Notes under the pieces: model-generated | Databases searched by the model: none | Seen by the model: the letters and a program-made list of their open reading frames with translations, nothing else | Told to the model about the DNA's origin: nothing | Part shown: positions 1 through 64,000 of the stretch, one piece after another | How positions within the stretch are numbered: the first letter of the stretch is position 1 | How the letters are laid out: the number at the start of each line of letters is the position of its first letter | NCBI GenBank assembly: GCA_028727785.1 | Contig: JAQYNQ010000087.1 | Location: 4,746 to 68,745 of the forward strand | DNA from: Eubacteriaceae bacterium | GTDB taxonomy: Bacteria; Bacillota; Clostridia; Peptostreptococcales; Anaerovoracaceae | DNA: 64,000 bases | Reading direction: 5' to 3' | Made by a program: the position numbers and the translations under genes

Positions 1-723
1 GTCGAGGAGTTTACCAGAGAACTGTTTCCTGAATATTCAGTAGAAAGGCTAGACCTTGATACTGCGAAGAACAACAGAGAGATTAATAGAATCGTGAATA
101 ATTTCTCAAAAGGAAAGACATCGATTCTTGTCGGTACACAGCTTGTTGCCAAGGGACTGGATTTTAAAAATGTTGGATTGGTAGGCGTAATCGCCGCTGA
201 CGTCAGTCTTAACATTCCGGATTACAGATCTACAGAAAGGACATTTCAGCTGGTAACACAAGTTGCAGGGAGAGCCGGAAGAGGGGATAGAGAAGGAAAG
301 GTCATTGTACAGACCTTTACTCCTGATAATTTTGCTCTTACATGTGCTGCAAGACATGATTATAAGAGTTTTTATAATACTGAGATTCAGTTGAGAGAAT
401 ATATGAATTATCCGCCTTTTACGGATTTAATTACAGTTGAGTTTACAAGCACTGATGAGAATCTGGCTATTAAAACTGCATTTGCCTGCAAAGAATATCT
501 GCACAGATGCAGACTTGAAGATGGAAAAGAAACTATTTTTGACCCTAAGGAATCTAACACTTTTAAGGGAAAGGAAAGTTATAGATATTATATTTTTATA
601 AAGTCCCCGAAGGGATTGAGAAACAAATATGTACATTGTATTAATTCATTCGGTGACAATCTGATAAAAAACAAGATTGACTGCAGTATGATTATAGATG
701 TAAACCCTTACAGCACGTTGTAA
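1..723 (+). CDS. priA: Primosomal protein N' (PriA), C-terminal part; 5'-truncated by window edge
   Basis: The frame is open from base 1 (VEEFTRELFPEYSVERLDLD...). It carries the motifs ILVGTQLVAKGLDF and ERTFQLVTQVAGRAGR and precedes def-fmt. Confidence 0.95.
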   Translation, partial: VEEFTRELFPEYSVERLDLDTAKNNREINRIVNNFSKGKTSILVGTQLVAKGLDFKNVGLVGVIAADVSLNIPDYRSTERTFQLVTQVAGRAGRGDREGKVIVQTFTPDNFALTCAARHDYKSFYNTEIQLREYMNYPPFTDLITVEFTSTDENLAIKTAFACKEYLHRCRLEDGKETIFDPKESNTFKGKESYRYYIFIKSPKGLRNKYVHCINSFGDNLIKNKIDCSMIIDVNPYSTL

Positions 724-771
724 ACAGCATGATGTAAGGCATACTGTAAAATAATATGAGAGGTAATAATT

Positions 772-1251
772 ATGGCAATTAGAAATATTGTAACTGAAGG
801 TGACGAAATTTTAAGAAAGAAATGCAGAGAAGTATCAGAGGTAACTGACAGAATCAGAACTACTATGGAAGATATGCTGGACACTATGCATTCAGAATGT
901 GGTGTAGGAATTGCGGCACCTCAGGTTGGTGTAATGAGAAGAATGTTTATTGCTGAACCTGAACCGGGACGCGTATACTTTATGATTAATCCTGAAATAC
1001 TGGAAATGGAAGGTTCTCAGTGGGGAGCAGAAGGCTGCCTTAGTGTTCCCGGACTGATTGGTGACGTTGAACGTCCGGAACGTATTAAGATTAAAGCTCT
1101 GGACCTGGACGGAAATGAACAGGTTTATGATTTTGAAGGTTTTGATGCGGTAGTAATGTGCCACGAAAATGACCATCTTGATGGTACTCTATATACTGAC
1201 AAGGCACAGAATATCAGAGTTGCCGAAGCACCTGAGGAGGATGAAGAATAG
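772..1251 (+). CDS. def: Peptide deformylase
   Basis: Motifs GVGIAAPQVG, EGCLSVP and HENDHLDG. Confidence 0.97.
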   Translation: MAIRNIVTEGDEILRKKCREVSEVTDRIRTTMEDMLDTMHSECGVGIAAPQVGVMRRMFIAEPEPGRVYFMINPEILEMEGSQWGAEGCLSVPGLIGDVERPERIKIKALDLDGNEQVYDFEGFDAVVMCHENDHLDGTLYTDKAQNIRVAEAPEEDEE

Positions 1252-2180
1252 TGAAAACTGTATTTATGGGAACACCCGACTTCGCAGTGCCTGTGCTTGA
1301 TGCAATGATAAATGCCGGCCATGAAGTCGGTTATGTTATCACTCAGCCTGATAAGGCGAGAAATAGAGGAAAGCAGGTTCAGTTTACGCCTGTTAAGGAA
1401 CTGGCTGTCTCGAAGGGAATAGAGGTCCTACAGCCAGAGAGAATTAAGAACAGCCCGGAAACCTTAGAACTGTTAAAAGAATATAATCCGGATATTATTG
1501 TAGTTGTTGCCTATGGACAGATTATTCAGAAAGAAATTCTGGAGCTGCCTAAGTTCGGATGTGTAAATGTTCATGCATCACTGCTTCCAAAGCTAAGAGG
1601 CGCGTCTCCAATTCAGCATGCAATTCTGGCAGGTGAAGAAAAGAGCGGCGTTACTATTATGCAAATGGGAGAGGGACTTGACACAGGGGATATGCTGACA
1701 AAGGTATCAACTCCTATTAATAAGAAAAACGGAGAGGAGCTTCATGATGAGCTCAGCCAGCTAGGAGCAAAGCTTCTGGTAGATACACTGGTACTTATTG
1801 AAGAGGGGATTGTAACACCTGAGCATCAGGATGACAGTAAATCCACTTACGCCGGAATGATTTCCAAGGCTGACGGTAAAATTGATTTTTCAAAAAAACC
1901 TGTCCAGATTGAAAGACAGATCAGGGCTTTTGATCCATGGCCCGGTGCATACTGCAGCTTAAACGGTGCTACAATGAAAGTATGGAAGGCAGATGTTACC
2001 GAAAAAACAACAGACAGGGAAAATGGAACTGTTGTAGAAGTGTCTAATAATGGAATTGATGTTTGCTGTGGAGGAGAAATACTTCGAATTACTGAAATTC
2101 AGATGCCGGGTAAAAAAAGAGTAACTGTGGATGCATTTTTACGCGGCAATAAGATTGAAAAAGGAACCATATTAGTTTAG
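1251..2180 (+). CDS. fmt: Methionyl-tRNA formyltransferase
   Basis: GTG start; motifs FMGTPDFA, VNVHASLLPKLRGASPIQ and DTGD; follows def. Confidence 0.97.
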   Translation: MKTVFMGTPDFAVPVLDAMINAGHEVGYVITQPDKARNRGKQVQFTPVKELAVSKGIEVLQPERIKNSPETLELLKEYNPDIIVVVAYGQIIQKEILELPKFGCVNVHASLLPKLRGASPIQHAILAGEEKSGVTIMQMGEGLDTGDMLTKVSTPINKKNGEELHDELSQLGAKLLVDTLVLIEEGIVTPEHQDDSKSTYAGMISKADGKIDFSKKPVQIERQIRAFDPWPGAYCSLNGATMKVWKADVTEKTTDRENGTVVEVSNNGIDVCCGGEILRITEIQMPGKKRVTVDAFLRGNKIEKGTILV

Positions 2181-2212
2181 AATACGGTAAAAGGAGAAAG
2201 AGGTTACAAGTT

Positions 2213-2917
2213 ATGTTTTATTATGATCCAACTTATATCATTCTGATACCTGCAATACTGTTTACTCTGTTTGCACAGGGTAAGGTTAAGAACACTTTCA
2301 GCAGGTATTCCAGAGTCAGAAACAGAAATAATATTACAGGTGTGGAAGCTGCACGCAGAGTGTTAGACTACAACGGATTGCATGACGTAAAGATTGCACA
2401 GATCAGAGGCAGCATGACTGATAATTACAACCCTGTTACAAAGGTATTATCTTTATCTGAAACTGTGTATGGAGTTAATTCTGTAGCGGCAGTAAGCGTG
2501 GCATGTCATGAAGTAGGTCATGCAATTCAGCATGCAAAGGGATATGCACCTTTAAAATTCAGAAATGCTATTCTCCCTGTTGTAAATTTTGCTTCAGCTT
2601 TAACCTGGCCACTGGTACTGATCGGTCTGGTATTACTGGTAAGCAATCCGAACACTTATTATCTGGGCAACACCATTTTCAACATCGGAATAATTGCCTT
2701 TATGGCAGTTGTGGCATTCCATCTGATTACTCTGCCTGTGGAGTTTAACGCCAGCAGAAGAGCTATCCAGCAGATGGAGGAACTGGGTCTTGTGGCAGAT
2801 GAGGACATTGGCGGAAGTAAAAGAGTTCTTAGCGCGGCAGCAATGACATACGTAGCAGCACTTGCTATGGCAGTTGCAAACCTGCTTAGAATTCTGGCAA
2901 TCAGAGGCAGAGACTAA
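2213..2917 (+). CDS. Membrane zinc metallopeptidase (YugP-like)
   Basis: Motifs DNYNP, AACHEVGHAIQH-type HEXXH, LPVEFNASRRA and AAAMTYVAA; usual position between fmt and rsmB. Confidence 0.88.
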   Translation: MFYYDPTYIILIPAILFTLFAQGKVKNTFSRYSRVRNRNNITGVEAARRVLDYNGLHDVKIAQIRGSMTDNYNPVTKVLSLSETVYGVNSVAAVSVACHEVGHAIQHAKGYAPLKFRNAILPVVNFASALTWPLVLIGLVLLVSNPNTYYLGNTIFNIGIIAFMAVVAFHLITLPVEFNASRRAIQQMEELGLVADEDIGGSKRVLSAAAMTYVAALAMAVANLLRILAIRGRD

Positions 2918-2935
2918 TAGAGAACAGGTGGCTTA

Positions 2936-4216
2936 ATGGACATCAATCGTATAACAGCTTATAATGTTCTGTTTGATATTGAAAAGAATGGGGCTTACTC
3001 TAATATTGAATTAAATAAACAGATAAGTTTACTGTCTCCCGACTCTCCTGCTTTTGTACGTGAACTTGTATATGGAGTTACAGAAAACAGACTATATATC
3101 GATTACATTCTGTCTCAGTTAATTGCCAAAGGATTGAGAGGCGTTAAGAAACAGCCGCTGACTCTTCTTCGTATGGGTATATATCAGCTCAGATTTATGG
3201 ACTCTGTTCCTGAGTATGCTGCTGTTAATGAAACTGTGAATCTTGCGAGAAAACTTGCAAGGGGAAGAGAAGGCTTCATAAACGGAGTGTTAAGAGGATA
3301 TATAAAGAGAAAAAATGAAGACTTTTTACCTGATAGAGAGACAGATTCAGTTCACTATTTATCTGTAAAGTACTCATATGCAGAGTGGATTGTGAAACTA
3401 TGGATTGAACAGTACGGAGAAGAGGCCTGTGAAGCTATGCTCGCTGCCGGTAATCAGACACCAAAACTGTCGATTCGGGTGAACACTATGAAATGTGACA
3501 GAGAATCACTTTCAGAAAAACTGAAAGCTGATGGTTTTGATATTGAAAAAGGAAATCTCAGTGAGAGAGTACTGTTTGTACGAGGCATGGGGCTCCTGGA
3601 GACTGAAGAATACGAAAAAGGTATGTTTACCGTGCAGGATGAATCTTCTGTTCTTGCCGTGGAGACTTTGAACCCTCAGGCCGGTGAGCGTATCATTGAC
3701 ATGTGTGCTGCTCCGGGTGGAAAGACCCTGGCTATGGCTGAGTGGATGAAGAATTCCGGCAAAATCAGGGCTTATGATATATATGAACACAAGCTGAAGC
3801 TTATTGCCAAAGAGTCTGAACGACTTGGAATAAGCATCATTGAAACAGGTGAGCAGGATGGAACTGTATTCTGCAGTGCCCTTGAAAACTGGGCTGATCG
3901 TGTTTTAGTTGACGGTCCATGTACCGGACTTGGAGTTGTCAGACGAAAGCCGGAAATAAAGTATAGGGAACTGGATGACAATGGCAGAGGACTGGCAGTT
4001 AAACAGCTTGAAATCCTTAACAATGCCGCCGGATATGTAAAAAAAGGCGGATATCTGTTATATAGCACCTGTACTATAAATAAACTTGAAAATGACTTTG
4101 TTACAAATGAATTCATCAGCAGTCATCCTGAGTATGAGCTGGAATTAAGCAGACAGCTTATGCCCGGCATAGATGAAACTGATGGTTTTTATATCAGCAG
4201 ATTTAAGAAGAAATAG
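2936..4216 (+). CDS. rsmB: 16S rRNA m5C967 methyltransferase RsmB/Sun
   Basis: NusB-like N-terminus; motifs VQDESS, DMCAAPGGKT, DGPCTGLG and YSTCT. Confidence 0.95.
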   Translation: MDINRITAYNVLFDIEKNGAYSNIELNKQISLLSPDSPAFVRELVYGVTENRLYIDYILSQLIAKGLRGVKKQPLTLLRMGIYQLRFMDSVPEYAAVNETVNLARKLARGREGFINGVLRGYIKRKNEDFLPDRETDSVHYLSVKYSYAEWIVKLWIEQYGEEACEAMLAAGNQTPKLSIRVNTMKCDRESLSEKLKADGFDIEKGNLSERVLFVRGMGLLETEEYEKGMFTVQDESSVLAVETLNPQAGERIIDMCAAPGGKTLAMAEWMKNSGKIRAYDIYEHKLKLIAKESERLGISIIETGEQDGTVFCSALENWADRVLVDGPCTGLGVVRRKPEIKYRELDDNGRGLAVKQLEILNNAAGYVKKGGYLLYSTCTINKLENDFVTNEFISSHPEYELELSRQLMPGIDETDGFYISRFKKK

Positions 4217-4231
4217 TAAAAGGAGCAACTA

Positions 4232-4978
4232 ATGAAAGTTGGTTTTAAAACTGACAAGGGTGTAAAAAGAAGCAATAACGAGGATGCATGTTTTGTAATG
4301 AAACGTGATAAACTGTTCGTTGTTGCCGATGGTGTTGGGGGAAACAGTTCAGGAGAAATTGCAAGCAGGACAGCGGTCACTGAAATTACAGGCTTTTTTC
4401 AGAAGAATCCGCTTAAAAAGGGCGCATCTGAAGATGAGGTGCGACAATATTTCCAAGACTGTGTGAGTGCTGCCAACATTGCGGTTCTCGAAAAAGCCAA
4501 TAGAATACCAAGAAATAAAGGCATGGCAACCACAATTGTTGCCGCATATGTTGATGGGCGAAATGTATTTATAATCAACATAGGGGACAGCAGAGCATAT
4601 CTGTTGCGTAACGGTAAGCTTTATCAGATTACGGAAGACCATACATATGTGAATACTTTAATTAAGGCTGGTCTGATTTCAGAGGAAGATGCCCTGACTC
4701 ACGAGAATCGTAACATGATTACTCGTGCAGTGGGGGCTGATGATCAAATTGAAGCTGACTTTTTTACCTTTACAGTCAGGGTTGATGATATTGTTCTTTT
4801 GTGCACTGATGGTTTGTATGATGAAGTGCCTGAAGATGAACTTGTGCACATAATTCAAAGTGAAACAGAAACTTCGGATATGTGCAACGAACTCGTAGAT
4901 GCAGCAAATAGAAATGGTGGCAGTGATAATATTACCATGGTAATATTGAAATTTACGGAGGAAGATATCAATGAGTAA
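4232..4978 (+). CDS. stp: PP2C-family Ser/Thr phosphatase (Stp1/PrpC)
   Basis: Motifs NEDA, VADGVGG, NIGDSRAY, LCTDGL and GGSDNIT; overlaps the kinase gene. Confidence 0.95.
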   Translation: MKVGFKTDKGVKRSNNEDACFVMKRDKLFVVADGVGGNSSGEIASRTAVTEITGFFQKNPLKKGASEDEVRQYFQDCVSAANIAVLEKANRIPRNKGMATTIVAAYVDGRNVFIINIGDSRAYLLRNGKLYQITEDHTYVNTLIKAGLISEEDALTHENRNMITRAVGADDQIEADFFTFTVRVDDIVLLCTDGLYDEVPEDELVHIIQSETETSDMCNELVDAANRNGGSDNITMVILKFTEEDINE

Positions 4979-6779
4979 ATTACTTGCGGGCAGATATGAA
5001 TTAATCGATCGAATCGGCGAAGGCGGTATGGCGGTCGTTTATAAAGCTAAAGACAGATTGCTTAACAGATACATAGCAGTAAAAATTCTCAGACCTGAGT
5101 TTACCCGAGATGTTCAGTTCGTGGAAAACTTCAGAAAGGAATCACAGGCTGCGGCGGGACTGCAGCACCCAAACATTGTAAGTGTATACGATGTTGGTAC
5201 AGAGGGAAACATTCATTATATTGTAATGGAACTGATAGATGGCAGACCGTTAAGTGAAATCATTAAAGAAACAGCACCAATGAATTACAAGGATGTGGTG
5301 AGTATTGCCAAACAGGTTGCGTCTGCACTGTCCATAGCTCATAAGCATCACATTATTCATAGGGATGTAAAGCCTCACAATATTATGATAACAACTGATG
5401 GAACAGCAAAACTTGCAGACTTTGGTATTGCCAAGGCTGTCAGTGACAGCACTATGGTTTCGGAGACATCTAAAATAATCGGATCAGTTCATTATTTCTC
5501 ACCGGAACAGGCAAGAGGTGCATATGTTGACGAACGTTCAGATATCTATTCTTTAGGTATAGTTATGTACGAAATGCTTACAGGACAGGTTCCGTTTGAT
5601 GGCGATAATCCGGTTCAGATTGCTTTGATGCACATAAACAATGAAATTACACCGCCGTCAAAACTTACTCATGGTATACCGCCTGCTCTTGAAAAGCTGG
5701 TAATGAAGGCTACAGATAAATATCAGACTAACAGGCATACATCGGCAGAAGAATTGCTTGCAGAACTGGACAATATTGAATTTGTTTCAAAGATGATCGG
5801 CCAGAAAATCTTTGTAGGCAGTGAAGAAGAAAGTTTTGTATCCGGTGAAGATTATAGAGAACTGCCTGATGAATTACAGAACAGGAGAGAACGAAAGCCA
5901 CAGACAAAGAAAGAAAGGTCTGAAAAATCAAAACCTGAAAAGTCAAAAAAATCTGACAACGGAGGAAAACGCAAGAAAATCATCTTTGGAGTTATCGGAT
6001 GTATTGTGGCAGTGGCAGTTGTAGCTGCAGCACTGTTTGCAACAGGCGTTATTGGCGGTAAGGTTGCTGTACCTGATCTTAAGAATAAGACCGTAAAAGA
6101 AGCAGAAGCCGAACTAAAGGCACTTAAACTTAAAATTGAGGTTGGAGAGGAAGTTCCAAGCGATGATATAGAAAAGGGTAAGATTGCTTCTCAAACGCCG
6201 AAGAAAGGCACAAAGGTTAAGGCAGGAGAAACAGTTACTGTAATGGTCAGCTCAGGAAAACCTACCGGAAATGTACCAACTATCGTTGGAAAAATGTTTG
6301 ACGAGGAAGCAATCCGGTCATTCCTTAATGCAAATAACTATGAACTGGGGAACGTAACCAGTGAGGAAAGTGAAGAACCTGAAGGTACAATTATAAGACA
6401 GACTCCTGAAGCAGGAACTGAGGCAGAAAACGGAACAGCAGTAGATGTTGTGATCAGTAAGGGCTCAAGCAAGATTCCGGTACCACTGCTGGAAGGCAAT
6501 AACATTGAAACTGCAAAACAGATGATAAAAGATGCAGGATTAAAGGTCGGCAAGATCAGATATGAGGAAAGCTCGGTGTATAAAGCTGATATAGTTATTA
6601 ACCAGAGCTATGCATCGGGAGAAAAGGTTGATAAGGGGACGACGATTGACCTTATTGTCAGCAAGGGTGAACCGGATCCTACGCCGGAACCTGAACCGGA
6701 ACCTGAACCAGAACCTGAACCGGAGCCCGGAAGTGAAGATAATCAGCAGGAACCGGCTGACACAGATGAAACAAATTAA
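4971..6779 (+). CDS. pknB: PASTA-domain Ser/Thr kinase (PknB/PrkC): kinase, TM helix, 3 PASTA repeats, acidic Pro-Glu tail
   Basis: Motifs GEGGMAVVY, HRDVKPHN, DFG and YFSPEQ, then a hydrophobic helix and three PASTA-like repeats. Confidence 0.95.
   Translation: MSKLLAGRYELIDRIGEGGMAVVYKAKDRLLNRYIAVKILRPEFTRDVQFVENFRKESQAAAGLQHPNIVSVYDVGTEGNIHYIVMELIDGRPLSEIIKETAPMNYKDVVSIAKQVASALSIAHKHHIIHRDVKPHNIMITTDGTAKLADFGIAKAVSDSTMVSETSKIIGSVHYFSPEQARGAYVDERSDIYSLGIVMYEMLTGQVPFDGDNPVQIALMHINNEITPPSKLTHGIPPALEKLVMKATDKYQTNRHTSAEELLAELDNIEFVSKMIGQKIFVGSEEESFVSGEDYRELPDELQNRRERKPQTKKERSEKSKPEKSKKSDNGGKRKKIIFGVIGCIVAVAVVAAALFATGVIGGKVAVPDLKNKTVKEAEAELKALKLKIEVGEEVPSDDIEKGKIASQTPKKGTKVKAGETVTVMVSSGKPTGNVPTIVGKMFDEEAIRSFLNANNYELGNVTSEESEEPEGTIIRQTPEAGTEAENGTAVDVVISKGSSKIPVPLLEGNNIETAKQMIKDAGLKVGKIRYEESSVYKADIVINQSYASGEKVDKGTTIDLIVSKGEPDPTPEPEPEPEPEPEPEPGSEDNQQEPADTDETN
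6684..6728 (+). repeat. 12-bp tandem repeat (CCGGAACCTGAA)x2 + CCAGAACCTGAA + partial, encoding (PE)n
   Basis: Read directly from the sequence at the pknB 3' end. Confidence 0.9.
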
Positions 6780-6785
6780 AGGAAA

Positions 6786-7658
6786 ATGTTAATGGACGGA
6801 CTAATAATTAAAGGCATCGGTGGTTTTTACTATGTAAAAACCACTGATGGTGTTTTTCAGGCCAAGGGAAGAGGACTGTTCAAGAAAGAAAGAATAGTTC
6901 TGTCTGTAGGAGACTATGTTTCCATAGAGGTACTGCCCGACGGCGACGCTGTGATTAACAGCATAAAGCCTAGAAAGAATCATTTCATCAGGCCACCTAT
7001 TGCCAACGTTGACAGTATAGTAGTTGTCTTTGCGGCAACCAGGCCAAAACCCAATTTTACTGTTATCGACAAGTTTTTAATAATGGCGGAACAGAAAGGC
7101 ATAGAGCCGATTATCTGTATTAATAAATGTGATCTTTTGTCAGAGGAAAAGGTTAACAAGCTTGCGGAAATCTATGAAGGATCATATCGCGTTGTAAAGA
7201 CAAGCACTTCCACAGGAAAGGGTATAGACCTTCTTGAGGAACTTATTGCAGGAAAAAAAGTTGCCTTTGCCGGACCATCCGGTGTGGGGAAATCTACAAT
7301 TACTAATGTAATAATACCTGAAGCTAATATGGAGACAGGTAAAGTCAGTGAGAAGACAAGCCGAGGAAAACATACTACACGACATGTTGAAATATTCGAA
7401 ACAAAGGGCGGGGGATATATCTTCGATACGCCGGGCTTCACTTCCTTCGACATCCTGGAGGCTGAAGAAGACAATCTAAAAGATTATTATCCTGAAATAT
7501 CACAGTACACCGGTAAATGCAGATTTGATAACTGCAGACATATTAAAGAGCCGGGGTGTGCTGTTATTGATGCCGTGAATGCAGGTGTAATTAATAGACA
7601 GAGATATGATTCTTACCTGCAGCATATGGAAGAGATTAAAAAAAGAAAAAAGTATTAA
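6786..7658 (+). CDS. rsgA: Ribosome small subunit-dependent GTPase RsgA
   Basis: Motifs NKCD, GPSGVGKST, GKHTTRH, DTPGF and the Zn site CRFDNCRHIKEPGC. The start may be the second ATG at 6792. Confidence 0.96.
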   Translation: MLMDGLIIKGIGGFYYVKTTDGVFQAKGRGLFKKERIVLSVGDYVSIEVLPDGDAVINSIKPRKNHFIRPPIANVDSIVVVFAATRPKPNFTVIDKFLIMAEQKGIEPIICINKCDLLSEEKVNKLAEIYEGSYRVVKTSTSTGKGIDLLEELIAGKKVAFAGPSGVGKSTITNVIIPEANMETGKVSEKTSRGKHTTRHVEIFETKGGGYIFDTPGFTSFDILEAEEDNLKDYYPEISQYTGKCRFDNCRHIKEPGCAVIDAVNAGVINRQRYDSYLQHMEEIKKRKKY

Positions 7659-7682
7659 GTGTTATATTAGAGGAGAGAAAAA

Positions 7683-8339
7683 ATGGGTAAAATAGCACCT
7701 TCAATTTTATCAGCAGATTTTTCAAAACTTGGAGAACAGGTAGAAGCTATCAGCAGAGCCGGCGCAGATTATGTTCATGTTGATGTAATGGATGGGCATT
7801 TTGTTCCAAACATCAGCTTTGGAAGTGCAGTAATGAAATCACTTAACAGACTCGAAACTGCACCTTATGATGTTCATCTGATGATAGAAAACCCGGACGC
7901 ATACATAGCTGATTTTGTAACAGAGAAAACAGAGTTTATTGTGGTACATCAGGAAGCTTGCAGACATCTGCACAGAACCGTTCAGAACATAAAGTCTCAC
8001 GGGATAAAAGCGGGAGTTGCACTGAATCCGGCTACACCGGTATCAACTCTTGAGTGTATACTGGACGATATTGACCTGGTTCTGGTAATGTCAGTTAACC
8101 CGGGATTCGGAGGACAAAAATTTATCCCGGGCGCACTGGAAAAAATAAAAGAACTTGACAGACTGAGAAAAGAAAAAGATTACAATTACGTAATAGAAAT
8201 CGATGGGGGAATATCCCTTGATAATATCAAAACTGTCAGCGATGCGGGCTGCGATATATTTGTCGCAGGCTCGGCAGTTTTTAAAGCTGAGAATCTTGAA
8301 AAAAGAATATGTGAATTTAAAGAAGCTGTTCCGGAATAG
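7683..8339 (+). CDS. rpe: Ribulose-phosphate 3-epimerase
   Basis: Motifs IAPSILSADF, HVDVMDGHFVPN, DVHLM, MSVNPGFGGQ and IDGG. Confidence 0.97.
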   Translation: MGKIAPSILSADFSKLGEQVEAISRAGADYVHVDVMDGHFVPNISFGSAVMKSLNRLETAPYDVHLMIENPDAYIADFVTEKTEFIVVHQEACRHLHRTVQNIKSHGIKAGVALNPATPVSTLECILDDIDLVLVMSVNPGFGGQKFIPGALEKIKELDRLRKEKDYNYVIEIDGGISLDNIKTVSDAGCDIFVAGSAVFKAENLEKRICEFKEAVPE

Positions 8340-8353
8340 GGAACAGCTTCTTT
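8319..8353. terminator. Bidirectional intrinsic terminator between rpe and pbp1A
   Basis: Perfect 14-bp inverted repeat AAAGAAGCTGTTCC / GGAACAGCTTCTTT between convergent genes; it overlaps the rpe stop codon. Confidence 0.85.
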
Positions 8354-8377
8354 CGTATATTGGTATATTATCTTTGT

Positions 8378-11300
8378 TTAATCTGTAACTTCGCCGGGAT
8401 CAGGTTCAGGTGTCGGTTCCGGATCTGTTGTTGTATTATCATCGTCTCCGTCATTTCCATCATCTTCACCGTCATCCGGATCGTCCGGTTCAACCGGATC
8501 CTCAGGTTTTACAGGATCAGGTTTTTCCGGAACTACAACCTGTTTGTCAGGGTGAGGTGGATACTTTTCCGGATTTGAATTGTGCAGGTGGCAATAGTAT
8601 TTAGGAACTTTATCAATTTCAAACATTGTCTTATTTTCAACATGAGGACAATCAGGTGTTGCAAGGAATCCTGAATCCTTACAGATTGAAATCTTTTTCT
8701 TTAATTTAGAAATATCTCCGATTCCGCCCTGAGTTCCGCTGATATAGTATTCGCCGCCTGAACGAATTACATTGGACGGAGCAGATTTATATGAACCTTT
8801 CTTGGCATTTGGAATCTGGTCCATAATTCTACCCCAGAGTCTTGCAGCATAATCGCTTAGACCTGTAAGTTCAAAGTTCTGGTCATTACCTATCCAAAGA
8901 GCTGCTGAATAGTTTGGAGTAAATCCATCAAACCAGATATCCACTTCATTATCTGTTGTACCGGTCTTTCCTCCGACCTGAACACCTGAGATAGCCGCAG
9001 GTGCTCCTAATCCGTTAGTAACTACTGACTTAAGCATATCTGTCATAATCCATGCAACTCCCGGATCAAGAACAGATTTCTTCTTGTTTTTCTTGTTCTT
9101 TAACAGTGCTTTTCCTGAGTTATCTACAACCTTAACATATGATGTTGTCTTATAACGTACACCGTTGTTAGGGAAGGTTGTATATGCACTTGCCATTTCC
9201 AGTGGAGTTACACCGTTTGACATACCTCCTAAGGCAAGGGCAGCAGCGTTATTATCGTTTGTCTCTCCTTCAAGGTCAAGGGATGTGATACCGAATTTTT
9301 TTACAAGATTTGCAGAGTAATCCGTACCTACCTGATAAATAATCTTTACTGCACATGTGTTAAGTGACTGCTGAAGTGCTGTTCTTAATGTCTGAGGTCC
9401 GGAATATCCGCCTCCTGCATTATGCGGCCACTGTTCACCGTTGATAGTAGTTTTTTCATCTATTACGATTGAACCGGCAGTCAGATAATTGCCCCAGTAT
9501 TTCTTTCCCTGTTTATCAATATGGAAGTTTGTAAATGCATGTTTCTGTCCCGCAGCCTGTTCCTCGCAGCTCTGCTGAAGGGCTGCAGAATATACACCCA
9601 GAGGTTTAATTGATGAACCCGGCTGTCTGGTACTTGTAGCTCTGTTATAAAGCTTTCTTCCAGAAGTTTTTCTTCCTCCCACAAGTGCCTTGATATACCC
9701 TGATGAGTTCTCTACTATTGCCATTGCAGCCTGAGGCTGAACAACTTTCTGCTCCAGCGTATATCCTTTTCCTGTAAGAGTAACGGTTCCGTCATCATTG
9801 AACTTGAAGTAACCTTCATAGTTCTCATCTTCAAAAAACTCTTTTGAAATTACAATATTATCATACTTGTTTCTGGATTTATAGTTCTGAGGTACATTGA
9901 TAAATCCACCGTTGATTGAGCAGAGTTCTCCATCGTCATAAATATACATAGGCTTGAACTCAAGACTGTAGTCGATTTCACCGTTAACTTCAGTATCATA
10001 GAAGTTAAGTCTCTTGCCGGACTTAAGAATCAGATTACCATTTTTGTCAACTCTTGCTTCAGATTTCTTAAAATTGAAGTTTCCGTCAGAGTCAAAGTAG
10101 TCATCGTAATCATATAGTGCTATACTTCCGTAAGTGTTAAGAATATTTCCCTGACTGTCAGTTGAAGCGTACAGGCTAGGGAAGTTACTGCTGTTTTCAA
10201 ATTCATTTTCAATTACAGATTGTGCAGTTGAATCAAGAGTTGAATAAATCTTCAGACCTCCGTTATAAACCTTCTGATATGCTGTATCGTAATCCCAGCC
10301 TTTCTTATCCATCAGGTCATCGATGACTTCGTTGATTACATAATCGGCAAAGTATGCAGCTGATCCTGAAGAAGTCTCATAAGTAGGCTTCAGTATTTTA
10401 CGCAGAGGCTTCTTAGATGCTGTGGCAAACTGCTTTTCAGTGATATAGCCCTGTTCAAGCATCAGCTCCAGACAAGTGATTCGACGATCCTTACTTGCTT
10501 CATTTGCTACCCAGTATCCGTCGAAAGTTTTCTTTAAGATATTCTTATCATTCTTATCGATTTCTCCTTTATTATAGAATTCGACAAGCTGGTAAGCACT
10601 AGGTGCCTGTGGCAGCGCTGCAAGAGCGGCACACTGGGCAAGTGTAAGCTTGCTGACATCTTTAGAGAAATATGCCTTGGATGCTGCCTGTACACCACTT
10701 GTGTGATATCCGAAATCGATAGTGTTCAGATATGCAGAAATAATCTCTTCCTTAGTCAGATTTTTTTCAATTATTATCGCATAATATGCTTCAATAATCT
10801 TTCTTCTGTAGTCGTATTCGAAACGTGAATCCTTTAGGTACAGGTTTCTTGCAAGCTGCTGAGTAATGGTACTTGTTCCGCTAACTCTACCGCCATGGAT
10901 TATCTTATCTTTTACAGCACCTAAAATTCTTACAAAGTTAAATCCGTGATGCTTCCAGAATGTCTTATCTTCCAGAGCAACGACTGCATTTACAAGGTTC
11001 TTTGGAAGCTGTTCGTATTCTACATTGTCACGGTTAGAATCTGTGTAAACTGTATCTATCTGTTTTCCGTCAGCATCGTAAATCACAGTACTTTCTGACA
11101 GTAGTGTATATAGATTTTCCGGATCGATATCAGGAGCTTCGGAAATTGTCTTCCATACGAATACTCCTAAAGCGCCGCACATAATGATTCCAAGGCAAAG
11201 AACCACCAGAATTATTCTCTTGATAACTTTACGCTTTTTACTCTTAGTTTTTTTCTTTTTATCCTTCTTTTTCTTTTCAGGCGTGTCTTCTGTTTCTAAT

Positions 11301-11458
11301 TCAGGGATTTCAGCAATATCTGAACTTTCTAAAATTTCTGCATCAGCTGCAACCTCTGCAACCTCTTTATTATCTGCGATATTTGCGTTTCTGTTTGCTC
11401 CCTGGGCATGCTTCCCCTTAGGTTTAAATAATCCCTTTTTCTTATTATCGCTACGCAT
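8378..11458 (-). CDS. Class A penicillin-binding protein 1A (transglycosylase + transpeptidase) with large insertions
   Basis: TM helix; TG motifs EDKTFWKHHG and GTSTITQQLARN; TP motifs SSIK, SLN and KTGTT; acidic Pro-rich C-tail. Confidence 0.93.
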   Translation of the reverse strand: MRSDNKKKGLFKPKGKHAQGANRNANIADNKEVAEVAADAEILESSDIAEIPELETEDTPEKKKKDKKKKTKSKKRKVIKRIILVVLCLGIIMCGALGVFVWKTISEAPDIDPENLYTLLSESTVIYDADGKQIDTVYTDSNRDNVEYEQLPKNLVNAVVALEDKTFWKHHGFNFVRILGAVKDKIIHGGRVSGTSTITQQLARNLYLKDSRFEYDYRRKIIEAYYAIIIEKNLTKEEIISAYLNTIDFGYHTSGVQAASKAYFSKDVSKLTLAQCAALAALPQAPSAYQLVEFYNKGEIDKNDKNILKKTFDGYWVANEASKDRRITCLELMLEQGYITEKQFATASKKPLRKILKPTYETSSGSAAYFADYVINEVIDDLMDKKGWDYDTAYQKVYNGGLKIYSTLDSTAQSVIENEFENSSNFPSLYASTDSQGNILNTYGSIALYDYDDYFDSDGNFNFKKSEARVDKNGNLILKSGKRLNFYDTEVNGEIDYSLEFKPMYIYDDGELCSINGGFINVPQNYKSRNKYDNIVISKEFFEDENYEGYFKFNDDGTVTLTGKGYTLEQKVVQPQAAMAIVENSSGYIKALVGGRKTSGRKLYNRATSTRQPGSSIKPLGVYSAALQQSCEEQAAGQKHAFTNFHIDKQGKKYWGNYLTAGSIVIDEKTTINGEQWPHNAGGGYSGPQTLRTALQQSLNTCAVKIIYQVGTDYSANLVKKFGITSLDLEGETNDNNAAALALGGMSNGVTPLEMASAYTTFPNNGVRYKTTSYVKVVDNSGKALLKNKKNKKKSVLDPGVAWIMTDMLKSVVTNGLGAPAAISGVQVGGKTGTTDNEVDIWFDGFTPNYSAALWIGNDQNFELTGLSDYAARLWGRIMDQIPNAKKGSYKSAPSNVIRSGGEYYISGTQGGIGDISKLKKKISICKDSGFLATPDCPHVENKTMFEIDKVPKYYCHLHNSNPEKYPPHPDKQVVVPEKPDPVKPEDPVEPDDPDDGEDDGNDGDDDNTTTDPEPTPEPDPGEVTD

Positions 11459-11568
11459 AAAAATTACCCTTTCTTAAAACTATAAAATCTATACTATTAT
11501 AACACAGTTTGGTAAAAAAAGTAACAATATTTCCCTATTTATATGTAATATAAATATAAACATTGAGC

Positions 11569-11597
11569 TTTACAAATAAAAGCAAAAATGGTATATT
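11569..11597 (+). promoter_or_regulatory. sigma-A-type promoter of comEC (TTTACA-17-TGg-TATATT)
   Basis: TTTACA 11569-11574, a 17-bp spacer, then TATATT 11592-11597 with an extended TG. Confidence 0.6.
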
Positions 11598-13721
11598 ATG
11601 GTAATGAGAAGACGATTATTAATTTATGTATTAGCCTTTATTTTAGGAATATCAGTAATGTATACCTATCAGGAAAAAGTTGCCAACAATCCACTTGAAT
11701 ACTATGTAGGTCAGGACGTGAGTATTACCGGTAAAATTACTGAGATTAAACAGAATAATGAAAAATATACCTTTGTTCTGGAAACTGAGGCAGGCCCTGT
11801 ACTCTGTAATTACTATGGTAAATTTGAAGATTACAAGTCAATTCTGTTTGAAGTCTGCGACATAACAGGAACTCTTGATGTACCAAAGTCATCTGGAAAT
11901 CCAAGAACCTTTGACTATGCCTTGTATCTGAAAAGCAAGGGAATAAGGTATATATGCATCCCCTCTGCAGTGAGATTTCATAACACCACTATAACTTATT
12001 ATGATAAATTTAAAAGATGGATATTCCTGGAAAGAGAAAAATTTATTGATAATCTCAAACTTTCTGAGGAGGCTCTTGGTCCCGTAAAAGGAATCCTCTT
12101 TGGAGATACAGGTGAACTTGATGAAGATGTTTATGAGGAGTTTCAAAAAAACTCTACAGCACATATTCTCGCCGTAAGCGGTCTGCATATAGGTGTTTTA
12201 TTCAGTCTTTACAAAGCACTGATGAAGAAAAAGAACAACCGTATATTCACATTGGTCTTCATTATCTTTACACTGATTTATGGTTTTGCTACTTTGTGGT
12301 CCGTTTCTGTTACAAGGGCAATAATGCTCATGTATATTATGATTCTAGCCAATGTGCTGGACCGACGATACGACCTTCTGACAGCAGCCGCATTGGTAGC
12401 GGGTGCTTTTGCACTGAAAAATCCCTATATAATATTCGGCGCAAGCTTTCAGATGTCCTTTCTTGCCGTTTGTTCAATATCCTTCTTTACTCCGATATTT
12501 GAACGAATCCTGCCTGCGAGCATTGCAGGGGCAGCAGCGGTGCAGTTTGGTATGCTGCCATATATGATATACAGTTTTAACGGAATATCAGTGGCAGGGG
12601 TACTTATCAATGTTCCTGTCGTCTATATTATTTCCATTCTTGTGCCGGCAGGGGTAACGGGTTACTTTGTTTTTCTGATAAGTCAGTCCATAATGCCCAT
12701 GATTTCTTTTATATTAGATGCTTTATCAAAACTCACTTTATCCATAAATCATCTCTTTGCATCATGTAACCTGCTGTATATCACGCTTCCGTCTATGAAG
12801 CTGGGAACTCTGCTAATGATATATGGTCTTATGTTTCTTTGCGCATCAGAGTATTTTCAGGTGAACCTGAAGAGAAAGAAATGGAAACATCTCATACTTG
12901 GACTGTGTTTAGTTTTGAGTATATCTCTTGTCGGATGGAAAGTGGATCAGACCCCCTTTGATCAGGCATGTATTGTCTTTTTAGACGTGGGTCAGGGGGA
13001 TTCTGTTCATATAAAAACTGACAGCGGGGGGAGTATTCTTATTGATGGAGGTGGTAATACAAACTATAACGTGGGTTCTAAAATACTGAAACCTTATCTG
13101 CTTAAAAATGGATATGATCAAGTTAATCTGGCTCTTGCAACACATTTGCATACTGATCACTATTTAGGCCTCAGACAGTTGTCTGAGGAATACAATGTGT
13201 TACAGGAAATTCTGACAGGTAAGTCAGGAGATGTTGTTAAGTTGGGTAAAAATGACAGAATCGAAATTTTATGGCCTGAAAAAAAGGCTGATTCTACAAC
13301 CGATAATTCGGCGGATGAAAATACAAACAGCATGATATTTAAAGTGACAGTTCAGGGATTGTCTGTTTTGATAACAGGAGATATAACTATTGAGGGAGAG
13401 AAGATGCTTCTAAGAAAGTACGCAGGAACAGATGTGTTAAAAGCAGATATTCTAAAGGTTGCACATCACGGCAGTGCATACAGCAGCTGTGAGGAATTTA
13501 TAGACGCTGTTAATCCAAAAGTAGCGGTTATTTCTGTAGGAAAAAACAATTACGGACATCCAAGTGATGATGTAATTGAAAAATTCCGGGAAAAAGGTAT
13601 AATTGTATTCAGAACTGATCTGGATGGAGCGGTTGGAATTATTAAGAAAGGTGACAGTTTTTCAGTATGTACAAAAAGAAACCGGAAAAACATGCATTCC
13701 AGGCCTTTGCAGAAGATCTGA
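11598..13721 (+). CDS. comEC: Competence DNA-uptake channel ComEC/Rec2 (OB + competence + metallo-beta-lactamase domains)
   Basis: Motifs HILAVSGLHIG, FLDVGQGD, THLHTDH, LITGDI and KVAHHGS; precedes holA. The true start may be 11604. Confidence 0.93.
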   Translation: MVMRRRLLIYVLAFILGISVMYTYQEKVANNPLEYYVGQDVSITGKITEIKQNNEKYTFVLETEAGPVLCNYYGKFEDYKSILFEVCDITGTLDVPKSSGNPRTFDYALYLKSKGIRYICIPSAVRFHNTTITYYDKFKRWIFLEREKFIDNLKLSEEALGPVKGILFGDTGELDEDVYEEFQKNSTAHILAVSGLHIGVLFSLYKALMKKKNNRIFTLVFIIFTLIYGFATLWSVSVTRAIMLMYIMILANVLDRRYDLLTAAALVAGAFALKNPYIIFGASFQMSFLAVCSISFFTPIFERILPASIAGAAAVQFGMLPYMIYSFNGISVAGVLINVPVVYIISILVPAGVTGYFVFLISQSIMPMISFILDALSKLTLSINHLFASCNLLYITLPSMKLGTLLMIYGLMFLCASEYFQVNLKRKKWKHLILGLCLVLSISLVGWKVDQTPFDQACIVFLDVGQGDSVHIKTDSGGSILIDGGGNTNYNVGSKILKPYLLKNGYDQVNLALATHLHTDHYLGLRQLSEEYNVLQEILTGKSGDVVKLGKNDRIEILWPEKKADSTTDNSADENTNSMIFKVTVQGLSVLITGDITIEGEKMLLRKYAGTDVLKADILKVAHHGSAYSSCEEFIDAVNPKVAVISVGKNNYGHPSDDVIEKFREKGIIVFRTDLDGAVGIIKKGDSFSVCTKRNRKNMHSRPLQKI

Positions 13722-14716
13722 AGGCTGATAGTATAAAAAAAGTAAACCTGATGTATGGGGTTGAGCAGTATCTTGTAAAATGGGCTGTTGAGTCGCTGGT
13801 TAAAAAATATGTGAATGCGGCCTGTAAGTCTATGGACTACGTTGTTCTTGATGAGGATAGTGCCACAGTGGACAGTATAATCGAGGCCTGTGAAACCTTT
13901 TCCATGTTTTCTGAGAAGCGGGTTGTCTGGGTCAGAAACTTTAAACCTTTGACAGGGGATAACGTAAAAGGCTTTGGAAAAAGCTCTCTGGAAAGCCTTT
14001 GCCGGTATATAGAAGCACCAAATGAAGGTACAATTGTTGTATTTTCCGGTGAGGAAATTAAGGAAAGTACCATGGTGGCAAAGACTGTAAAGAAGATGGG
14101 GAGGGCTTATGACTTTTCGCCTCTGGGAAAGGCTGAACTGTCATCGTTCGCAAGGAAACGCTTTAAGGCGGCCGGAGTAGATATTTCCCCAAGACTTCTG
14201 GCTCAGCTTATAGATGCTACAGGATACAATAACAGAGAAAGTGATTACAGGCTGTTTAATTTTGAGAATGACATCGCCAAAATTATTGCCATAAGCAACG
14301 GTGTTTCAATTACAGAAAGGGACATAGAGATGACCGTTTGTGGTGACATGGACACTTTTGTCTTTGATATGCTTGATGGAATAAGCAATGGTCAGAAGGA
14401 TAAAGCATTTGCTGTGTTGTATAATATGCTGAATTCAGGGGTGGACAGCTATACAATAATAGGTGCAATTGTATCTCACTTTGAACTTATGTTGTCTGTG
14501 AAGCAGATGAGAGAAGATGGAACGGATTTAAAAGGGATTCACAGCAGACTTGGCGGCAGCGAATATCGAATAAAAAAGATGATTCCATATACAAATAAGT
14601 ACTCTGCTGATAAACTGAAAAGAACATTATCAGATATTTATGAAGTGGATAGAAATATCAAGACTGGTATTTTGAATGACCAGTTAGCACTGGAAATGTT
14701 TATAGCGCGTATGTAA
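13667..14716 (+). CDS. holA: DNA polymerase III delta subunit
   Basis: Motifs LMYGVEQYL and CETFSMFSEKRVV, C-terminal D.NIKTG...ALE; conserved comEC-holA order. Confidence 0.9.
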   Translation: MYKKKPEKHAFQAFAEDLKADSIKKVNLMYGVEQYLVKWAVESLVKKYVNAACKSMDYVVLDEDSATVDSIIEACETFSMFSEKRVVWVRNFKPLTGDNVKGFGKSSLESLCRYIEAPNEGTIVVFSGEEIKESTMVAKTVKKMGRAYDFSPLGKAELSSFARKRFKAAGVDISPRLLAQLIDATGYNNRESDYRLFNFENDIAKIIAISNGVSITERDIEMTVCGDMDTFVFDMLDGISNGQKDKAFAVLYNMLNSGVDSYTIIGAIVSHFELMLSVKQMREDGTDLKGIHSRLGGSEYRIKKMIPYTNKYSADKLKRTLSDIYEVDRNIKTGILNDQLALEMFIARM

Positions 14717-14758
14717 TAAGCATACATCAAAAAAACAGCAAATAGTTGCAATTTCGAC

Positions 14759-14786
14759 AGAGCGTGGATAATTATTCACGCTCTTT
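14759..14786 (+). terminator. Hairpin after holA (AGAGCGTGG...TCACGCTCT), built from two back-to-back DnaA boxes; possible terminator
   Basis: Imperfect palindrome agagcgtggataattattcacgctct followed by only a short T run. Confidence 0.4.
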
Positions 14787-14999
14787 ACATATGGCAAAAA
14801 ATGTCGGTGAAATCCGAATTAATCTGTGGATAACTTGTGTGTTGACAAAAAATAAAACATGTGTACACGTTGAAAATACAGGGGTATAGGTAAAAAAATT
14901 ATCCACAGTGCCTTGTGGAATTAATTGTATACAATTTAAAAGTTTATGTGAAAAATGTGTGGAAAGCTTAAATTACAAGGGTTTGAGGTGTGTGGAAAA
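14759..14999. promoter_or_regulatory. DnaA-box cluster (2 perfect + about 7 degenerate boxes)
   Basis: Perfect boxes: TGTGGATAA 14825-33 and TTATCCACA 14899-907. Degenerate boxes: CGTGGATAA 14763-71, TTATTCACG 14772-80, TGTTGACAA 14840-48, TGTGGAATT 14914-22, TGTGAAAAA 14947-55, TGTGGAAAG 14958-66, TGTGGAAAA 14991-99. Confidence 0.8.
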
Positions 15000-15151
15000 G
15001 TGATTGGATTTATCTGGAAAATTGAATCTAGCTTTATTAATAAACTAATTTTTTCCGAAAAATACTATTAAAATATTTTATAGAAAATCAACAAAAATAG
15101 GTGAAATATTATGTATACATGACTAAATGTACTTTAATATGTACAATTTTA

Positions 15152-15160
15152 TGGTATAAT
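15152..15160 (+). promoter_or_regulatory. Extended -10 element (TGgTATAAT) for the hydrogenase operon
   Basis: TATAAT 15155-15160 preceded by TG; GGAGG SD before ATG 15193; the -35 element is poor. Confidence 0.55.
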
Positions 15161-15192
15161 TTATAATTAGGAAAGAATTTGGAGGTTTTAGT

Positions 15193-17046
15193 ATGGACAG
15201 ATTATTTATGAAGTCTAAGGATAGAGCCGAGTTTACAGTGGAAGGCTTGTATAAAGATCTTGAAAGAAGAGTCGTATCCAGTCCGGCCGGTCAGTGCCCT
15301 GTGGATATGGCCGCAGCTTTCTTGAGAATGTGTCATGCACAGAGCTGTGGTAAGTGTATTCCATGTCGTGTGGGTTTGGGACAGCTGCAGCTTCTTCTTG
15401 ACAGAATACTGGCTATTGATGGAAATGAAGACTTAAGTATCCTGGTAATTTTAAAGAGAACTGCCGAAGCAATTAGAGTGTCAGCTGACTGTGCTATTGG
15501 TACGGAGGCAGCCGCAATGATTCTTCGCGGTCTGGAAGGATTCAGAAGCGATTATGAATCACACATTTTAAATCACAGCTGTGATGATACAGTAATCAAC
15601 AAGAGACAGGCTGTGCCTTGCAGAGGAGGATGCCCTGCAGGTGTAGATGTACCCGGATATGTATCACTTGTAAGAAATGGAAGATATGATGACGCTGTTA
15701 AACTCATCAGAAAGGATAATCCTTTCCCTTCAGTATGTGCATTAATCTGTGAACATCCATGTGAAGAAAAATGCAGAAGAAATATTATTGATACACCGGT
15801 AAATATCAGGGCAATTAAGAGATTTGCTGTGGATAACTGCTCTGAGACTGTTCAGATTCCTGAAAGAATGGACAGTACCGGAAAGAAAGTTGCTGTTATC
15901 GGAGGAGGACCTTCAGGATTGTCAGCAGCATATTTCCTGTCTATTATGGGACATGATGTAACTGTGTTCGAAAAGAGAGCACAACTTGGCGGTATGCTTA
16001 GATATGGTATACCTAAGTACAGACTTCCTAGAGAAAAGCTGCAGTGGGATATCGATGCTATTGCTGCCGCAGGTGTAGAGTTTAAGACCGATTATGACAT
16101 CAGTTCTGATGAGGCAATTAAGGAGATTAAGGATAACTTTGATGCGGTTTATATCTCAATCGGGTCTCACAACCACAAAAACCTTGGAATTCCGGGAGAA
16201 TATGCAAAGGGTGTTGTCCCTGCAGTAGAGATGCTTCGCAGCATCGGTGACGATGCGATGCCGGACTTTAAGGGTAAGTCAGTTGCTGTAATCGGTGGCG
16301 GTAACGTGGCAATGGATGTAGCAAGAACTGCAAAGAGACTGGGTGCAAGTCAGGTTTCAATTGTTTACAGAAGACGCAGAGATGATATGACTGCTCTTCC
16401 TGATGAAATCAATGGAGCTATTGCTGAGGGATGTGAACTTTTCCAGCTCAAGGCGCCTTCTGAAATCATCGTGGATAAGAGCGGCCATGTAAAGGGACTG
16501 TATGTTCAGCCACAGATTGCATCAGAAGCTGACCGTTCAGGAAGGCCTAAGCCCGTTGATGCGGATCAGCCAAGAGAGAAGATTCCATGTGATATCGTTA
16601 TTTCTGCTATCGGACAGGCTACAGATATTGAATTCTTTGAAAAATATGGAATTCCTGTTTACAGAGGAACAATTAAAGCTGAAAAGAACAGCGTAGTTGA
16701 CAAGGTTCAGGGCATATATGCAGGAGGAGACTGTGTAACAGGACCTTCAACTGTAATTAATGCTATTGCGGCCGGTAAGGTTGCAGCTGCCAATATTGAC
16801 AGTTATCTGGGATATAATCATGAAATATCTGTAGATGTTGAAATTCCTGATCCTGATGTGGAGGACAAGCATCCACGCGGAAGAATTGAGCTTAAAGAAA
16901 GATATGCCGCAGAAAGAGGCGGGGACTTTGAAGCTGTTGAACTTCCAATGACTAGGGAAGAATCACTTGCAGAGTGTTCAAGATGCCTGCGCTGTGACGC
17001 ATGCGGATTCGGATCATTTAGAGGGGGCAGAATAGAAAAATGGTAA
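15193..17046 (+). CDS. NuoF-type 4Fe-4S domain fused to a GltD/PreT-like FAD/NAD(P)H oxidoreductase; hydrogenase partner subunit
   Basis: N-terminal CHAQSCGKCIPCRVG...DCAIG; CRGGCPAG and CEHPCEEKCRR Fe-S motifs; GGGPSG (FAD); GGGNVAMD plus YRRRR (NADP-type); YAGGD; C-terminal CSRCLRCD. Confidence 0.85.
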   Translation: MDRLFMKSKDRAEFTVEGLYKDLERRVVSSPAGQCPVDMAAAFLRMCHAQSCGKCIPCRVGLGQLQLLLDRILAIDGNEDLSILVILKRTAEAIRVSADCAIGTEAAAMILRGLEGFRSDYESHILNHSCDDTVINKRQAVPCRGGCPAGVDVPGYVSLVRNGRYDDAVKLIRKDNPFPSVCALICEHPCEEKCRRNIIDTPVNIRAIKRFAVDNCSETVQIPERMDSTGKKVAVIGGGPSGLSAAYFLSIMGHDVTVFEKRAQLGGMLRYGIPKYRLPREKLQWDIDAIAAAGVEFKTDYDISSDEAIKEIKDNFDAVYISIGSHNHKNLGIPGEYAKGVVPAVEMLRSIGDDAMPDFKGKSVAVIGGGNVAMDVARTAKRLGASQVSIVYRRRRDDMTALPDEINGAIAEGCELFQLKAPSEIIVDKSGHVKGLYVQPQIASEADRSGRPKPVDADQPREKIPCDIVISAIGQATDIEFFEKYGIPVYRGTIKAEKNSVVDKVQGIYAGGDCVTGPSTVINAIAAGKVAAANIDSYLGYNHEISVDVEIPDPDVEDKHPRGRIELKERYAAERGGDFEAVELPMTREESLAECSRCLRCDACGFGSFRGGRIEKW

Positions 17047-18797
17047 ATATTATTATAGACGGAAGAAAAATTTCAGTTCCTGCTGACACTACTATAATGG
17101 AAGCTGCGCAGAAATCCGGTATAGATATTCCGCATCTTTGTTATCTGAAAGAAATTAACGAAATCGGTGCATGCAGAGTTTGCCTTGTAGAAGTGGTCGG
17201 AATGGACAAACTGGTAACAGCCTGCAACACAAAAGTTGAAGAAGGTATGGAAATTCTTACTAACAGTCCTAAGGTTAGAGTTACAAGAAAGATAAATGTT
17301 GAACTTATACTGTCAGACCATGACTGCAAGTGCGTACAATGTGTAAAGAGCGGCAACTGTACTCTTCAGAAAATTGCAAATGATTTAGGTATTATCAGCA
17401 TTCACTATGATAATACTGCAGAAAAGAATCGCTGGGACTTCGAATTACCTCTGATCAGAGAAGCTTCCAAATGCATAAAATGCATGAGATGTGTGCAGAT
17501 TTGCGATAAAGTTCAGGGCTTGAATGTCTGGGACATTAACGGTTCAGGATATAGAACGAATGTTGGGGTTGCAAGAAATAAACCCCTGACAGAAGCGGAT
17601 TGTGCTCTTTGTGGTCAGTGCATAACACATTGTCCTGTAGGTGCCCTGAGAGCTCGTGATGATAGAGACATTATCGGAAGAGTTCTTGCTGACCCTGATA
17701 AAATAACGATGGTTCAGATTGCCCCTGCAGTGAGAACAGCATGGGCTGATGAAATTGGAATGCCTAGAGCAGAAGCTACAACAGGGAAGCTGGTAAGTGC
17801 ACTGCGCAGAATCGGTTTTGATTACATATTTGACACAACATATTCTGCTGACCTTACAATTATGGAAGAAGGTTCAGAATTCATTGACAGATTCACTCAT
17901 AAGAATCAGTACAGCTGGCCTATGTTTACATCCTGCTGTCCGGGATGGGTAAGATTTGTAAAGACTCAGTATCCGGAATATGTAAAGAATCTGTCTACTG
18001 CAAAGTCTCCTCAGCAGATGTTTGGTGCAATGTCAAAGACTTTTATTGCAAATAAGCTTGGCGTTGATCCGGAAAAGATTTACTCTGTTTCAATTATGCC
18101 ATGCGTATCAAAAAAATATGAGCATAATGTTGAGGCTGTTAATGATGCAGGCCACGGTAAAGATGTTGACCTTGTATTAACCACAAGGGAACTTGCCAGA
18201 ATGATTCGTGCTGACTATATTAAGCCTTCCGATTTAAAAGAAGAAGCTTTTGATCAGATCTTCGGAGAAGGTTCAGGTGCAGGAGTTATCTTTGGGACCA
18301 CAGGCGGTGTAATGGAAGCTGCACTGAGAAGTGCATATTACCTGGTAACAGGTGAGAATCCGGAACCAGACAGCTTCAAGAGCGTAAGAGGATTGGACGG
18401 CTGGAAAGAAGCCACATTTGATATCAAGGGTCTTCAGGTTAAGGTAGCAGTGGCTAGCGGTCTTGGCAATGCAAGAAAGCTGATGGATGCTATTAAAGCC
18501 GGTAAAGTTAAGTATGACTTTGTTGAGATTATGGCTTGCCCCGGTGGATGTGTCGGGGGAGGAGGTCAGCCTATGAAGGACGGAAAGGAATTCGCCGGCA
18601 TAAGAGGAGAAGCTTTATATGGCCTTGACAAGTTCTCTGACTTAAGATTTTCACATGAAAATACTGCTGTTCAGCTGACATATGAAGAGTTCCTTGGAGA
18701 ACCAAATTCCCCTAGAGCTCATGAACTGTTACATACAGAGCTTGAAAACTGGTCAGTTGAAATGAATAGAGAAGACAAACATTTAGATATTATTTAA
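17040..18797 (+). CDS. hydA: [FeFe]-hydrogenase catalytic subunit, group A (2Fe-2S, His-ligated 4Fe-4S, 2x4Fe-4S, H-cluster)
   Basis: H-cluster motifs FTSCCPGW, MPCVSKKYE and EIMACPGGCVGGGGQP; ferredoxin motifs CIKCMRC and CALCGQC. Confidence 0.95.
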   Translation: MVNIIIDGRKISVPADTTIMEAAQKSGIDIPHLCYLKEINEIGACRVCLVEVVGMDKLVTACNTKVEEGMEILTNSPKVRVTRKINVELILSDHDCKCVQCVKSGNCTLQKIANDLGIISIHYDNTAEKNRWDFELPLIREASKCIKCMRCVQICDKVQGLNVWDINGSGYRTNVGVARNKPLTEADCALCGQCITHCPVGALRARDDRDIIGRVLADPDKITMVQIAPAVRTAWADEIGMPRAEATTGKLVSALRRIGFDYIFDTTYSADLTIMEEGSEFIDRFTHKNQYSWPMFTSCCPGWVRFVKTQYPEYVKNLSTAKSPQQMFGAMSKTFIANKLGVDPEKIYSVSIMPCVSKKYEHNVEAVNDAGHGKDVDLVLTTRELARMIRADYIKPSDLKEEAFDQIFGEGSGAGVIFGTTGGVMEAALRSAYYLVTGENPEPDSFKSVRGLDGWKEATFDIKGLQVKVAVASGLGNARKLMDAIKAGKVKYDFVEIMACPGGCVGGGGQPMKDGKEFAGIRGEALYGLDKFSDLRFSHENTAVQLTYEEFLGEPNSPRAHELLHTELENWSVEMNREDKHLDII

Positions 18798-18813
18798 AAA
18801 ACAAAAAATAATG

Positions 18814-18842
18814 AAGGCTGGGGGCAGTACCTCAGCCTTTTG
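18814..18842. terminator. Bidirectional terminator between hydA and recN
   Basis: AAGGCTGGGG-gcagta-CCTCAGCCTT followed by TTT; overlaps the recN stop codon. Confidence 0.75.
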
Positions 18843-20454
18843 CTTTATTTAAAAGCTCAATTGCACTTTTTCTGGTAGTATCAGTTATATTTTCTCCACC
18901 AAGTAATCTTGCAATTTCATCTACTGCTTCAGAATCTTTTAGCTTGTCAACTCTGGTATAAGTCTTTTCGTTGTTTACTTCTTTGTAGATTCTGTAGTGA
19001 GATTGTCCGCATGCTGCAATCTGTGGAAGATGGGTTATGCATATTATCTGATGATGCTCAGCTATCTCTTTTAGTTTGCGTCCAACAATGCTGGCAGTTA
19101 TACCGCTTATTCCTGCATCTATTTCATCGAAAATCATGGTAGGAATACTGTCATATGTGCCGGTAATATTCTTTATTGCAAGCATAATTCTTGATATTTC
19201 ACCGCCGGATGCAATCTTTGCAAGAGGTTTCAGCGGTTCACCACGATTAGTCGAAATCATAATCTCTATAAGATCATTTCCATTAGGTCCCATAGTCGGA
19301 AGTTCTTTGAAATCAATGGAGAGTTGAGCAGAATCAAAATTTAAATCCTTAAGCTCTTTCTCAATGGATTTTTCCAGTTCGGCAGCACTTCTTTTTCGTG
19401 CTTTTGTAAGAATTTCAGCCTGTTCTTTCAACTTTTCCCTTGCATCTTCTGTTTCAGCGGAAAGCTTGATCTTTAGGGAATCAAAATTATCAATATTGAA
19501 CAGTTCTTCGGAAATACGGTTCATATATGCAAGGATATCGTCAATGGATGGACCGTATTTTCTTTTCAGACCATCGATGGTATTTAATCTTGAAATAGCA
19601 TCATCAAGTTCGTAAGGCGAAAATGTAACCTTATCCTTAATATCTCTTAGGTTCCCTGCAATGTCATCCAGTCTGTAAAAAAGATCGGAGAAGTCTTCTG
19701 ATATAGAATTCAGTTCTTTTGAATACCCGGAAATACTCTGCAGGGAGCTCATAGCCGTACCCAATGCTGATATTAAGCCATTATCACTGTTGTTGAGCAG
19801 CTCATAGGTTCCTTCAACCGCAGAATATATTTTTTCACTGTTCTGCAGGAGGGAAATTTTTTCTTCCAGTTCTTCATCTTCACCGGGTTTTAGATCAGCT
19901 GCAGCTATTTCATCGATTTCAAATCTGTAAAAATCCTTTTTTCGAAGATTCTCCGCCTCAGTCGCCAGAAGGGCAGTAAGCCTGGACTTAACTGAAGTAT
20001 ATTCCTCGTAGCGCTGTAAAAAAACTTCTTTAATTGGGTCTATTTCATCACTGTGAAATCTGTCAACCAGATTAATGTGATTATCGCTGTTCAGCAGAGA
20101 CTGGTTATCATATTGACCGTGAATGTCTGCAAGCTTACGACAGGTAACCAAAAGCTCGCTCAGTGTAACAATCTGACCGTTAAGCCTGCATAGATTCTTG
20201 CCCGCGGAGGAAACCTCTCTTGTTATTACAATTTCCTCACCGTTAAGTTCTCCGGCCAGCTGGACTACAGCTTTATCTGCACCAAAACGTACAAATGCAG
20301 AATCAGCCCTGCTCCCAAGAGCAAGGCTAATCGCTTCAATTACTATAGATTTTCCGCTGCCGGTTTCACCGGTAATAATATTTAAACCATCTTCAAAGTC
20401 AATTTCAGTATTCTCAATAATTGCAAAATTACGGATACTAATATGGTTTATCAT
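18832..20454 (-). CDS. recN: DNA repair protein RecN
   Basis: Motifs IITGETGSGKSI, DIHGQYDNQ, ASGGEISRIMLA, IFDEIDAGISG and ITHLPQIAA. Confidence 0.97.
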   Translation of the reverse strand: MINHISIRNFAIIENTEIDFEDGLNIITGETGSGKSIVIEAISLALGSRADSAFVRFGADKAVVQLAGELNGEEIVITREVSSAGKNLCRLNGQIVTLSELLVTCRKLADIHGQYDNQSLLNSDNHINLVDRFHSDEIDPIKEVFLQRYEEYTSVKSRLTALLATEAENLRKKDFYRFEIDEIAAADLKPGEDEELEEKISLLQNSEKIYSAVEGTYELLNNSDNGLISALGTAMSSLQSISGYSKELNSISEDFSDLFYRLDDIAGNLRDIKDKVTFSPYELDDAISRLNTIDGLKRKYGPSIDDILAYMNRISEELFNIDNFDSLKIKLSAETEDAREKLKEQAEILTKARKRSAAELEKSIEKELKDLNFDSAQLSIDFKELPTMGPNGNDLIEIMISTNRGEPLKPLAKIASGGEISRIMLAIKNITGTYDSIPTMIFDEIDAGISGITASIVGRKLKEIAEHHQIICITHLPQIAACGQSHYRIYKEVNNEKTYTRVDKLKDSEAVDEIARLLGGENITDTTRKSAIELLNKAKG

Positions 20455-20918
20455 AAATTCTTAGACCTCATAATCAACATTTCGTTAAAAATTGATAAAA
20501 TACTTTCCACATTGTCTTCATGATCGACAATAATAAGAAGTGTATTGTCACCTGCAATTGATCCGACAACGTGTGGCAGACCAATGCAATCAATAGCTTC
20601 TCCTGCAGCAGGTCCACAACCTGAAAGTGTCTTGACAACAATCAGATTCTGTGCGGAAGCAAAGGATGTAATCGTCTCTCTGAAAATTTTAACAAATCTG
20701 TCGGAGATAGGTGTGTCCTTGTTTGTACTTACAGCATATTTATATTTTCCTGAACTAGAAAGCGTCTTAATAAGCTGTAACTCTTTGATGTCTCTTGATA
20801 TTGTAGCCTGCGTTACATCGAAACCTTCAGACTTAAGCATTGCAACAAGCTTATCCTGTGTCTCAATGTCATTGTTTGTAATCAGCTCCAGTATCTTGTT
20901 CTGTCTGGAATATCTCAT
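20451..20918 (-). CDS. argR: Arginine repressor
   Basis: Motifs RQNKILELI, TQATISRDIKEL and GSIAGDNT; usual argR-recN order. Confidence 0.95.
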   Translation of the reverse strand: MRYSRQNKILELITNNDIETQDKLVAMLKSEGFDVTQATISRDIKELQLIKTLSSSGKYKYAVSTNKDTPISDRFVKIFRETITSFASAQNLIVVKTLSGCGPAAGEAIDCIGLPHVVGSIAGDNTLLIIVDHEDNVESILSIFNEMLIMRSKNL

Positions 20919-20958
20919 CGCTGTTCTCCTTTTTTACAAATAATCTATACCCGTGAAA

Positions 20959-20988
20959 ATTATATCACATTTTTATAAAAAAATGCAA
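20959..20988 (-). promoter_or_regulatory. sigma-A promoter of argR-recN (TTGCAT-18-TGa-TATAAT on minus strand)
   Basis: Plus-strand ATGCAA 20983-88 and ATTATA 20959-64. Confidence 0.6.
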
Positions 20989-21033
20989 TGTTTTATTCAT
21001 AAAATATACATCTTATTCATAGAACTCAAATAA

Positions 21034-21062
21034 TGGACAAACAGGTGTTCTTGTGTTATACT
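21034..21062 (+). promoter_or_regulatory. sigma-A promoter of ruvC (TGGACA-17-TATACT) with an overlapping LexA/SOS-like box AAAC-AGGT-GTTC (21039-21050)
   Basis: Promoter elements read directly. The box has one mismatch to the Firmicute GAAC-N4-GTTC consensus and lies in the promoter of DNA-repair genes. Confidence 0.65.
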
Positions 21063-21091
21063 AACTCTGTATGCAAATTAAGGAGTTGAAT

Positions 21092-21583
21092 ATGAGAATA
21101 CTAGGAATTGACCCCGGTTATGCTATTTTAGGCTGGGGGGTTTTAGACCTGAAAGGCAATCATTTTTCTGTAGTCGATTACGGAGCAATCACTACAGATT
21201 CAAAGATGGAAATGCCGTTTAGGCTGCAGCATTTATACAGTCAGCTTTGTGCTGTAATAGAAAAATATAAGCCGGAAGTTGCATCTGTTGAAGAACTGTT
21301 CTTCAATAATAATGCAAAAACTGCTATAATGGTTGGTCAGGCCAGAGGTGTAGCAGTGCTCGCCTGTGTCAATGGCGGTCTGGAAGTAAATGAATACACG
21401 CCTCTTCAGATAAAACAGGCCCTTGTCGGTTATGGAAGAGCAGATAAGAAACAGGTACAGGCTATGGTTAAGGCGATTCTGAATCTTTCAGAGGTACCTA
21501 AACCTGACGATACAGCAGATGCAGTAGCAGCAGCTATATGTCATGGACATTCAGCAGGAAATAGAGCGAGGTTGTTAAAATGA
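21092..21583 (+). CDS. ruvC: Holliday junction resolvase RuvC
   Basis: Motifs ILGIDPG, VEELFF, QARGV and PDDTADAVA. An AAGGAG SD supports ATG 21092 rather than 21071. Confidence 0.96.
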
Positions 21584-22173
21584 TCAGATGTTTAAAAGGA
21601 ATATTTTATCCTAATATAGATGGAAGTATAATTATAGAAACAGAAACAGGCATAGGATTCAGAGTCTATGTTCCTGCCAATTCTGCTGTTTACAAATACT
21701 CTGAAGGCAGTGAGGTAAAAATATATACTTCAATGATTGTAAGAGAAGATGCCATGAACCTGTACGGATTCTCAGGAAAAGACGAACTGGATCTTTTCGA
21801 ACTTCTTATTACAGTAAACGGAGTCGGAGCAAAGGCAGGAATGTCTATTATGAGCATAATGCCGCCATCAGAGCTTAAGCAGGCTATAGCATCAGGTGAT
21901 GTGAAAGCAATTTCTGCAGCTAATGGAGTCGGAAAGAAAACGGCTGAAAGAATTATTCTTGAGCTGAAAGATAAAGTTGAGGCTTTCAGTGTTTCTAAAG
22001 ATGTGCAGGCAAATGTTTCTGCTGTGTTCAATGATGAAAGAAGTGAGGCTGTAAATGCTTTGATAGCACTTGGATATACAAAGAATGAAGCAGCTGCGGC
22101 AGTAGGCAGTGTTCAGGGAGAATCACTAACCTGCGAGGAATATATAAAAGGTGCACTGAAGAATTTATTTTAG
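21580..22173 (+). CDS. ruvA: Holliday junction DNA helicase subunit RuvA
   Basis: Motifs [14 protein letters not shown] and [17 protein letters not shown]. Confidence 0.96.
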
Positions 22174-22185
22174 AGGTTTTGATAT

Positions 22186-23197
22186 ATGTTTGAGGAGAGA
22201 ATAACTCAGTCAGAAGCACTGGCTGCAGAAGAAAAACAGGAGACGACACTTCGACCTCAGTTTCTGGATGACTTTATGGGACAGAAAACGGTAAAAGAGA
22301 ATCTTAAAATATTTATTGAGGCTGCAAAGTTTAGAGGGGAACCTCTTGACCATGTTTTGTTCTATGGGCCTCCGGGACTTGGAAAGACAACTTTAGCAGG
22401 AATAATTGCCAATGAGCTTGGCGTAGACATTAAGATTACTTCAGGTCCGGCTATTGAAAGAGCCGGAGATCTGGCTGCTATTCTGACAAATCTGAATGAA
22501 AACGATGTGCTTTTCATAGACGAAATACACAGACTAAATCGTTCGGTAGAAGAAGTGCTTTATTCAGCTATGGAGGATTATGCACTGGATATTGTAATAG
22601 GAAAGGGACCTTCAGCCAGATCTATCAGACTTGATATTGCAAAGTTCACATTAATTGGGGCAACTACGAGAGCGGGCAGTCTTTCTGCTCCTTTGCGTGA
22701 TCGTTTCGGTATAATAAGCAAGTTTGAGCTTTATGATATAGAGGAACTTTCACATATTATCAGGCGTTCTGCAGGCCTGCTTGGAGTTAAAGTTGATGAA
22801 AAATCCCTGATCGAGATGGCAAGATGCTCCAGAGGTACACCTAGAGTAGCAAACAGGCTGTTAAAGAGAGTCAGAGACTTTTCTCAGGTGAGGGGAAACG
22901 GAGTTATTACGGAAGAAATAACAGCTGAAGCGTTAAAGGCTCTGGGGATTGACAGTCTGGGACTGGAACGTCTGGATAGAGAGGTTTTGTCTGCTATTAT
23001 TCAGAGATTTAACGGCGGACCGGTGGGAATTGACACTATTGCAGCATCAATTGGTGAAGAACGTGTCACTATTGAGGATGCATATGAACCATATTTAATA
23101 CAATCGGGCTTGCTATATCGCACGCAAAAAGGTAGAATGGTATCTCGATTAGGTTACAAGCACCTGGGACTGGAGTATCCGGGAGAAGGAGAAGAAA

Positions 23198-23208
<11 letters not shown>
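22186..23208 (+). CDS. ruvB: Holliday junction helicase RuvB
   Basis: Motifs [27 protein letters not shown] and [12 protein letters not shown]. Confidence 0.98.
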
Positions 23209-26562
<3,354 letters not shown>

Positions 26563-26565
26563 TCA

Positions 26566-28149
26566 GTGTTAACAGTTACAAATGTAAGTATGAACTTTAG
26601 CGGGCAGATTTTATTTAAGGATGTTGATCTAAAGTTTACTCAGGGCAACTGCTATGGTATTATCGGAGCAAACGGTGCGGGAAAATCGACATTTTTGAGA
26701 ATTCTATCAGGAGATTTAGAGCCGACAACCGGTACAGTATCTCTGAAACCGCATACAAGAATGTCTGTGCTTAAGCAGGATCACTTTGCCTTCGATGAGT
26801 TTACTGTGCTTGATACAGTTATTCAGGGAAATGCCAGACTGTATCAGGTTATGCAGGAAAAGAATGCCATATACATGAAGGAAGATTTTTCAGAAGAAGA
26901 CGGTATCAAAGCAGCAGAGCTTGAGGCGGAATTTGCTGAAATGGATGGTTGGGAAGCTGATTCAAATGTAAGCAAGCTGATTCAGGGTCTGGGTCTTCCG
27001 GAAGATATTTTATACAGTCCAATGTCAAGCTTGACAGCCAAGGAAAAGGTAAAGGTGCTTCTTGCACAGGCTTTATTCGGTAATCCGGAAATAGTACTGC
27101 TTGACGAGCCTACTAACCATCTGGATATCAAAGCCATCAACTGGCTGGAGGAATTTCTGATGGAGTATCCGGGAACAGTGCTTGTAGTCTCACATGACAG
27201 ACATTTTTTAAATGCTGTCTGCACAAATATTGTTGACGTAGACTACGGAAAGATCAAGATGTATGTTGGTAACTACGAGTTCTGGTATGAGTCATCTCAG
27301 CTTATGCAGAAGCTGATTTCAAATCAGAAAAAGAGAACAGAAGAAAAAATAAAGGAGCTTCAGACATTTATTCAGAGATTCAGTTCCAACAAATCCAAGG
27401 CAAAGCAGGCAACATCGAGACGCAAGCTTCTTGACAAGCTGACCGTTGAAGAACTTCCGGCGTCCTCACGTCGCTATCCTTTTGTTGGATTTACAATGGA
27501 AAGAGAAGCCGGTAAGGATATTCTTGAAGTAAATGGAATTTCAAAAACAATAGATGGAGTTAAAGTCCTTGATAATGTAACTTTCAGAGTGAACAAAGGC
27601 GACAAAATCGCCTTTGTCGGAGAAAACGAAATAGCAAATACAACTTTGTTTAAGATTCTTATGGGTGAGATGGAACCGGATGAAGGCAGCTATAAATGGG
27701 GAATTACCATTACTACATCATATCTTCCAATTGACAACTCCGATTACTTTAACGGTTCAGAATACAATATGATAGAATGGCTGAGTCAATATACAAAAGA
27801 AACTACAGAAACCTTTATGAGAGGATTCCTTGGAAGAATGCTTTTCTCAGGTGACGACGTTTACAAGAATGTTCAGGTTTTATCCGGAGGTGAAAAGGTA
27901 AGATGCATGCTTTCACGCATGATGCTTTACGGATCAAATGCACTGGTCCTTGACCAGCCGACAAACCATCTTGATCTAGAATCAATTACTGCAGTTAATG
28001 AGGGGCTTATAAACTTTAAAGGAAATGTTATCTTTGCATCCCATGACCATGAGTTCATTCAGACAATTGCTAACCGTATTATGGAAATAAGGCCGGATGG
28101 CACACTTGTTGACAAGCTCTGCACATACGATGAATATATTGAAATGTAA
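26566..28149 (+). CDS. ABC-F family ribosome-associated ATPase (YbiT/YkpA-like)
   Basis: GTG start; two NBDs ([18 protein letters not shown]; [15 protein letters not shown]), a linker and no TM segments. Confidence 0.9.
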
Positions 28150-28160
28150 TTTCAGGAGGC

Positions 28161-28718
28161 ATGAAAATGGATAATGAAAAAATTAAAGAAGGTGTACGAC
28201 TGATTCTGGAGGGAATCGGTGAAGACGTAAACAGAGAAGGACTTCTGGATACTCCTGATCGTATTGCACGTATGTGTGAACAGATTTTTGGCGGGCTGGA
28301 ACAGGATGCTTCAGTTCATTTTGAAAAGAAATTTCACGCAGTAAATAACAATATTGTAATTGAAAAGGATATTATTTTCCATTCCGTGTGCGAGCATCAT
28401 CTGTTACCTTTCTTTGGAAAAGCCCATGTTGCATATATTCCAAATGAAAAAGTTGCAGGATTGAGCAAACTTGCACGTACTGTTGAAGTATTTGCAAGAA
28501 GACCGCAGATTCAGGAAAACATGACTGCACAGATTGCCGAAGCTGTTGAAAAATACCTTGAGCCTAAGGGCGTAATGGTAATGATTGAAGCTGAACACAT
28601 GTGCATGTCAATGAGAGGCGTTCAAAAACCGGGCACAAAAACAGTGACCACAATCACAAAGGGTGCTTTTGCTGAGGATTACAGCCTTCAGCAGACTTTC
28701 ATGCAAATGGTGAAATAG
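28161..28718 (+). CDS. folE: GTP cyclohydrolase I
   Basis: Motifs [27 protein letters not shown] and HMCMSMRG. Confidence 0.96.
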
Positions 28719-29192
28719 ATGAATCGCGTTAACAGTGTATGGTGTCATCCTTTATTTCAGGAGAATTATCAAAAGCTGCAGATTGCAGAAAAAAAACGGG
28801 TTTTCTGCTGCCATGGTCTGAATCATTTATTAGATGTGGCAAGATTAATGTATATAAGAAGCCTTGAAGATAATTCCGAGCTGGACAAAGAATTAATATA
28901 CACCACAGCTTTGCTCCATGATATTGGAAGGTTTGTTCAGATAGATAAGGGCATCCCTCATAATGAGGCAGGTGCCGAGCTGGCAGAAAAGATTCTGGCA
29001 GATTGTGGTTATTCAAAGGCGGAGTCTGTTTTGATATGTGAGGCAATAGGAGAACACAGACAGGGAAGTGACAGCATTCTTGGAGGCTATCTTTATGATG
29101 CAGATAAGAAATCAAGATGCTGCTATGCATGTGATGCCTGGGATGAATGCAAATGGCCGGATGAAAAGAAAAATTCTGAAATAAGGGTTTAA
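28719..29192 (+). CDS. HD-domain phosphohydrolase
   Basis: H...ALLHDIGR...H...H...DAD pattern; abuts folE. Confidence 0.85.
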   Translation: MNRVNSVWCHPLFQENYQKLQIAEKKRVFCCHGLNHLLDVARLMYIRSLEDNSELDKELIYTTALLHDIGRFVQIDKGIPHNEAGAELAEKILADCGYSKAESVLICEAIGEHRQGSDSILGGYLYDADKKSRCCYACDAWDECKWPDEKKNSEIRV

Positions 29193-29205
29193 AAAGGATA
29201 GGAAA

Positions 29206-30012
29206 ATGATTATAGGAAACAGAAATTTTGATACGGAAAATAATTGTTATATTATGGGAATTTTAAATGTGACGCCTGATTCATTCTCTGACGGGGGAAG
29301 GTTTAACAGCCTGGATAGGGCACTTTTTCATGTAGAAGAGATGATTAATGAAGGCGTAGATATTATTGATATAGGTGGAGAATCTACCAGACCGGGGCAT
29401 CAGGTCATTACATCTGCAGAGGAAATTGCAAGAGTTGTTCCTGTTATTGAGGGAGTGAAAAACCGATTCGACATTCCTGTTTCAATTGATACTTATAAGG
29501 GAGATGTTACTGAAGCAGCACTTCAGGCAGGTGCAGATCTGGTTAATGATATCTGGGGATTCAAGCACGATTTCCGTGTTGCAGAACTGACTGCCGAATA
29601 TGATGCGGCATGCTGTCTGATGCATAATAGAAATGAGGCTGTATATAATGATTTTCAGAAAGATTTTCTGACTGATATGGAAGAATGTGTTGCCCTTGCA
29701 AGAAAGGCAGGCGTTCCTGATGACAAGATCATTCTTGACCCGGGTGTAGGCTTCGGAAAAACCTATGAAATGAATCTGGAAATTATCAATCATCTTGAGA
29801 TTTTAAATACTCTGGGCTTCCCTGTACTTCTTGGAACATCGAGAAAATCAGTAATAGGTAACACACTGGATTTACCTACTGATCAGAGAGTTGAGGGTAC
29901 TCTTGCAACTACTGTATTCGGTGTAATAAAGGGATGCTCATTTGTTCGTGTGCACGATATTAAAGAGAATCTTCGCACTGTTAAAATGACTAAAGCAATA
30001 TTAAGCAGATAG
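29206..30012 (+). CDS. folP: Dihydropteroate synthase
   Basis: Motifs MGILNVTPDSFSDGG, IGGESTRPG, LDPGVGFGK, LGTSRKS and VRVHD. Confidence 0.97.
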   Translation: MIIGNRNFDTENNCYIMGILNVTPDSFSDGGRFNSLDRALFHVEEMINEGVDIIDIGGESTRPGHQVITSAEEIARVVPVIEGVKNRFDIPVSIDTYKGDVTEAALQAGADLVNDIWGFKHDFRVAELTAEYDAACCLMHNRNEAVYNDFQKDFLTDMEECVALARKAGVPDDKIILDPGVGFGKTYEMNLEIINHLEILNTLGFPVLLGTSRKSVIGNTLDLPTDQRVEGTLATTVFGVIKGCSFVRVHDIKENLRTVKMTKAILSR

Positions 30013-30024
30013 AGTAGGAGTATT

Positions 30025-30837
30025 ATGGATAAGATTACAATTAAGAATCTGGAAGTGTTCGCTAATCACGGAGTATTTCCTGAAGAAAATGTTCTTGGAC
30101 AAAAGTTTGTGATAACTGCTGTAATGTATACTGATACCAGAAAGGCCGGAATGACAGATAATTTGGAGCAGTCTATTCATTACGGGGAGGTCAGTCACTT
30201 TATTAAAAAGCATGTTGAAAGTCATACTTTTATGTTAATCGAACGTGTGGCAGAAACACTTGCAGAAGCACTTTTAATTGAATATCCGTTAATGGAAAAA
30301 ATAGAGATAGAGATTGCCAAGCCATGGGCACCTGTTGGACTGCCTCTTGAAACTGTTTCTGTAGATATCTGTCGGGGATGGCATACAGCATATATTGCAC
30401 TCGGTTCAAATATGGGAGACACAAAAGGGTATCTTGATGATGCGGTTAGAAAGCTGGACAGCCTGGATACATGCCGCGTTGCAAAAGTCGCTGATTATAT
30501 AGAGACTGAACCTTATGGCGGGGTAGAGCAGGACAACTTTCTTAACAGTGCACTGGAGCTTCGCACGTTACTTACTCCGGAAGAACTACTTTATCAGCTT
30601 CATGTCATTGAACAGGAAGCTCATAGAGAACGGCTAGTTCACTGGGGTCCAAGAACCCTTGATCTGGATATTATTCTGTATGATGATATTATCTTTGATA
30701 CTGAGGATTTGCATATTCCACATGTGGAAATGCACAAGAGAAGTTTTGTTCTTGATCCTATGATTCAGCTGGCTCCGTATAAGAGACATCCTGTATTTGG
30801 TAAAACCATGTTAGAGCTTAGGGAAAAGCTTGACTAG
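30025..30837 (+). CDS. folK: Bifunctional dihydroneopterin aldolase / HPPK (FolB-FolK fusion)
   Basis: FolB half: HGVFPEE, HYGEV, LIERVAE, KPWAP. FolK half: IALGSNMG, WGPRTLDLDI. Confidence 0.94.
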   Translation: MDKITIKNLEVFANHGVFPEENVLGQKFVITAVMYTDTRKAGMTDNLEQSIHYGEVSHFIKKHVESHTFMLIERVAETLAEALLIEYPLMEKIEIEIAKPWAPVGLPLETVSVDICRGWHTAYIALGSNMGDTKGYLDDAVRKLDSLDTCRVAKVADYIETEPYGGVEQDNFLNSALELRTLLTPEELLYQLHVIEQEAHRERLVHWGPRTLDLDIILYDDIIFDTEDLHIPHVEMHKRSFVLDPMIQLAPYKRHPVFGKTMLELREKLD

Positions 30838-30909
30838 ATAACTCTACTTCCCGTAGGTACACACATATCTTTAATCATGTTAACATCTTTACGAAGGGAG
30901 ATGAGAATA

Positions 30910-31177
30910 ATGAATCAGTACGTAACAGGAGCTATTATTAAAAAACTTCGTGAAGAAAAAAAGATGACTCAGCTTGAGCTTGCGGGTAAACTGTGTGTCA
31001 GCGAGAAGACTGTATCAAAGTGGGAGAACGGGAAAGGATATCCGGATATTGCCATTTTAGAGGATATTGCGTCTTCTCTATAAACATCGCGAGGAATATG
31101 CTCCGATTGGAGTTTTTATGCTGGGTATGATAGTTGTAATTACAGCTTCTGCAGTTGTTATCGGTGTGTTAGTGTAA
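30910..31177 (+). pseudogene. Truncated XRE-family HTH regulator; a C-terminal TM remnant follows in a shifted frame
   Basis: MNQYVTGAIIKKLREEKKMTQLELAGKLCVSEKTVSKWENGKGYPD stops at 31083. The +1 frame 31085-31177 reads HREEYAPIGVFMLGMIVVITASAVVIGVLV*. Confidence 0.6.
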
Positions 31178-31214
31178 AATCGATAAAAAAGCAGCTTTGC
31201 TGAGAGGAACAGAA

Positions 31215-31793
31215 ATGTCAGATTATAGAAAAGAACTCAGAAAAACAAAAATACATGCAAGAGACAGCTTATCCTCAGAAGAGAGGCAGCAGCTTTCTGC
31301 TTTGATTTCAGAAAGGGTTGCCACCTCGGAACTGTATAAGAAGGCAAAGACGGTACTGATTTATCGTGCTACCAGAGGAGAAGTCAGACTGGAGAATCTT
31401 GAAGAGGCTAAAGAATCAGAAGGTAAGAGACTTGCTTTTCCGTTGTGCATATCTAACAGCGATATGATTGCTCTGCTTCCGGATGGAGATAATGCGTGGG
31501 AGTCAGGGTATTGCGGAATAATGGAGCCTATAAGGGAGAAATCTGTAGAAATACCACCGACGGAAATAGATCTGGTTATCTGTCCATGCACCGTTTTTGA
31601 CGAAAAATGCGGCAGGATGGGTATGGGAGCAGGATTTTATGACCGGTATATCGAAAAGTGCGTTAATGCTGATATAGTTGCTGTTGCATTTGAAGTTCAA
31701 AAGGCTGAATACATACCTATGGAACCATGGGATAAGCCCATGGAGGCAGTCTTCACCGAAGAAGCTGTATACGTGAAAGAAACAACAGAATAA
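31215..31793 (+). CDS. 5-formyltetrahydrofolate cyclo-ligase
   Basis: Motifs KELRK, GEV, IMEP, DLVICP and GRMGMGAGFYDRY; the SD supports ATG 31215. Confidence 0.9.
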   Translation: MSDYRKELRKTKIHARDSLSSEERQQLSALISERVATSELYKKAKTVLIYRATRGEVRLENLEEAKESEGKRLAFPLCISNSDMIALLPDGDNAWESGYCGIMEPIREKSVEIPPTEIDLVICPCTVFDEKCGRMGMGAGFYDRYIEKCVNADIVAVAFEVQKAEYIPMEPWDKPMEAVFTEEAVYVKETTE

Positions 31794-31805
31794 TAATGTT
31801 ATATC

Positions 31806-31840
31806 ACCCTCAGAGTATGGTTATTATATCTGAGGGTTTT
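31806..31840 (+). terminator. Intrinsic terminator
   Basis: ACCCTCAGA...TCTGAGGGT followed by TTT. Confidence 0.7.
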
Positions 31841-31867
31841 ATATTGTACGTCTATATTTTTGCACTC

Positions 31868-31896
31868 TTGAATTTAGCATAAAGCTGAAGTATCAT
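31868..31896 (+). promoter_or_regulatory. sigma-A promoter (TTGAAT-17-TATCAT) of the riboswitch-controlled operon
   Basis: Read directly; predicts a 5' UTR of about 100 nt starting near 31903. Confidence 0.65.
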
Positions 31897-31943
31897 ATAA
31901 AATACGGGTAGCTTTACATTGAAGGCTGTATATGCACCTGTAT

Positions 31944-31994
31944 CAAGCAGTTCGGGTCCGATATCCTGCTTGTAAAATATTAAAACCAAAGGAG
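31944..31994 (+). ncRNA. preQ1 class I riboswitch (translational, abutting the SD); P0-like structure upstream at 31902-31943
   Basis: P1 stem CAAGCAG/CTGCTTG. The loop starts UUCG and ends ...AUC. An A-rich tail TAAAATATTAAAACC runs directly into AAAGGAG. It sits in front of a VUT-family transporter. Confidence 0.82.
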
Positions 31995-32001
31995 AAAGAA
32001 A

Positions 32002-32730
32002 ATGAATTATTTGAAAAGAGAGTTAGAGGATTTAAGAATCCTGCTCAGGAATGTGCCGAGCCTGGTAGTGTCACTGTTTTTTATCAGCGTGATAGTTATG
32101 AATCTGCTGGCAAACAAGGAACTTTTTTCGGCAAAGTACCTTGCACTTGACTGCGGGTTTACTGTAAGCTGGATTTCATTTCTGTGTATGGACATGATCT
32201 GTAAGCATTTTGGCCCTAAGGCAGCTGCAAAGATTTCGGTTATGGCACTGCTTATCAATCTGGGGGTCTGCCTGCTGTTTAAGCTTATGAGCATGACTCC
32301 AGGAATGTGGGGAGAGTTTTACACCTTCGGTTCTGAAGATGTAAATCAGGCTCTTAACAATACCATTGGCGGCAGCTGGTATATTGTTTTCGGTAGCAGT
32401 CTGGCAATGCTTGTATCAGCTATATGTAACTCGGTGATAAACCACTCTATAGGAAAAAGACTGAAAACAGATGACTATAAGGCCTTTGCCATCCGTTCTT
32501 TCACGTCTACAGGAATCGCACAGTTTATTGATAACCTTGTCTTTGCTACAGTTGTATCCCATGTTTTCTTTGGATGGACATGGGTCCAGGTTCTGACATG
32601 TTCACTGACAGGCGCAGCAATGGAACTTCTTGGAGAAATTGTACTAAGTCCTGTCGGATACAGGGCAAGCCGCAGCTGGAAGAAGGATGGAGTAGGTAAG
32701 GAGTATCTTAAATATATAGGAGAAAAATAA
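32002..32730 (+). CDS. VUT-family (YhhQ-like) queuosine-precursor transporter
   Basis: Polytopic membrane protein with MNLLANK, FLCMDMICKHFG, RSFTSTGIAQFIDNLVF; lies downstream of the preQ1 riboswitch. Confidence 0.85.
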   Translation: MNYLKRELEDLRILLRNVPSLVVSLFFISVIVMNLLANKELFSAKYLALDCGFTVSWISFLCMDMICKHFGPKAAAKISVMALLINLGVCLLFKLMSMTPGMWGEFYTFGSEDVNQALNNTIGGSWYIVFGSSLAMLVSAICNSVINHSIGKRLKTDDYKAFAIRSFTSTGIAQFIDNLVFATVVSHVFFGWTWVQVLTCSLTGAAMELLGEIVLSPVGYRASRSWKKDGVGKEYLKYIGEK

Positions 32731-32731
32731 A

Positions 32732-33391
32732 ATGGATATATTGATAACAGGAACCTCCACCGGAATTGGAAGAGCAATTGCAGTGAAGTTTCTGGAAAAG
32801 GGACACACTGTATGGGGTTTTGATATAAAGGAAAGCTCCATAAGCAGTAAAGATTATACCCACTATATTTTAGATGTCAGAGATGTGATGTCTTATCCTG
32901 CTGACCTGAAACCTCACGTAATTATTAATAATGCAGGGGTTCAGAACAGTGGAGATGACATAGATATAAATTTAAAAGGTGTAATTCAAATTACAGAGCA
33001 CTATGCATTTTGCAACGGGAATATTCGCTCAGTTGTAAACATCGGATCTGCAAGTGCTCATACCGGGTCGGAATTTCCCGAATATGCGGCATCTAAAGGC
33101 GGACTTATTGCTTATACCAAAAATGTTGCAAACCGTCTGGCACCTGAGGCAATATGTAACAGTATAGATCCGGGTGGAGTTTTGACTGAACTTAATCGCC
33201 CTGTAATGGAAGACAGAAATCTATGGGAACAGATTATGGATCTTACGCCGCTTAAACGATGGGCAACTCCTGAAGAGATTGCTGACTGGGTATATTTTGT
33301 GGCAGTTGAGAACAGATTTATGACCGGGCAGAATCTTCTTATTGACGGAGGAGAGGCCGGCAAAACGAAATTCGTCTGGCCTGAGGAATAA
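32732..33391 (+). CDS. Short-chain dehydrogenase/reductase, probably NAD(H)-specific
   Basis: TGTSTGIG, Asp after beta-2 (WGFDIK), NNAG, Ser in NIGSAS, YAASK, PGGV.T and TGQNLLIDGG. Confidence 0.92.
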   Translation: MDILITGTSTGIGRAIAVKFLEKGHTVWGFDIKESSISSKDYTHYILDVRDVMSYPADLKPHVIINNAGVQNSGDDIDINLKGVIQITEHYAFCNGNIRSVVNIGSASAHTGSEFPEYAASKGGLIAYTKNVANRLAPEAICNSIDPGGVLTELNRPVMEDRNLWEQIMDLTPLKRWATPEEIADWVYFVAVENRFMTGQNLLIDGGEAGKTKFVWPEE

Positions 33392-34912
<1,521 letters not shown>

Positions 34913-34917
34913 AGTCT

Positions 34918-35814
34918 ATGACAATAGCAGTAATAGGATCTATTTTTGTAGATATAAAAGGTTATCCCTCTGATATATATATTTCTCAGGGGAGAAATGC
35001 AGGTCGCGTGGAACAGGTTCACGGTGGAGTCGGGCGCAATGTTGCAGCTGATATCTCCGGTATGGGATTCGATACCGTGTTTATCAGCCTTGTGGATTAC
35101 TCCGGAATGGGTGAAGATGTTATACGTAAACTGAATGATTGCAGTATTTGTACTGAGTACATTGCAAGGGTTAATGACGGAATGGGAACATGGCTTGCTG
35201 TCTTTGATCATAATGGTGACGTTGTAGGCTCTATATCAAAGAGACCAGATATGAGCTACCTGACACGTATCTTAGAGGAGTCAGGAGACAGTATCTTTAA
35301 AGCTGCAGACAGCATTGTTCTTCAGCTGGATATGGAACTTTCCACTGTAGAGAAAACACTTTCACTGGCAGAGATATACGGCAAGGATGTCTATGCGGTG
35401 ATTTCAAATATGAGCATAGTCATGGAAAGAAAAGATTATCTGAAATCTTTATCATGTGTCGTCTGTAATATTCAGGAAGCTGAAATGCTGTTTTCAGAGG
35501 AGTACTCCACATACAGCATTGAAGAAATGATTACAGAGGTAAGGCACAAGGCACATGAACATGGATTAAGGAGATTAGTGATCACCATGGGTGGTGAAGG
35601 CGCTGTGTACTGTGATATTGACGGCACTTCCGGATTCTGTCCGGCAAAAAAAGTTCAGGTTGTAGACACCACCGGAGCAGGTGATGCATTCCTTGCAGGT
35701 GTGGCTGCAGGTCTGACAACCGGAAAGAATCTTGCTGATGCCTGTAAAACAGGCTCCTGTCTTGCAGCTGCAGTAATCGGTACTTCGGAAAATATCTGTC
35801 AGGGGGTTATATAA
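34918..35814 (+). CDS. PfkB/ribokinase-family kinase, pseudouridine-kinase-like
   Basis: Motifs GSIFVD, GGVGRNVA and VDTTGAGDAFLAG. Confidence 0.85.
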   Translation: MTIAVIGSIFVDIKGYPSDIYISQGRNAGRVEQVHGGVGRNVAADISGMGFDTVFISLVDYSGMGEDVIRKLNDCSICTEYIARVNDGMGTWLAVFDHNGDVVGSISKRPDMSYLTRILEESGDSIFKAADSIVLQLDMELSTVEKTLSLAEIYGKDVYAVISNMSIVMERKDYLKSLSCVVCNIQEAEMLFSEEYSTYSIEEMITEVRHKAHEHGLRRLVITMGGEGAVYCDIDGTSGFCPAKKVQVVDTTGAGDAFLAGVAAGLTTGKNLADACKTGSCLAAAVIGTSENICQGVI

Positions 35815-36518
35815 TGAGGGAGAGTATAGTAGAAGAAATAAGAAACAGGCTTTTTCAGCTTCAGGATTTGAAGTATAAGGAATTCCATTCACGCCTTATT
35901 CCAAATGTAGAACCTGACACTGTAATCGGCGTGAGAATGCCGGCTATGAGAAAACTGGCTAAGGAAGTCTCTAAGTGGGATAATATAGGTGCCTTTTTAT
36001 CCTCAACTCATGAGTACTATGAGGAAAAGAATATTCATGGTCTGATAATTGAGAAGTGCAAAGATTTTAATCAGCTTATAAAGCTGCTTGATGATTTTCT
36101 TCCGTGTGTGGATAACTGGGCTACATGCGATCTGTTAAGTCCAAAGCTTTTTAAGAAGTATCCGGAGGAAACACTGACAGAAATCAGACGATGGATTTCA
36201 AGTGATGCACCTTATACAAAAAGATTTGGCATAGAAATGCTTATGAGCTTTTATTTAGATGAAAACTTTAAAGCTGAATATCTTGAAATTGTTTCTCCAA
36301 TCAGGTCGAAAGAATATTATGTGAACATGATGATTGCGTGGTTCTTTGCGACTGCCCTTGCCAAGCAGTGGGACGCAACAGTTCCTTATATTGAAGAGCG
36401 CAAACTTGATACATGGACTCATAATAAGACTATTCAAAAGGCAATAGAAAGCTATAGAGTTTCTGATGAAAAGAAGGAATACTTAAGGGGATTAAAATGG
36501 CAAAGAGCAGGAAAATAA
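35814..36518 (+). CDS. alkD: DNA alkylation repair glycosylase (AlkD-like)
   Basis: Motifs IGVRMP, YYEE, VDNWATCD, YYVNMMIAWFFATAL and HNKTIQKA.ESYR. Confidence 0.85.
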   Translation: MRESIVEEIRNRLFQLQDLKYKEFHSRLIPNVEPDTVIGVRMPAMRKLAKEVSKWDNIGAFLSSTHEYYEEKNIHGLIIEKCKDFNQLIKLLDDFLPCVDNWATCDLLSPKLFKKYPEETLTEIRRWISSDAPYTKRFGIEMLMSFYLDENFKAEYLEIVSPIRSKEYYVNMMIAWFFATALAKQWDATVPYIEERKLDTWTHNKTIQKAIESYRVSDEKKEYLRGLKWQRAGK

Positions 36519-36769
36519 TAATCTCGGTTTTCGCAGCTGCTGCAGCCTTATGCATTGCAATGGCTGTATACCTGTGTGATTACTACAGTTCTTAGTACAC
36601 TGTGGAGCAGATAGCGGCTTCTAATGCGGAAATTAAGTATGATGAAAACAGCAGCGGGATATTCATCGATGGGGCAGATAAGGTAATTGAGAATATAGAT
36701 GCTGGAAAAATATACACAGGAGGAACAGTGGTCTGTAACGTGTTCGGAATTATTAAAGGCAATAAATGA
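36497..36769 (+). pseudogene. Small ORF not in the ORF track: signal/TM peptide, interrupted by an in-frame TAG at 36593-36595
   Basis: MAKSRKIIISVFAAAAALCIAMAVYLCDYYSS*YTVEQIAASNAEIKYDENSSGIFIDG...GNK*; an AAGGGG SD precedes it. Confidence 0.5.
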
Positions 36770-36869
36770 TAATTAGAGCCGACAACATGAAAAGAATTCT
36801 TTTTATTAAATTCTAAATGATAAAATACTAACATATAGTTGACACTGAAAAAAAAAAGAGGAATAAAAA

Positions 36870-37646
36870 ATGAGTCTATTTGAATCTTATGACAGCGAAA
36901 GAAAAGCTGCTTTGAATCCTGAGGACGTATATGACAGAGTCGAAGGTTTTCCTGAGACGGTTATAGTAACTTTTAAGAAAGCAATTGTTGACCTTGTACT
37001 GGAGAGTTTTGACTGTGAGCCGGTAGGAACCCTGCTGAGCGGTACTGTACTTAAAATCTACAAGTTCACCGTAGATGGTCATGACTTTGCTCTTTACCAG
37101 ACCACTATGGGTTCACCTATGACAGCCGGTCTTATGGAAGAGGTAATTGCAATGGGCGGAAGAAAATTTGTATTCTTTGGTTCATGCGGAACCTTAGACC
37201 GCACTATTCCTGCAGGTCATCTTATTGTCCCAACTGACGCCTATAGAGATGAGGGCACAAGTTATCATTATCAGCCGGTATCCTACGGGGATTTTGTACA
37301 CATCCCTACAGCTGACCTTACAGCGTCAGTAATAAGAAATATGGGACTTAAGGCTATTGAAACAAAGGTATGGACCACGGACGGTCTGTACAGGGAAACA
37401 AGAAGAAATATGCAGAACAGACTTGAATCGGGATGCCGTGTAGTAGATATGGAGTGCTCTGCCATAATGACTGTGGCAGAATACAGAGGGGTACCTGCAT
37501 GGCAGTTCCTGTATGCAGAGGATAATCTGGACGATATTGTCTGGGATCCTAGAACTATGGGGAAGGTCCCTAAATCGGCCAACGAATTATATCTTAAAGT
37601 TGCGTTAGAGATTGCAAAGGAGATTTCATCTGATGAAAATAATTAA
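36870..37646 (+). CDS. Nucleoside phosphorylase (PNP/UDP family)
   Basis: Motifs FGSCGTL, AYRDEGTSYHY, WTTDGLYRET, DMECSA and DNL. Confidence 0.88.
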   Translation: MSLFESYDSERKAALNPEDVYDRVEGFPETVIVTFKKAIVDLVLESFDCEPVGTLLSGTVLKIYKFTVDGHDFALYQTTMGSPMTAGLMEEVIAMGGRKFVFFGSCGTLDRTIPAGHLIVPTDAYRDEGTSYHYQPVSYGDFVHIPTADLTASVIRNMGLKAIETKVWTTDGLYRETRRNMQNRLESGCRVVDMECSAIMTVAEYRGVPAWQFLYAEDNLDDIVWDPRTMGKVPKSANELYLKVALEIAKEISSDENN

Positions 37647-38040
37647 ACGATTTATTGCTATTACAGGAATATTTGCTTTGATACTGGCAGTAAGTGGTTG
37701 TGGAAAATATGAAAATCTGGAAGAGTACTATACCTGTGGTGAATCTGAAAAATCCCATATTGATGAAATTGCAGATATAAATGCTGATAATATGACAATG
37801 TCTATATCGGGAAATGATATACATTATGACGTCGTATATGACAAAGCTTTTGATGAAGAAATAAGAGAATATGCTTCTCGAGAGATTGAACAGGAACTTG
37901 AAACAATGAGACCTGTATTTGCTGCTATTGCAAAAACAATAGAGGATGAAATCAATGTCAAAGACGTTAAGGTAAAGCTCATGTATCAGGACAGTTCCGG
38001 ATATGTGCTTTTCGAAGACACGATTTCATCCAGAGAATAA
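37633..38040 (+). CDS. Lipoprotein of unknown function
   Basis: MKIIKR plus a hydrophobic stretch and lipobox AVSG-C; start placed at the second Met. Confidence 0.7.
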   Translation: MKIIKRFIAITGIFALILAVSGCGKYENLEEYYTCGESEKSHIDEIADINADNMTMSISGNDIHYDVVYDKAFDEEIREYASREIEQELETMRPVFAAIAKTIEDEINVKDVKVKLMYQDSSGYVLFEDTISSRE

Positions 38041-38057
38041 TAGTTTATTTTGTTGAT

Positions 38058-39185
38058 TTATTCATTTAACAGGATAGCTTCAAAAAGCCTGATTCCCTGC
38101 AGAATAACGGAATCATCCATATCATAGTTTACGCTGTGAAGAGGAATTCCGCTTCCTGTTCCAAGGAAGAAGAAAAGTGCAGGCACTTTTTCCTGATAGA
38201 AGGAAAAATCTTCGGCTATCATAACAGGATTATCAAGTTCTTTATAACCCAGTTTGTCCAGGAACGGAATTACACGTTCATAGACGGCTGGGTTATTTAT
38301 TACTGCCGGATGATATTTTATAACCTCAGGTGTTACTTTCACACCCATGTCTTTGTATATCTCAGAAGCAATACGGTCCATTTCATCGAGAATGGACTGC
38401 CATGTCTCTTCGCTGAATGTTCTGATTGTACCTAATAGCTCAGCCTGCGGTGAAATTGCATTTCTTACAGTGCCACTGGTCAGCTTTCCAAACCTGACAA
38501 TGCAGTTATCATTAATTTCATTATCCACATAATCGTATATTTCAGTTAAAAATCTTGCCGCAGCATGAAGTGCGTCCTTTCCCTTCCATGGTTCACCGCA
38601 ATGTGCACTGACGCCACTGAAATGAACATCGACTGAGGTGGATTTTGCCATCATCGGACCGCTTATGGAGGAAATCTGACCTTTGGGCAGTGTTGGCCAG
38701 TTGTGAAGCCCGAAGATTTCCTTAATATTATATGTCTCAAAAAAATCCGTATTGCAGATTTTAAGAGCTCCGTCAATGGTTTCTTCTGCAGGCTGGAATA
38801 GAAGCACCACATTATGTGCAGGAGAGAAGCCTTCAGATTTCTTATCATCAATAAGCTCTGCAAATCCAAGCATTATTGCCATATGTGAATCATGGCCACA
38901 TGCATGCATTTTCCCATCGTGCTCAGAAATATAGGTGAGATCATTCACTTCCTGAATTGGAAGTGCATCCATGTCACATCTGAAGCATATTGCATCTTTC
39001 TTGCCGAAATCATAGACAGCGGCTACACCATAGCCAGCAATATCATCAACTCTGCATGAAAGTGGTTTAAGTACATTTCTTATATATGCACCGGTCTTTG
39101 GTAAGTCGAAGCTTAATTCCGGTATCCTGTGGAGATCTCTTCTGTATTTCACTGATCTTTCTAATAATTCGCTGTATTCTTTCAT
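38058..39185 (-). CDS. M20D-family amidohydrolase
   Basis: Motifs RRDLHRIPEL, RCDMDALP, MHACGHD, FQPAEE, GLHNWP, AEDF and LHS. Confidence 0.9.
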   Translation of the reverse strand: MKEYSELLERSVKYRRDLHRIPELSFDLPKTGAYIRNVLKPLSCRVDDIAGYGVAAVYDFGKKDAICFRCDMDALPIQEVNDLTYISEHDGKMHACGHDSHMAIMLGFAELIDDKKSEGFSPAHNVVLLFQPAEETIDGALKICNTDFFETYNIKEIFGLHNWPTLPKGQISSISGPMMAKSTSVDVHFSGVSAHCGEPWKGKDALHAAARFLTEIYDYVDNEINDNCIVRFGKLTSGTVRNAISPQAELLGTIRTFSEETWQSILDEMDRIASEIYKDMGVKVTPEVIKYHPAVINNPAVYERVIPFLDKLGYKELDNPVMIAEDFSFYQEKVPALFFFLGTGSGIPLHSVNYDMDDSVILQGIRLFEAILLNE

Positions 39186-39293
39186 TAATCTGGTTCCTCC
39201 ATTTTATAGCTCTGCCTATTATTTTAAATCTTACATGGTCTATAGTCAATTTATCTTTCACATTTGCTGAAATTGTGATAAAATACTAACATT

Positions 39294-40160
39294 ATGAGAA
39301 AATTTGATAAGATTAAACGAAATTTGAAGAAAAAAATAAATAAAAAGATAACGCAGACGAAAAATTTTACAAAAAAAGTACTTTTTATATTGCTCATTAT
39401 TGTAGTTTTTTTAGCTGCTGTTTACTGTATCATGTATATTAAGAATTCTAAGTATGATGGACTTGGAGAACAGATGGATTATCCTCAATCGACATATAAC
39501 ATGGATTGTCTTTATACAGGTAAAAAAGGAAGAATTTATGATGACGGTATATATATATCGAAAAAGGGAATTGACGTTTCTGTGTTTCAGGGCGAGATAG
39601 ACTGGGTAAAGGTTAAACGTTCAGGTATAGACTTTGCCATGATAAGGCTGGGATTCCGCAGCTCTTCAGATGGTACAATCTATATGGACACTAATTTCAA
39701 AACAAATCTGAGGCGTGCCAAGGCTGCCGGTGTGGATGTAGGTGTCTACTTCTTCTCTCAGGCCATTACTGTGGACGAGGCAATGGAAGAAGCACGTTTT
39801 GTTTTGAAACATATTCGCTTTCACGGTGTAACTTATCCTGTTGCATTTGATATGGAACCTGTTGACGGAGATGATAGAATTTCAGGTTTAAGCAAAGCTG
39901 AAAAGACAGAAATTGCAGATGCGTTCTGTCAGGTTATTAAGGCTAACAGATTTAAACCTGTTATATATGGTAATCCAACGTGGTTTAGAAGAAATATTAA
40001 GCTGGATTATCTTACTGACTATGAGTTATGGCTTGCACATTATACTGATGAAACTGATTTCTCAAGCAAATATTTAATGTGGCAGTATACTGACGCAGGG
40101 CTGGTTGATGGAATAGACGGATACGTCGATATGAATCTTTATTTTAAAGAAACGCATTAG
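39294..40160 (+). CDS. Membrane-anchored GH25 lysozyme/muramidase
   Basis: Basic N-terminus and TM helix, then GIDVS..QG.IDW, GVYFFSQA, FDMEP and WQYT. Confidence 0.88.
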   Translation: MRKFDKIKRNLKKKINKKITQTKNFTKKVLFILLIIVVFLAAVYCIMYIKNSKYDGLGEQMDYPQSTYNMDCLYTGKKGRIYDDGIYISKKGIDVSVFQGEIDWVKVKRSGIDFAMIRLGFRSSSDGTIYMDTNFKTNLRRAKAAGVDVGVYFFSQAITVDEAMEEARFVLKHIRFHGVTYPVAFDMEPVDGDDRISGLSKAEKTEIADAFCQVIKANRFKPVIYGNPTWFRRNIKLDYLTDYELWLAHYTDETDFSSKYLMWQYTDAGLVDGIDGYVDMNLYFKETH

Positions 40161-40172
40161 GAGGAGATAAAC

Positions 40173-41036
40173 ATGAAAATTATGGACATTTTCAATGGTG
40201 AGAAAACAGTGTTTTCCTTTGAAATTTTCCCACCGAAAAGAGATAATTCAATTGACACTATCTACAAGACACTAGATGAACTTCAGGATTTGAAACCGGA
40301 TTTCATCAGTGTTACTTACGGTGCAAGCGGAAGCCTTATGGACAATTCAACCTGTGAAATTGCTTCATCAATTAAGCGCAATTATGGACTTCTTTCCGCA
40401 GCTCATTTAACTTGTGTAAACTCATCTCAGGATGAGGTGAGAGAGGTATTAAGGCGACTTTCTGACAGTGGCGTTGAAAATATACTTGCTTTAAGAGGCG
40501 ACTATATTCCTGACGTTCCACCTAAAGAGGATTTTAAGCACGCAAGTGATCTCATAGAGTTTATCAAAAAGGAAGGATATGACTTTGGTATTTCAGGTGC
40601 ATGCTATCCAGAATGTCATTTAGACAGTGATAGTCCTGTTGATGACCTGAAAAACCTGAAAAAGAAAGTAGATGCAGGTGCAGAACATCTTATTTCACAG
40701 CTTTTCTTCGATAATAACCTGTTCTACAGTTTTGTGGAAAAAGCTCGAATTGCAGGAATCGATGTTCCGATTGAGGCAGGAATCATGCCTGTAGTAAACA
40801 AGAAACAGATTGAAAGAATGGTTTCACTGTGCGGAGCAAGCCTGCCGGCAAAGTTTACAAGAATGATGTCAAAATACGAAAACAATCCTGAAGCTATGAG
40901 AGATGCAGGCATTGCATATGCGGTAAATCAGATTGTAGATCTGGTATCTCACGGAGTAGACGGAATTCACTTATATACGATGAATAATCCATATATTGCA
41001 CGCAGAATAAACGAAAGCGTAAGAAGTTTGTTCTAA
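40173..41036 (+). CDS. metF: 5,10-methylenetetrahydrofolate reductase
   Basis: Motifs SFEIFPPK, SVTYGA, AHLTC, LALRGD, YPECH, LISQLFF, GIMP and HLYTMN. Confidence 0.95.
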   Translation: MKIMDIFNGEKTVFSFEIFPPKRDNSIDTIYKTLDELQDLKPDFISVTYGASGSLMDNSTCEIASSIKRNYGLLSAAHLTCVNSSQDEVREVLRRLSDSGVENILALRGDYIPDVPPKEDFKHASDLIEFIKKEGYDFGISGACYPECHLDSDSPVDDLKNLKKKVDAGAEHLISQLFFDNNLFYSFVEKARIAGIDVPIEAGIMPVVNKKQIERMVSLCGASLPAKFTRMMSKYENNPEAMRDAGIAYAVNQIVDLVSHGVDGIHLYTMNNPYIARRINESVRSLF

Positions 41037-41065
41037 GACGTTTTGATACATAGAGAGGAGAAGAA

Positions 41066-43471
41066 ATGAACAAGTTACTCAGTCTTTTTTCTGAAGATAA
41101 AGAATTTATTATTCTTGATGGCGGCATGGGAACTATGCTGCAGAAAGAGATTCCGGAAATCGGCAGAGTCCCTGAAGTACTTAACATAACACACCCTGAA
41201 ATTGTTCAGAAAGTTCACAAAATGTATATTGACGCCGGATCAGATATTATTAATACATGCACTTTTGGTGTAAATAAATATAAAATTGACGGTTGCGGGC
41301 ATACTGTGGAGGAGTTAGTTGAGGCGGCTGTAAAAAATGCCAGAGAAGCTGCTTCAGGAACCGATGCAAAGGTTGCACTTGATATTGGACCTATCGGCCG
41401 TCTCCTTGAACCAAATGGAAATCTTCCTTTCGAAGAAGCCTATGAAATATTCAAGCGACAGATTATAGCAGGCAGCGGTGCTGACCTTATAACCATAGAA
41501 ACAATGACGGATCTGTACGAGCTGAAGGCCGCTTTACTTGCAGCTAAGGAAAATTCAGACCTGCCTGTAATATGTACAATGTCCTTTGAGGCAAATCACA
41601 GAACATTCACAGGTACAGAAATAAGCTCAATGGCTTTAACAGCAGGCGGACTTGGTGCAGACGCTGTTGGTGTCAACTGTTCCCTTGGACCGGCAGACTT
41701 CCTTCCATTAATAAAGGAATTAAGCAAGTGGACAAAGCTGCCGATTGTTTCAAAGGCAAATGCAGGTTTGCCTGACCCTGAGACAGGCACATACACTACA
41801 ACGGCTGATGAATTCGCCAAAGACACTGCTTCACTTGTTCCATACGGTGTGAAATTTGTCGGCGGATGCTGCGGAACAACACCTGAGTTCATCAAAACCT
41901 TAAAAAAAGAATTATCTTCACTGAAATACTGCCCAAACAATCCGGAAATACCTTCAGCTGTATGTACTCCGGAAAAGACAGTTATTATTGATCAGCCTAG
42001 AATAATTGGAGAAAGGCTTAATCCTACAGGCAAGAAAAAGCTGAAAGAAGCTTTGAAAGCTGGGGATATGGATTATATTCTAAATCAGGCAGCTGATCAG
42101 ATCAGAGATGGAGCCGAAATTTTAGACGTTAATACAGGTATGCCTGGGATAGACGAAAAAGAGGTTATGGTAAACATAGTAAAGGCACTTCAGGGAATCA
42201 CTGATACACCTCTTCAGATAGACTCCGGTAAACCTGAAGTAATAGACGCAGCACTTAGAGTTTACAGCGGTAAAGCAATTGTTAACTCCGTGAGTGGCGA
42301 AGAAGAATCTTTATCTAAAGTTTTACCTTTAGTAAAAAAATATGGTGCTGCTGTTGTTGGCCTTACTCTTGATGATGATGGAATTCCAAAGACTGTTGAA
42401 AAAAGAATACAGATTGCAGAAAAGATTTTAAGCCGCGCTCTTGAACTGGGAATTCCGAAGGAGGACGTATATATTGACTGCTTAACCTTAACTGTTTCGG
42501 CAGAACAGGAAAATGCGGCGGGGACTCTTGAGGCTATCAGATATATAAAAGAAAAGATGGGGCTGAAGACTGTTCTTGGTGTTTCCAATATTTCTTTCGG
42601 ACTGCCAAACAGAGCCCTCATAAATCATAATTTCCTTCAGATGGCACTTACTTGTGGATTGGATTTGCCTATTCTGAACCCTGGTGCTCCGGACATGGTA
42701 AGAGCAGTAGATGTCTATAAGCTTATAAATAATATTGATAAGGGTGCAAAAAACTATATCAGAAAATATAGTGATGAGATAAAGCCTGCTCAAGCTGTGG
42801 CAACAGGTATTCCCGGCGGTTCTGTGATGGATTCGGCTGTAGATGAAAAAAATGCCGGTGAACTGGAATACGCAATTATGAATGGGCTTAATGGCAAATG
42901 CAGGGAACTGACTGAAAAAGAACTTGAAAAAAACACCCCTGAATATGTAATCAATCAGGTTTTGATACCAATTCTTGATAAAGCAGGCAAAGAATTTGAA
43001 ATTGGAAGAATATTTATCCCACAGCTTATGCTCTGTGCACAGACTGCACAAATTGCTTTCGATGCTGTTAAAGAAAAGCTGTCAGCTGAGACCACACATG
43101 ATGAGAATGCCGGAAAGATTGTAATTGCAACTGTAAAAGGGGATATCCATGACATTGGAAAAAATATTGTAAAAGTAATTCTTGAAAATTACGGCTATAA
43201 GATTTATGACCTGGGTAAGGATGTTGATCCAGCAGAAATTGTAAAAGTTGCCGTAGAGGAAAAGGCAGGTCTTGTTGGTCTTTCTGCACTTATGACAACC
43301 ACATTGGGTGCCATGGAAGATACTATCAGATTGCTTCGCGAGCATGCACCGGAGTGCAGGATTATGGTAGGCGGTGCGGTGTTAACTGAAGACTATGCGG
43401 ACAAAATAGGTGCAGATTATTATGTAAAGGATGCCAAGGCATCTGCAGATGTAGCCAGAAAAATCTTTTAA
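41066..43471 (+). CDS. metH: Cobalamin-dependent methionine synthase (Hcy, pterin, cap and B12 domains; no reactivation domain)
   Basis: Motifs LDGGMGT, GVNCS, GGCCGTTP, IIGERLNPTG, GVSNISFG, GDIHDIGKN and SALMTT. Confidence 0.9.
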   Translation: MNKLLSLFSEDKEFIILDGGMGTMLQKEIPEIGRVPEVLNITHPEIVQKVHKMYIDAGSDIINTCTFGVNKYKIDGCGHTVEELVEAAVKNAREAASGTDAKVALDIGPIGRLLEPNGNLPFEEAYEIFKRQIIAGSGADLITIETMTDLYELKAALLAAKENSDLPVICTMSFEANHRTFTGTEISSMALTAGGLGADAVGVNCSLGPADFLPLIKELSKWTKLPIVSKANAGLPDPETGTYTTTADEFAKDTASLVPYGVKFVGGCCGTTPEFIKTLKKELSSLKYCPNNPEIPSAVCTPEKTVIIDQPRIIGERLNPTGKKKLKEALKAGDMDYILNQAADQIRDGAEILDVNTGMPGIDEKEVMVNIVKALQGITDTPLQIDSGKPEVIDAALRVYSGKAIVNSVSGEEESLSKVLPLVKKYGAAVVGLTLDDDGIPKTVEKRIQIAEKILSRALELGIPKEDVYIDCLTLTVSAEQENAAGTLEAIRYIKEKMGLKTVLGVSNISFGLPNRALINHNFLQMALTCGLDLPILNPGAPDMVRAVDVYKLINNIDKGAKNYIRKYSDEIKPAQAVATGIPGGSVMDSAVDEKNAGELEYAIMNGLNGKCRELTEKELEKNTPEYVINQVLIPILDKAGKEFEIGRIFIPQLMLCAQTAQIAFDAVKEKLSAETTHDENAGKIVIATVKGDIHDIGKNIVKVILENYGYKIYDLGKDVDPAEIVKVAVEEKAGLVGLSALMTTTLGAMEDTIRLLREHAPECRIMVGGAVLTEDYADKIGADYYVKDAKASADVARKIF

Positions 43472-43473
43472 GG

Positions 43474-43502
43474 TTGACTTTTATATTGTAAATTGATACA
43501 CT
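43474..43502 (+). promoter_or_regulatory. sigma-A promoter of sstT (TTGACT-17-TGa-TACACT)
   Basis: Read directly. Confidence 0.65.
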
Positions 43503-43539
43503 AGTATAAGTTTTGTACATACTTAGGAGGTATTAATTT

Positions 43540-44745
43540 ATGAAAGAATTATTGAAAGCTTGGAATAAGCTAAGCTTGGTAGTTCAGATTGCTATTGGTC
43601 TTGTAATAGGTATAATTCTTGCCCTTACTGTTCCTGACAAAGTATCTGGTATAACTATTTTCGGCAGCCTTTTCGTAGGTGCACTTAAGGGCGTTGCACC
43701 GGTTCTGGTTTTCTTCCTTGTTATGTCTGCTATTTCACAGCATAAATCAGGACAGAAAACTAATATGAAAACGATAATTATTCTGTATCTGGTTGGAACT
43801 CTTGCTGCAGCATGTATTGCTGTAGTGGCAAGCTTCATTTCACCTATGACACTTACGCTGACAGAAGGTGTAAGCGATATTGCTCCACCTAGCGGAATTG
43901 GTGAAGTTCTTAAGACTCTTGTGTTTAACATGGTTAAGAACCCGGTAGATGCGCTTTTAAACGCTAACTATATTGGTATTCTTGTATGGGCAGTTCTTTT
44001 AGGTGTAGCATTAAAGGGAGCAGCTCAGGGGACAAAAGATGTTATATCTAACATTGCTGATGCTGTTTCACAGGTTGTAAGATGGGTTATCAGATTTGCA
44101 CCTTTGGGAGTAATGGGTCTGGTATTTGATGCTATCGCAACAAGCGGAATCGAGGCATTAAAGAGGTATGCCGGTTTAATCGTTCTTCTTGTAGCAGTTA
44201 TGCTTATTGATGCGCTGATTGTAAACCCTATTATCGTATTTGTTATGACTAGAAGTAATCCTTATCCACTTGTATTAAAGTGCCTGAAGGATAGTGGTAT
44301 CACTGCATTCTTCACAAGATCATCAGCGGCAAACATTCCTGTTAATATGAGACTTTGCGATGAATTAGGATTAGATAAGGACACTTATTCAATCTCAATT
44401 CCTCTTGGAGCAACAATAAACATGGGTGGTGCTGCAATTACAATTTCCATTCTTGCACTTGCAGCAGCTAATACTTTGGGAATAACTGTAGATATTCCGA
44501 CTGCAATCATCCTTTGTGTACTGTCAGCTTTAAGTGCATGTGGTGCATCCGGTGTCGCAGGCGGCTCACTGTTATTAATTCCTCTTGCATGCTCACTGTT
44601 TGGTATTCCAAATGATATTGCAATGCAGGTTGTTGGTGTTGGTTTCATTATTGGAGTTATTCAGGACTCATGTGAAACTGCACTTAACTCTTCAACAGAC
44701 GTTCTGTTTACAGCAGCTGCAGATATAGCTCAGAAGAGAAAATAA
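43540..44745 (+). CDS. sstT: Serine/threonine:Na+ symporter
   Basis: Motifs [50 protein letters not shown] and [13 protein letters not shown]. Confidence 0.95.
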
Positions 44746-44764
44746 AGAAAATAAAGAAAAAAAT

Positions 44765-44812
44765 AAGACGCTCCTTTAAAGTCGTGAGACTTTTTAGCAG
44801 CGTCTTTTTTAT
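44765..44812. terminator. Bidirectional terminator between sstT and the PepD-like gene
   Basis: AAGACGCT...AAAGTC-GTGA-GACTTT...AGCGTCTT followed by TTTT. Confidence 0.75.
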
Positions 44813-44814
44813 AT

Positions 44815-46287
44815 TTATTTTTTCGGTTTCTGATTCTTCAGATATGTCAGTAAAGTACCGGTATATCTTTCCAGCCTGTCACTATTTAAGTTTACGCATA
44901 TTATTTCCGCATTTACGTTATATTTACGCAGATATGATGCTGCTGACGGTGCAACTGACGGTGAGAACTCTAAATTCTTTCCGGAGTATATATTGAAGGC
45001 CTCATGAATCTTTGACGGAAGAGTGTCCTCCTCTTCTACAGTCCATTTCGCCTGTCCGCCCAGTCTGCGGTACTTTATATTTGAAAGGCCGCAGATTGTC
45101 TTATAGGTATTATCGATTTCTGTAAGCGATGCCTCTTCCAGACTGCTTGCAGAAGCAAGGATTGTATATACTCCATCAGCCTCTGAAACACAGCCGATAT
45201 TTGTTGATGAAATCACATCACCATTATCATTCTTATAATAAACACCATCAAGAAGGGTATATATTACACTGACAAACTCATCGGCATCTTTTTGTTCCAT
45301 AACACGTTTAGGAAGTTTGACTTCCTTGTAGGTTATTTTAAAATCCGGGAATTTTTCCGATCTTTTACTAACCTGCTTTTCAATGTAGCTATCCAGTTTG
45401 TCTGTAAACTTCTTATAGTCATTTTCATTAATTACTATTGTAGCACAGGCATCTTTCGGAAGAACATTTCCACTGCTGCCACCATGGAAATCTGCAAGTT
45501 TAAAAATATATGCATTAGTTTTAAATGAAGCAAGAAGATTTCCCAGTGTTTTTATAGGATTTGGATATGAGGAATAGGTAAGCGCCGGTATTCCGCCGGG
45601 AAGTCCTTCAACAGTTATCCTGATAGCTTTGTTGCCTTTTGTCTTAATTCTTGCTGTAGAATACTCTTTGGTAAACTCGTAAGTTGAGCGGCCACCTGTA
45701 GTAGTTGACCAGAAATTATTACTGTTACCATTAACACATATTATATTATGAACATCACTAATGTAATCCTTATCCAGAGCCTTTATTCCGTTAAAGTTAT
45801 TTCCTGTATTATCCGTGAACAGTATTCGCAGATGTCCTGTTTCTGCCTTATTTTTCGCAAGATACAGGCATAGAGACATAGGTGCAATGCAGCCGTCAAA
45901 ATTATCCACACTGTAACTGCATACAAGCAAGGTAGGTTTCACTTTTTTATAACCTTTCGCTGCGGCAACATCCATTATAACATTGCCTGAATCATCCGAT
46001 TCGCATGATACACCTTTTGTCTTTGCCCAGTTCGTGAGATAATCAACGACCGCGTCTACTGATGTCATTGTCTCTTTAGAGTCATCGAGGTCAGTGGCAT
46101 ATGCAAAGGTTTTTGTTTCTATCGATGCCTTTTCCGATAGTGCTTTCTGCTCGTCTCTGTATTTCATAATGCCAAAAATTCCAGCAATTAAAACCAGCAA
46201 AGCCAGGACGATAAGCATAACAAATCTTTTACTTATCTTACCGTTCGTCTTAATGAGAAGCCCTTTTCTACCTACTATTAATTTCAT
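44815..46287 (-). CDS. Membrane-anchored PepD (M20C dipeptidase)-like protein lacking catalytic metal ligands
   Basis: N-terminal TM helix. PepD-like segments D..GNVI, LRILFT, GL.GG, GG...N.LP..A.A and SSTNIG are present, but the His/Asp/Glu ligand motifs are replaced. Confidence 0.72.
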   Translation of the reverse strand: MKLIVGRKGLLIKTNGKISKRFVMLIVLALLVLIAGIFGIMKYRDEQKALSEKASIETKTFAYATDLDDSKETMTSVDAVVDYLTNWAKTKGVSCESDDSGNVIMDVAAAKGYKKVKPTLLVCSYSVDNFDGCIAPMSLCLYLAKNKAETGHLRILFTDNTGNNFNGIKALDKDYISDVHNIICVNGNSNNFWSTTTGGRSTYEFTKEYSTARIKTKGNKAIRITVEGLPGGIPALTYSSYPNPIKTLGNLLASFKTNAYIFKLADFHGGSSGNVLPKDACATIVINENDYKKFTDKLDSYIEKQVSKRSEKFPDFKITYKEVKLPKRVMEQKDADEFVSVIYTLLDGVYYKNDNGDVISSTNIGCVSEADGVYTILASASSLEEASLTEIDNTYKTICGLSNIKYRRLGGQAKWTVEEEDTLPSKIHEAFNIYSGKNLEFSPSVAPSAASYLRKYNVNAEIICVNLNSDRLERYTGTLLTYLKNQKPKK

Positions 46288-46405
46288 AAAATTATATTTA
46301 CTCCTTAAATAAAATCATTTATAATAATAACATAAAGTTAGTGTTTATTGTAGGGGTTTCACGAAAACTTCACACAATTATTATTTACTTACAGGAGAGA
46401 AATAT

Positions 46406-46942
46406 ATGGAATCCAGGAACTTAATTTTAAGAGAAACTGTCTTCGATGATTGCAGATATTTTGCCGAATGGGAATGCAAACCAGAGGTTACAGAGTTTTT
46501 TACAATGGATGAGGGTAGAAATTACGAGGATATAGTGACCGAATATGTAAGATATAACCTTGATCCGACAAAGATGCAGTTTACAATTACTCTTAAGCCG
46601 GGAGAGAAGCCAATCGGGAGAGTATACCTGTCACGAATCAACAGGGCGGAAGACTCTCTTGATATAACCAGAATTTATATTGCTGATCCTGAAAACAGAA
46701 ATAAAGGTTTTGGAGAAGAGACTCTGCGTATGATACTTCAGTATGCATTTATCGATCTTCATATGGAAAGGGTAACTATCGACCATTTTGAAAAAAATAA
46801 AATTGCTGCGACTTTGTATGAGAGCATCGGCTTTAAAAATGAAGGTCTTATGAGAAATGCCGGAAAGAAAAACGGCAGGTATGTAAATCTTCAGTTGAAG
46901 TCCATGTTGAGAGCAGAGTATTACGACAAGATTCATAAATAA
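46406..46942 (+). CDS. GNAT acetyltransferase (RimJ/RimL/SpeG-like)
   Basis: Motifs LILRE, RNKGFG, YAF..L, N.IAATLYE.IGF..EG. Confidence 0.85.
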   Translation: MESRNLILRETVFDDCRYFAEWECKPEVTEFFTMDEGRNYEDIVTEYVRYNLDPTKMQFTITLKPGEKPIGRVYLSRINRAEDSLDITRIYIADPENRNKGFGEETLRMILQYAFIDLHMERVTIDHFEKNKIAATLYESIGFKNEGLMRNAGKKNGRYVNLQLKSMLRAEYYDKIHK

Positions 46943-46989
46943 AATAATTTAAAAACCTGTAAGTATTAGAATTACTGAGACTAAAGTCT

Positions 46990-47019
46990 ATACTGACCCA
47001 AATGGGTCAGTATTTTTTT
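46990..47019 (+). terminator. Intrinsic terminator
   Basis: ATACTGACCC-AAAT-GGGTCAGTAT followed by T6. Confidence 0.88.
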
Positions 47020-47038
47020 GTTTTTTATGATTTAATAG

Positions 47039-47067
47039 TTGACCTTGGGGTATAGTAATTGTATAAT
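47039..47067 (+). promoter_or_regulatory. sigma-A promoter of nrdDG (TTGACC-17-TGTATAAT)
   Basis: Read directly. Confidence 0.75.
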
Positions 47068-47090
47068 TTTTTATCGGAAAGCAGATAAGG

Positions 47091-47106
47091 ACACAATATA
47101 TAGTGT
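47091..47106. promoter_or_regulatory. NrdR box
   Basis: ACACAATATATAGTGT matches the acaCwAtATaTwGtgt consensus and lies downstream of the nrdD promoter. Confidence 0.85.
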
Positions 47107-47167
47107 TATGATGTATTTTTAAAAAAGCATATTTTTATTAGTATTATGATGGAGAGGGAGCGCGAAA

Positions 47168-49516
47168 ATGGACAGCATTACTAAGATTATTAAAAGAGAT
47201 GGCCGAACCGTTGATTTTAACATAGAAAAAATAACGGATGCCATATTTAAAGCTGCAACGGTTCTGGGCGGTAGAGACCGTGAAATGGCAAGCTATCTTG
47301 CAAAACAGGTTGAATTATACCTTCTGGAGGTATGTCATACATCTATACCAACTGTAGAACAGGTACAGGATGCTGTTGAAAAAATTCTGATTGAAAACGG
47401 ACACGCAAGAACTGCCAAAGAATATATTCTATACAGAGCTGAACGTACAAGAGTAAGAGACATGAATACTAAGCTTATGCGTATTTATGAGGATCTTACA
47501 TTTAAAGAGGCAAAAGATAACGACGTTAAGAGAGAGAATGCAAACATCGATGGAAATACCGCTATGGGAACTATGCTTAAATATGGTTCTGAAGGAGCAA
47601 AGGAATTCTACAAGATGTACGTAATTGATCCAAAATATGCTAAGGCTCATGAGAATGGTGATATTCATATTCATGACATGGATTTCTACACTCTTACTAT
47701 GACATGCTGCCAGATAGACCTTGTTGAACTTCTTAAAGATGGTTTCTCAACAGGACATGGCCACTTGAGAGAACCAAATGATGTTGAAAGCTATGCAGCA
47801 CTTGCATGTATCGCAATTCAGTCCAATCAGAACGACCAGCACGGTGGTCAGTCGGTACCAAACTTTGATTTTGGTATAGCTCCCGGCGTTAGAAAGTCTT
47901 ATAAGAAGCTTTATTCAAGAAATCTCGGCAAGGCTTTGGAAATGGTCTATGACATAGAAGACGGTCTGGATTTTTCAAAGAATCTGTGTAAGAAGATTGA
48001 AGAAGAACATGGAGTTATCCCTTGCATGGCATGGGACAATAATTATAAAGAAATCGAAGCTAAAGAGCTTTACAAGAAAGGCCTTACTCCTGAACAGATT
48101 GAAAAGGTTCAGAAGATTGCAACAAAATATGCTGATCAGGGAATAGAAAGAAAGACTTTTCAGGCAATGGAGGCTCTGGTACATAACCTGAATACAATGC
48201 ATTCAAGAGCAGGCGCTCAGGTTCCTTTCAGTTCACTGAACTACGGTACTGATACATCTCCTGAAGGCAGACTTGTAATGAAATCAATTCTGCTTGCTAC
48301 TGAGGCAGGACTTGGAAACGGTGAGACACCGATTTTCCCAATCCAGATTTTCAAAGTTAAGGAGGGAATCAGCTATAATCCTGAAGATCCTAACTATGAT
48401 CTGTTTAAGCTTGCCTGTAGAGTTTCTGCAAAAAGATTATTCCCTAACTTCTCATTCCTGGATGCACCGTTTAACAAGCAGTACTATGTAGAAGGAAGAC
48501 CGGAGACAGAATGCGCTTACATGGGATGCAGAACAAGAGTAATCGGAAATGTTCATGATCCAAGCAGGGAAATTGTATACGGAAGAGGAAATCTTTCATT
48601 TACTTCAATTAACCTTCCTAGACTTGCAATTAAAGCAAAAGGAGATCAGGAAATTTTCTTTGACAGCCTAGATCATGTAATTGATATTGCTATCGGACAG
48701 TTAAATGAAAGATATAGAATTCAGTGTCAGAAAAAAGTGAAGAATTTCCCATTCTTAATGGGACAGGGCGTATGGATTGATTCCGATAAGCTTTCACCAG
48801 AAGATACAATTGAAGAAGTTCTTAAACATGGTACCCTTACAATAGGATTTATTGGTCTTGCTGAAGCACTTAAGGCTCTTATCGGTGAACATCACGGCGA
48901 ATCTGAAAGAGCACAGAAGCTTGGTATCGAGATTGTTGCATACATGAGAAAACGTATGGATGAAGAGGCAAGAAAGACAGGATTAAACTGGTCACTGATT
49001 GCAACTCCTGCTGAAGGTCTGTCAGGCAGATTTGTCAGAATTGACAGAGAAAAGTTTGGTGTTATTCCAGGTGTAACAGACAGGGATTACTACACTAACA
49101 GCTTCCATATTCCTGTGTATTATAATATCAGCGCATTTGATAAGATTAAAAAAGAGGCACCTTATCACAGTCTTACTAACGGTGGTCATATCTCATATAT
49201 CGAACTTGACGGTGACCCTATCAAGAACCTTGATGCTTTCGAAAAGGTAGTAAGATGTATGAAGGAGAACGGAATAGGTTATGGTTCCATTAACCATCCT
49301 GTAGACAGAGACCCGGTATGCGGTTACACAGGCCTGATTGATAATGAATGTCCTTGTTGTGGAAGAAAAGAATATGACAGTGAACCAAAGTTTGAAAGAA
49401 TAAGAAGAATCACAGGATATCTTGTAGGTACAATGGATCACTGGAATGATGCAAAATCCAGCGAAGAAAAGGACAGAGTAAAACACGGTATTGGAGAAGG
49501 ATTTGAAGCATTATGA
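47168..49516 (+). CDS. nrdD: Anaerobic (class III) ribonucleoside-triphosphate reductase
   Basis: N-terminal ATP cone, HIHD, SNQNDQHGGQ, MGCRT, TPAEG, YYTNS and glycyl-radical motif RRITGYL. Confidence 0.97.
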   Translation: MDSITKIIKRDGRTVDFNIEKITDAIFKAATVLGGRDREMASYLAKQVELYLLEVCHTSIPTVEQVQDAVEKILIENGHARTAKEYILYRAERTRVRDMNTKLMRIYEDLTFKEAKDNDVKRENANIDGNTAMGTMLKYGSEGAKEFYKMYVIDPKYAKAHENGDIHIHDMDFYTLTMTCCQIDLVELLKDGFSTGHGHLREPNDVESYAALACIAIQSNQNDQHGGQSVPNFDFGIAPGVRKSYKKLYSRNLGKALEMVYDIEDGLDFSKNLCKKIEEEHGVIPCMAWDNNYKEIEAKELYKKGLTPEQIEKVQKIATKYADQGIERKTFQAMEALVHNLNTMHSRAGAQVPFSSLNYGTDTSPEGRLVMKSILLATEAGLGNGETPIFPIQIFKVKEGISYNPEDPNYDLFKLACRVSAKRLFPNFSFLDAPFNKQYYVEGRPETECAYMGCRTRVIGNVHDPSREIVYGRGNLSFTSINLPRLAIKAKGDQEIFFDSLDHVIDIAIGQLNERYRIQCQKKVKNFPFLMGQGVWIDSDKLSPEDTIEEVLKHGTLTIGFIGLAEALKALIGEHHGESERAQKLGIEIVAYMRKRMDEEARKTGLNWSLIATPAEGLSGRFVRIDREKFGVIPGVTDRDYYTNSFHIPVYYNISAFDKIKKEAPYHSLTNGGHISYIELDGDPIKNLDAFEKVVRCMKENGIGYGSINHPVDRDPVCGYTGLIDNECPCCGRKEYDSEPKFERIRRITGYLVGTMDHWNDAKSSEEKDRVKHGIGEGFEAL

Positions 49517-50034
49517 TAGATAAGACTAAGCAGCTTCGTTTAGCCGGAGTTGTGAGAGAGTCAATTGTTGATGGTCCCGGCATAAGATTTGTTATTTTCT
49601 GCCAGGGCTGTCCTCATCACTGTGTGGGATGCCATAATGAACCTACTCATGATTTTAACGGGGGATTCGACTGTGATGCAGACAAGATTCTGGCTGCCAT
49701 TGACGAAAATCCGCTTCTTGACGGTGTAACATTCAGCGGCGGTGAACCGGCATGTCAGCCTGAGGGTTTTCTCACACTTGCAAAAGAGATTCATAAAAGA
49801 GGGCTGAACATCATAATGTATTCCGGCTACACTTATGAAGAGCTTCTGAAGATGGGCGAATCAGATGGCGCTCTGGCAGATTTGATGGACAACATAGATA
49901 TTCTCATAGATGGCAGATACGATCATACACAGAGGGATTTGACACTGCTTTTCAGAGGCAGCAAAAATCAGAGGGTAATAGATGTTTTAAAGTCAAAGAA
50001 TGAAGGCGTTGTAGTGCTCGCAGAAAATTTCTAG
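49513..50034 (+). CDS. nrdG: Class III RNR activating enzyme
   Basis: SIVDGPG, radical-SAM C.GCPHHC.GCHN, SGGEP and FRGS.NQR. Confidence 0.95.
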   Translation: MIDKTKQLRLAGVVRESIVDGPGIRFVIFCQGCPHHCVGCHNEPTHDFNGGFDCDADKILAAIDENPLLDGVTFSGGEPACQPEGFLTLAKEIHKRGLNIIMYSGYTYEELLKMGESDGALADLMDNIDILIDGRYDHTQRDLTLLFRGSKNQRVIDVLKSKNEGVVVLAENF

Positions 50035-50050
50035 ATTTTAAAAAAAACAC

Positions 50051-50080
50051 TTGTATTTGATACCTGTTTTATGCTATAAT
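50051..50080 (+). promoter_or_regulatory. sigma-A promoter of rpmB (TTGTAT-18-TGc-TATAAT)
   Basis: Read directly. Confidence 0.6.
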
Positions 50081-50156
50081 GTCGATTGTTCGATATGAAC
50101 TGATTACAAACACGAAAAAATGCTATGAGCTTGAGATATTGAAGGAGGTGCGGTAG

Positions 50157-50348
50157 ATGTCAAGAAAATGTGAAATTTGCGGAAAAGGTCAGGTTTCAGG
50201 AAACACAGTTTCCCATTCCAACAGACATTCAAGAAGAAAGTGGAATGCAAATATCCAGACTGTAAGAATTGACGATAATGGTACAGTAAGAAAAGCTAAT
50301 GTATGCACAAGATGCATCAGATCAAACAAGATTAACCGTGCCATCTAA
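50157..50348 (+). CDS. rpmB: 50S ribosomal protein L28 (Zn-binding type)
   Basis: MSRKCEICGK...VSHS...RKW..N...VCTRC. Confidence 0.96.
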   Translation: MSRKCEICGKGQVSGNTVSHSNRHSRRKWNANIQTVRIDDNGTVRKANVCTRCIRSNKINRAI

Positions 50349-50365
50349 TTGAATTTGTGCAGAAG

Positions 50366-50392
50366 ACCCGCTTGAAACAAGCGGGTTTTTTT
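50366..50392. terminator. Intrinsic terminator after rpmB
   Basis: ACCCGCTTG-AAA-CAAGCGGGT followed by a T run. Confidence 0.88.
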
Positions 50393-50398
50393 GTTTTT

Positions 50399-50584
50399 TC
50401 AGCATCTGAGCAACCATATTCCAAATATTACAAGGACGAAACCCAGGAGCATAATCCATGCTTTTGGTGGAAGAATAAATGCACAGACAGTCACAATTCC
50501 AATAATTAGAAGAATAAAACCGATATCTGAAGCCTCTCTGTATTTCCAGCAGGGCTTTCTTTTTTTATTGTTGCAGTTTCCCAT
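50399..50584 (-). CDS. Small two-TM membrane protein, unknown function
   Basis: 61 aa, basic N-terminus and two hydrophobic helices; AAGGGTG SD on the minus strand. Confidence 0.6.
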   Translation of the reverse strand: MGNCNNKKRKPCWKYREASDIGFILLIIGIVTVCAFILPPKAWIMLLGFVLVIFGIWLLRC

Positions 50585-50669
50585 ATTATCACCCTTATTA
50601 TATTATGCATTATGGACAGAATTGGTGAAATAATGTACACTTGTTATGTACAGAAGGAGATGACAGACT

Positions 50670-51083
50670 ATGAGTTTATATAAGTCCACAGATCTGGGTA
50701 CTGTAAAAATATCAAACGTTTTATTTGCCCAGATGATTGTAAACAGCTTCAGGCAAAAAGAGTGTGCAGGTAAAATCTGGCCTGCAACAACAAAAGGCAA
50801 ACAGATAGGAAATGACCAGAAATATAATATTTCAGATGTTGCATCACACATTATTCTTAAGCACAGCAGTGATTGCAAGGACCTTGAACTGGAGTTTAAT
50901 GTTATTATTATGTTCGGAAACAGTATTTCAAAAATAACTACCTGCGTGGCAGATTATATCTCTGATTGTATAGAAAAAAACTTTGGGAAAAAACCAAACA
51001 GAATAATAATTCACATTACAGGGATAAGATCTAAGCAGATTGCAAGAAGGAATCTAGAGGTTATCAAACAGTATGAATATTGA
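50670..51083 (+). CDS. Asp23/Gls24-family protein
   Basis: TDLGTVKIS N-terminus, ending V.I.ITGI; AAGGAG SD; conserved position before recG. Confidence 0.72.
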   Translation: MSLYKSTDLGTVKISNVLFAQMIVNSFRQKECAGKIWPATTKGKQIGNDQKYNISDVASHIILKHSSDCKDLELEFNVIIMFGNSISKITTCVADYISDCIEKNFGKKPNRIIIHITGIRSKQIARRNLEVIKQYEY

Positions 51084-53115
51084 AGATAAGGTCACTACTC
51101 TTAAAGGAATAGGACCCAAGAAGGCTGAACTTCTTTCCAAACAGAATATTGATACACTGGAAGATTTGCTGTATCTTTTTCCAAGAAAGTACGAAGACAG
51201 AAGAAATACCACCCCTATAGGGGAACTTGAAGTAGGTAAAGATTATCTGATTTCCGGTAAAGTGCTGTCTAGAAGATACAGAGCCAGTTCATATAAAAGG
51301 AATACTCCGCTCTCAGTTTTAGTGGGTGATGGTACAGGAACTGTTGAAATAGTGTTCTTTAACGCACGTTATATTGCAAATTTCTTTAAGGTTAATGGGG
51401 AATACTCATTTTATGGAAGAGTTAGTACTAATATGGACCGCAATCAGATGGTTCATCCCGAATTCTTCCGAGCCGGCGATCCGGCAGACATAAGAGGGAT
51501 AGTTCCTGTTTATCCTGCAGTAGGTGGGTTATCCCAGAACGAAATACGAAGGCTCCAGCTTCAGCTGAAAGACGTATATAATCAGATAGAAGAATGGCTT
51601 CCGGAAAGACTTGTTAACGAAAACCGTCTGGCAAGTCTGGCATATGCATTTGAAAACATCCATTTTCCTAAAGATGGAAAGCATATGCTTCAGGGTAAGT
51701 TCAGGATGGTATTTGATGAACTGCTTACACTGGAGACAGGTCTGTGCTATATGAAAAATGAGACTGCTCGTGACAGAAACGGAGTAGTGATTGATACCGG
51801 CTGTGCATCAGAATTTATAGATAATCTGCCTTTTGAGCTGACTGAGGGACAACTCAGCACATGGAAGGATATTGAAAATGATTTGTCATCAGAAAAAGCC
51901 ATGAACAGACTGATTCAGGGCGATGTCGGTTCAGGTAAAACTGTTCTTGCTCAGTTGTGCATGTTCCTTTGTGCCCGCAGTGGCTATCAAAGTGTTATTA
52001 TGGCTCCTACAGAACTCCTTGCCAAGCAGCATCTGGAATCATTTACTGAAGCTTTTAAGCCTTACGACATTAATATAGCTTTGTTGTGCAGCAGTATGAA
52101 GGGTTCTGAAAAGAAAAAAGTGTTAGACGCTTTAGAAAATGGAACCATTGATGTTCTGATCGGAACACATGCTGTTATTCAACCGGAAGTAAAGTTTAGA
52201 AACCTGGGTATGGTAATAACAGACGAGCAGCACAGGTTTGGCGTCAATCAGAGAAGCGTTCTGTCTCAGAAAGGAAACCATCTGAATGTAATGGTTATGA
52301 CCGCTACGCCAATTCCAAGAACTCTTGCGGTAATTCTTTATGGTGATCTGGATATTTCTCAGATAAGAAGTATGCCTAAGGGACGTAAGAAAGTAAAAAC
52401 ATATGCTGTAAACGGTGATATGAGGAATCGTGCGTATGATTTTGTAAAAGAAGAGTTACGAAAGGGCAGACAGGCATATGTAGTTGCACCACTTATAGAA
52501 GAATCGGAAAATATTGACGCAAAATCCGCAGAAGAGTTGTATGAAGAACTTACAGACAAATTTCGCGGTTTTAAAGTTGCTTTGATTCATGGAAATCTTA
52601 AACAGAAGGAAAAGGATGAAGTTATGGAAGCTTTTGTCAGAGGCGAGATACATGTTCTTGTTTCCACTGTTGTCATTGAAGTAGGCATCAATGTGGCAAA
52701 TGCAACGATTATGGTAATTGAGAACAGTGAACGCTTCGGTCTGGCACAGATGCACCAGCTGAGAGGACGAGTCGGACGTGGCAGTCAGCAGTCTTACTGT
52801 TTCCTTATATGCCATAATGAAAGTGAAATTGCATTAGAGCGTAACAAAATCATGACGTCGACAAATGACGGTTTTGAAATTGCTGAAGCCGACTTACAGC
52901 TTCGTGGTCCCGGAGAAATATTCGGAACAAGACAGCATGGATTGCCGGAAATGCATATCAGTGATCTGATAAGGCACGCGGATGTTCTTGAACAGGCAAA
53001 AAACATTGCAAAGTCTATAATAGATAGTGATCCCGGACTGGAATCGGAAGAGTATTCCGGTCTGAAAAAAAGAATTATAAAAATGTTTGGTGAAAACATA
53101 AAACTAGAACTTTAG
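51073..53115 (+). CDS. recG: ATP-dependent DNA helicase RecG
   Basis: Motifs RLIQGDVGSGKT, MAPTELLA, DEQHRFGV, MTATPIPRT and QLRGRVGRG. Confidence 0.98.
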   Translation: MNIEDKVTTLKGIGPKKAELLSKQNIDTLEDLLYLFPRKYEDRRNTTPIGELEVGKDYLISGKVLSRRYRASSYKRNTPLSVLVGDGTGTVEIVFFNARYIANFFKVNGEYSFYGRVSTNMDRNQMVHPEFFRAGDPADIRGIVPVYPAVGGLSQNEIRRLQLQLKDVYNQIEEWLPERLVNENRLASLAYAFENIHFPKDGKHMLQGKFRMVFDELLTLETGLCYMKNETARDRNGVVIDTGCASEFIDNLPFELTEGQLSTWKDIENDLSSEKAMNRLIQGDVGSGKTVLAQLCMFLCARSGYQSVIMAPTELLAKQHLESFTEAFKPYDINIALLCSSMKGSEKKKVLDALENGTIDVLIGTHAVIQPEVKFRNLGMVITDEQHRFGVNQRSVLSQKGNHLNVMVMTATPIPRTLAVILYGDLDISQIRSMPKGRKKVKTYAVNGDMRNRAYDFVKEELRKGRQAYVVAPLIEESENIDAKSAEELYEELTDKFRGFKVALIHGNLKQKEKDEVMEAFVRGEIHVLVSTVVIEVGINVANATIMVIENSERFGLAQMHQLRGRVGRGSQQSYCFLICHNESEIALERNKIMTSTNDGFEIAEADLQLRGPGEIFGTRQHGLPEMHISDLIRHADVLEQAKNIAKSIIDSDPGLESEEYSGLKKRIIKMFGENIKLEL

Positions 53116-53168
53116 ACTTTCTTTATAACAGGTTACTAAAAGCTGTTAATGAAACTAAATTTTACAAG

Positions 53169-53197
53169 GTATCAAAACCTCCTGCAAGGTTAAATTA
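53169..53197 (+). promoter_or_regulatory. Putative forespore (sigma-G/F-type) promoter of the SASP gene
   Basis: GTATC, a 17-bp spacer, then TAAATTA; also GGTTAAATTA. Near-consensus only, but upstream of a SASP gene. Confidence 0.45.
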
Positions 53198-53223
53198 ATA
53201 GTGTAAACAGGAGGTGAAAACAA

Positions 53224-53424
53224 ATGAATTTACAGGAAAAAATGAACGTTAATGCAAAGCCTGCATTAAAGAATTTAAAGACTGAAGTTGCTAACGAACT
53301 TGGCCTTTCAAACTATGATCAGACTGATAAGGGTAACCTTACAGCAAGACAGAATGGCTATGTTGGCGGCTATATGACTAAGAAATTAGTTGAAATGGCA
53401 GAACAGCAGCTTGCAGGAAAGTAA
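53224..53424 (+). CDS. Alpha/beta-type small acid-soluble spore protein
   Basis: LKTEVANELG...GNLTARQNGYVGGYMTKKLV. Confidence 0.93.
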   Translation: MNLQEKMNVNAKPALKNLKTEVANELGLSNYDQTDKGNLTARQNGYVGGYMTKKLVEMAEQQLAGK

Positions 53425-53465
53425 ACTGTAAAGTTAATCAGTTAGAATAGTCGTATAACAGACTT

Positions 53466-53507
53466 AAAAAAGAGCCGGAAAGATTTATCTGATACCGGCT
53501 CTTTTTT
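53466..53507 (+). terminator. Intrinsic terminator
   Basis: AAAAAGAGCCGG...CCGGCTCTTTTTT. Confidence 0.88.
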
Positions 53508-53521
53508 ATGATGAGTGAATA

Positions 53522-53550
53522 TTGCAAGGAGAAAAGCTTTTTGCTATAAT
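53522..53550 (+). promoter_or_regulatory. sigma-A promoter of rsmD-coaD (TTGCAA-17-TGc-TATAAT)
   Basis: Read directly. Confidence 0.7.
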
Positions 53551-53581
53551 TAGTTGAAAATAAATACAAAGGGAAAACAAT

Positions 53582-54154
53582 ATGAGAATTATTACAGGAG
53601 AATATAGAGGACGCAGGCTGGAATCACCTATAGGATATGATGTCAGACCTACCACTGATAAAGTAAAAGAGGCAATTTTTAACATAATCATGAATGACAT
53701 ATGGGATGCAACCTGTGTGGATCTGTTTGCAGGTACAGGCAATCTTGGATTAGAGGCCTTGTCAAGGGGTGCAAAGAAATGCTATTTTGGAGATAACTCC
53801 AGAGAAAGCCTTAACCTGATTAAGGCCAACGTTAAAATGTGCAGGGCTGAAGATAAATCAGTTATCATTGCAGGCGATTACACTAAGACACTTTCAAGAA
53901 TAAATGAAAAAATAGATATTTTCTTTCTTGACCCGCCTTATAAGGACGGGCTTTATGAAAACTGCCTGGAATTAATAGATGAACTGGATTTATTATCAGA
54001 AGACGGCATAGTTGTGGCAGAACACGGGATCAGAGATTATGTACCGGAAGAGATAGGCAGACTGGAGATTATCAAACAGAGAAAATACGGTAAAATTATG
54101 GTCACAATCTACGCCGAAAAAAATACTGGAGAGGATACAGAAGAGGAAGAATAA
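53582..54154 (+). CDS. rsmD: 16S rRNA m2G966 methyltransferase
   Basis: Motifs MRIITG..RGR.L, RPTTDKVKEA, DLFAGTG and DPPY. Confidence 0.95.
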   Translation: MRIITGEYRGRRLESPIGYDVRPTTDKVKEAIFNIIMNDIWDATCVDLFAGTGNLGLEALSRGAKKCYFGDNSRESLNLIKANVKMCRAEDKSVIIAGDYTKTLSRINEKIDIFFLDPPYKDGLYENCLELIDELDLLSEDGIVVAEHGIRDYVPEEIGRLEIIKQRKYGKIMVTIYAEKNTGEDTEEEE

Positions 54155-54155
54155 A

Positions 54156-54641
54156 ATGGGCAATAAAGCTTTATATTCAGGTTCATTTGATCCTATGACA
54201 AACGGTCATCTGGATATAATTGAAAGAGCATCCAAAATGTTTGATGAATTAATAGTCGGAGTCATTGTGAATCCCAATAAAAATGCTCTTTTTACAAAAG
54301 AGGAACGTGTTGCCATGATTGAAGAAGTTACGGCACACCTGCCAAATGTTAAGGTAGAATGTTTTCAGGGATTGCTGGCTGACTATGTTAACAAGAACAG
54401 TTTTGATGCCGTAGTAAGAGGTCTGAGAGCAACCACGGACTTTGAATACGAAATTCAGATGGCGCAGATGAATGCCAGATTGTTTAATGATGGAATAGAG
54501 TCAGTTTTTCTGATGACAAGCCCAAAGTACTCTTTCATCAGCTCAAGCATGATTAAGGAAGTGGTTTCACTTGGCGGTTGTGTTGAAGGACTTATTCCTA
54601 CGTTAATACTAAATAGAATAAAAGAAAAGTACGCGAAGTAA
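54156..54641 (+). CDS. coaD: Phosphopantetheine adenylyltransferase
   Basis: Motifs YSGSFDP.TNGH, RGLR...DFEYE and ISSS. Confidence 0.97.
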   Translation: MGNKALYSGSFDPMTNGHLDIIERASKMFDELIVGVIVNPNKNALFTKEERVAMIEEVTAHLPNVKVECFQGLLADYVNKNSFDAVVRGLRATTDFEYEIQMAQMNARLFNDGIESVFLMTSPKYSFISSSMIKEVVSLGGCVEGLIPTLILNRIKEKYAK

Positions 54642-54654
54642 TTAGGAGGAAAAG

Positions 54655-55200
54655 ATGACAGTTTTAGATTTATTGGAAGAAATCGAAGATATTGTGGATA
54701 AAGCGCCAGGCGTACCTCTAACCGGCAAGGTTATGGTAGATGCAGATGAGCTTCGCACAATTGTAATGGATATCAGAAAGAGCCTTCCTGACGATGTACA
54801 CCAGGCACAGTGGGTTAAGGAAGAAAAAGACAGAATTCTTCAGGAAGCAAGAGCTGAATACGAAAGACTTATTAAAGAAGCTCAGAAACAGGCTGATTAT
54901 CTGGTTGATACAAATGACATCACTGTTCGTGCTCACAAGGCAAGTGAAGAAATCATTCAGAATGCACAGAACTATTCTAAAGAGCTTAAGATGCGTACTT
55001 ATGACTATATGGATAAGATTCTGTTCGATATGGAAAACAAAATGGATGAGTTCAGCATGAAGCTTTTTGGTGAAATGTATGGTCAGCTTGAAAAGCAGAT
55101 GAGTAACCTTAACGAGGTTCTGAAGAGCAACAGAGAAGAGATTAAGGGAATGGCTTATAACACTCAGCACGGGTCAGATGTGAATGAATCCAATATGTAA
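54655..55200 (+). CDS. Conserved coiled-coil protein (DivIVA/ATPase-subunit-like annotation), typical coaD neighbour
   Basis: LLEEIEDIV...VPLTGKVMVD...LPDD...A.W followed by a long coiled coil. Confidence 0.7.
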   Translation: MTVLDLLEEIEDIVDKAPGVPLTGKVMVDADELRTIVMDIRKSLPDDVHQAQWVKEEKDRILQEARAEYERLIKEAQKQADYLVDTNDITVRAHKASEEIIQNAQNYSKELKMRTYDYMDKILFDMENKMDEFSMKLFGEMYGQLEKQMSNLNEVLKSNREEIKGMAYNTQHGSDVNESNM

Positions 55201-55213
55201 AAAAGGCGTATAT

Positions 55214-55260
55214 TACCCATGGTGGATGAATAGAATCTTACCATGGGTATATATTTTTTT
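55214..55260 (+). terminator. Intrinsic terminator overlapping the next start codon
   Basis: TACCCATGGT...ACCATGGGTA followed by T7. Confidence 0.7.
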
Positions 55261-56160
55261 GACAAAAAGATAATAATTATATCTGTAACATTAGCCGCCT
55301 GCCTGTATATGGTTGTTTTTCCGGAAATAACTATACGCGCTTCCAAGACAGCAATAGACATCTGGCTTAATTCTATTGTCCCGGTAATAATGCCTTTTTT
55401 TATTGCTGCAGGTTTTCTGAAGCGGATTGGTGTATGTAACAGTCTGCCCGTTAGGATATATCCTTTTGCAATGGCCGTTTTGTCAGGCTATCCTATGGGG
55501 GCAAAAATCTCGGGCGATTATTACAGAGATGGGCAGATAAATGAGAAAGAACTGTATTCGCTTCTCAGCTACAGCATGGTCACAGGACCTGCATTTATTG
55601 TGGGGACTGTAGGTGTGTCCCTGCTGAATTCTTATGCGGCAGGGGTCGCTCTGGCTCTTTCTCATTATGCTTCAGCTGTTGTCAACGGTTTAATATATGG
55701 CGGAACCGGATTAATCAAAACTGGCACATCCCATAGAGAATTAATAAGCTCTGACAATCAGAGTTACTATAATATACTGACCGATTCTATATTGGAAACG
55801 TTTAAATCTATGGCGATTATCCTTGCATATATTATGCTTTTTATGATCATCTGTGTAACTGTTTCAGAAACAGGATTTTTCAGCAGCAATGGATATGAGT
55901 ATGGGGAAGCTTTGATAACCGGTATTATGGAGATGACTGTTGGATGCGGAAAGATGTCTGCTGTTGATATTAACACTTTATATCTGATTCCCGGCGTTTC
56001 GTTTATGATATCTTTCGGTGGACTGTCAGTGCTTGGGCAGTCAATGAGCATGCTGAAAAACTGTCCGGTAAAGGCACCGGCTCTTATGAAAATCAAGTTC
56101 AGCCATGGCCTGATAAGTGCAATAATATCTTTTGTAATTTATAAACTTATGGTAGTATGA
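55243..56160 (+). CDS. ylbJ: Sporulation integral membrane protein YlbJ-like
   Basis: FPE...A....W....P...PFF, LSGYPMGAK, GPAFIVG, G.MEMT.G and FGGLSV..Q. Confidence 0.8.
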   Translation: MGIYFFDKKIIIISVTLAACLYMVVFPEITIRASKTAIDIWLNSIVPVIMPFFIAAGFLKRIGVCNSLPVRIYPFAMAVLSGYPMGAKISGDYYRDGQINEKELYSLLSYSMVTGPAFIVGTVGVSLLNSYAAGVALALSHYASAVVNGLIYGGTGLIKTGTSHRELISSDNQSYYNILTDSILETFKSMAIILAYIMLFMIICVTVSETGFFSSNGYEYGEALITGIMEMTVGCGKMSAVDINTLYLIPGVSFMISFGGLSVLGQSMSMLKNCPVKAPALMKIKFSHGLISAIISFVIYKLMVV

Positions 56161-56164
56161 AAGT

Positions 56165-57280
56165 ATGAAAAGTTTTGGAATAATAGCAGAGTTTAACCCA
56201 TTTCATTTGGGACATAAGTATTTAATTGACAGAGCCAGAGAAGTTACAGGGTCTGATATTTGCGTTGCAGTAATGAGTGGCAGTTTTGTTCAGCGCGGAG
56301 GTCCGGCAGTTTTTGATAAATGGGAAAGAACAAGGCTTGCTATTGAAGGGGGAGTAAATCTTCTTGTAGAGCTCCCTGCTGTATATGCTACAGCAAGTGC
56401 TGAGCACTTTGCTTTCGGTGGTGTGAAGACTCTCGAGGCGATGGGGTGCATAGACAGGCTTGTTTTCGGAAGCGAAAGCGGGGATGTGAAGCTTCTTGAA
56501 GATGCGGCACATCTGCTGAAGAAAAAAGATGCTGAAATTTTTCAGTTAACCAGATCGTTTTCAAAGAAAGGACTAGCTTTCCCGAAAGCACGTGAAGAGG
56601 CACTGCACATTATTTCACCGAACTTTGACTTGGGTATTCTGCGAGAGCCTAACAATATCTTGGCCATAGAGTATATTAAACAGTTAGAATCAATGGAACC
56701 TTACACTATTAAAAGGATTGGGCAGGGACACCATGAATCTGCAACGGCCTTGCGTAACCGGATTGCTGCCGGAAATCCGGAAGCTTTCAGACAGGCTGAA
56801 GCTAATTATTTTAACCTGATCAGATCAAGAATTTTACAAGGCAGTGCAGATGAGCTTGAAAAAATGTGTGCAGCAGGAGATGGCCTTGGCAACCGATTGA
56901 AAGACAGCGTGAGATTTGCGGAAAACACTGATGACCTGATTCGGAAAGTTAAATCCAAGGCATATACTTACAGTTCTGTTGAAAGAATGCTGGCTCATAT
57001 TGTTCTGGGAATAGAAATGAATTACAGTCAGGCTCCGGCGTATATCAGAGTACTGGGTTTTGATGAAAAGGGAGCAAAACTTCTTAAGCATATAAAAAAG
57101 CAGGAATACAACCGTGTTCCTGTTATTACGAATATTAATAAAGAATGGGAAAAACTTGGCGACGGACAGGCCATGCTGGAGAAAGATATCCTGGCAACAG
57201 ATGTATTTAATGTAATTTGGAACAGAAATATGTATAAAGAATCGGATTATGTAAAAAAACCTGTAATAGTAACATTTTAA
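56165..57280 (+). CDS. tmcAL: tRNA(Met) cytidine acetate ligase (YlbM/TmcAL)
   Basis: [47 protein letters not shown] and SATALR. Confidence 0.88.
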
Positions 57281-57294
57281 TGGCAACTAATGCC

Positions 57295-57323
57295 TTGATT
57301 TACAAAAAATTCAGGTGTATAAT
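57295..57323 (+). promoter_or_regulatory. sigma-A promoter of ackA (TTGATT-17-TATAAT)
   Basis: Read directly. Confidence 0.7.
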
Positions 57324-57366
57324 AGGTAAGGCAAATTTATTTAAACGAGAAAACGGAGGGAACGTA

Positions 57367-58566
57367 ATGAACGTATTAGTAATTAACTGTGGTAGTTCAT
57401 CACTGAAATATCAGGTATTAGACATGACCGGCGAAAAGCTTCTCTGCAAAGGTCTGGTTGAAAGAATCGGAATGGAAGGCTCAGTAATCAATCATACAAA
57501 GATTGGTATGGACAAGGTTTCAACTGTAGTTCCAATGAATGATCACAAGGATGCCATTGCACAGGTATTAGCTGCAATTCAGGATCCTGAAACAGGTGTT
57601 GTAGCTAGTCTGGATGAAATCGGTGCAGTAGGACACAGAGTTGTACATGCAGGTGAAAAGTTTGCTGATTCAGTAGTAATCGATGATAAAGTAATCGCAG
57701 CTCTTGAAGAATGTGTAGAATTAGCACCTCTTCACAATCCACCTAATCTGTATGGTATTGCTGCATGCCAGGAACTTATGCCTAACACACCAATGGTAGC
57801 AGTATTTGACACAGCTTATCATCAGACAATGCCACCTAAGTCATACTTATACGCATTACCTTACGAATATTATGAAAAGTACGGAATCAGAAAGTATGGA
57901 TTCCACGGTACTTCTCACAAATATGTTGCTCAGAGAGCAGCTGCTATGATGAATGTAGATATCAATGACCTTAAGATCATCACTTGCCACCTTGGTAACG
58001 GTGCATCCGTATCAGCTATCAAACACGGCAGAGTAATTGATACATCAATGGGCTTCACTCCATTACAGGGTCTTGTAATGGGTACTCGCTGCGGAGACAT
58101 TGACCCTGCTATCGTTACTTATATCAGACAGAAGGAAAACCTTCCTCAGGGTAAGGCTAATGAAATTCTGAACAAGAAATCCGGTGTACTTGGTATTTCC
58201 GGCGTTTCCAGTGACTTCAGAGATCTTGAAGATGCCGTTGCTGAAGGAAATGAAAGAGCAGCACTTGCCCTTGAAATCTTCGCGCAGAAGGTAAGATTCT
58301 ATATCGGTGCATACATTGCTGAGATGAACGGTGTAGATGCTATCGTATTCACAGCAGGTGTTGGTGAAAACGACGTTAACATGAGAGAACTTATCTGTAC
58401 AGACCTTGGAAATCTAGGAATCAAGCTTGATATCATGAGAAATAAGGTAAGAGGTAAGGAAACATTCGTTAACACAGAAGACTCAAAAGTTAAACTTCTT
58501 CTGATCCCAACTAACGAAGAATTAATGATAGCAAGAGATACATTTAATCTTACAAAGAATTTATAA
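57367..58566 (+). CDS. ackA: Acetate kinase
   Basis: [44 protein letters not shown] and [17 protein letters not shown] supports ATG 57367. Confidence 0.98.
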
Positions 58567-58572
58567 TTTTTG

Positions 58573-58601
58573 TTGACATACCATTGTTAAATGTGTATAA
58601 T
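58573..58601 (+). promoter_or_regulatory. Consensus sigma-A promoter of rpmF (TTGACA-17-TATAAT)
   Basis: Perfect consensus. Confidence 0.85.
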
Positions 58602-58665
58602 TTAGTAGTTGACGAAAATTCTATCAATGAATATAAACATTATGCACGAACAGGAGGTGTAGACA

Positions 58666-58854
58666 ATGGCAGTACCTAAGAGGAAAACATCCAAAGCTAG
58701 AAGAGACAAGAGAAGATCCCCTAACATGAAGAAGTCAGTTCCAGGAGTATCAATCTGTCCACAGTGCCACGAGCCAAAGCTTCCACATAGAGTTTGCCCT
58801 AATTGTAACTACTACGATGGCAAAGAAGTTGTTGCTGAAGCAATCAACGCTTAG
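58666..58854 (+). CDS. rpmF: 50S ribosomal protein L32 (Zn-binding type)
   Basis: [17 protein letters not shown]...CPQC...PHRVCPNC. Confidence 0.97.
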
Positions 58855-58875
58855 GATTGAAACACAGAGAATATT

Positions 58876-58905
58876 AAAGAGCAGTCGGGTGACTGCTCTT
58901 TTTTC
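58876..58905. terminator. Bidirectional terminator between rpmF and dapA
   Basis: AAAGAGCAGTC-GGGT-GACTGCTCTTT followed by TTT. Confidence 0.9.
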
Positions 58906-58926
58906 TTGGCTGAGAACGCTTGAAAA

Positions 58927-59832
58927 CTACATCTTAATTCCATATCTGACCATTTCACTATAAACTAAGTACATTGTTTCGTTGCTTGGATCACATAGCG
59001 GCATTCGGTATTCACGTTCTATTAGATTCATCATATTTAGTGCTGCTTTTACCGGAATAGGATTGACCTCGCGGAAAAGAGTTTTGATCAGTGGCAGCAT
59101 AGCAAGCTGCATCTTTACTGCATCAGCATGACGGCCCTGAAGCCACAAACTTGTCATTAAATGATATTCTGCCGGAATAATGTTTGCAACTGTTGAAATG
59201 CAACCGATTCCTCCGAGAGACATGATTGGAATTGTCTGGTCATCGTTCCCTGAATATAGATCAAATGATATGTTGTTGTCATCAGCTTTACATTTTTCAA
59301 TATATGATGCGATTTCAGCAATTTGTGATATATTGCTGCTTGCTTCTTTTATTCCTACAATGTTAGGATGTCTGCTCAGACTAATTACTGTATCGGGATC
59401 TATATTAAGTCCTGTTCTGCTTTTTACTGAATATAATATAACAGGCAGGGAGGTAGTGTCTGCAATGGTCTCATAATGTCTGCGCAAGCCTGTCTGGGTC
59501 GCTTTATTATAATAAGGTGTCACTACCAATAGACCATTAGCGCCGGCATCAGCATACTCTTTAGCCAGCTTTACGGATTCTGACGTGTTATTAGTACCCG
59601 CACCTGCTATTACAGGGACTTTACCTTCTACTGTTTCAACAGTGAATCTTACAATATCTTTTTTCTCTATAGCCGATAGAGTTGAGGCCTCACCGGTTGT
59701 TCCACAACAGATGATAGCATCTGTACCGGCCTCAAGATGCCACTGGATCAGTTTTTTTAAAGCGGTATAATCTATAACATTATTTTTAAATGGTGTTACT
59801 AAGGCTACACCGGAGCCGGTGAAAATCGACAT
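58927..59832 (-). CDS. dapA: 4-hydroxy-tetrahydrodipicolinate synthase
   Basis: Motifs ALVTPF, GTTGEA, IAGAG.N.T, VTPYYNK, GIKEAS, SGND and NPIPVK. Confidence 0.93.
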   Translation of the reverse strand: MSIFTGSGVALVTPFKNNVIDYTALKKLIQWHLEAGTDAIICCGTTGEASTLSAIEKKDIVRFTVETVEGKVPVIAGAGTNNTSESVKLAKEYADAGANGLLVVTPYYNKATQTGLRRHYETIADTTSLPVILYSVKSRTGLNIDPDTVISLSRHPNIVGIKEASSNISQIAEIASYIEKCKADDNNISFDLYSGNDDQTIPIMSLGGIGCISTVANIIPAEYHLMTSLWLQGRHADAVKMQLAMLPLIKTLFREVNPIPVKAALNMMNLIEREYRMPLCDPSNETMYLVYSEMVRYGIKM

Positions 59833-59888
59833 TTTTTTCCCCTCACTTTTTGTATAATACAGTATATGTGATTAACAGCTTTTTCGTG

Positions 59889-59917
59889 TTGATATGTGGC
59901 TGAAAAAGTGGTAAAAT
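59889..59917 (+). promoter_or_regulatory. sigma-A promoter of asd (TTGATA-17-TGg-TAAAAT)
   Basis: Read directly. Confidence 0.65.
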
Positions 59918-59962
59918 AATATGATAAAATAGCTAAAATATTATCAAAGGGAGATTAAATAA

Positions 59963-61057
59963 ATGAGAAAACTAGACAGAAAGCTTAAGGTTGGAATCTT
60001 AGGGGGAACAGGAATGGTAGGACAGAGATTTGTATCTCTTCTTGAAAACCATCCATGGTTTGAAGTTGTAACTATTGCTGCAAGTGCAAGAAGTGCCGGA
60101 AAGACTTATGAAGAAGCAGTTGGTGAAAGATGGAAAATGTCTACATCAATGCCTGAAGCAGTAAAGAATATTATTGTCAAAGATGTTAAAGACGTTAAAG
60201 CAGTAGCAGATACTGTTGATTTTGTATTCAGTGCTGTTGACATGACAAAAGAAGAAATCAGAGCTATTGAAGATGAGTATGCAAAGACAGAAACTCCTGT
60301 GGTTTCCAATAACAGTGCTCATAGATGGACTCCGGATGTTCCAATGATTATTCCGGAAATCAACATAGATCACGCCGAAGTTATCGAGTTCCAGAAGAAG
60401 AGACTTGGCACAGAAAGAGGATTCGTTGCTGTAAAGCCAAACTGTTCTATTCAGGGATATGCCCCTGCATTAGCTGCATGGAAAGAATTTGAACCATCAG
60501 AAGTAGTTGTTACTACATATCAGGCAATTTCAGGTGCCGGAAAGACTTTTAACGAATGGCCTGAAATGATTGAAAATATCATTCCATACATTGGCGGTGA
60601 AGAAGAGAAGAGTGAACAGGAACCACTAAGAATCTTCGGTCATATTGAAGACGGCGTCATTGTAAAGGCATCTGCGCCTGTAATTACTGCACAGTGCGTA
60701 AGAGTACCTGTTCTTGACGGACACACTGCTGCTGTATTTGTAAGATTTAATAAGAAGCCAACTAAGGAAGAACTAATTGACAGACTGGTTAACTACAAGG
60801 GATTCCCACAGGAAGCAGGACTTCCTAACGCTCCAAAGCAGTTCATTCAGTATCTTGAAGATGACAACAGACCTCAGGTTAAACTGGATGTAAATGCGGA
60901 AAATGGTTTTGGCATTTCTATTGGAAGATTAAGAGAAGATACAGTATATGATTTTAAGTTCATCGGTCTTGCTCATAATACAATCAGAGGTGCAGCCGGT
61001 GGTGCTGTTCTGTGTGCAGAAAGCTTGGTTGAAAAAGGATACATTAATCACAAGTAG
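59963..61057 (+). CDS. asd: Aspartate-semialdehyde dehydrogenase
   Basis: GILGGTGMVGQ, SNNSAHR, PNCS, TYQAISGAG, CVRVPV.DGH and HNTIRGAAGG. Confidence 0.96.
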   Translation: MRKLDRKLKVGILGGTGMVGQRFVSLLENHPWFEVVTIAASARSAGKTYEEAVGERWKMSTSMPEAVKNIIVKDVKDVKAVADTVDFVFSAVDMTKEEIRAIEDEYAKTETPVVSNNSAHRWTPDVPMIIPEINIDHAEVIEFQKKRLGTERGFVAVKPNCSIQGYAPALAAWKEFEPSEVVVTTYQAISGAGKTFNEWPEMIENIIPYIGGEEEKSEQEPLRIFGHIEDGVIVKASAPVITAQCVRVPVLDGHTAAVFVRFNKKPTKEELIDRLVNYKGFPQEAGLPNAPKQFIQYLEDDNRPQVKLDVNAENGFGISIGRLREDTVYDFKFIGLAHNTIRGAAGGAVLCAESLVEKGYINHK

Positions 61058-61068
61058 GAGGATACAAC

Positions 61069-61911
61069 GTGACTTATTTTAAAGCCATAATTTTAGGTTT
61101 AGTACAGGGTCTTGCTGAATTTCTGCCTATAAGCAGTTCGGGTCATCTTGCACTGCTTCAGGGGCTGTTCGGAATTGAAGGAGAAAGTGTGCTTCTGTTT
61201 GCAGTTCTTCTTCATGTAGGAACCCTGGTTTCAGTATTTATCTGCTACTGGAAAGATATCTCGGAACTGGTAGTAGAGCTTTTTATTACTATTAAGGATA
61301 TTTTTACAGGAAAGGGTTTAAGACTGAATGAGAGACCTGTAAGAAAGCTGGGGGTAATGATTATTGTTGCAACTATACCGACAGCTGTGATTGGAGTTCT
61401 TTTTAACGACCTGTTCGAAAGCTTCTATTCTTCTTTTGTTGCCATCGGAACAGGCTTTATCGTTACAGGTGTTCTTATGTTCCTTGCAGAAAGAATGGGG
61501 TCTGCAAACAGAGGAATAGAACAGATGAACTTCAGAAATGCACTGTTTATCGGTATTCTTCAGGGTGTTGCAATCTGTCCCGGTGTTTCAAGATCAGGAT
61601 CAACTCTTATTGGTGGACTAACTACCGGTTTAAGAAGAGAGTTTGCAGTTAAATTTGCCTTTCTGATATCTATTCCTTCGATTCTGGGTTCTGTTGTTCT
61701 AGAGGTTCCGGATGCGGTTAAGGCTGGCCTGGATACTGCTATAATCGGACCTGTAGTAGCAGGAGTGCTTGTTGCAGCTGTTTCCGGTATCATTGCTATA
61801 AAAGGAATGATTAAGATAGTTTCCGGTAAGAAGCTGAGTTATTTTTCATATTATGTATGGATTTTAGGTGTAATTACAATTGCACTGGGTGTTTTTTCAC
61901 CAAAGTTCTGA
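61069..61911 (+). CDS. uppP: Undecaprenyl-diphosphatase (BacA/UppP)
   Basis: GTG start; motifs QGLAEFLPISSSGH, LHVGT, PGVSRSGST and FAFLISIP. Confidence 0.95.
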   Translation: MTYFKAIILGLVQGLAEFLPISSSGHLALLQGLFGIEGESVLLFAVLLHVGTLVSVFICYWKDISELVVELFITIKDIFTGKGLRLNERPVRKLGVMIIVATIPTAVIGVLFNDLFESFYSSFVAIGTGFIVTGVLMFLAERMGSANRGIEQMNFRNALFIGILQGVAICPGVSRSGSTLIGGLTTGLRREFAVKFAFLISIPSILGSVVLEVPDAVKAGLDTAIIGPVVAGVLVAAVSGIIAIKGMIKIVSGKKLSYFSYYVWILGVITIALGVFSPKF

Positions 61912-61946
61912 TTTATAAGAAACCATAAAGTTAGAGAGGTTACAAA

Positions 61947-64000
61947 TTGGCTAAGGCTAAGAAGAAATCTGAAAACAAGAAAACAAATGAATCATCTAAA
62001 TCAAAGAAGAGTAACAGCAAAAACAATACAAAGAAAGAAGATATAGTTGAGCAGCGTAGAGCAGACAAACGTGTTCTCGATGTTATATGGGCGATAATTT
62101 TCATTGCCGTCGGAATATTTCTTTTTACTGCCGTTCAGTTTGAAGCTGCCGGTCAGCTTGGAAATATTATAGGCGAGGCTCTGAAAGGAGTGTTCGGTCA
62201 TGTGGGTCTTGCGTTACCATGGTATCTGATTATCTTCGGACTAATGATATTTGCAAGGAAAACTGCCCATATCAGTAAGCTATCAGGCTTTCTAAGCTTT
62301 GCCATCCTTCTGTTTGCATGCATAATAAACTCTGCCAGATTTATCGAAACAAGTAAGCTGGAATTTCTTTTTGAGGAGTTTTACAAAAAGGGAATCGTTC
62401 TAGAAAATGGCGGTTTCTTTGGCATGACTGTTGGTACCCTGCTTGTTAAAATGATTGGTACCGTAGGATTATATATTTTCTCTGTGGTGGGAATACTAAT
62501 ATGTTTCTTAATTGTATTCAACACTCCTGTTTCAAGAGGCATGGATAAATTTGCCGAGCATCGTTTGGAAAAGAAACATGAGAAGGAAATTAGAGCTGCG
62601 GAGCGTGCTGAAAGGGAACAGAGAGCACAAAGTTCTGAATCTGTGCGTGATGGTCAGCAGCTTCAGTTATCTTTTTCACCGGAACAGATGGCTAATCCCT
62701 ACGATACCCCTTCGGAAAATGCATCTTCAAAAGCGTCCGATGGATGGAAGAGAAGAAGCAAAGAAGAGAATATCATTAAATTTATGACAGATGAAAGTCC
62801 TTTTCAAAATACCGGTGAAGTTAAAATCAGCACTTCATACGGATTAGAAGAAAAGGTTGACTATGGAGAAGGTTATGGACTGGATGGTGTAGTTGAACCT
62901 AAAGAAACTAAATCTAAAACAGATAATGAACCTGTAAACAGAATGTTCTATAAACCATCAGCTGATTTGAACAGAGAGAATTCTGGTTGTGATGCTCCGA
63001 ATAATGCTATCCCCGGTGTAATTACAACAGAAGAGCCTGTCAAGCTGACAAAGAAAGAAGCAAGTGCACTGACTCTTGATCCTTCAGAGATGGCAGGGCA
63101 GAAAGTACATAAGCAGTATAAAAAACCCCATATCAGCTTCCTTAATAAGCCTCAGCAGACAGACAGAGGAAATATCAACATGGAACTTAAAATGAAGGCC
63201 GCCAAGCTGGAGGAAACTTTGCAGAATTTTCATGTTGATGCAAGAGTAATCCGGGTTACTCAGGGTCCTGCTGTAACTCGTTACGAAATCCAGCCTAATG
63301 TGGGCGTTAAGGTAAACAGCATCGTTCGACTTGCTGATGATATTGCGCTTAATCTTGAAGCTAAGAGTATTCGAATAGAGGCACCTATTCCGGGTAAGGC
63401 AGCTGTTGGAATTGAAGTGGAGAATGACCATATTAATATGGTCACTCTAAGAGAAATTATTGATTCCAAAGAGTTCAGGGATGCAAAATCTAAGATTACT
63501 TTTGCAGTAGGCAAGGATATAGCCGGCAAAGCTATAGTTGCTGATTTGAAGAGTATGCCTCATCTGCTGATTGCAGGGTCAACAGGTTCCGGAAAGAGCG
63601 TCTGCATTAACAGTATTATCACAAGTATATTATATAAAGCTGATCCTGAGGAAGTTAAGCTTGTTCTGATTGATCCAAAGGTTGTAGAACTTGGAAACTA
63701 TAATGGAATACCTCACCTTCTGATCCCTGTAGTTACAGAACCGACTAAAGCTGCGGCTGCACTTAACTGGGCAGTTGCGGAAATGACGGATCGATACAAA
63801 AAGTTTGCCGAAAATCAGGTTAGAGATCTTGCCGGTTTTAATGACGCTATGAAGGCAAAAGGTCAGCCTGATGAAGTAATGCCTCAGATTGTTATTATCA
63901 TTGATGAGCTTGCTGATCTGATGATGGCTGCACCGTCTCAGGTTGAGGAATCCATATGCCGACTTGCACAGATGGCTCGAGCTGCCGGTATGCATCTTAT
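61947..64000 (+). CDS. ftsK: DNA translocase FtsK/SpoIIIE; 3'-truncated by window edge; absent from the ORF track
   Basis: TTG start after a GAGAGG SD (MAKAKKKSENK...), TM region, then GPAVTRYE, IRIEAPIPGK, PHLLIAGSTGSGKS, DPK..EL, IIDELADLM and RAAGMHL in one frame to the end. Confidence 0.95.
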   Translation, partial: MAKAKKKSENKKTNESSKSKKSNSKNNTKKEDIVEQRRADKRVLDVIWAIIFIAVGIFLFTAVQFEAAGQLGNIIGEALKGVFGHVGLALPWYLIIFGLMIFARKTAHISKLSGFLSFAILLFACIINSARFIETSKLEFLFEEFYKKGIVLENGGFFGMTVGTLLVKMIGTVGLYIFSVVGILICFLIVFNTPVSRGMDKFAEHRLEKKHEKEIRAAERAEREQRAQSSESVRDGQQLQLSFSPEQMANPYDTPSENASSKASDGWKRRSKEENIIKFMTDESPFQNTGEVKISTSYGLEEKVDYGEGYGLDGVVEPKETKSKTDNEPVNRMFYKPSADLNRENSGCDAPNNAIPGVITTEEPVKLTKKEASALTLDPSEMAGQKVHKQYKKPHISFLNKPQQTDRGNINMELKMKAAKLEETLQNFHVDARVIRVTQGPAVTRYEIQPNVGVKVNSIVRLADDIALNLEAKSIRIEAPIPGKAAVGIEVENDHINMVTLREIIDSKEFRDAKSKITFAVGKDIAGKAIVADLKSMPHLLIAGSTGSGKSVCINSIITSILYKADPEEVKLVLIDPKVVELGNYNGIPHLLIPVVTEPTKAAAALNWAVAEMTDRYKKFAENQVRDLAGFNDAMKAKGQPDEVMPQIVIIIDELADLMMAAPSQVEESICRLAQMARAAGMHL

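What the first reader, a model, noticed from the sequence alone, without database searches (positions are those of the whole stretch)
14717..15192. Dense DnaA-box cluster far from any dnaA gene, with no strand switch: datA/DBC-like titration site or DnaA-controlled hydrogenase promoter
Seen: about nine DnaA-box-like 9-mers within about 240 bp, two of them perfect and one back-to-back pair. A second 15-mer occurs twice with 12/15 identity (TGAAAATACAGGGGT 14871-85; TTAAATTACAAGGGT 14968-82), each copy shortly before a DnaA box. A very AT-rich stretch (about 15030-15180) leads into the hydrogenase promoter. Genes on both sides keep the same + orientation, and dnaA/dnaN are not nearby. Established: E. 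coli datA/DARS and B. subtilis non-origin DnaA-box clusters regulate initiation, and DnaA also acts as a transcription factor. Inference: this is a clostridial initiation-control locus placed where rpsT usually follows holA. Alternatively, it couples the NAD(P)H/H2 redox operon to the DnaA state.
Basis: partly seen in the sequence, partly recalled or inferred. Interest (0 to 1): 0.66.

Follow-up and report, generated by a model that had tools for sequence, protein, structure and literature searches.

The report
Conserved non-origin DnaA-box module
The gap between holA and the hydrogenase genes holds a rigidly built 185-bp cluster of binding sites for the replication initiator DnaA; it is not the replication origin, is kept in about 93% of genomes of this bacterial family whatever genes lie beside it, and is most likely a site that controls DnaA itself.

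Summary
Window 14821-15001 holds two perfect DnaA boxes, one 1-mismatch box and at least three 2-mismatch boxes. A further box sits in the holA terminator hairpin. This is the densest box cluster in the 1.93-Mb draft genome.

It is not oriC. dnaA and dnaN lie on another contig, with a GC-skew flip and a textbook unwinding module (boxes, GCCCC, TAC trios, AT tract). The window shows no skew change.

The cluster is one copy of a homologous module of about 185 bp. A sequence model finds it full-length in 140 of 151 Anaerovoracaceae genomes (112 of 121 genera). A weaker version occurs in one sister family. Box-to-box distances are almost invariant, and an invariant palindrome AATTGTATACAATT sits between two boxes.

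The flanking genes differ: hydB in Emergencia, an alaX-like gene in most genera, and convergent gene ends in some. The module points with replication in 14-15 of 15 placements. Larger genomes carry more, diverged copies.

Best reading (0.5): an autonomous DnaA-assembly locus of the B. subtilis DBC / E. coli datA-DARS kind, with local promoter effects. Main rival (0.3): a DnaA-responsive promoter cassette that controls hydBA here.

The scan has noted other non-origin DnaA-box clusters in Clostridia, but none with this sequence.

The parts
14821..15001 (+). Whole conserved DnaA-box module (about 185 bp; + is the module orientation used throughout)
   Evidence: BLAST in relatives. nhmmer finds two copies in the own genome, here and at C111:20494-20675 on the - strand. 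Sequence-only model R1 matches positions 3-185 in 140 of 151 family genomes.
14760..14783 (+). holA terminator hairpin GAGCGTG-GATAATTATT-CACGCTC. It is built from two inverted DnaA-box-like halves and contains the 1-mismatch box at 14763-14771 (-).
   Evidence: The stem changes in a compensatory way in L003, L004 and L005, and a T-run follows it there. It is present only in the species where holA is adjacent.
14825..14833 (-). Box 1, a perfect DnaA box (TGTGGATAA on the + strand)
   Evidence: Invariant in the genus alignment. No mismatch in 71 of 83 family modules.
14840..14848 (-). TGTTGACAA, a weak 2-mismatch box. It contains TTGACA (14842-14847); the reverse complement TTGTCA is -35-like for a leftward promoter with Box 1 in its spacer.
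   Evidence: Alignments. In sister family f8 a TGTTGATAA box lies about here. The leftward promoter pattern occurs in 26 of 78 modules and is weak in this window. The motif is absent from the copies in G113.
14871..14885 (+). It lies on the conserved TTGAAAtttCAA / nGTTGAAA motif.
14899..14907 (+). Box 2, a perfect DnaA box and the only strong box in + orientation
   Evidence: It sits at a fixed offset of -25 from the palindrome in 81 of 82 modules.
14914..14922 (-). Box 3 (TGTGGAATT; TGTGGATAA in most of the family). It faces Box 2 across a 6-bp gap.
   Evidence: The start-to-start distance from Box 2 to Box 3 is 15 bp in 66 of 67 modules. Orientation is the same as boxes I/II of E. coli DARS1, where the gap is 5 bp.
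14923..14936 (.). Perfect palindrome AATTGTATACAATT, the most conserved element of the module. Each half (TGTATACAA) matches the DnaA box consensus TGTGGATAA at 6 of 9 positions and starts 3 bp after Box 3.
   Evidence: Invariant columns. It occurs only twice in the genome, both times inside the two modules. It is not conserved in sister family f8.
14947..14955 (-). Box 4 (TGTGAAAAA here; TGTGGATAA or TGTGGAAAA in most of the family)
   Evidence: It starts 33-34 bp after Box 3. In reverse complement, TTCACA-17-TACAAT is a 10/12 promoter-like match on the - strand.
14958..14966 (-). Box 5 (TGTGGAAAG), 11 bp after Box 4
14968..14982 (+). It lies on the semi-conserved CCYTTGAAAAAT motif.
   Evidence: I tested it as a covarying hairpin and did not find that supported.
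14991..14999 (-). Box 6 (TGTGGAAAA; TGTTGAAAA in most of the family)
   Evidence: It starts 43-45 bp after Box 4 in 78 of 81 modules.
15030..15180 (+). AT-rich leader (82.8% A+T). It contains the hydB core promoter TGTACA-16-TATAAT (15140-15167) and a GTATAC-core palindrome ATGTATACAT (15111-15120). It is not part of the conserved module.
   Evidence: It is alignable only in the three closest relatives. The GTATAC motif recurs about 45-50 bp upstream of the -10 element in roughly 9 of 13 Emergencia species.
15193..18797 (+). Downstream operon: a 617-aa NAD(P)-binding Fe-S flavoprotein (hydB-like) and a group A6 NADH-dependent [FeFe] hydrogenase (585 aa)
   Evidence: Pfam. NCBIfam NF009410 and NF040763.

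Best explanation
The spacer carries one copy of a family-wide, non-origin DnaA-assembly module. I propose the following mechanism.

DnaA binds the two perfect boxes (Box 1 and Box 2). From them it fills the weaker, co-oriented boxes 3-6, whose spacing is fixed. [quoted passage not shown] The oligomer is bent or bridged at the invariant palindrome, either by an unknown dimeric protein or by DnaA itself.

The primary role of this complex is to hold or modify DnaA away from oriC, and so to tune replication initiation. This is what the B. subtilis DnaA-box clusters and E. coli datA/DARS do. Like the B. subtilis clusters, it probably also influences whichever promoters lie beside it; in this genome that is possibly hydBA.

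Shown here: the boxes, their significance, that the site is not an origin, the conservation, the fixed geometry, the independence from gene context, the polarity, and the trend of copy number with genome size.

Inferred: DnaA occupancy, the effect on initiation, and the partner that binds the palindrome.
For: 1. This is the densest cluster of boxes with at most one mismatch in the genome. The Poisson probability is 1.8e-6.

2. The true origin is elsewhere. dnaA and dnaN are on C64, where GC skew flips from -0.22 to +0.18. Their spacer holds boxes, GCCCC, TACTACTATTACTAC and an AT tract.

3. The module is found full-length in 140 of 151 family genomes and 112 of 121 genera. In the order-wide sample it is in 17 of 18 genomes of the family, in 4 of 6 of sister family f8 at low score, and almost nowhere else in the order.

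4. Box spacing is nearly invariant while the spacers diverge. Box 2 to Box 3 is 15 bp in 66 of 67 modules, Box 3 to Box 4 is 33-34 bp, and Box 4 to Box 6 is 43-45 bp. Family f8 keeps the box scaffold but not the palindrome.

5. The module is kept in unrelated contexts:
- alaX-like and an unknown 420-aa gene;
- AraC-like or DUF4282-like genes;
- holA and hydB;
- holA and convergent recN, without hydBA (G001);
- between convergent genes (C111 in this genome).

6. The promoter-like features are not universal. The leftward promoter pattern occurs in 26 of 78 modules and the rightward P2 promoter in 11 of 84. The boxes are universal.

7. The ten copies examined in G113 have diverged in their spacers but keep every box. 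Copy number rises with genome size: mean about 1.1 below 2 Mb and 4.25 above 3.1 Mb, Spearman 0.23, p = 0.005.

8. The layout resembles known DnaA control loci.
- Minimal datA is 183 bp, with co-oriented boxes around a second protein's site and optimised spacing (PMC5742627).
- The DARS1 core is (+)-N5-(-)-N3-(-) (PMC6868365). The module has (+)-N6-(-)-N3-(-).
- B. subtilis DnaA-box clusters repress initiation and also regulate neighbouring genes (PMC3245932).
Against:
- The module lies 8-45% of the chromosome away from dnaA. B. subtilis clusters and datA work best near the origin.
- Its strict co-orientation with replication is not expected for a passive sink. It fits better with an embedded promoter or with an interaction with the replication fork.
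- In its commonest context, Box 1 lies exactly in the spacer of a promoter-like element facing the alaX-like gene. A LexA-type operator with a -35 element flanks the other end. The ancestral locus therefore looks like a divergent promoter region.
- In Emergencia the module has stayed upstream of hydB in at least 13 species.
- The copy-number trend is not corrected for phylogeny.
Confidence: 0.5

Rival explanations
1. The module is a DnaA-responsive promoter/operator cassette. Its job is transcriptional: it couples adjacent genes to replication status through DnaA acting as a transcription factor. In this genome those genes are the hydB-hydA hydrogenase operon; elsewhere they are the alaX-like gene and AraC-like or DUF4282-like genes. 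Any effect on initiation would be incidental.
For: - In at least 13 Emergencia species the module lies upstream of hydB, whatever gene is on its left.
- In the commonest family context, Box 1 lies in the spacer of a leftward promoter-like element, TTGTCA-N18-(T/G)ATTTT, that faces the alaX-like gene.
- At the right end, a -35 element overlapped by a LexA-type operator precedes AraC-like or DUF4282-like genes, with TTGACA-N17-TACAAT in several genera.
- The - strand of the window has TTCACA-17-TACAAT, a 10/12 match.
- New copies in G113 mostly lie upstream of co-directional genes, and the module is co-oriented with replication, as promoters usually are.
- A GTATAC-core motif that resembles the module's palindrome recurs at about -55 of the hydB promoter.
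- B. subtilis DnaA-box clusters do regulate neighbouring genes (PMC3245932).
Against: - No box overlaps the hydB core promoter. The distance from module to hydB varies from 170 to 320 bp, and the sequence between them is not conserved.
- The module persists between convergent genes and where hydBA is missing.
- The downstream genes have no common function.
- The promoter hexamers are much less conserved than the boxes.
- TTGACA is absent from the G113 copies.
Confidence: 0.3
2. The module is a polar element linked to the replication fork. When the lagging-strand template is single-stranded, the inverted boxes (Box 2/3, Box 1/2, and the holA hairpin) would fold into hairpins that carry a DnaA box. 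These could act as a DnaA-dependent helicase-loading or restart site, like the 'A-site' of the ABC primosome on E. coli plasmids. (That system is cited from my own knowledge and was not checked in a paper here.)
For: - The module's orientation matches the replication direction in 14-15 of 15 placements in complete or nearly complete genomes. It also does so in 8 of 9 G113 copies, judged by local GC skew.
- Box 2 and Box 3 form an inverted repeat with a fixed 6-bp loop.
- Box 1 with CTT and AAG with Box 2 form a 12-bp inverted repeat.
Against: - Hairpins made from inverted repeats can form on either strand, so they do not explain the polarity.
- Box 3 is degenerate in many species. RNAalifold, used as a proxy for strand folding, predicts no conserved pairing.
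- No such system is known in Firmicutes.
- One site per chromosome would be of little use for replication restart.
Confidence: 0.06
3. The module is a small non-coding RNA gene or cis-regulatory RNA leader of about 110-190 nt, and its conserved motifs only look like DnaA boxes.
For: - The length is fixed, there is typically one copy per genome, and conservation spans the family.
- A -35-like TTGACA lies upstream.
- Some species have a terminator-like hairpin with a T-run between Box 5 and Box 6.
Against: - No Rfam match at E <= 1.
- RNAalifold gives an open chain (0 kcal/mol) on both strands for 84 sequences.
- Variation between TTATCCACA and TTTTCCACA in Box 1 and Box 2 is independent, not compensatory.
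- The candidate hairpin is missing in many species.
- The conserved islands are exactly the DnaA box consensus, which this organism uses at its own oriC.
Confidence: 0.03
4. The module is a second or displaced chromosomal origin, or a relic origin of an integrated replicon.
For: DnaA boxes are followed by an 83% A+T tract in this window.
Against: - GC skew stays positive on both sides of the site.
- There are no DnaA-trios and no GC cluster next to the boxes, whereas the dnaA-dnaN spacer on C64 has them.
- The AT tract is not conserved.
- The flanking genes are housekeeping genes.
- Up to 11 copies occur per genome.
Confidence: 0.02

Closest known systems
Bacillus subtilis non-oriC DnaA-box clusters (DBCs: gcp-ydiF, yqeG-sda, ywlC-ywlB, ywcI-vpr, yydA-yycS, thdF-jag; Okumura et al. 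2012, PMC3245932)
   Same: It is an intergenic cluster of consensus and near-consensus DnaA boxes outside oriC in a Firmicute. A dual role is expected, as a sink or negative regulator of initiation and as an operator for neighbouring genes. The number of copies appears to matter.
   Different: The B. subtilis clusters share only their boxes, and most lie near the origin. Here a single homologous module of about 185 bp is conserved in 112 of 121 genera. It has nearly invariant box spacing and an invariant palindrome, a fixed orientation relative to replication, and a position 8-45% of the chromosome away from dnaA.
E. coli datA (DDAH locus; minimal 183 bp: boxes 7, 2 and 3 plus one IHF site; PMC5742627)
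   Same: The size is similar. Co-oriented boxes (3-6 here) have optimised, conserved spacing. A non-DnaA-type site (the palindrome) lies between two boxes. The location is intergenic, often downstream of converging genes.
   Different: There is no IHF consensus, and the factor that binds the palindrome is unknown. An oppositely oriented strong box (Box 2) is part of the core. The module is not close to the origin. ATP hydrolysis is untested.
E. coli DARS1/DARS2 core (boxes I-III; PMC6868365)
   Same: Both have three boxes in the order (+), (-), (-). Boxes I and II face each other, and box III follows box II after 3 bp. DARS1 reads TTATCCACT-N5-TGTGGATAA-N3-TGTGTATTA. The module reads TTATCCACA-N6-TGTGGAWWA-N3-TGTATACAA.
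   Different: - The I-II gap is 6 bp, not 5 bp.
- The 'box III' is only a 6/9 match and is one half of a perfect palindrome.
- In DARS1 the perfect box is box II; here it is the box at position I.
- The DnaA residue equivalent to E. coli Gln208 is Asn, and Leu290 is Met.
- B. subtilis DnaA is reported to exchange nucleotide quickly without such a site (my own knowledge, not checked here).
Firmicutes oriC basal unwinding system (dnaA-dnaN spacer)
   Same: It uses the same TTATCCACA-type boxes.
   Different: The module has no GC cluster, no DnaA-trios, no conserved AT-rich unwinding element and no GC-skew flip. All of these are present at this genome's real origin on contig C64.

Membership tests
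Chromosomal origin oriC (Firmicutes type) | GC-skew sign change at the site | tested here: not met
   Skew stays between +0.05 and +0.22 on both sides of 14.7-15.2 kb and along nearly all of contig C87. The flip occurs on C64 at dnaA.
Chromosomal origin oriC (Firmicutes type) | DnaA boxes followed by a GC cluster, DnaA-trios and an AT-rich unwinding element | tested here: not met
   The module has none of these. The dnaA-dnaN spacer has GTTATCCACAATATCCACA, then GCCCC, TACTACTATTACTAC and an AT tract.
Chromosomal origin oriC (Firmicutes type) | Adjacency to dnaA/dnaN | tested here: not met
   dnaA is at C64:~62.8-64.2 kb, a different contig. In complete relatives the module lies 0.13-1.24 Mb from dnaA.
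B. subtilis-type non-origin DnaA-box cluster (DBC) | Significant cluster of consensus or near-consensus DnaA boxes outside oriC | tested here: met
   Four boxes with at most one mismatch in 240 bp against 0.08 expected. It is the top cluster of the genome.
B. subtilis-type non-origin DnaA-box cluster (DBC) | Stable DnaA occupancy in vivo, and earlier or excess initiation when deleted | not testable with these tools
   This needs ChIP and marker-frequency analysis.
B. subtilis-type non-origin DnaA-box cluster (DBC) | Location near the origin (typical, not strictly defining) | tested here: not met
   The distance from dnaA is 8-45% of the chromosome in complete or nearly complete relatives.
E. 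coli datA | Co-oriented boxes with fixed intervals flanking a binding site for a bending protein (IHF) | tested here: inconclusive
   Boxes 3-6 are co-oriented with nearly invariant spacing, and an invariant palindrome lies between Box 3 and Box 4. I saw no IHF consensus, and the binder is unknown.
E. coli datA | Stimulation of DnaA-ATP hydrolysis | not testable with these tools
   This is a biochemical assay. The arginine finger R285 and sensor-2 R334 equivalents are present in this genome's DnaA.
E. coli DARS | Three-box core: boxes I and II head-to-head with a 5-bp gap, box III 3 bp after box II in the same direction | tested here: inconclusive
   The orientation pattern and the 3-bp gap are matched. 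The I-II gap is 6 bp in 66 of 67 modules, against 5 bp in DARS1. The third site matches the box consensus at only 6 of 9 positions.
E. coli DARS | ADP release from DnaA, dependent on Gln208 and Leu290 | tested here: inconclusive
   The equivalent residues are Asn and Met. The activity itself cannot be tested here.
DnaA-regulated promoter | DnaA box overlapping or directly flanking the core promoter of the regulated gene | tested here: inconclusive
   No box lies at the hydB promoter (15140-15167); the nearest box ends at 14999. A leftward promoter-like element with Box 1 in its spacer is present in 26 of 78 modules and is weak in this window.
Structured non-coding RNA | Rfam match or conserved, covarying secondary structure | tested here: not met
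   No Rfam match at E <= 1 apart from one chance snoRNA hit inside hydB. The RNAalifold consensus is an open chain on both strands.

The most novel reading that the evidence does not exclude
The module could be a catalytic control site for DnaA in Clostridia, and not merely a sink. The invariant triplet Box 2(+)-N6-Box 3(-)-N3-palindrome would force a DARS-like head-to-head DnaA contact. The co-oriented boxes 4-6 would form a datA-like filament. An unknown protein that binds the palindrome would switch the complex between charging and discharging DnaA. The fixed orientation relative to replication would couple this switch to passage of the fork. If so, this would be the first DARS/datA-type system in Firmicutes, in an order where no YabA was detected above the Pfam cut-off (0 of 151 genomes).
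Probability: 0.15. Interest if true: 0.8.

Novelty: new variant of a known kind. Interest (0 to 1): 0.55.

Why it matters
How Clostridia time replication initiation is largely unknown. They lack Hda and SeqA, and I detected no YabA in this order. This module is a sharply defined candidate control locus. It is about 185 bp long, present in about 93% of Anaerovoracaceae genomes, and has fixed geometry. It also occurs in cultured species (Emergencia timonensis, Ihubacter), so deletion, inversion, ChIP and in vitro DnaA assays are feasible. Its invariant palindrome points to an unidentified partner protein. Its polarity and the rise of copy number with genome size are properties not reported for the B. 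subtilis clusters. If the module instead controls hydBA, it would link H2/NADH redox metabolism to replication status.

Tried and rejected
- **oriC or a second origin.** Rejected on GC skew, the missing trios and unwinding element, and the presence of a canonical origin on C64.
- **RNA element.** The Rfam E-value scan found nothing relevant. RNAalifold on 84 modules gave no structure on either strand.
- **Covarying hairpin or terminator between Box 5 and Box 6.** It looked promising in a few species (for example CCCTAAAATTAGGG followed by a T-run) but is absent in many. It is better read as a semi-conserved CCYTTGAAAAAT motif.
- **Rightward promoter from the conserved TTGACA.** The -10 position is poorly conserved, TTGACA is missing in the G113 copies, and f8 has a DnaA box about there.
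- **Palindrome as operator of a regulon.** The perfect 14-mer occurs only in the two modules of this genome.
- **Recent mobile element (MITE-like).** The G113 copies have diverged in their spacers, and the aligned flanks show no shared sequence beyond the module.
- **Complementary distribution with YabA.** YabA is not detected above the cut-off anywhere in the order, so the test is uninformative.
- **Function of the neighbouring 400-430-aa protein.** No hit in Pfam, NCBIfam or PDB sequences.
- **Earlier scan findings by sequence.** No look-alike of this module.
- **Literature.** I found no paper on DnaA boxes in Anaerovoracaceae or Emergencia.
Full report
**1. What is in the window**

The 476-bp spacer 14717-15192 lies between holA (DNA polymerase III delta, 13667-14716, +) and a two-gene hydrogenase operon. 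The operon encodes a 617-aa NAD(P)-binding Fe-S flavoprotein (15193-17046) and a group A6 NADH-dependent [FeFe] hydrogenase (17040-18797). comEC lies upstream of holA. recN and argR follow on the - strand.

| Element | Coordinates | Strand | Sequence or quality |
|---|---|---|---|
| Box in holA hairpin | 14763-14771 | - | 1 mismatch |
| Box 1 | 14825-14833 | - | perfect |
| Weak site | 14840-14848 | - | TGTTGACAA |
| Weak site | 14868-14876 | - | CGTTGAAAA |
| Box 2 | 14899-14907 | + | perfect |
| Box 3 | 14914-14922 | - | 2 mismatches |
| Box 4 | 14947-14955 | - | 2 mismatches |
| Box 5 | 14958-14966 | - | 2 mismatches |
| Box 6 | 14991-14999 | - | 1 mismatch |

The two 15-mers match at 12 of 15 positions, and 15030-15180 is 82.8% A+T.

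Counting boxes with at most one mismatch, this is the densest 300-bp cluster in the whole 1.93-Mb, 137-contig genome. Four boxes in 240 bp compare with 0.08 expected, a Poisson probability of 1.8e-6.

**2. It is not the origin**

- dnaA is on contig C64, followed by dnaN and recF. rnpA lies upstream on the opposite strand.
- GC skew on C64 flips from about -0.22 to +0.18 exactly there.
- The dnaA-dnaN spacer reads GTTATCCACAATATCCACA, then GCCCC, TACTACTATTACTAC and an AT-rich tract. This is the standard Firmicutes unwinding module.
- In the window, GC skew stays positive on both sides of the cluster. No trios or GC cluster follow any box.
- The AT-rich tract can be aligned only in the three closest relatives.

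**3. The cluster is one copy of a conserved module**

BLAST against relatives showed that about 180 bp (14821-15001) is conserved at roughly 70% identity across the genus. It also revealed a second copy in the same genome, at C111:20494-20675 on the - strand. That copy is 77% identical and lies between the 3' ends of two convergent genes.

Record titles of loci encoding close hydB relatives place the organism in Emergencia (Anaerovoracaceae, formerly Clostridiales Family XIII).

Seventeen genus-level copies align with almost no insertions or deletions. The invariant islands are the DnaA boxes and a perfect palindrome, AATTGTATACAATT. A sequence-only covariance model built from this alignment gave these results:

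- Full-length matches (model positions about 3-185) in 140 of 151 sampled genomes of the family and 112 of 121 genera.
- The usual number is one copy. Twenty-four genomes have two, and a few have 3-11.
- In a sample of the order, 17 of 18 genomes of the family matched. Four of six genomes of one sister family (f8) matched at low score. Almost nothing else matched.
- The f8 versions keep boxes 1, 2, 3, 4 and 6 at the same positions but not the palindrome. The DnaA-box scaffold is therefore the older feature.

**4. Geometry**

In 83 modules the start-to-start distances are as follows:

| Interval | Distance | Note |
|---|---|---|
| Box 1 to Box 2 | 73-75 bp | |
| Box 2 to Box 3 | 15 bp in 66 of 67 | 6-bp gap; the two boxes face each other |
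| Box 3 to Box 4 | 33-34 bp | |
| Box 4 to Box 6 | 43-45 bp | |

Boxes 1, 3, 4, 5 and 6 share one orientation. Box 2 is the only strong box in the other.

The palindrome starts directly after Box 3. Its half TGTATACAA matches the box consensus TGTGGATAA at 6 of 9 positions and begins 3 bp after Box 3.

For comparison I read E. coli DARS1 from MG1655. It is TTATCCACT-N5-TGTGGATAA-N3-TGTGTATTA, the head-to-head I/II pair plus box III described in PMC6868365. The module core is TTATCCACA-N6-TGTGGAWWA-N3-TGTATACAA. The order and orientation are the same, the first gap is one base longer, and the third site is weaker.

Minimal datA is 183 bp. It has co-oriented boxes with optimised spacing around an IHF site (PMC5742627). 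Boxes 3-6 and the palindrome resemble that layout. I saw no IHF consensus.

**5. Gene context**

- **Commonest family context.** An alaX-like gene (tRNA_SAD and DHHA1 domains) diverges from the Box 1 end. An unknown 390-430-aa gene converges on the other end. Each occurs in 14 of 30 loci and in five complete or nearly complete genomes.
- **Other genera.** An AraC-like gene or a DUF4282-like membrane-protein gene lies to the right.
- **Emergencia.** At least 13 species have the module upstream of hydB. holA is on the left in only some of them. In G001 the module lies between holA and convergent recN, with no hydrogenase there.
- **This genome.** The alaX-like gene and the unknown gene are on other contigs, without a module.
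- **G113.** At least ten copies precede unrelated genes: a permease, MoeA, a CobW-like GTPase, an acetyltransferase, a GH18/SLH protein and a Kelch-repeat protein. These copies have diverged in their spacers but keep every box and the palindrome. Each copy therefore looks to be under selection and not recently spread.

**6. Polarity and copy number**

I used the dnaA position and strand in complete or nearly complete genomes (G012, G043, G115, G139 with two copies, G133, G166 with four, G162, G138 and G134; G055 is ambiguous). The module's orientation equals the direction of replication in 14-15 of 15 placements. This holds even where both neighbouring genes are on the lagging strand.

In G113, 8 of 9 copies agree with the local GC skew. 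These events are not all independent, but the multi-copy genomes add independent cases. I have no firm explanation. An embedded co-directional promoter or an interaction with the fork are the obvious options.

Copy number rises with genome size. The mean is about 1.1 below 2 Mb and 4.25 above 3.1 Mb (Spearman 0.23, p = 0.005; not corrected for phylogeny).

**7. Promoter-like features**

- The hydB core promoter is TGTACA-16-TATAAT at 15140-15167, about 140 bp beyond Box 6. The distance from module to hydB varies from 170 to 320 bp among species.
- A leftward element, TTGTCA-N18-(T/G)ATTTT, with Box 1 in its spacer occurs in 26 of 78 modules. It is weak in this window.
- At the right end of the family-typical module lies GAACA-N3-GGTT(G/T)ACATAA. 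It has the same form as the operator upstream of this genome's own lexA (CGAACAAGTGTTTAC) and is present in 41 of 84 modules. A complete -35/-10 pair is seen in only 11 of 84. Emergencia hydB copies lack this part.
- The promoter elements are contextual, whereas the boxes are universal.

**8. RNA readings**

Rfam gave nothing relevant. RNAalifold on 84 modules predicts an open chain on both strands. Variation between TTATCCACA and TTTTCCACA in Box 1 and Box 2 is independent, not compensatory.

**9. Interpretation**

The evidence best fits an autonomous DnaA-assembly locus of the kind known from B. subtilis (DnaA-box clusters that restrain initiation and also regulate neighbours; PMC3245932) and from E. 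coli (datA, DARS). I put this at 0.5.

The main rival, at 0.3, is that the module is chiefly a DnaA-responsive operator for flanking promoters, here hydBA. The points in its favour are:
- the long association with hydB in Emergencia;
- the divergent-promoter look of the ancestral locus;
- the polarity;
- a GTATAC-core motif at about -55 of the hydB promoter in roughly 9 of 13 species, which echoes the module's palindrome.

As with the B. subtilis clusters, both roles may hold.

A DARS/datA-like catalytic role is the most novel reading not excluded (about 0.15). This genome's DnaA keeps the arginine finger and sensor 2, but it has Asn and Met at the positions of E. coli Gln208 and Leu290.

**10. 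Novelty**

I found no paper on DnaA boxes in this family. Earlier notes of this scan describe conserved non-origin DnaA-box clusters in other Clostridia and DARS-like loci in Proteobacteria. A look-up by sequence found no look-alike of this module.

It is a new variant of a known kind. Its distinguishing features are a homologous, family-wide module with rigid geometry, an invariant palindrome, replication polarity, and dispersal in large genomes.

Noticed in passing
Family-typical modules, e.g. L119, L108, L145 (right end, about 15-45 bp beyond Box 6); own lexA upstream at G000:C63 ~1200-1250: The right end of most family modules carries GAACA-N3-GGTT(G/T)ACATAA. This is a LexA-type operator overlapping a -35 element, of the same form as the operator upstream of this genome's own lexA (CGAACAAGTGTTTAC). 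The DnaA cluster is therefore often joined to a promoter that is probably SOS-controlled. In some genera that promoter drives a DUF4282-like membrane protein or an AraC-like gene. The Emergencia hydB copies lack it.
   Followed up: partly
G000:C101:1648-2853 (- strand) and L114, L126, L183, L184, L188-L190: A conserved 390-430-aa protein converges on the module in many genera. It has no hit in Pfam, NCBIfam or PDB sequences. It could be functionally linked to the module or merely syntenic.
   Followed up: partly
window 15111-15120 and the equivalent positions in L003-L017: A GTATAC-core palindrome (ATGTATACAT here) lies about 45-50 bp upstream of the hydB -10 element in roughly 9 of 13 Emergencia species. 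It has the same core as the module's invariant palindrome, so one factor might bind both.
   Followed up: partly
window 14760-14783: The holA terminator hairpin is built from two inverted DnaA-box-like halves (CGTGGATAA / TTATTCACG). Its stem shows compensatory changes in the close relatives L003-L005.
   Followed up: partly
G000:C64 ~62.0-64.4 kb (L023 4400-6330): This is the canonical origin. GC skew flips here, boxes lie upstream of dnaA, and the dnaA-dnaN spacer holds two adjacent boxes, GCCCC, five TAC/TAT trios and an AT tract.
   Followed up: yes
G000 DnaA (L023:4759-6180): In the DNA-binding domain, this DnaA has His-Tyr where E. coli has Asp433-His434, which are base-contacting residues as I recall from the literature. 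This may relate to the frequent TGTTGAAAA (TTTTCAACA) box variant in this family.
   Followed up: no
G113 (L134-L142), G136, G166: Large genomes of the family carry 5-11 diverged copies of the module upstream of unrelated genes. Copy number correlates weakly with genome size (Spearman 0.23, p = 0.005).
   Followed up: partly
Order-wide sample (151 genomes): The Pfam YabA family (PF06156) was not detected above its cut-off in any sampled genome of the order, including this one.
   Followed up: partly
G000:C52:2615-2648: Two perfect DnaA boxes lie in inverted orientation 16 bp apart (TTATCCACA-N16-TGTGGATAA). I did not examine the context.
   Followed up: no
G000:C133:20788-22008 and the left flank of the module in most genera: An alaX-like gene (tRNA_SAD plus DHHA1 domains, about 400-420 aa) is the most conserved neighbour of the module and diverges from Box 1. 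Several B. subtilis DnaA-box clusters also flank tRNA-modification genes (ywlC, gcp, thdF; my own knowledge).
   Followed up: partly

Follow-up and report, generated by a model that had tools for sequence, protein, structure and literature searches.

A probable queuosine-precursor salvage cassette with a Vut_1/QPTR transporter and an SDR enzyme behind a preQ1-I-type leader RNA

A leader RNA, a Vut_1/QPTR transporter gene and an SDR gene stand together in the window (the whole stretch of DNA analysed here, 64,000 nucleotides). On balance, the region is best read as a self-contained queuosine-precursor salvage cassette under translational control by a preQ1-I-type riboswitch. The leader has a conserved structure, the two genes are coupled, the pair belongs to 7-deazaguanine gene neighbourhoods, and the host is an auxotroph. 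The riboswitch ligand, the transported compound, and the reactions of the SDR and of an alternative amidase are what we infer. It is very likely that the cassette is a preQ1-regulated unit for the salvage of Q precursors, and likely that the SDR acts on an imported deazaguanine compound. The conversion of queuine to preQ1 is our best guess for this reaction, and a tentative one. No published description of the cassette was found in the literature. The features are as follows.

23198..24241, plus strand: queA (NCBIfam match above cut-off)
24261..25382, plus strand: tgt, preQ1-type (NCBIfam match above cut-off)
31807..31842, plus strand: intrinsic terminator of the upstream 5-formyl-THF cyclo-ligase gene, CCCTCAGA...TCTGAGGG plus a T-run, recognised from the sequence
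31868..31896, plus strand: sigma-70-like promoter, TTGAAT-17-TATCAT (9/12 consensus match)
31944..31994, plus strand: preQ1-I-like H-type pseudoknot aptamer (covariation, conservation across phyla, hallmark nucleotides)
32002..32730, plus strand: Vut_1/QPTR (YhhQ-family) transporter, 242 aa (PF02592)
32732..33391, plus strand: classical SDR, compact and NAD-type, 219 aa (PF13561/PF00106)

All the features named in a preliminary description of this DNA were recovered in place. The terminator at 31807..31842 separates the upstream gene, so the cassette is a transcription unit of its own; a weak AgvB-type hairpin alignment in the Rfam search reproduces the stem of this terminator. The promoter claimed earlier is present, and its hexamers TTGAAT and TATCAT occur with equal spacing in three close relatives (L001, L002, and L004), but a 9/12 match is not above chance by itself (9 such sites found, 9.0 expected). 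The SDR gene starts 1 base past the transporter stop and is translationally coupled to the transporter. Immediately 5' of the cassette are the folate genes folE-HD-folP-folBK-MTHFS (28161-31793). This folate neighbourhood is shared only within the same genus (L004/L023), and the flanks differ at every other locus. The queA and tgt genes, whose products consume the salvaged base, lie about 6.6 kb upstream, and this linkage is not conserved.

The element at 31944-31994 is a conserved structured RNA that forms an H-type pseudoknot. P1 consists of 7 bp (31944-50 paired with 31966-72) and encloses a loop of 15 nt, UUCGGGUCCGAUAUC. P2 is formed by UCC at 31957-59 with GGA at 31991-93, inside the Shine-Dalgarno sequence GGAG. 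The A-rich tail (31973-31990, 18 nt) carries a conserved CC at 31986-87. Among 36 distinct sequences, P1 was 99.6% paired with compensatory changes in five of the seven pairs, and P2 was 100% paired with two compensatory pairs. The covariation score was matched by 0 of 500 shuffles, and slid-control pairings were only 31-47% paired. Invariant columns in the same sequences were U10, U11, U23, C24, A41-A44, C45, and C46. An alternative P2, in which the loop GG pairs with the tail CC, was 78% paired with zero covariation, and UCC/GGA was preferred.

Type I preQ1-I aptamers are marked by UU following P1, UC ahead of the 3' strand of P1, and a C in the tail (PMC11625349). The leader carries all three, its UU following the 5' strand of P1. 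It sits 5' of queuosine transport genes, namely Vut_1/QPTR (113 instances) and QueT (3 instances), and in three metagenome contigs QueT alone follows an identical aptamer core. A search with a model of the leader motif picked up, as weak matches, preQ1-I leaders of the classical kind ahead of queF and queT. Phage Vut_1-SDR pairs have related pseudoknots, with a covarying P1 and a UCCU/AGGA pairing with the Shine-Dalgarno sequence. Architecture, hallmark nucleotides, and gene association all support a pseudoknot of the preQ1-I type, with preQ1 as the presumed ligand. To this extent the class assignment of the preliminary description stands; the Rfam score does not bear it out. Rfam gave zero matches at the gathering score across the whole window, and RF00522 gave none in 31780-32030 even at E<=10, the leader scoring below about 14 bits. 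The motif was likewise never scored by RF00522 in the related loci or in the L017 and L018 leaders, in gathering and E-value searches. The gathering score of RF00522 is 39 bits, and a queT-linked classical leader used as a control reached just 25.1 bits, so this model is too strict to decide either way. The leader is atypical in its 15-nt loop and long tail and is not captured by Rfam. It spans 51 nt, against about 34-36 nt for a minimal preQ1-I aptamer. Because a loop of 15 nt (against about 12) and the tail fall outside the described preQ1-I types, the ligand could differ. Judged by eye, the L017 and L018 leaders resemble other preQ1-I subtypes.

Two characterised leaders were compared with this element. 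The type I preQ1-I riboswitch (Carnobacterium antarcticum; RF00522) shares the H-type pseudoknot, UU, UC, the A-rich tail with a C, queT association, and Shine-Dalgarno-based translational control, which is predicted here. In the window, by contrast, P1 has 7 bp, the loop has 15 nt instead of about 12, P2 starts from a mid-loop UCC, and the 18-nt tail has CC in place of the consensus CU. The type III preQ1-I riboswitch of E. coli yhhQ (PMC11625349) is likewise a pseudoknot of preQ1-I fold that occludes the Shine-Dalgarno sequence ahead of a Vut_1-family importer of Q precursors. Where the E. coli aptamer has AC at the specificity position, the window aptamer has UC, and its loops are much longer. 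No partner enzyme accompanies the importer in E. coli, and the window transporter falls under the TIGR00697 cut-off.

The order of genes behind the motif was counted in 117 instances, each with at least 1.5 kb downstream. Vut_1 and SDR followed in 98, Vut_1 and an amidase in 15, and QueT alone in 3. Just one of the 114 motif-led complete Vut_1 genes of this clade was without an enzyme partner, and it lay on a chimeric contig. Close SDR homologs (52-83% identity) adjoin a Vut_1/QPTR gene in 19 of 19 genomes, drawn from Lachnospiraceae, Erysipelotrichaceae, Oscillospiraceae, and Coriobacteriia, and the flanking genes vary. One apparent Vut_1-SDR fusion was also seen. Among viral contigs with an SDR homolog, Vut_1 adjoins it in 27 of 28. 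In seven phage contigs the pair heads the cluster Vut_1-SDR-QueF-QueC-QueD-QueE-FolE. A functional tie of the SDR to 7-deazaguanine/queuosine metabolism is supported by the Vut_1 adjacency, the one apparent fusion, and the phage QueF-QueC-QueD-QueE-FolE neighbours. An operon of the order queC-QPTR-queF, without the SDR, occurs in G405.

The transporter had been described as VUT/YhhQ-like, and it is a QPTR/YhhQ relative, scoring 85.4 bits with PF02592 (Vut_1; cut-off 27.2). The TIGR00697 model ('queuosine precursor transporter') gave 41.8 bits, under its cut-off of 50.95. Relatives gave 29-48 bits, and the SDR-linked transporter of L019 passes with 98.5 bits. The gene is present in a single copy in the genome (tblastn) and belongs to a divergent clade; the Vut_1 clades follow the type of partner enzyme. 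Vut_1 is the sole candidate importer in those genomes that have tgt and queA and are without queC, queF, and QueT. Members of QPTR can be queuine-specific, and the canonical QPTR transports preQ1 and preQ0 and needs no partner enzyme (PMC11130926).

The SDR was also confirmed as a complete, NAD-type enzyme (PF13561/PF00106). TGTSTGIG, NNAG, and D31 after beta-2 are present and invariant in the clade, as is the intact catalytic tetrad N80-S106-Y118-K122 (Y118-x3-K122). The motifs HTGSEFPEY and C-terminal F[VI]WP are conserved in the clade, which has zero invariant Cys. The invariant NAD-type Asp (D31) favours the oxidative direction. The AlphaFold model had a pLDDT of 89.7 and matched FabG-type SDRs with a TM of about 0.85. 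PDB sequence and Foldseek searches returned generic SDRs and nothing specific to queuine. The neighbours were FabG, aldohexose dehydrogenase, EntA, and 4-hydroxyisoleucine dehydrogenase, which share the fold, the N-S-Y-K tetrad, and the cofactor site (TM about 0.8-0.88, 24-29% identity); no characterised SDR is closer than about 30% identity. EntA (2,3-dihydro-2,3-dihydroxybenzoate dehydrogenase) oxidises a ring allylic alcohol, the kind of chemistry proposed for the SDR. Unlike EntA/FabG-type SDRs, the window SDR is shorter (219 aa), has its own invariant HTGSEFPEY and F[VI]WP, and is linked to Vut_1. QueF is a T-fold protein with a catalytic Cys (E-x-K/S-LCP motif), and the SDR has no match to PF14489 (the QueF domain). 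The SDR is a Rossmann-fold protein without the Cys motif that binds 4Fe-4S and SAM in the radical-SAM fold, and any resemblance to QueL would be one of function only.

The absence of queC and queF had been noted for the window, and it extends to the whole source genome (98.4% complete). The earlier assignment of a preQ1-type tgt beside queA was upheld, since the Tgt has AFDEC and GGLSVGE, the residues of the preQ1 type, and both genes passed their NCBIfam cut-offs. Among 27 cassette genomes, tgt and queA were each found in 26, queC and queF in 2 each, and QueT in 3. Across the class (Clostridia), QueT is present in 277 of 399 genomes (69%), and its depletion in cassette genomes is significant (Fisher p = 0.004 in-sample, 9e-10 for all 27). 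This indicates that the cassette substitutes for QueT. The predicted anti-correlation with queF was not seen (Fisher p = 1), as 2/27 equals the class background, which is so low (34/399, 8.5%) that a depletion would hardly show. With queF in 8.5% of the 399 genomes, most sampled Clostridia are unable to make preQ1. The data support the view that cassette hosts are preQ1 auxotrophs that keep a preQ1-type Tgt and QueA. The cassette is not limited to auxotrophs, because queC and queF also occur in two cassette genomes and seven phage contigs. A search for QueL-like motifs, made without a QueL model or reference sequence, gave no match. The NCBIfam scan of small radical-SAM ORFs (no QueL model) gave PflA, a radical-SAM protein linked to TatD, a mobile-pair-A-like protein, and nothing else but an unassigned B12-rSAM-like gene that adjoins mutS2/argS.

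We propose that a 7-deazaguanine end product, most likely preQ1, binds the leader and brings about the H-type pseudoknot. P2 would then bury the Shine-Dalgarno sequence of the first gene, and both the importer and the coupled SDR would be switched off. When they are expressed, Vut_1/QPTR may import a 7-deazaguanine compound from the gut, and the NAD-dependent SDR may convert it in the cytoplasm to the base that the preQ1-type Tgt inserts into tRNA and QueA would then elaborate. Our best guess begins with oxidation of one hydroxyl of the queuine cyclopentenediol by the SDR. The amine, now beta to the carbonyl, could depart as preQ1, or, if alpha, could tautomerise to a hydrolysable imine. The SDR would then be a non-radical functional analogue of QueL.

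The substrate of the SDR might instead be a 7-deazaguanine compound other than queuine, which we consider unlikely but take seriously. A side chain that is oxidised, an imine, or an amidine (as in 7-formyl-7-deazaguanine or archaeosine base) might be reduced to aminomethyl; the 3'-OH of queuosine or of preQ1 riboside might be oxidised and the base freed by beta-elimination; or the SDR might supply an earlier pathway step in phages. Phage and archaeal 7-deazaguanine derivatives are plausible nutrients in the gut. The observed neighbourhood is that of 7-deazaguanine genes in general, queuine being our reading of the substrate, and the phage SDR lies directly 5' of QueF and QueC, which fits a product that enters before preQ1. 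However, 25 of the 27 bacterial hosts are without QueC and QueF, which requires a product that the preQ1-type Tgt can use directly. The invariant NAD-type Asp favours oxidation and not reductive biosynthesis, and queuine freed from queuosine would still leave the gap from queuine to preQ1. It is improbable that the importer carries preQ1 itself, like E. coli YhhQ, with the SDR or amidase as an accessory or hitch-hiking gene that, for example, detoxifies co-imported analogues. The SDR fold is generic, a canonical QPTR handles preQ1/preQ0 without a partner enzyme (PMC11130926), and the QPTR operon of G405 does without the SDR. Against this, the pair is kept across phyla and phages despite changing flanks, with coupling and an apparent fusion; the enzyme partner is missing from just 1 of the 114 motif-led Vut_1 genes, and the transporter clades track the kind of enzyme.

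A role of the SDR as a second kind of nitrile reductase, turning imported preQ0 into preQ1 in QueF-less hosts, is very unlikely. We know of no SDR that carries out nitrile reduction. The 25 of 27 hosts that have no QueF yet have Tgt and QueA would suit such an enzyme, and preQ0 is transported by QPTR proteins (PMC11130926). QueF is nevertheless right beside the SDR in seven phage contigs and occurs in two cassette genomes. With no invariant Cys in the SDR, a thioimide mechanism like that of QueF would be without its nucleophile; the cofactor signature is NAD-type, and the reaction is impossible for the amidase version. We set this reading aside as unlikely, given the QueF co-occurrence and the missing conserved Cys. 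We give hardly any credence to the salvage of a pterin or folate precursor by the cassette, with the SDR reducing a pteridine or a pterin aldehyde. Pterin-reducing SDRs are familiar enzymes (FolM, PTR1, and sepiapterin reductase), and the folate genes at 28161-31793 are immediately upstream. This flank, though, is confined to the one genus, a terminator stands between the folate unit and the cassette, and no pterin reductase was among the top sequence or fold matches. The motif also occurs ahead of QueT and the pair inside phage preQ1 clusters. This reading was rejected on two grounds, the lack of conservation of the folate flank and the association of motif and pair with QueT and QueF/C/D/E.

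Salvage of queuine to preQ1 has a known counterpart. As summarised in PMC11130926 and PMC11570991, the C. difficile genes queK-qrtT-queL (Yuan et al. 2019) are queuine/queuosine salvage genes. As far as these summaries describe that system, both have an importer, a cytoplasmic preQ1-regenerating enzyme (predicted here) encoded in the slot beside the transporter, and a canonical preQ1-type Tgt in a gut Firmicute without queCDEF. The importer here is Vut_1/QPTR, whereas that of C. difficile is given as an ECF S-component; the enzyme here is an NAD-type SDR (or amidase) with a proposed reaction, in contrast to a radical-SAM lyase, and the cassette here is without a nucleoside hydrolase.

Behind the identical riboswitch, the SDR is replaced in about 13% of instances by an amidase that resembles aryl acylamidase. 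The closest solved relative of this amidase is the aryl acylamidase 4YJ6 (E = 2.6e-128). Aryl acylamidase (PDB 4YJ6/4YJI) shares the amidase-signature fold and hydrolyses N-acyl amines, freeing the amine; unlike it, the cassette amidase is linked to Vut_1 and a preQ1-type riboswitch. In the amidase version, preQ1 might be freed from an N-acylated form, and the resemblance suggests a wider theme of preQ1 release from N-substituted forms. An amidase is unable to act on queuine, so the two versions need different substrates, which is an added assumption. The fullest form of our proposal is speculative and somewhat doubtful. In it, the SDR would be an oxygen-tolerant, non-radical queuine lyase and the amidase an N-acyl-/N-formyl-preQ1 deacylase. 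They would belong to 'unmasking' cassettes for N-substituted preQ1 from the host, microbes, and phage DNA, under an uncatalogued large-loop preQ1-I subtype, and gut phages would have borrowed them for 7-deazaguanine DNA modification.

Queuosine and queuine are micronutrients traded among the host, gut bacteria, and phages. To our knowledge, the radical-SAM enzyme QueL is the only known route from queuine to preQ1. Recent work states outright that QueL should have a non-orthologous replacement in bacteria where QueK, preQ1-type Tgt, and QueA occur without it (PMC12632869). The SDR of this cassette is a concrete candidate for a missing queuosine-salvage enzyme, and its pairing with the importer is seen again in many gut bacteria and phages. 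Besides the SDR, the cassette brings a second candidate enzyme in the amidase, along with an uncatalogued riboswitch subtype and a divergent clade of transporters. If the proposal is true, metabolic reconstructions of how Q is exchanged in the microbiome, and of how salvage feeds 7-deazaguanine DNA modification in phages, would be revised. The SDR family has thousands of homologs, which are annotated merely as 'SDR family oxidoreductase'.

Re-reading of the window bore out what the preliminary description had seen in the sequence: a transporter gene, an SDR gene one base behind it, and a Tgt with preQ1-type residues. The features are arranged as follows.

First genes, + strand: ruvC, ruvA and ruvB, in that order (ORF reading and profile matches)
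23198-24241, + strand: queA
24261-25382, + strand: tgt, encoding the preQ1-type residues AFDEC and GGLSVGE
Downstream of tgt, + strand: rlmD-like methyltransferase, then ABC-F ATPase
After the ABC-F ATPase, + strand: folE, a 157-aa ORF, folP and folB-folK, in that order
28719-29192: the 157-aa ORF between folE and folP, no NCBIfam match at E ≤ 1e-10
30877-31083: XRE-type HTH protein, 68 aa, between folB-folK and the cyclo-ligase gene
31197-31793, + strand: 5-formyl-THF cyclo-ligase
31807-31842: intrinsic terminator ending the folate unit
31868-31896: promoter-like site TTGAAT-17-TATCAT
31944-31994: leader element of 51 nt upstream of Vut_1
32002-32730, + strand: Vut_1 transporter
32732-33391, + strand: classical SDR, 219 aa
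33416-36518, + strand, downstream of the SDR: glpK, pfkB-type kinase, AlkD-like DNA-alkylation-repair protein

The importer and the enzyme are translationally coupled, and the SDR gene has its own AGGAG within the 3' end of the transporter gene. The promoter-like site taken alone is not above chance; the same hexamers with identical spacing were found again in three close relatives. No obvious terminator separates the SDR from the glpK, kinase and AlkD-like genes. The kinase is ribokinase- or pseudouridine-kinase-like, under every cut-off, and glpK and the AlkD-like gene adjoin the cassette in the closest relatives only. The folate genes are kept beside the cassette only within the genus, and they are therefore considered coincidental neighbours.

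The leader had been described as a preQ1-I riboswitch. Rfam gave no match in the whole window at gathering score, and no preQ1 family matched the leader even at E ≤ 10. This test is insensitive: the gathering score of RF00522 is 39, and a classical-looking queT leader of another genome reaches only 25.1 bits. The claim is upheld by structure, covariation, type I hallmarks and gene association, but not by the RF00522 score. In Lachnospiraceae, Erysipelotrichaceae and Coriobacteriia, almost the same 51-nt element precedes the orthologous pair of genes, and a metagenome pattern scan recovered 137 motif instances (55 distinct sequences). Among 36 distinct leader sequences, P1 (31944-50 with 31966-72) was 99.6% paired, with both-sided changes in 5 of the 7 pairs. 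Loop UCC (31957-59) and the Shine-Dalgarno GGA (31991-93) form the second helix, which was 100% paired; it reads CUC/GAG in a second subtype, and one U-G wobble was seen. Pairing fell to 31-47% in slid controls. These comparisons show the leader to be an H-type pseudoknot that occludes the ribosome-binding site.

The window leader has all three features by which a 2024 review (PMC11625349) characterises type I preQ1-I riboswitches: the 5' strand of P1 is followed by UU, its 3' strand is preceded by UC, and the A-rich tail contains a conserved C. Compared with the type I consensus, the leader is larger (15-nt loop, 18-nt tail) and has CC instead of CU. A covariance model built on it gave low-score matches to classical queF and queT leaders in other Clostridia; it also found large-loop pseudoknots before phage Vut_1-SDR pairs, where P1 covaries freely and UCCU pairs with AGGA. 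On the comparative evidence, the hallmarks and these matches, we read the leader as a large-loop variant of the preQ1-I fold that is so far uncatalogued. Distant Vut_1-SDR pairs at two loci (L017:5150-5250 and L018:5150-5245; SDR identity 55-58%) have different leaders, which by eye resemble other preQ1-I subtypes (Rfam ≤14.3 bits); one of them, for instance, reads AGAAGGUG...CCAUCUUCU and pairs with the SD through CCUUG/CAAGG.

The genes behind the motif were tallied for the 117 instances that are followed by 1.5 kb of sequence or more: Vut_1 and SDR in 98, Vut_1 and an amidase-signature protein in 15, QueT alone in 3, and a chimeric contig in 1. These are counts of contigs rather than independent events, because abundant species are represented many times over. 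Three different gene arrangements have one identical aptamer core in front of them, so the ligand is most likely their shared end product, preQ1.

The link of the SDR to a Q-precursor-type transporter, noted in the preliminary description, extends across its family. In species-representative genomes, a Vut_1 gene immediately precedes 19 of 19 homologs (52-83% identity), and the flanking genes vary. The transporter beside the SDR at one locus (L019) is a canonical QPTR above the NCBIfam cut-off. An apparent single-polypeptide Vut_1-SDR fusion of 488 aa (L027, G278:C85) is a single case and possibly a sequencing error, because congeneric relatives encode the two proteins separately. On viral contigs, a Vut_1 gene stands upstream of the SDR homolog (38-57% identity) in 27 of 28 cases. 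No Vut_1 gene adjoins the next homolog (31% identity), so the family boundary falls between about 38% and 31%. Seven large viral contigs (L167:6234-11534 on a 138-kb contig; L169-L172, L174 and L175) provide a 7-deazaguanine gene context: Vut_1, SDR, a 180-aa ORF without a Pfam match, QueF, QueC, QueD (PTPS, with an N-terminal extension), QueE and FolE. A preQ1-I-like large-loop pseudoknot stands before their Vut_1.

The hosts are preQ1-auxotrophic and have a preQ1-type Tgt and QueA. In 27 cassette-bearing genomes, tgt and queA were each found in 26, queC and queF in 2 each, and QueT in 3. The window's own genome (98.4% complete) has a single Vut_1 gene, and a search of it for queC, queF and QueT found none. 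The absence of queF from cassette genomes is the background of the class, since only 34 of 399 genomes have it (Fisher p = 1), so the anti-correlation predicted in the preliminary description finds no support in this group. QueT occurs in 277 of these 399 genomes, and it and the cassette are largely mutually exclusive (p = 0.004 within the sample, 9e-10 for all 27). Therefore, the cassette is a replacement of the usual Q-precursor importer where hosts must obtain a base usable by the preQ1-type Tgt. G405, one of two genomes with de novo genes as well as the Vut_1-SDR cassette, carries a minus-strand operon queC, canonical QPTR and queF (L193:2515-4700, contig C5) behind a classical preQ1-I aptamer and a terminator-like hairpin. 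Next to mutS2 and argS on genome contig C62, with no Q-related context, lies a gene for a 290-aa radical-SAM-like protein (about 25822-26694); the protein contains the CX4CX2C motif GCSHNKCTFC and has weak B12-rSAM matches only.

All catalytic residues (N80, S106, Y118, K122) are present in the SDR, and the invariant Asp that follows beta-2 marks NAD(H) preference. Its clade has invariant HTGSEFPEY and C-terminal F[VI]WP motifs and no invariant cysteine in the alignment. Sequence search and fold search on a confident model (pLDDT 89.7) both recovered generic neighbours; the best solved relatives (FabG, aldohexose dehydrogenase, 4-hydroxyisoleucine dehydrogenase, EntA) are only 24-29% identical, and the thousands of homologs bear the sole name "SDR family oxidoreductase". 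We believe that the importer may take up an N-substituted preQ1 derivative, which the partner enzyme would unmask, with preQ1 as the riboswitch ligand. Queuine is the leading candidate substrate of the SDR, as first suggested in the preliminary description, although we hold this with somewhat less than even confidence. With NAD+, the SDR would oxidise a ring hydroxyl, leaving the amine either beta to a carbonyl or in an alpha-amino ketone that tautomerises to a hydrolysable imine; both routes would release preQ1. This reading fits the NAD-type signature, the known capacity of QPTR members to acquire specificity for queuine (PMC11130926) and the expected non-orthologous replacement of QueL (PMC12632869).

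Instead of queuine, the SDR could act on another deazaguanine compound or have an accessory role. A nitrile reductase is disfavoured because the SDR co-occurs with QueF, and pterin salvage because the folate context is not conserved. Full-text literature searches found no paper tying an SDR or amidase to preQ1 riboswitches or QPTR.

In the sister cassette (L071, L104, L162:4020-5495 and other loci, all outside the window), a 484-562-aa amidase-signature protein takes the SDR's place directly after Vut_1, behind an identical riboswitch core. Among solved structures, the amidase is closest to aryl acylamidase 4YJ6 (E = 2.6e-128), which cleaves N-acyl groups from amines. More speculatively than the queuine reading of the SDR, the amidase might act on N-acyl or N-formyl preQ1. 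Transporter specificity may track the partner enzyme, which agrees with the clustering of amidase-linked Vut_1 transporters, one case apart, in their own sister clade.
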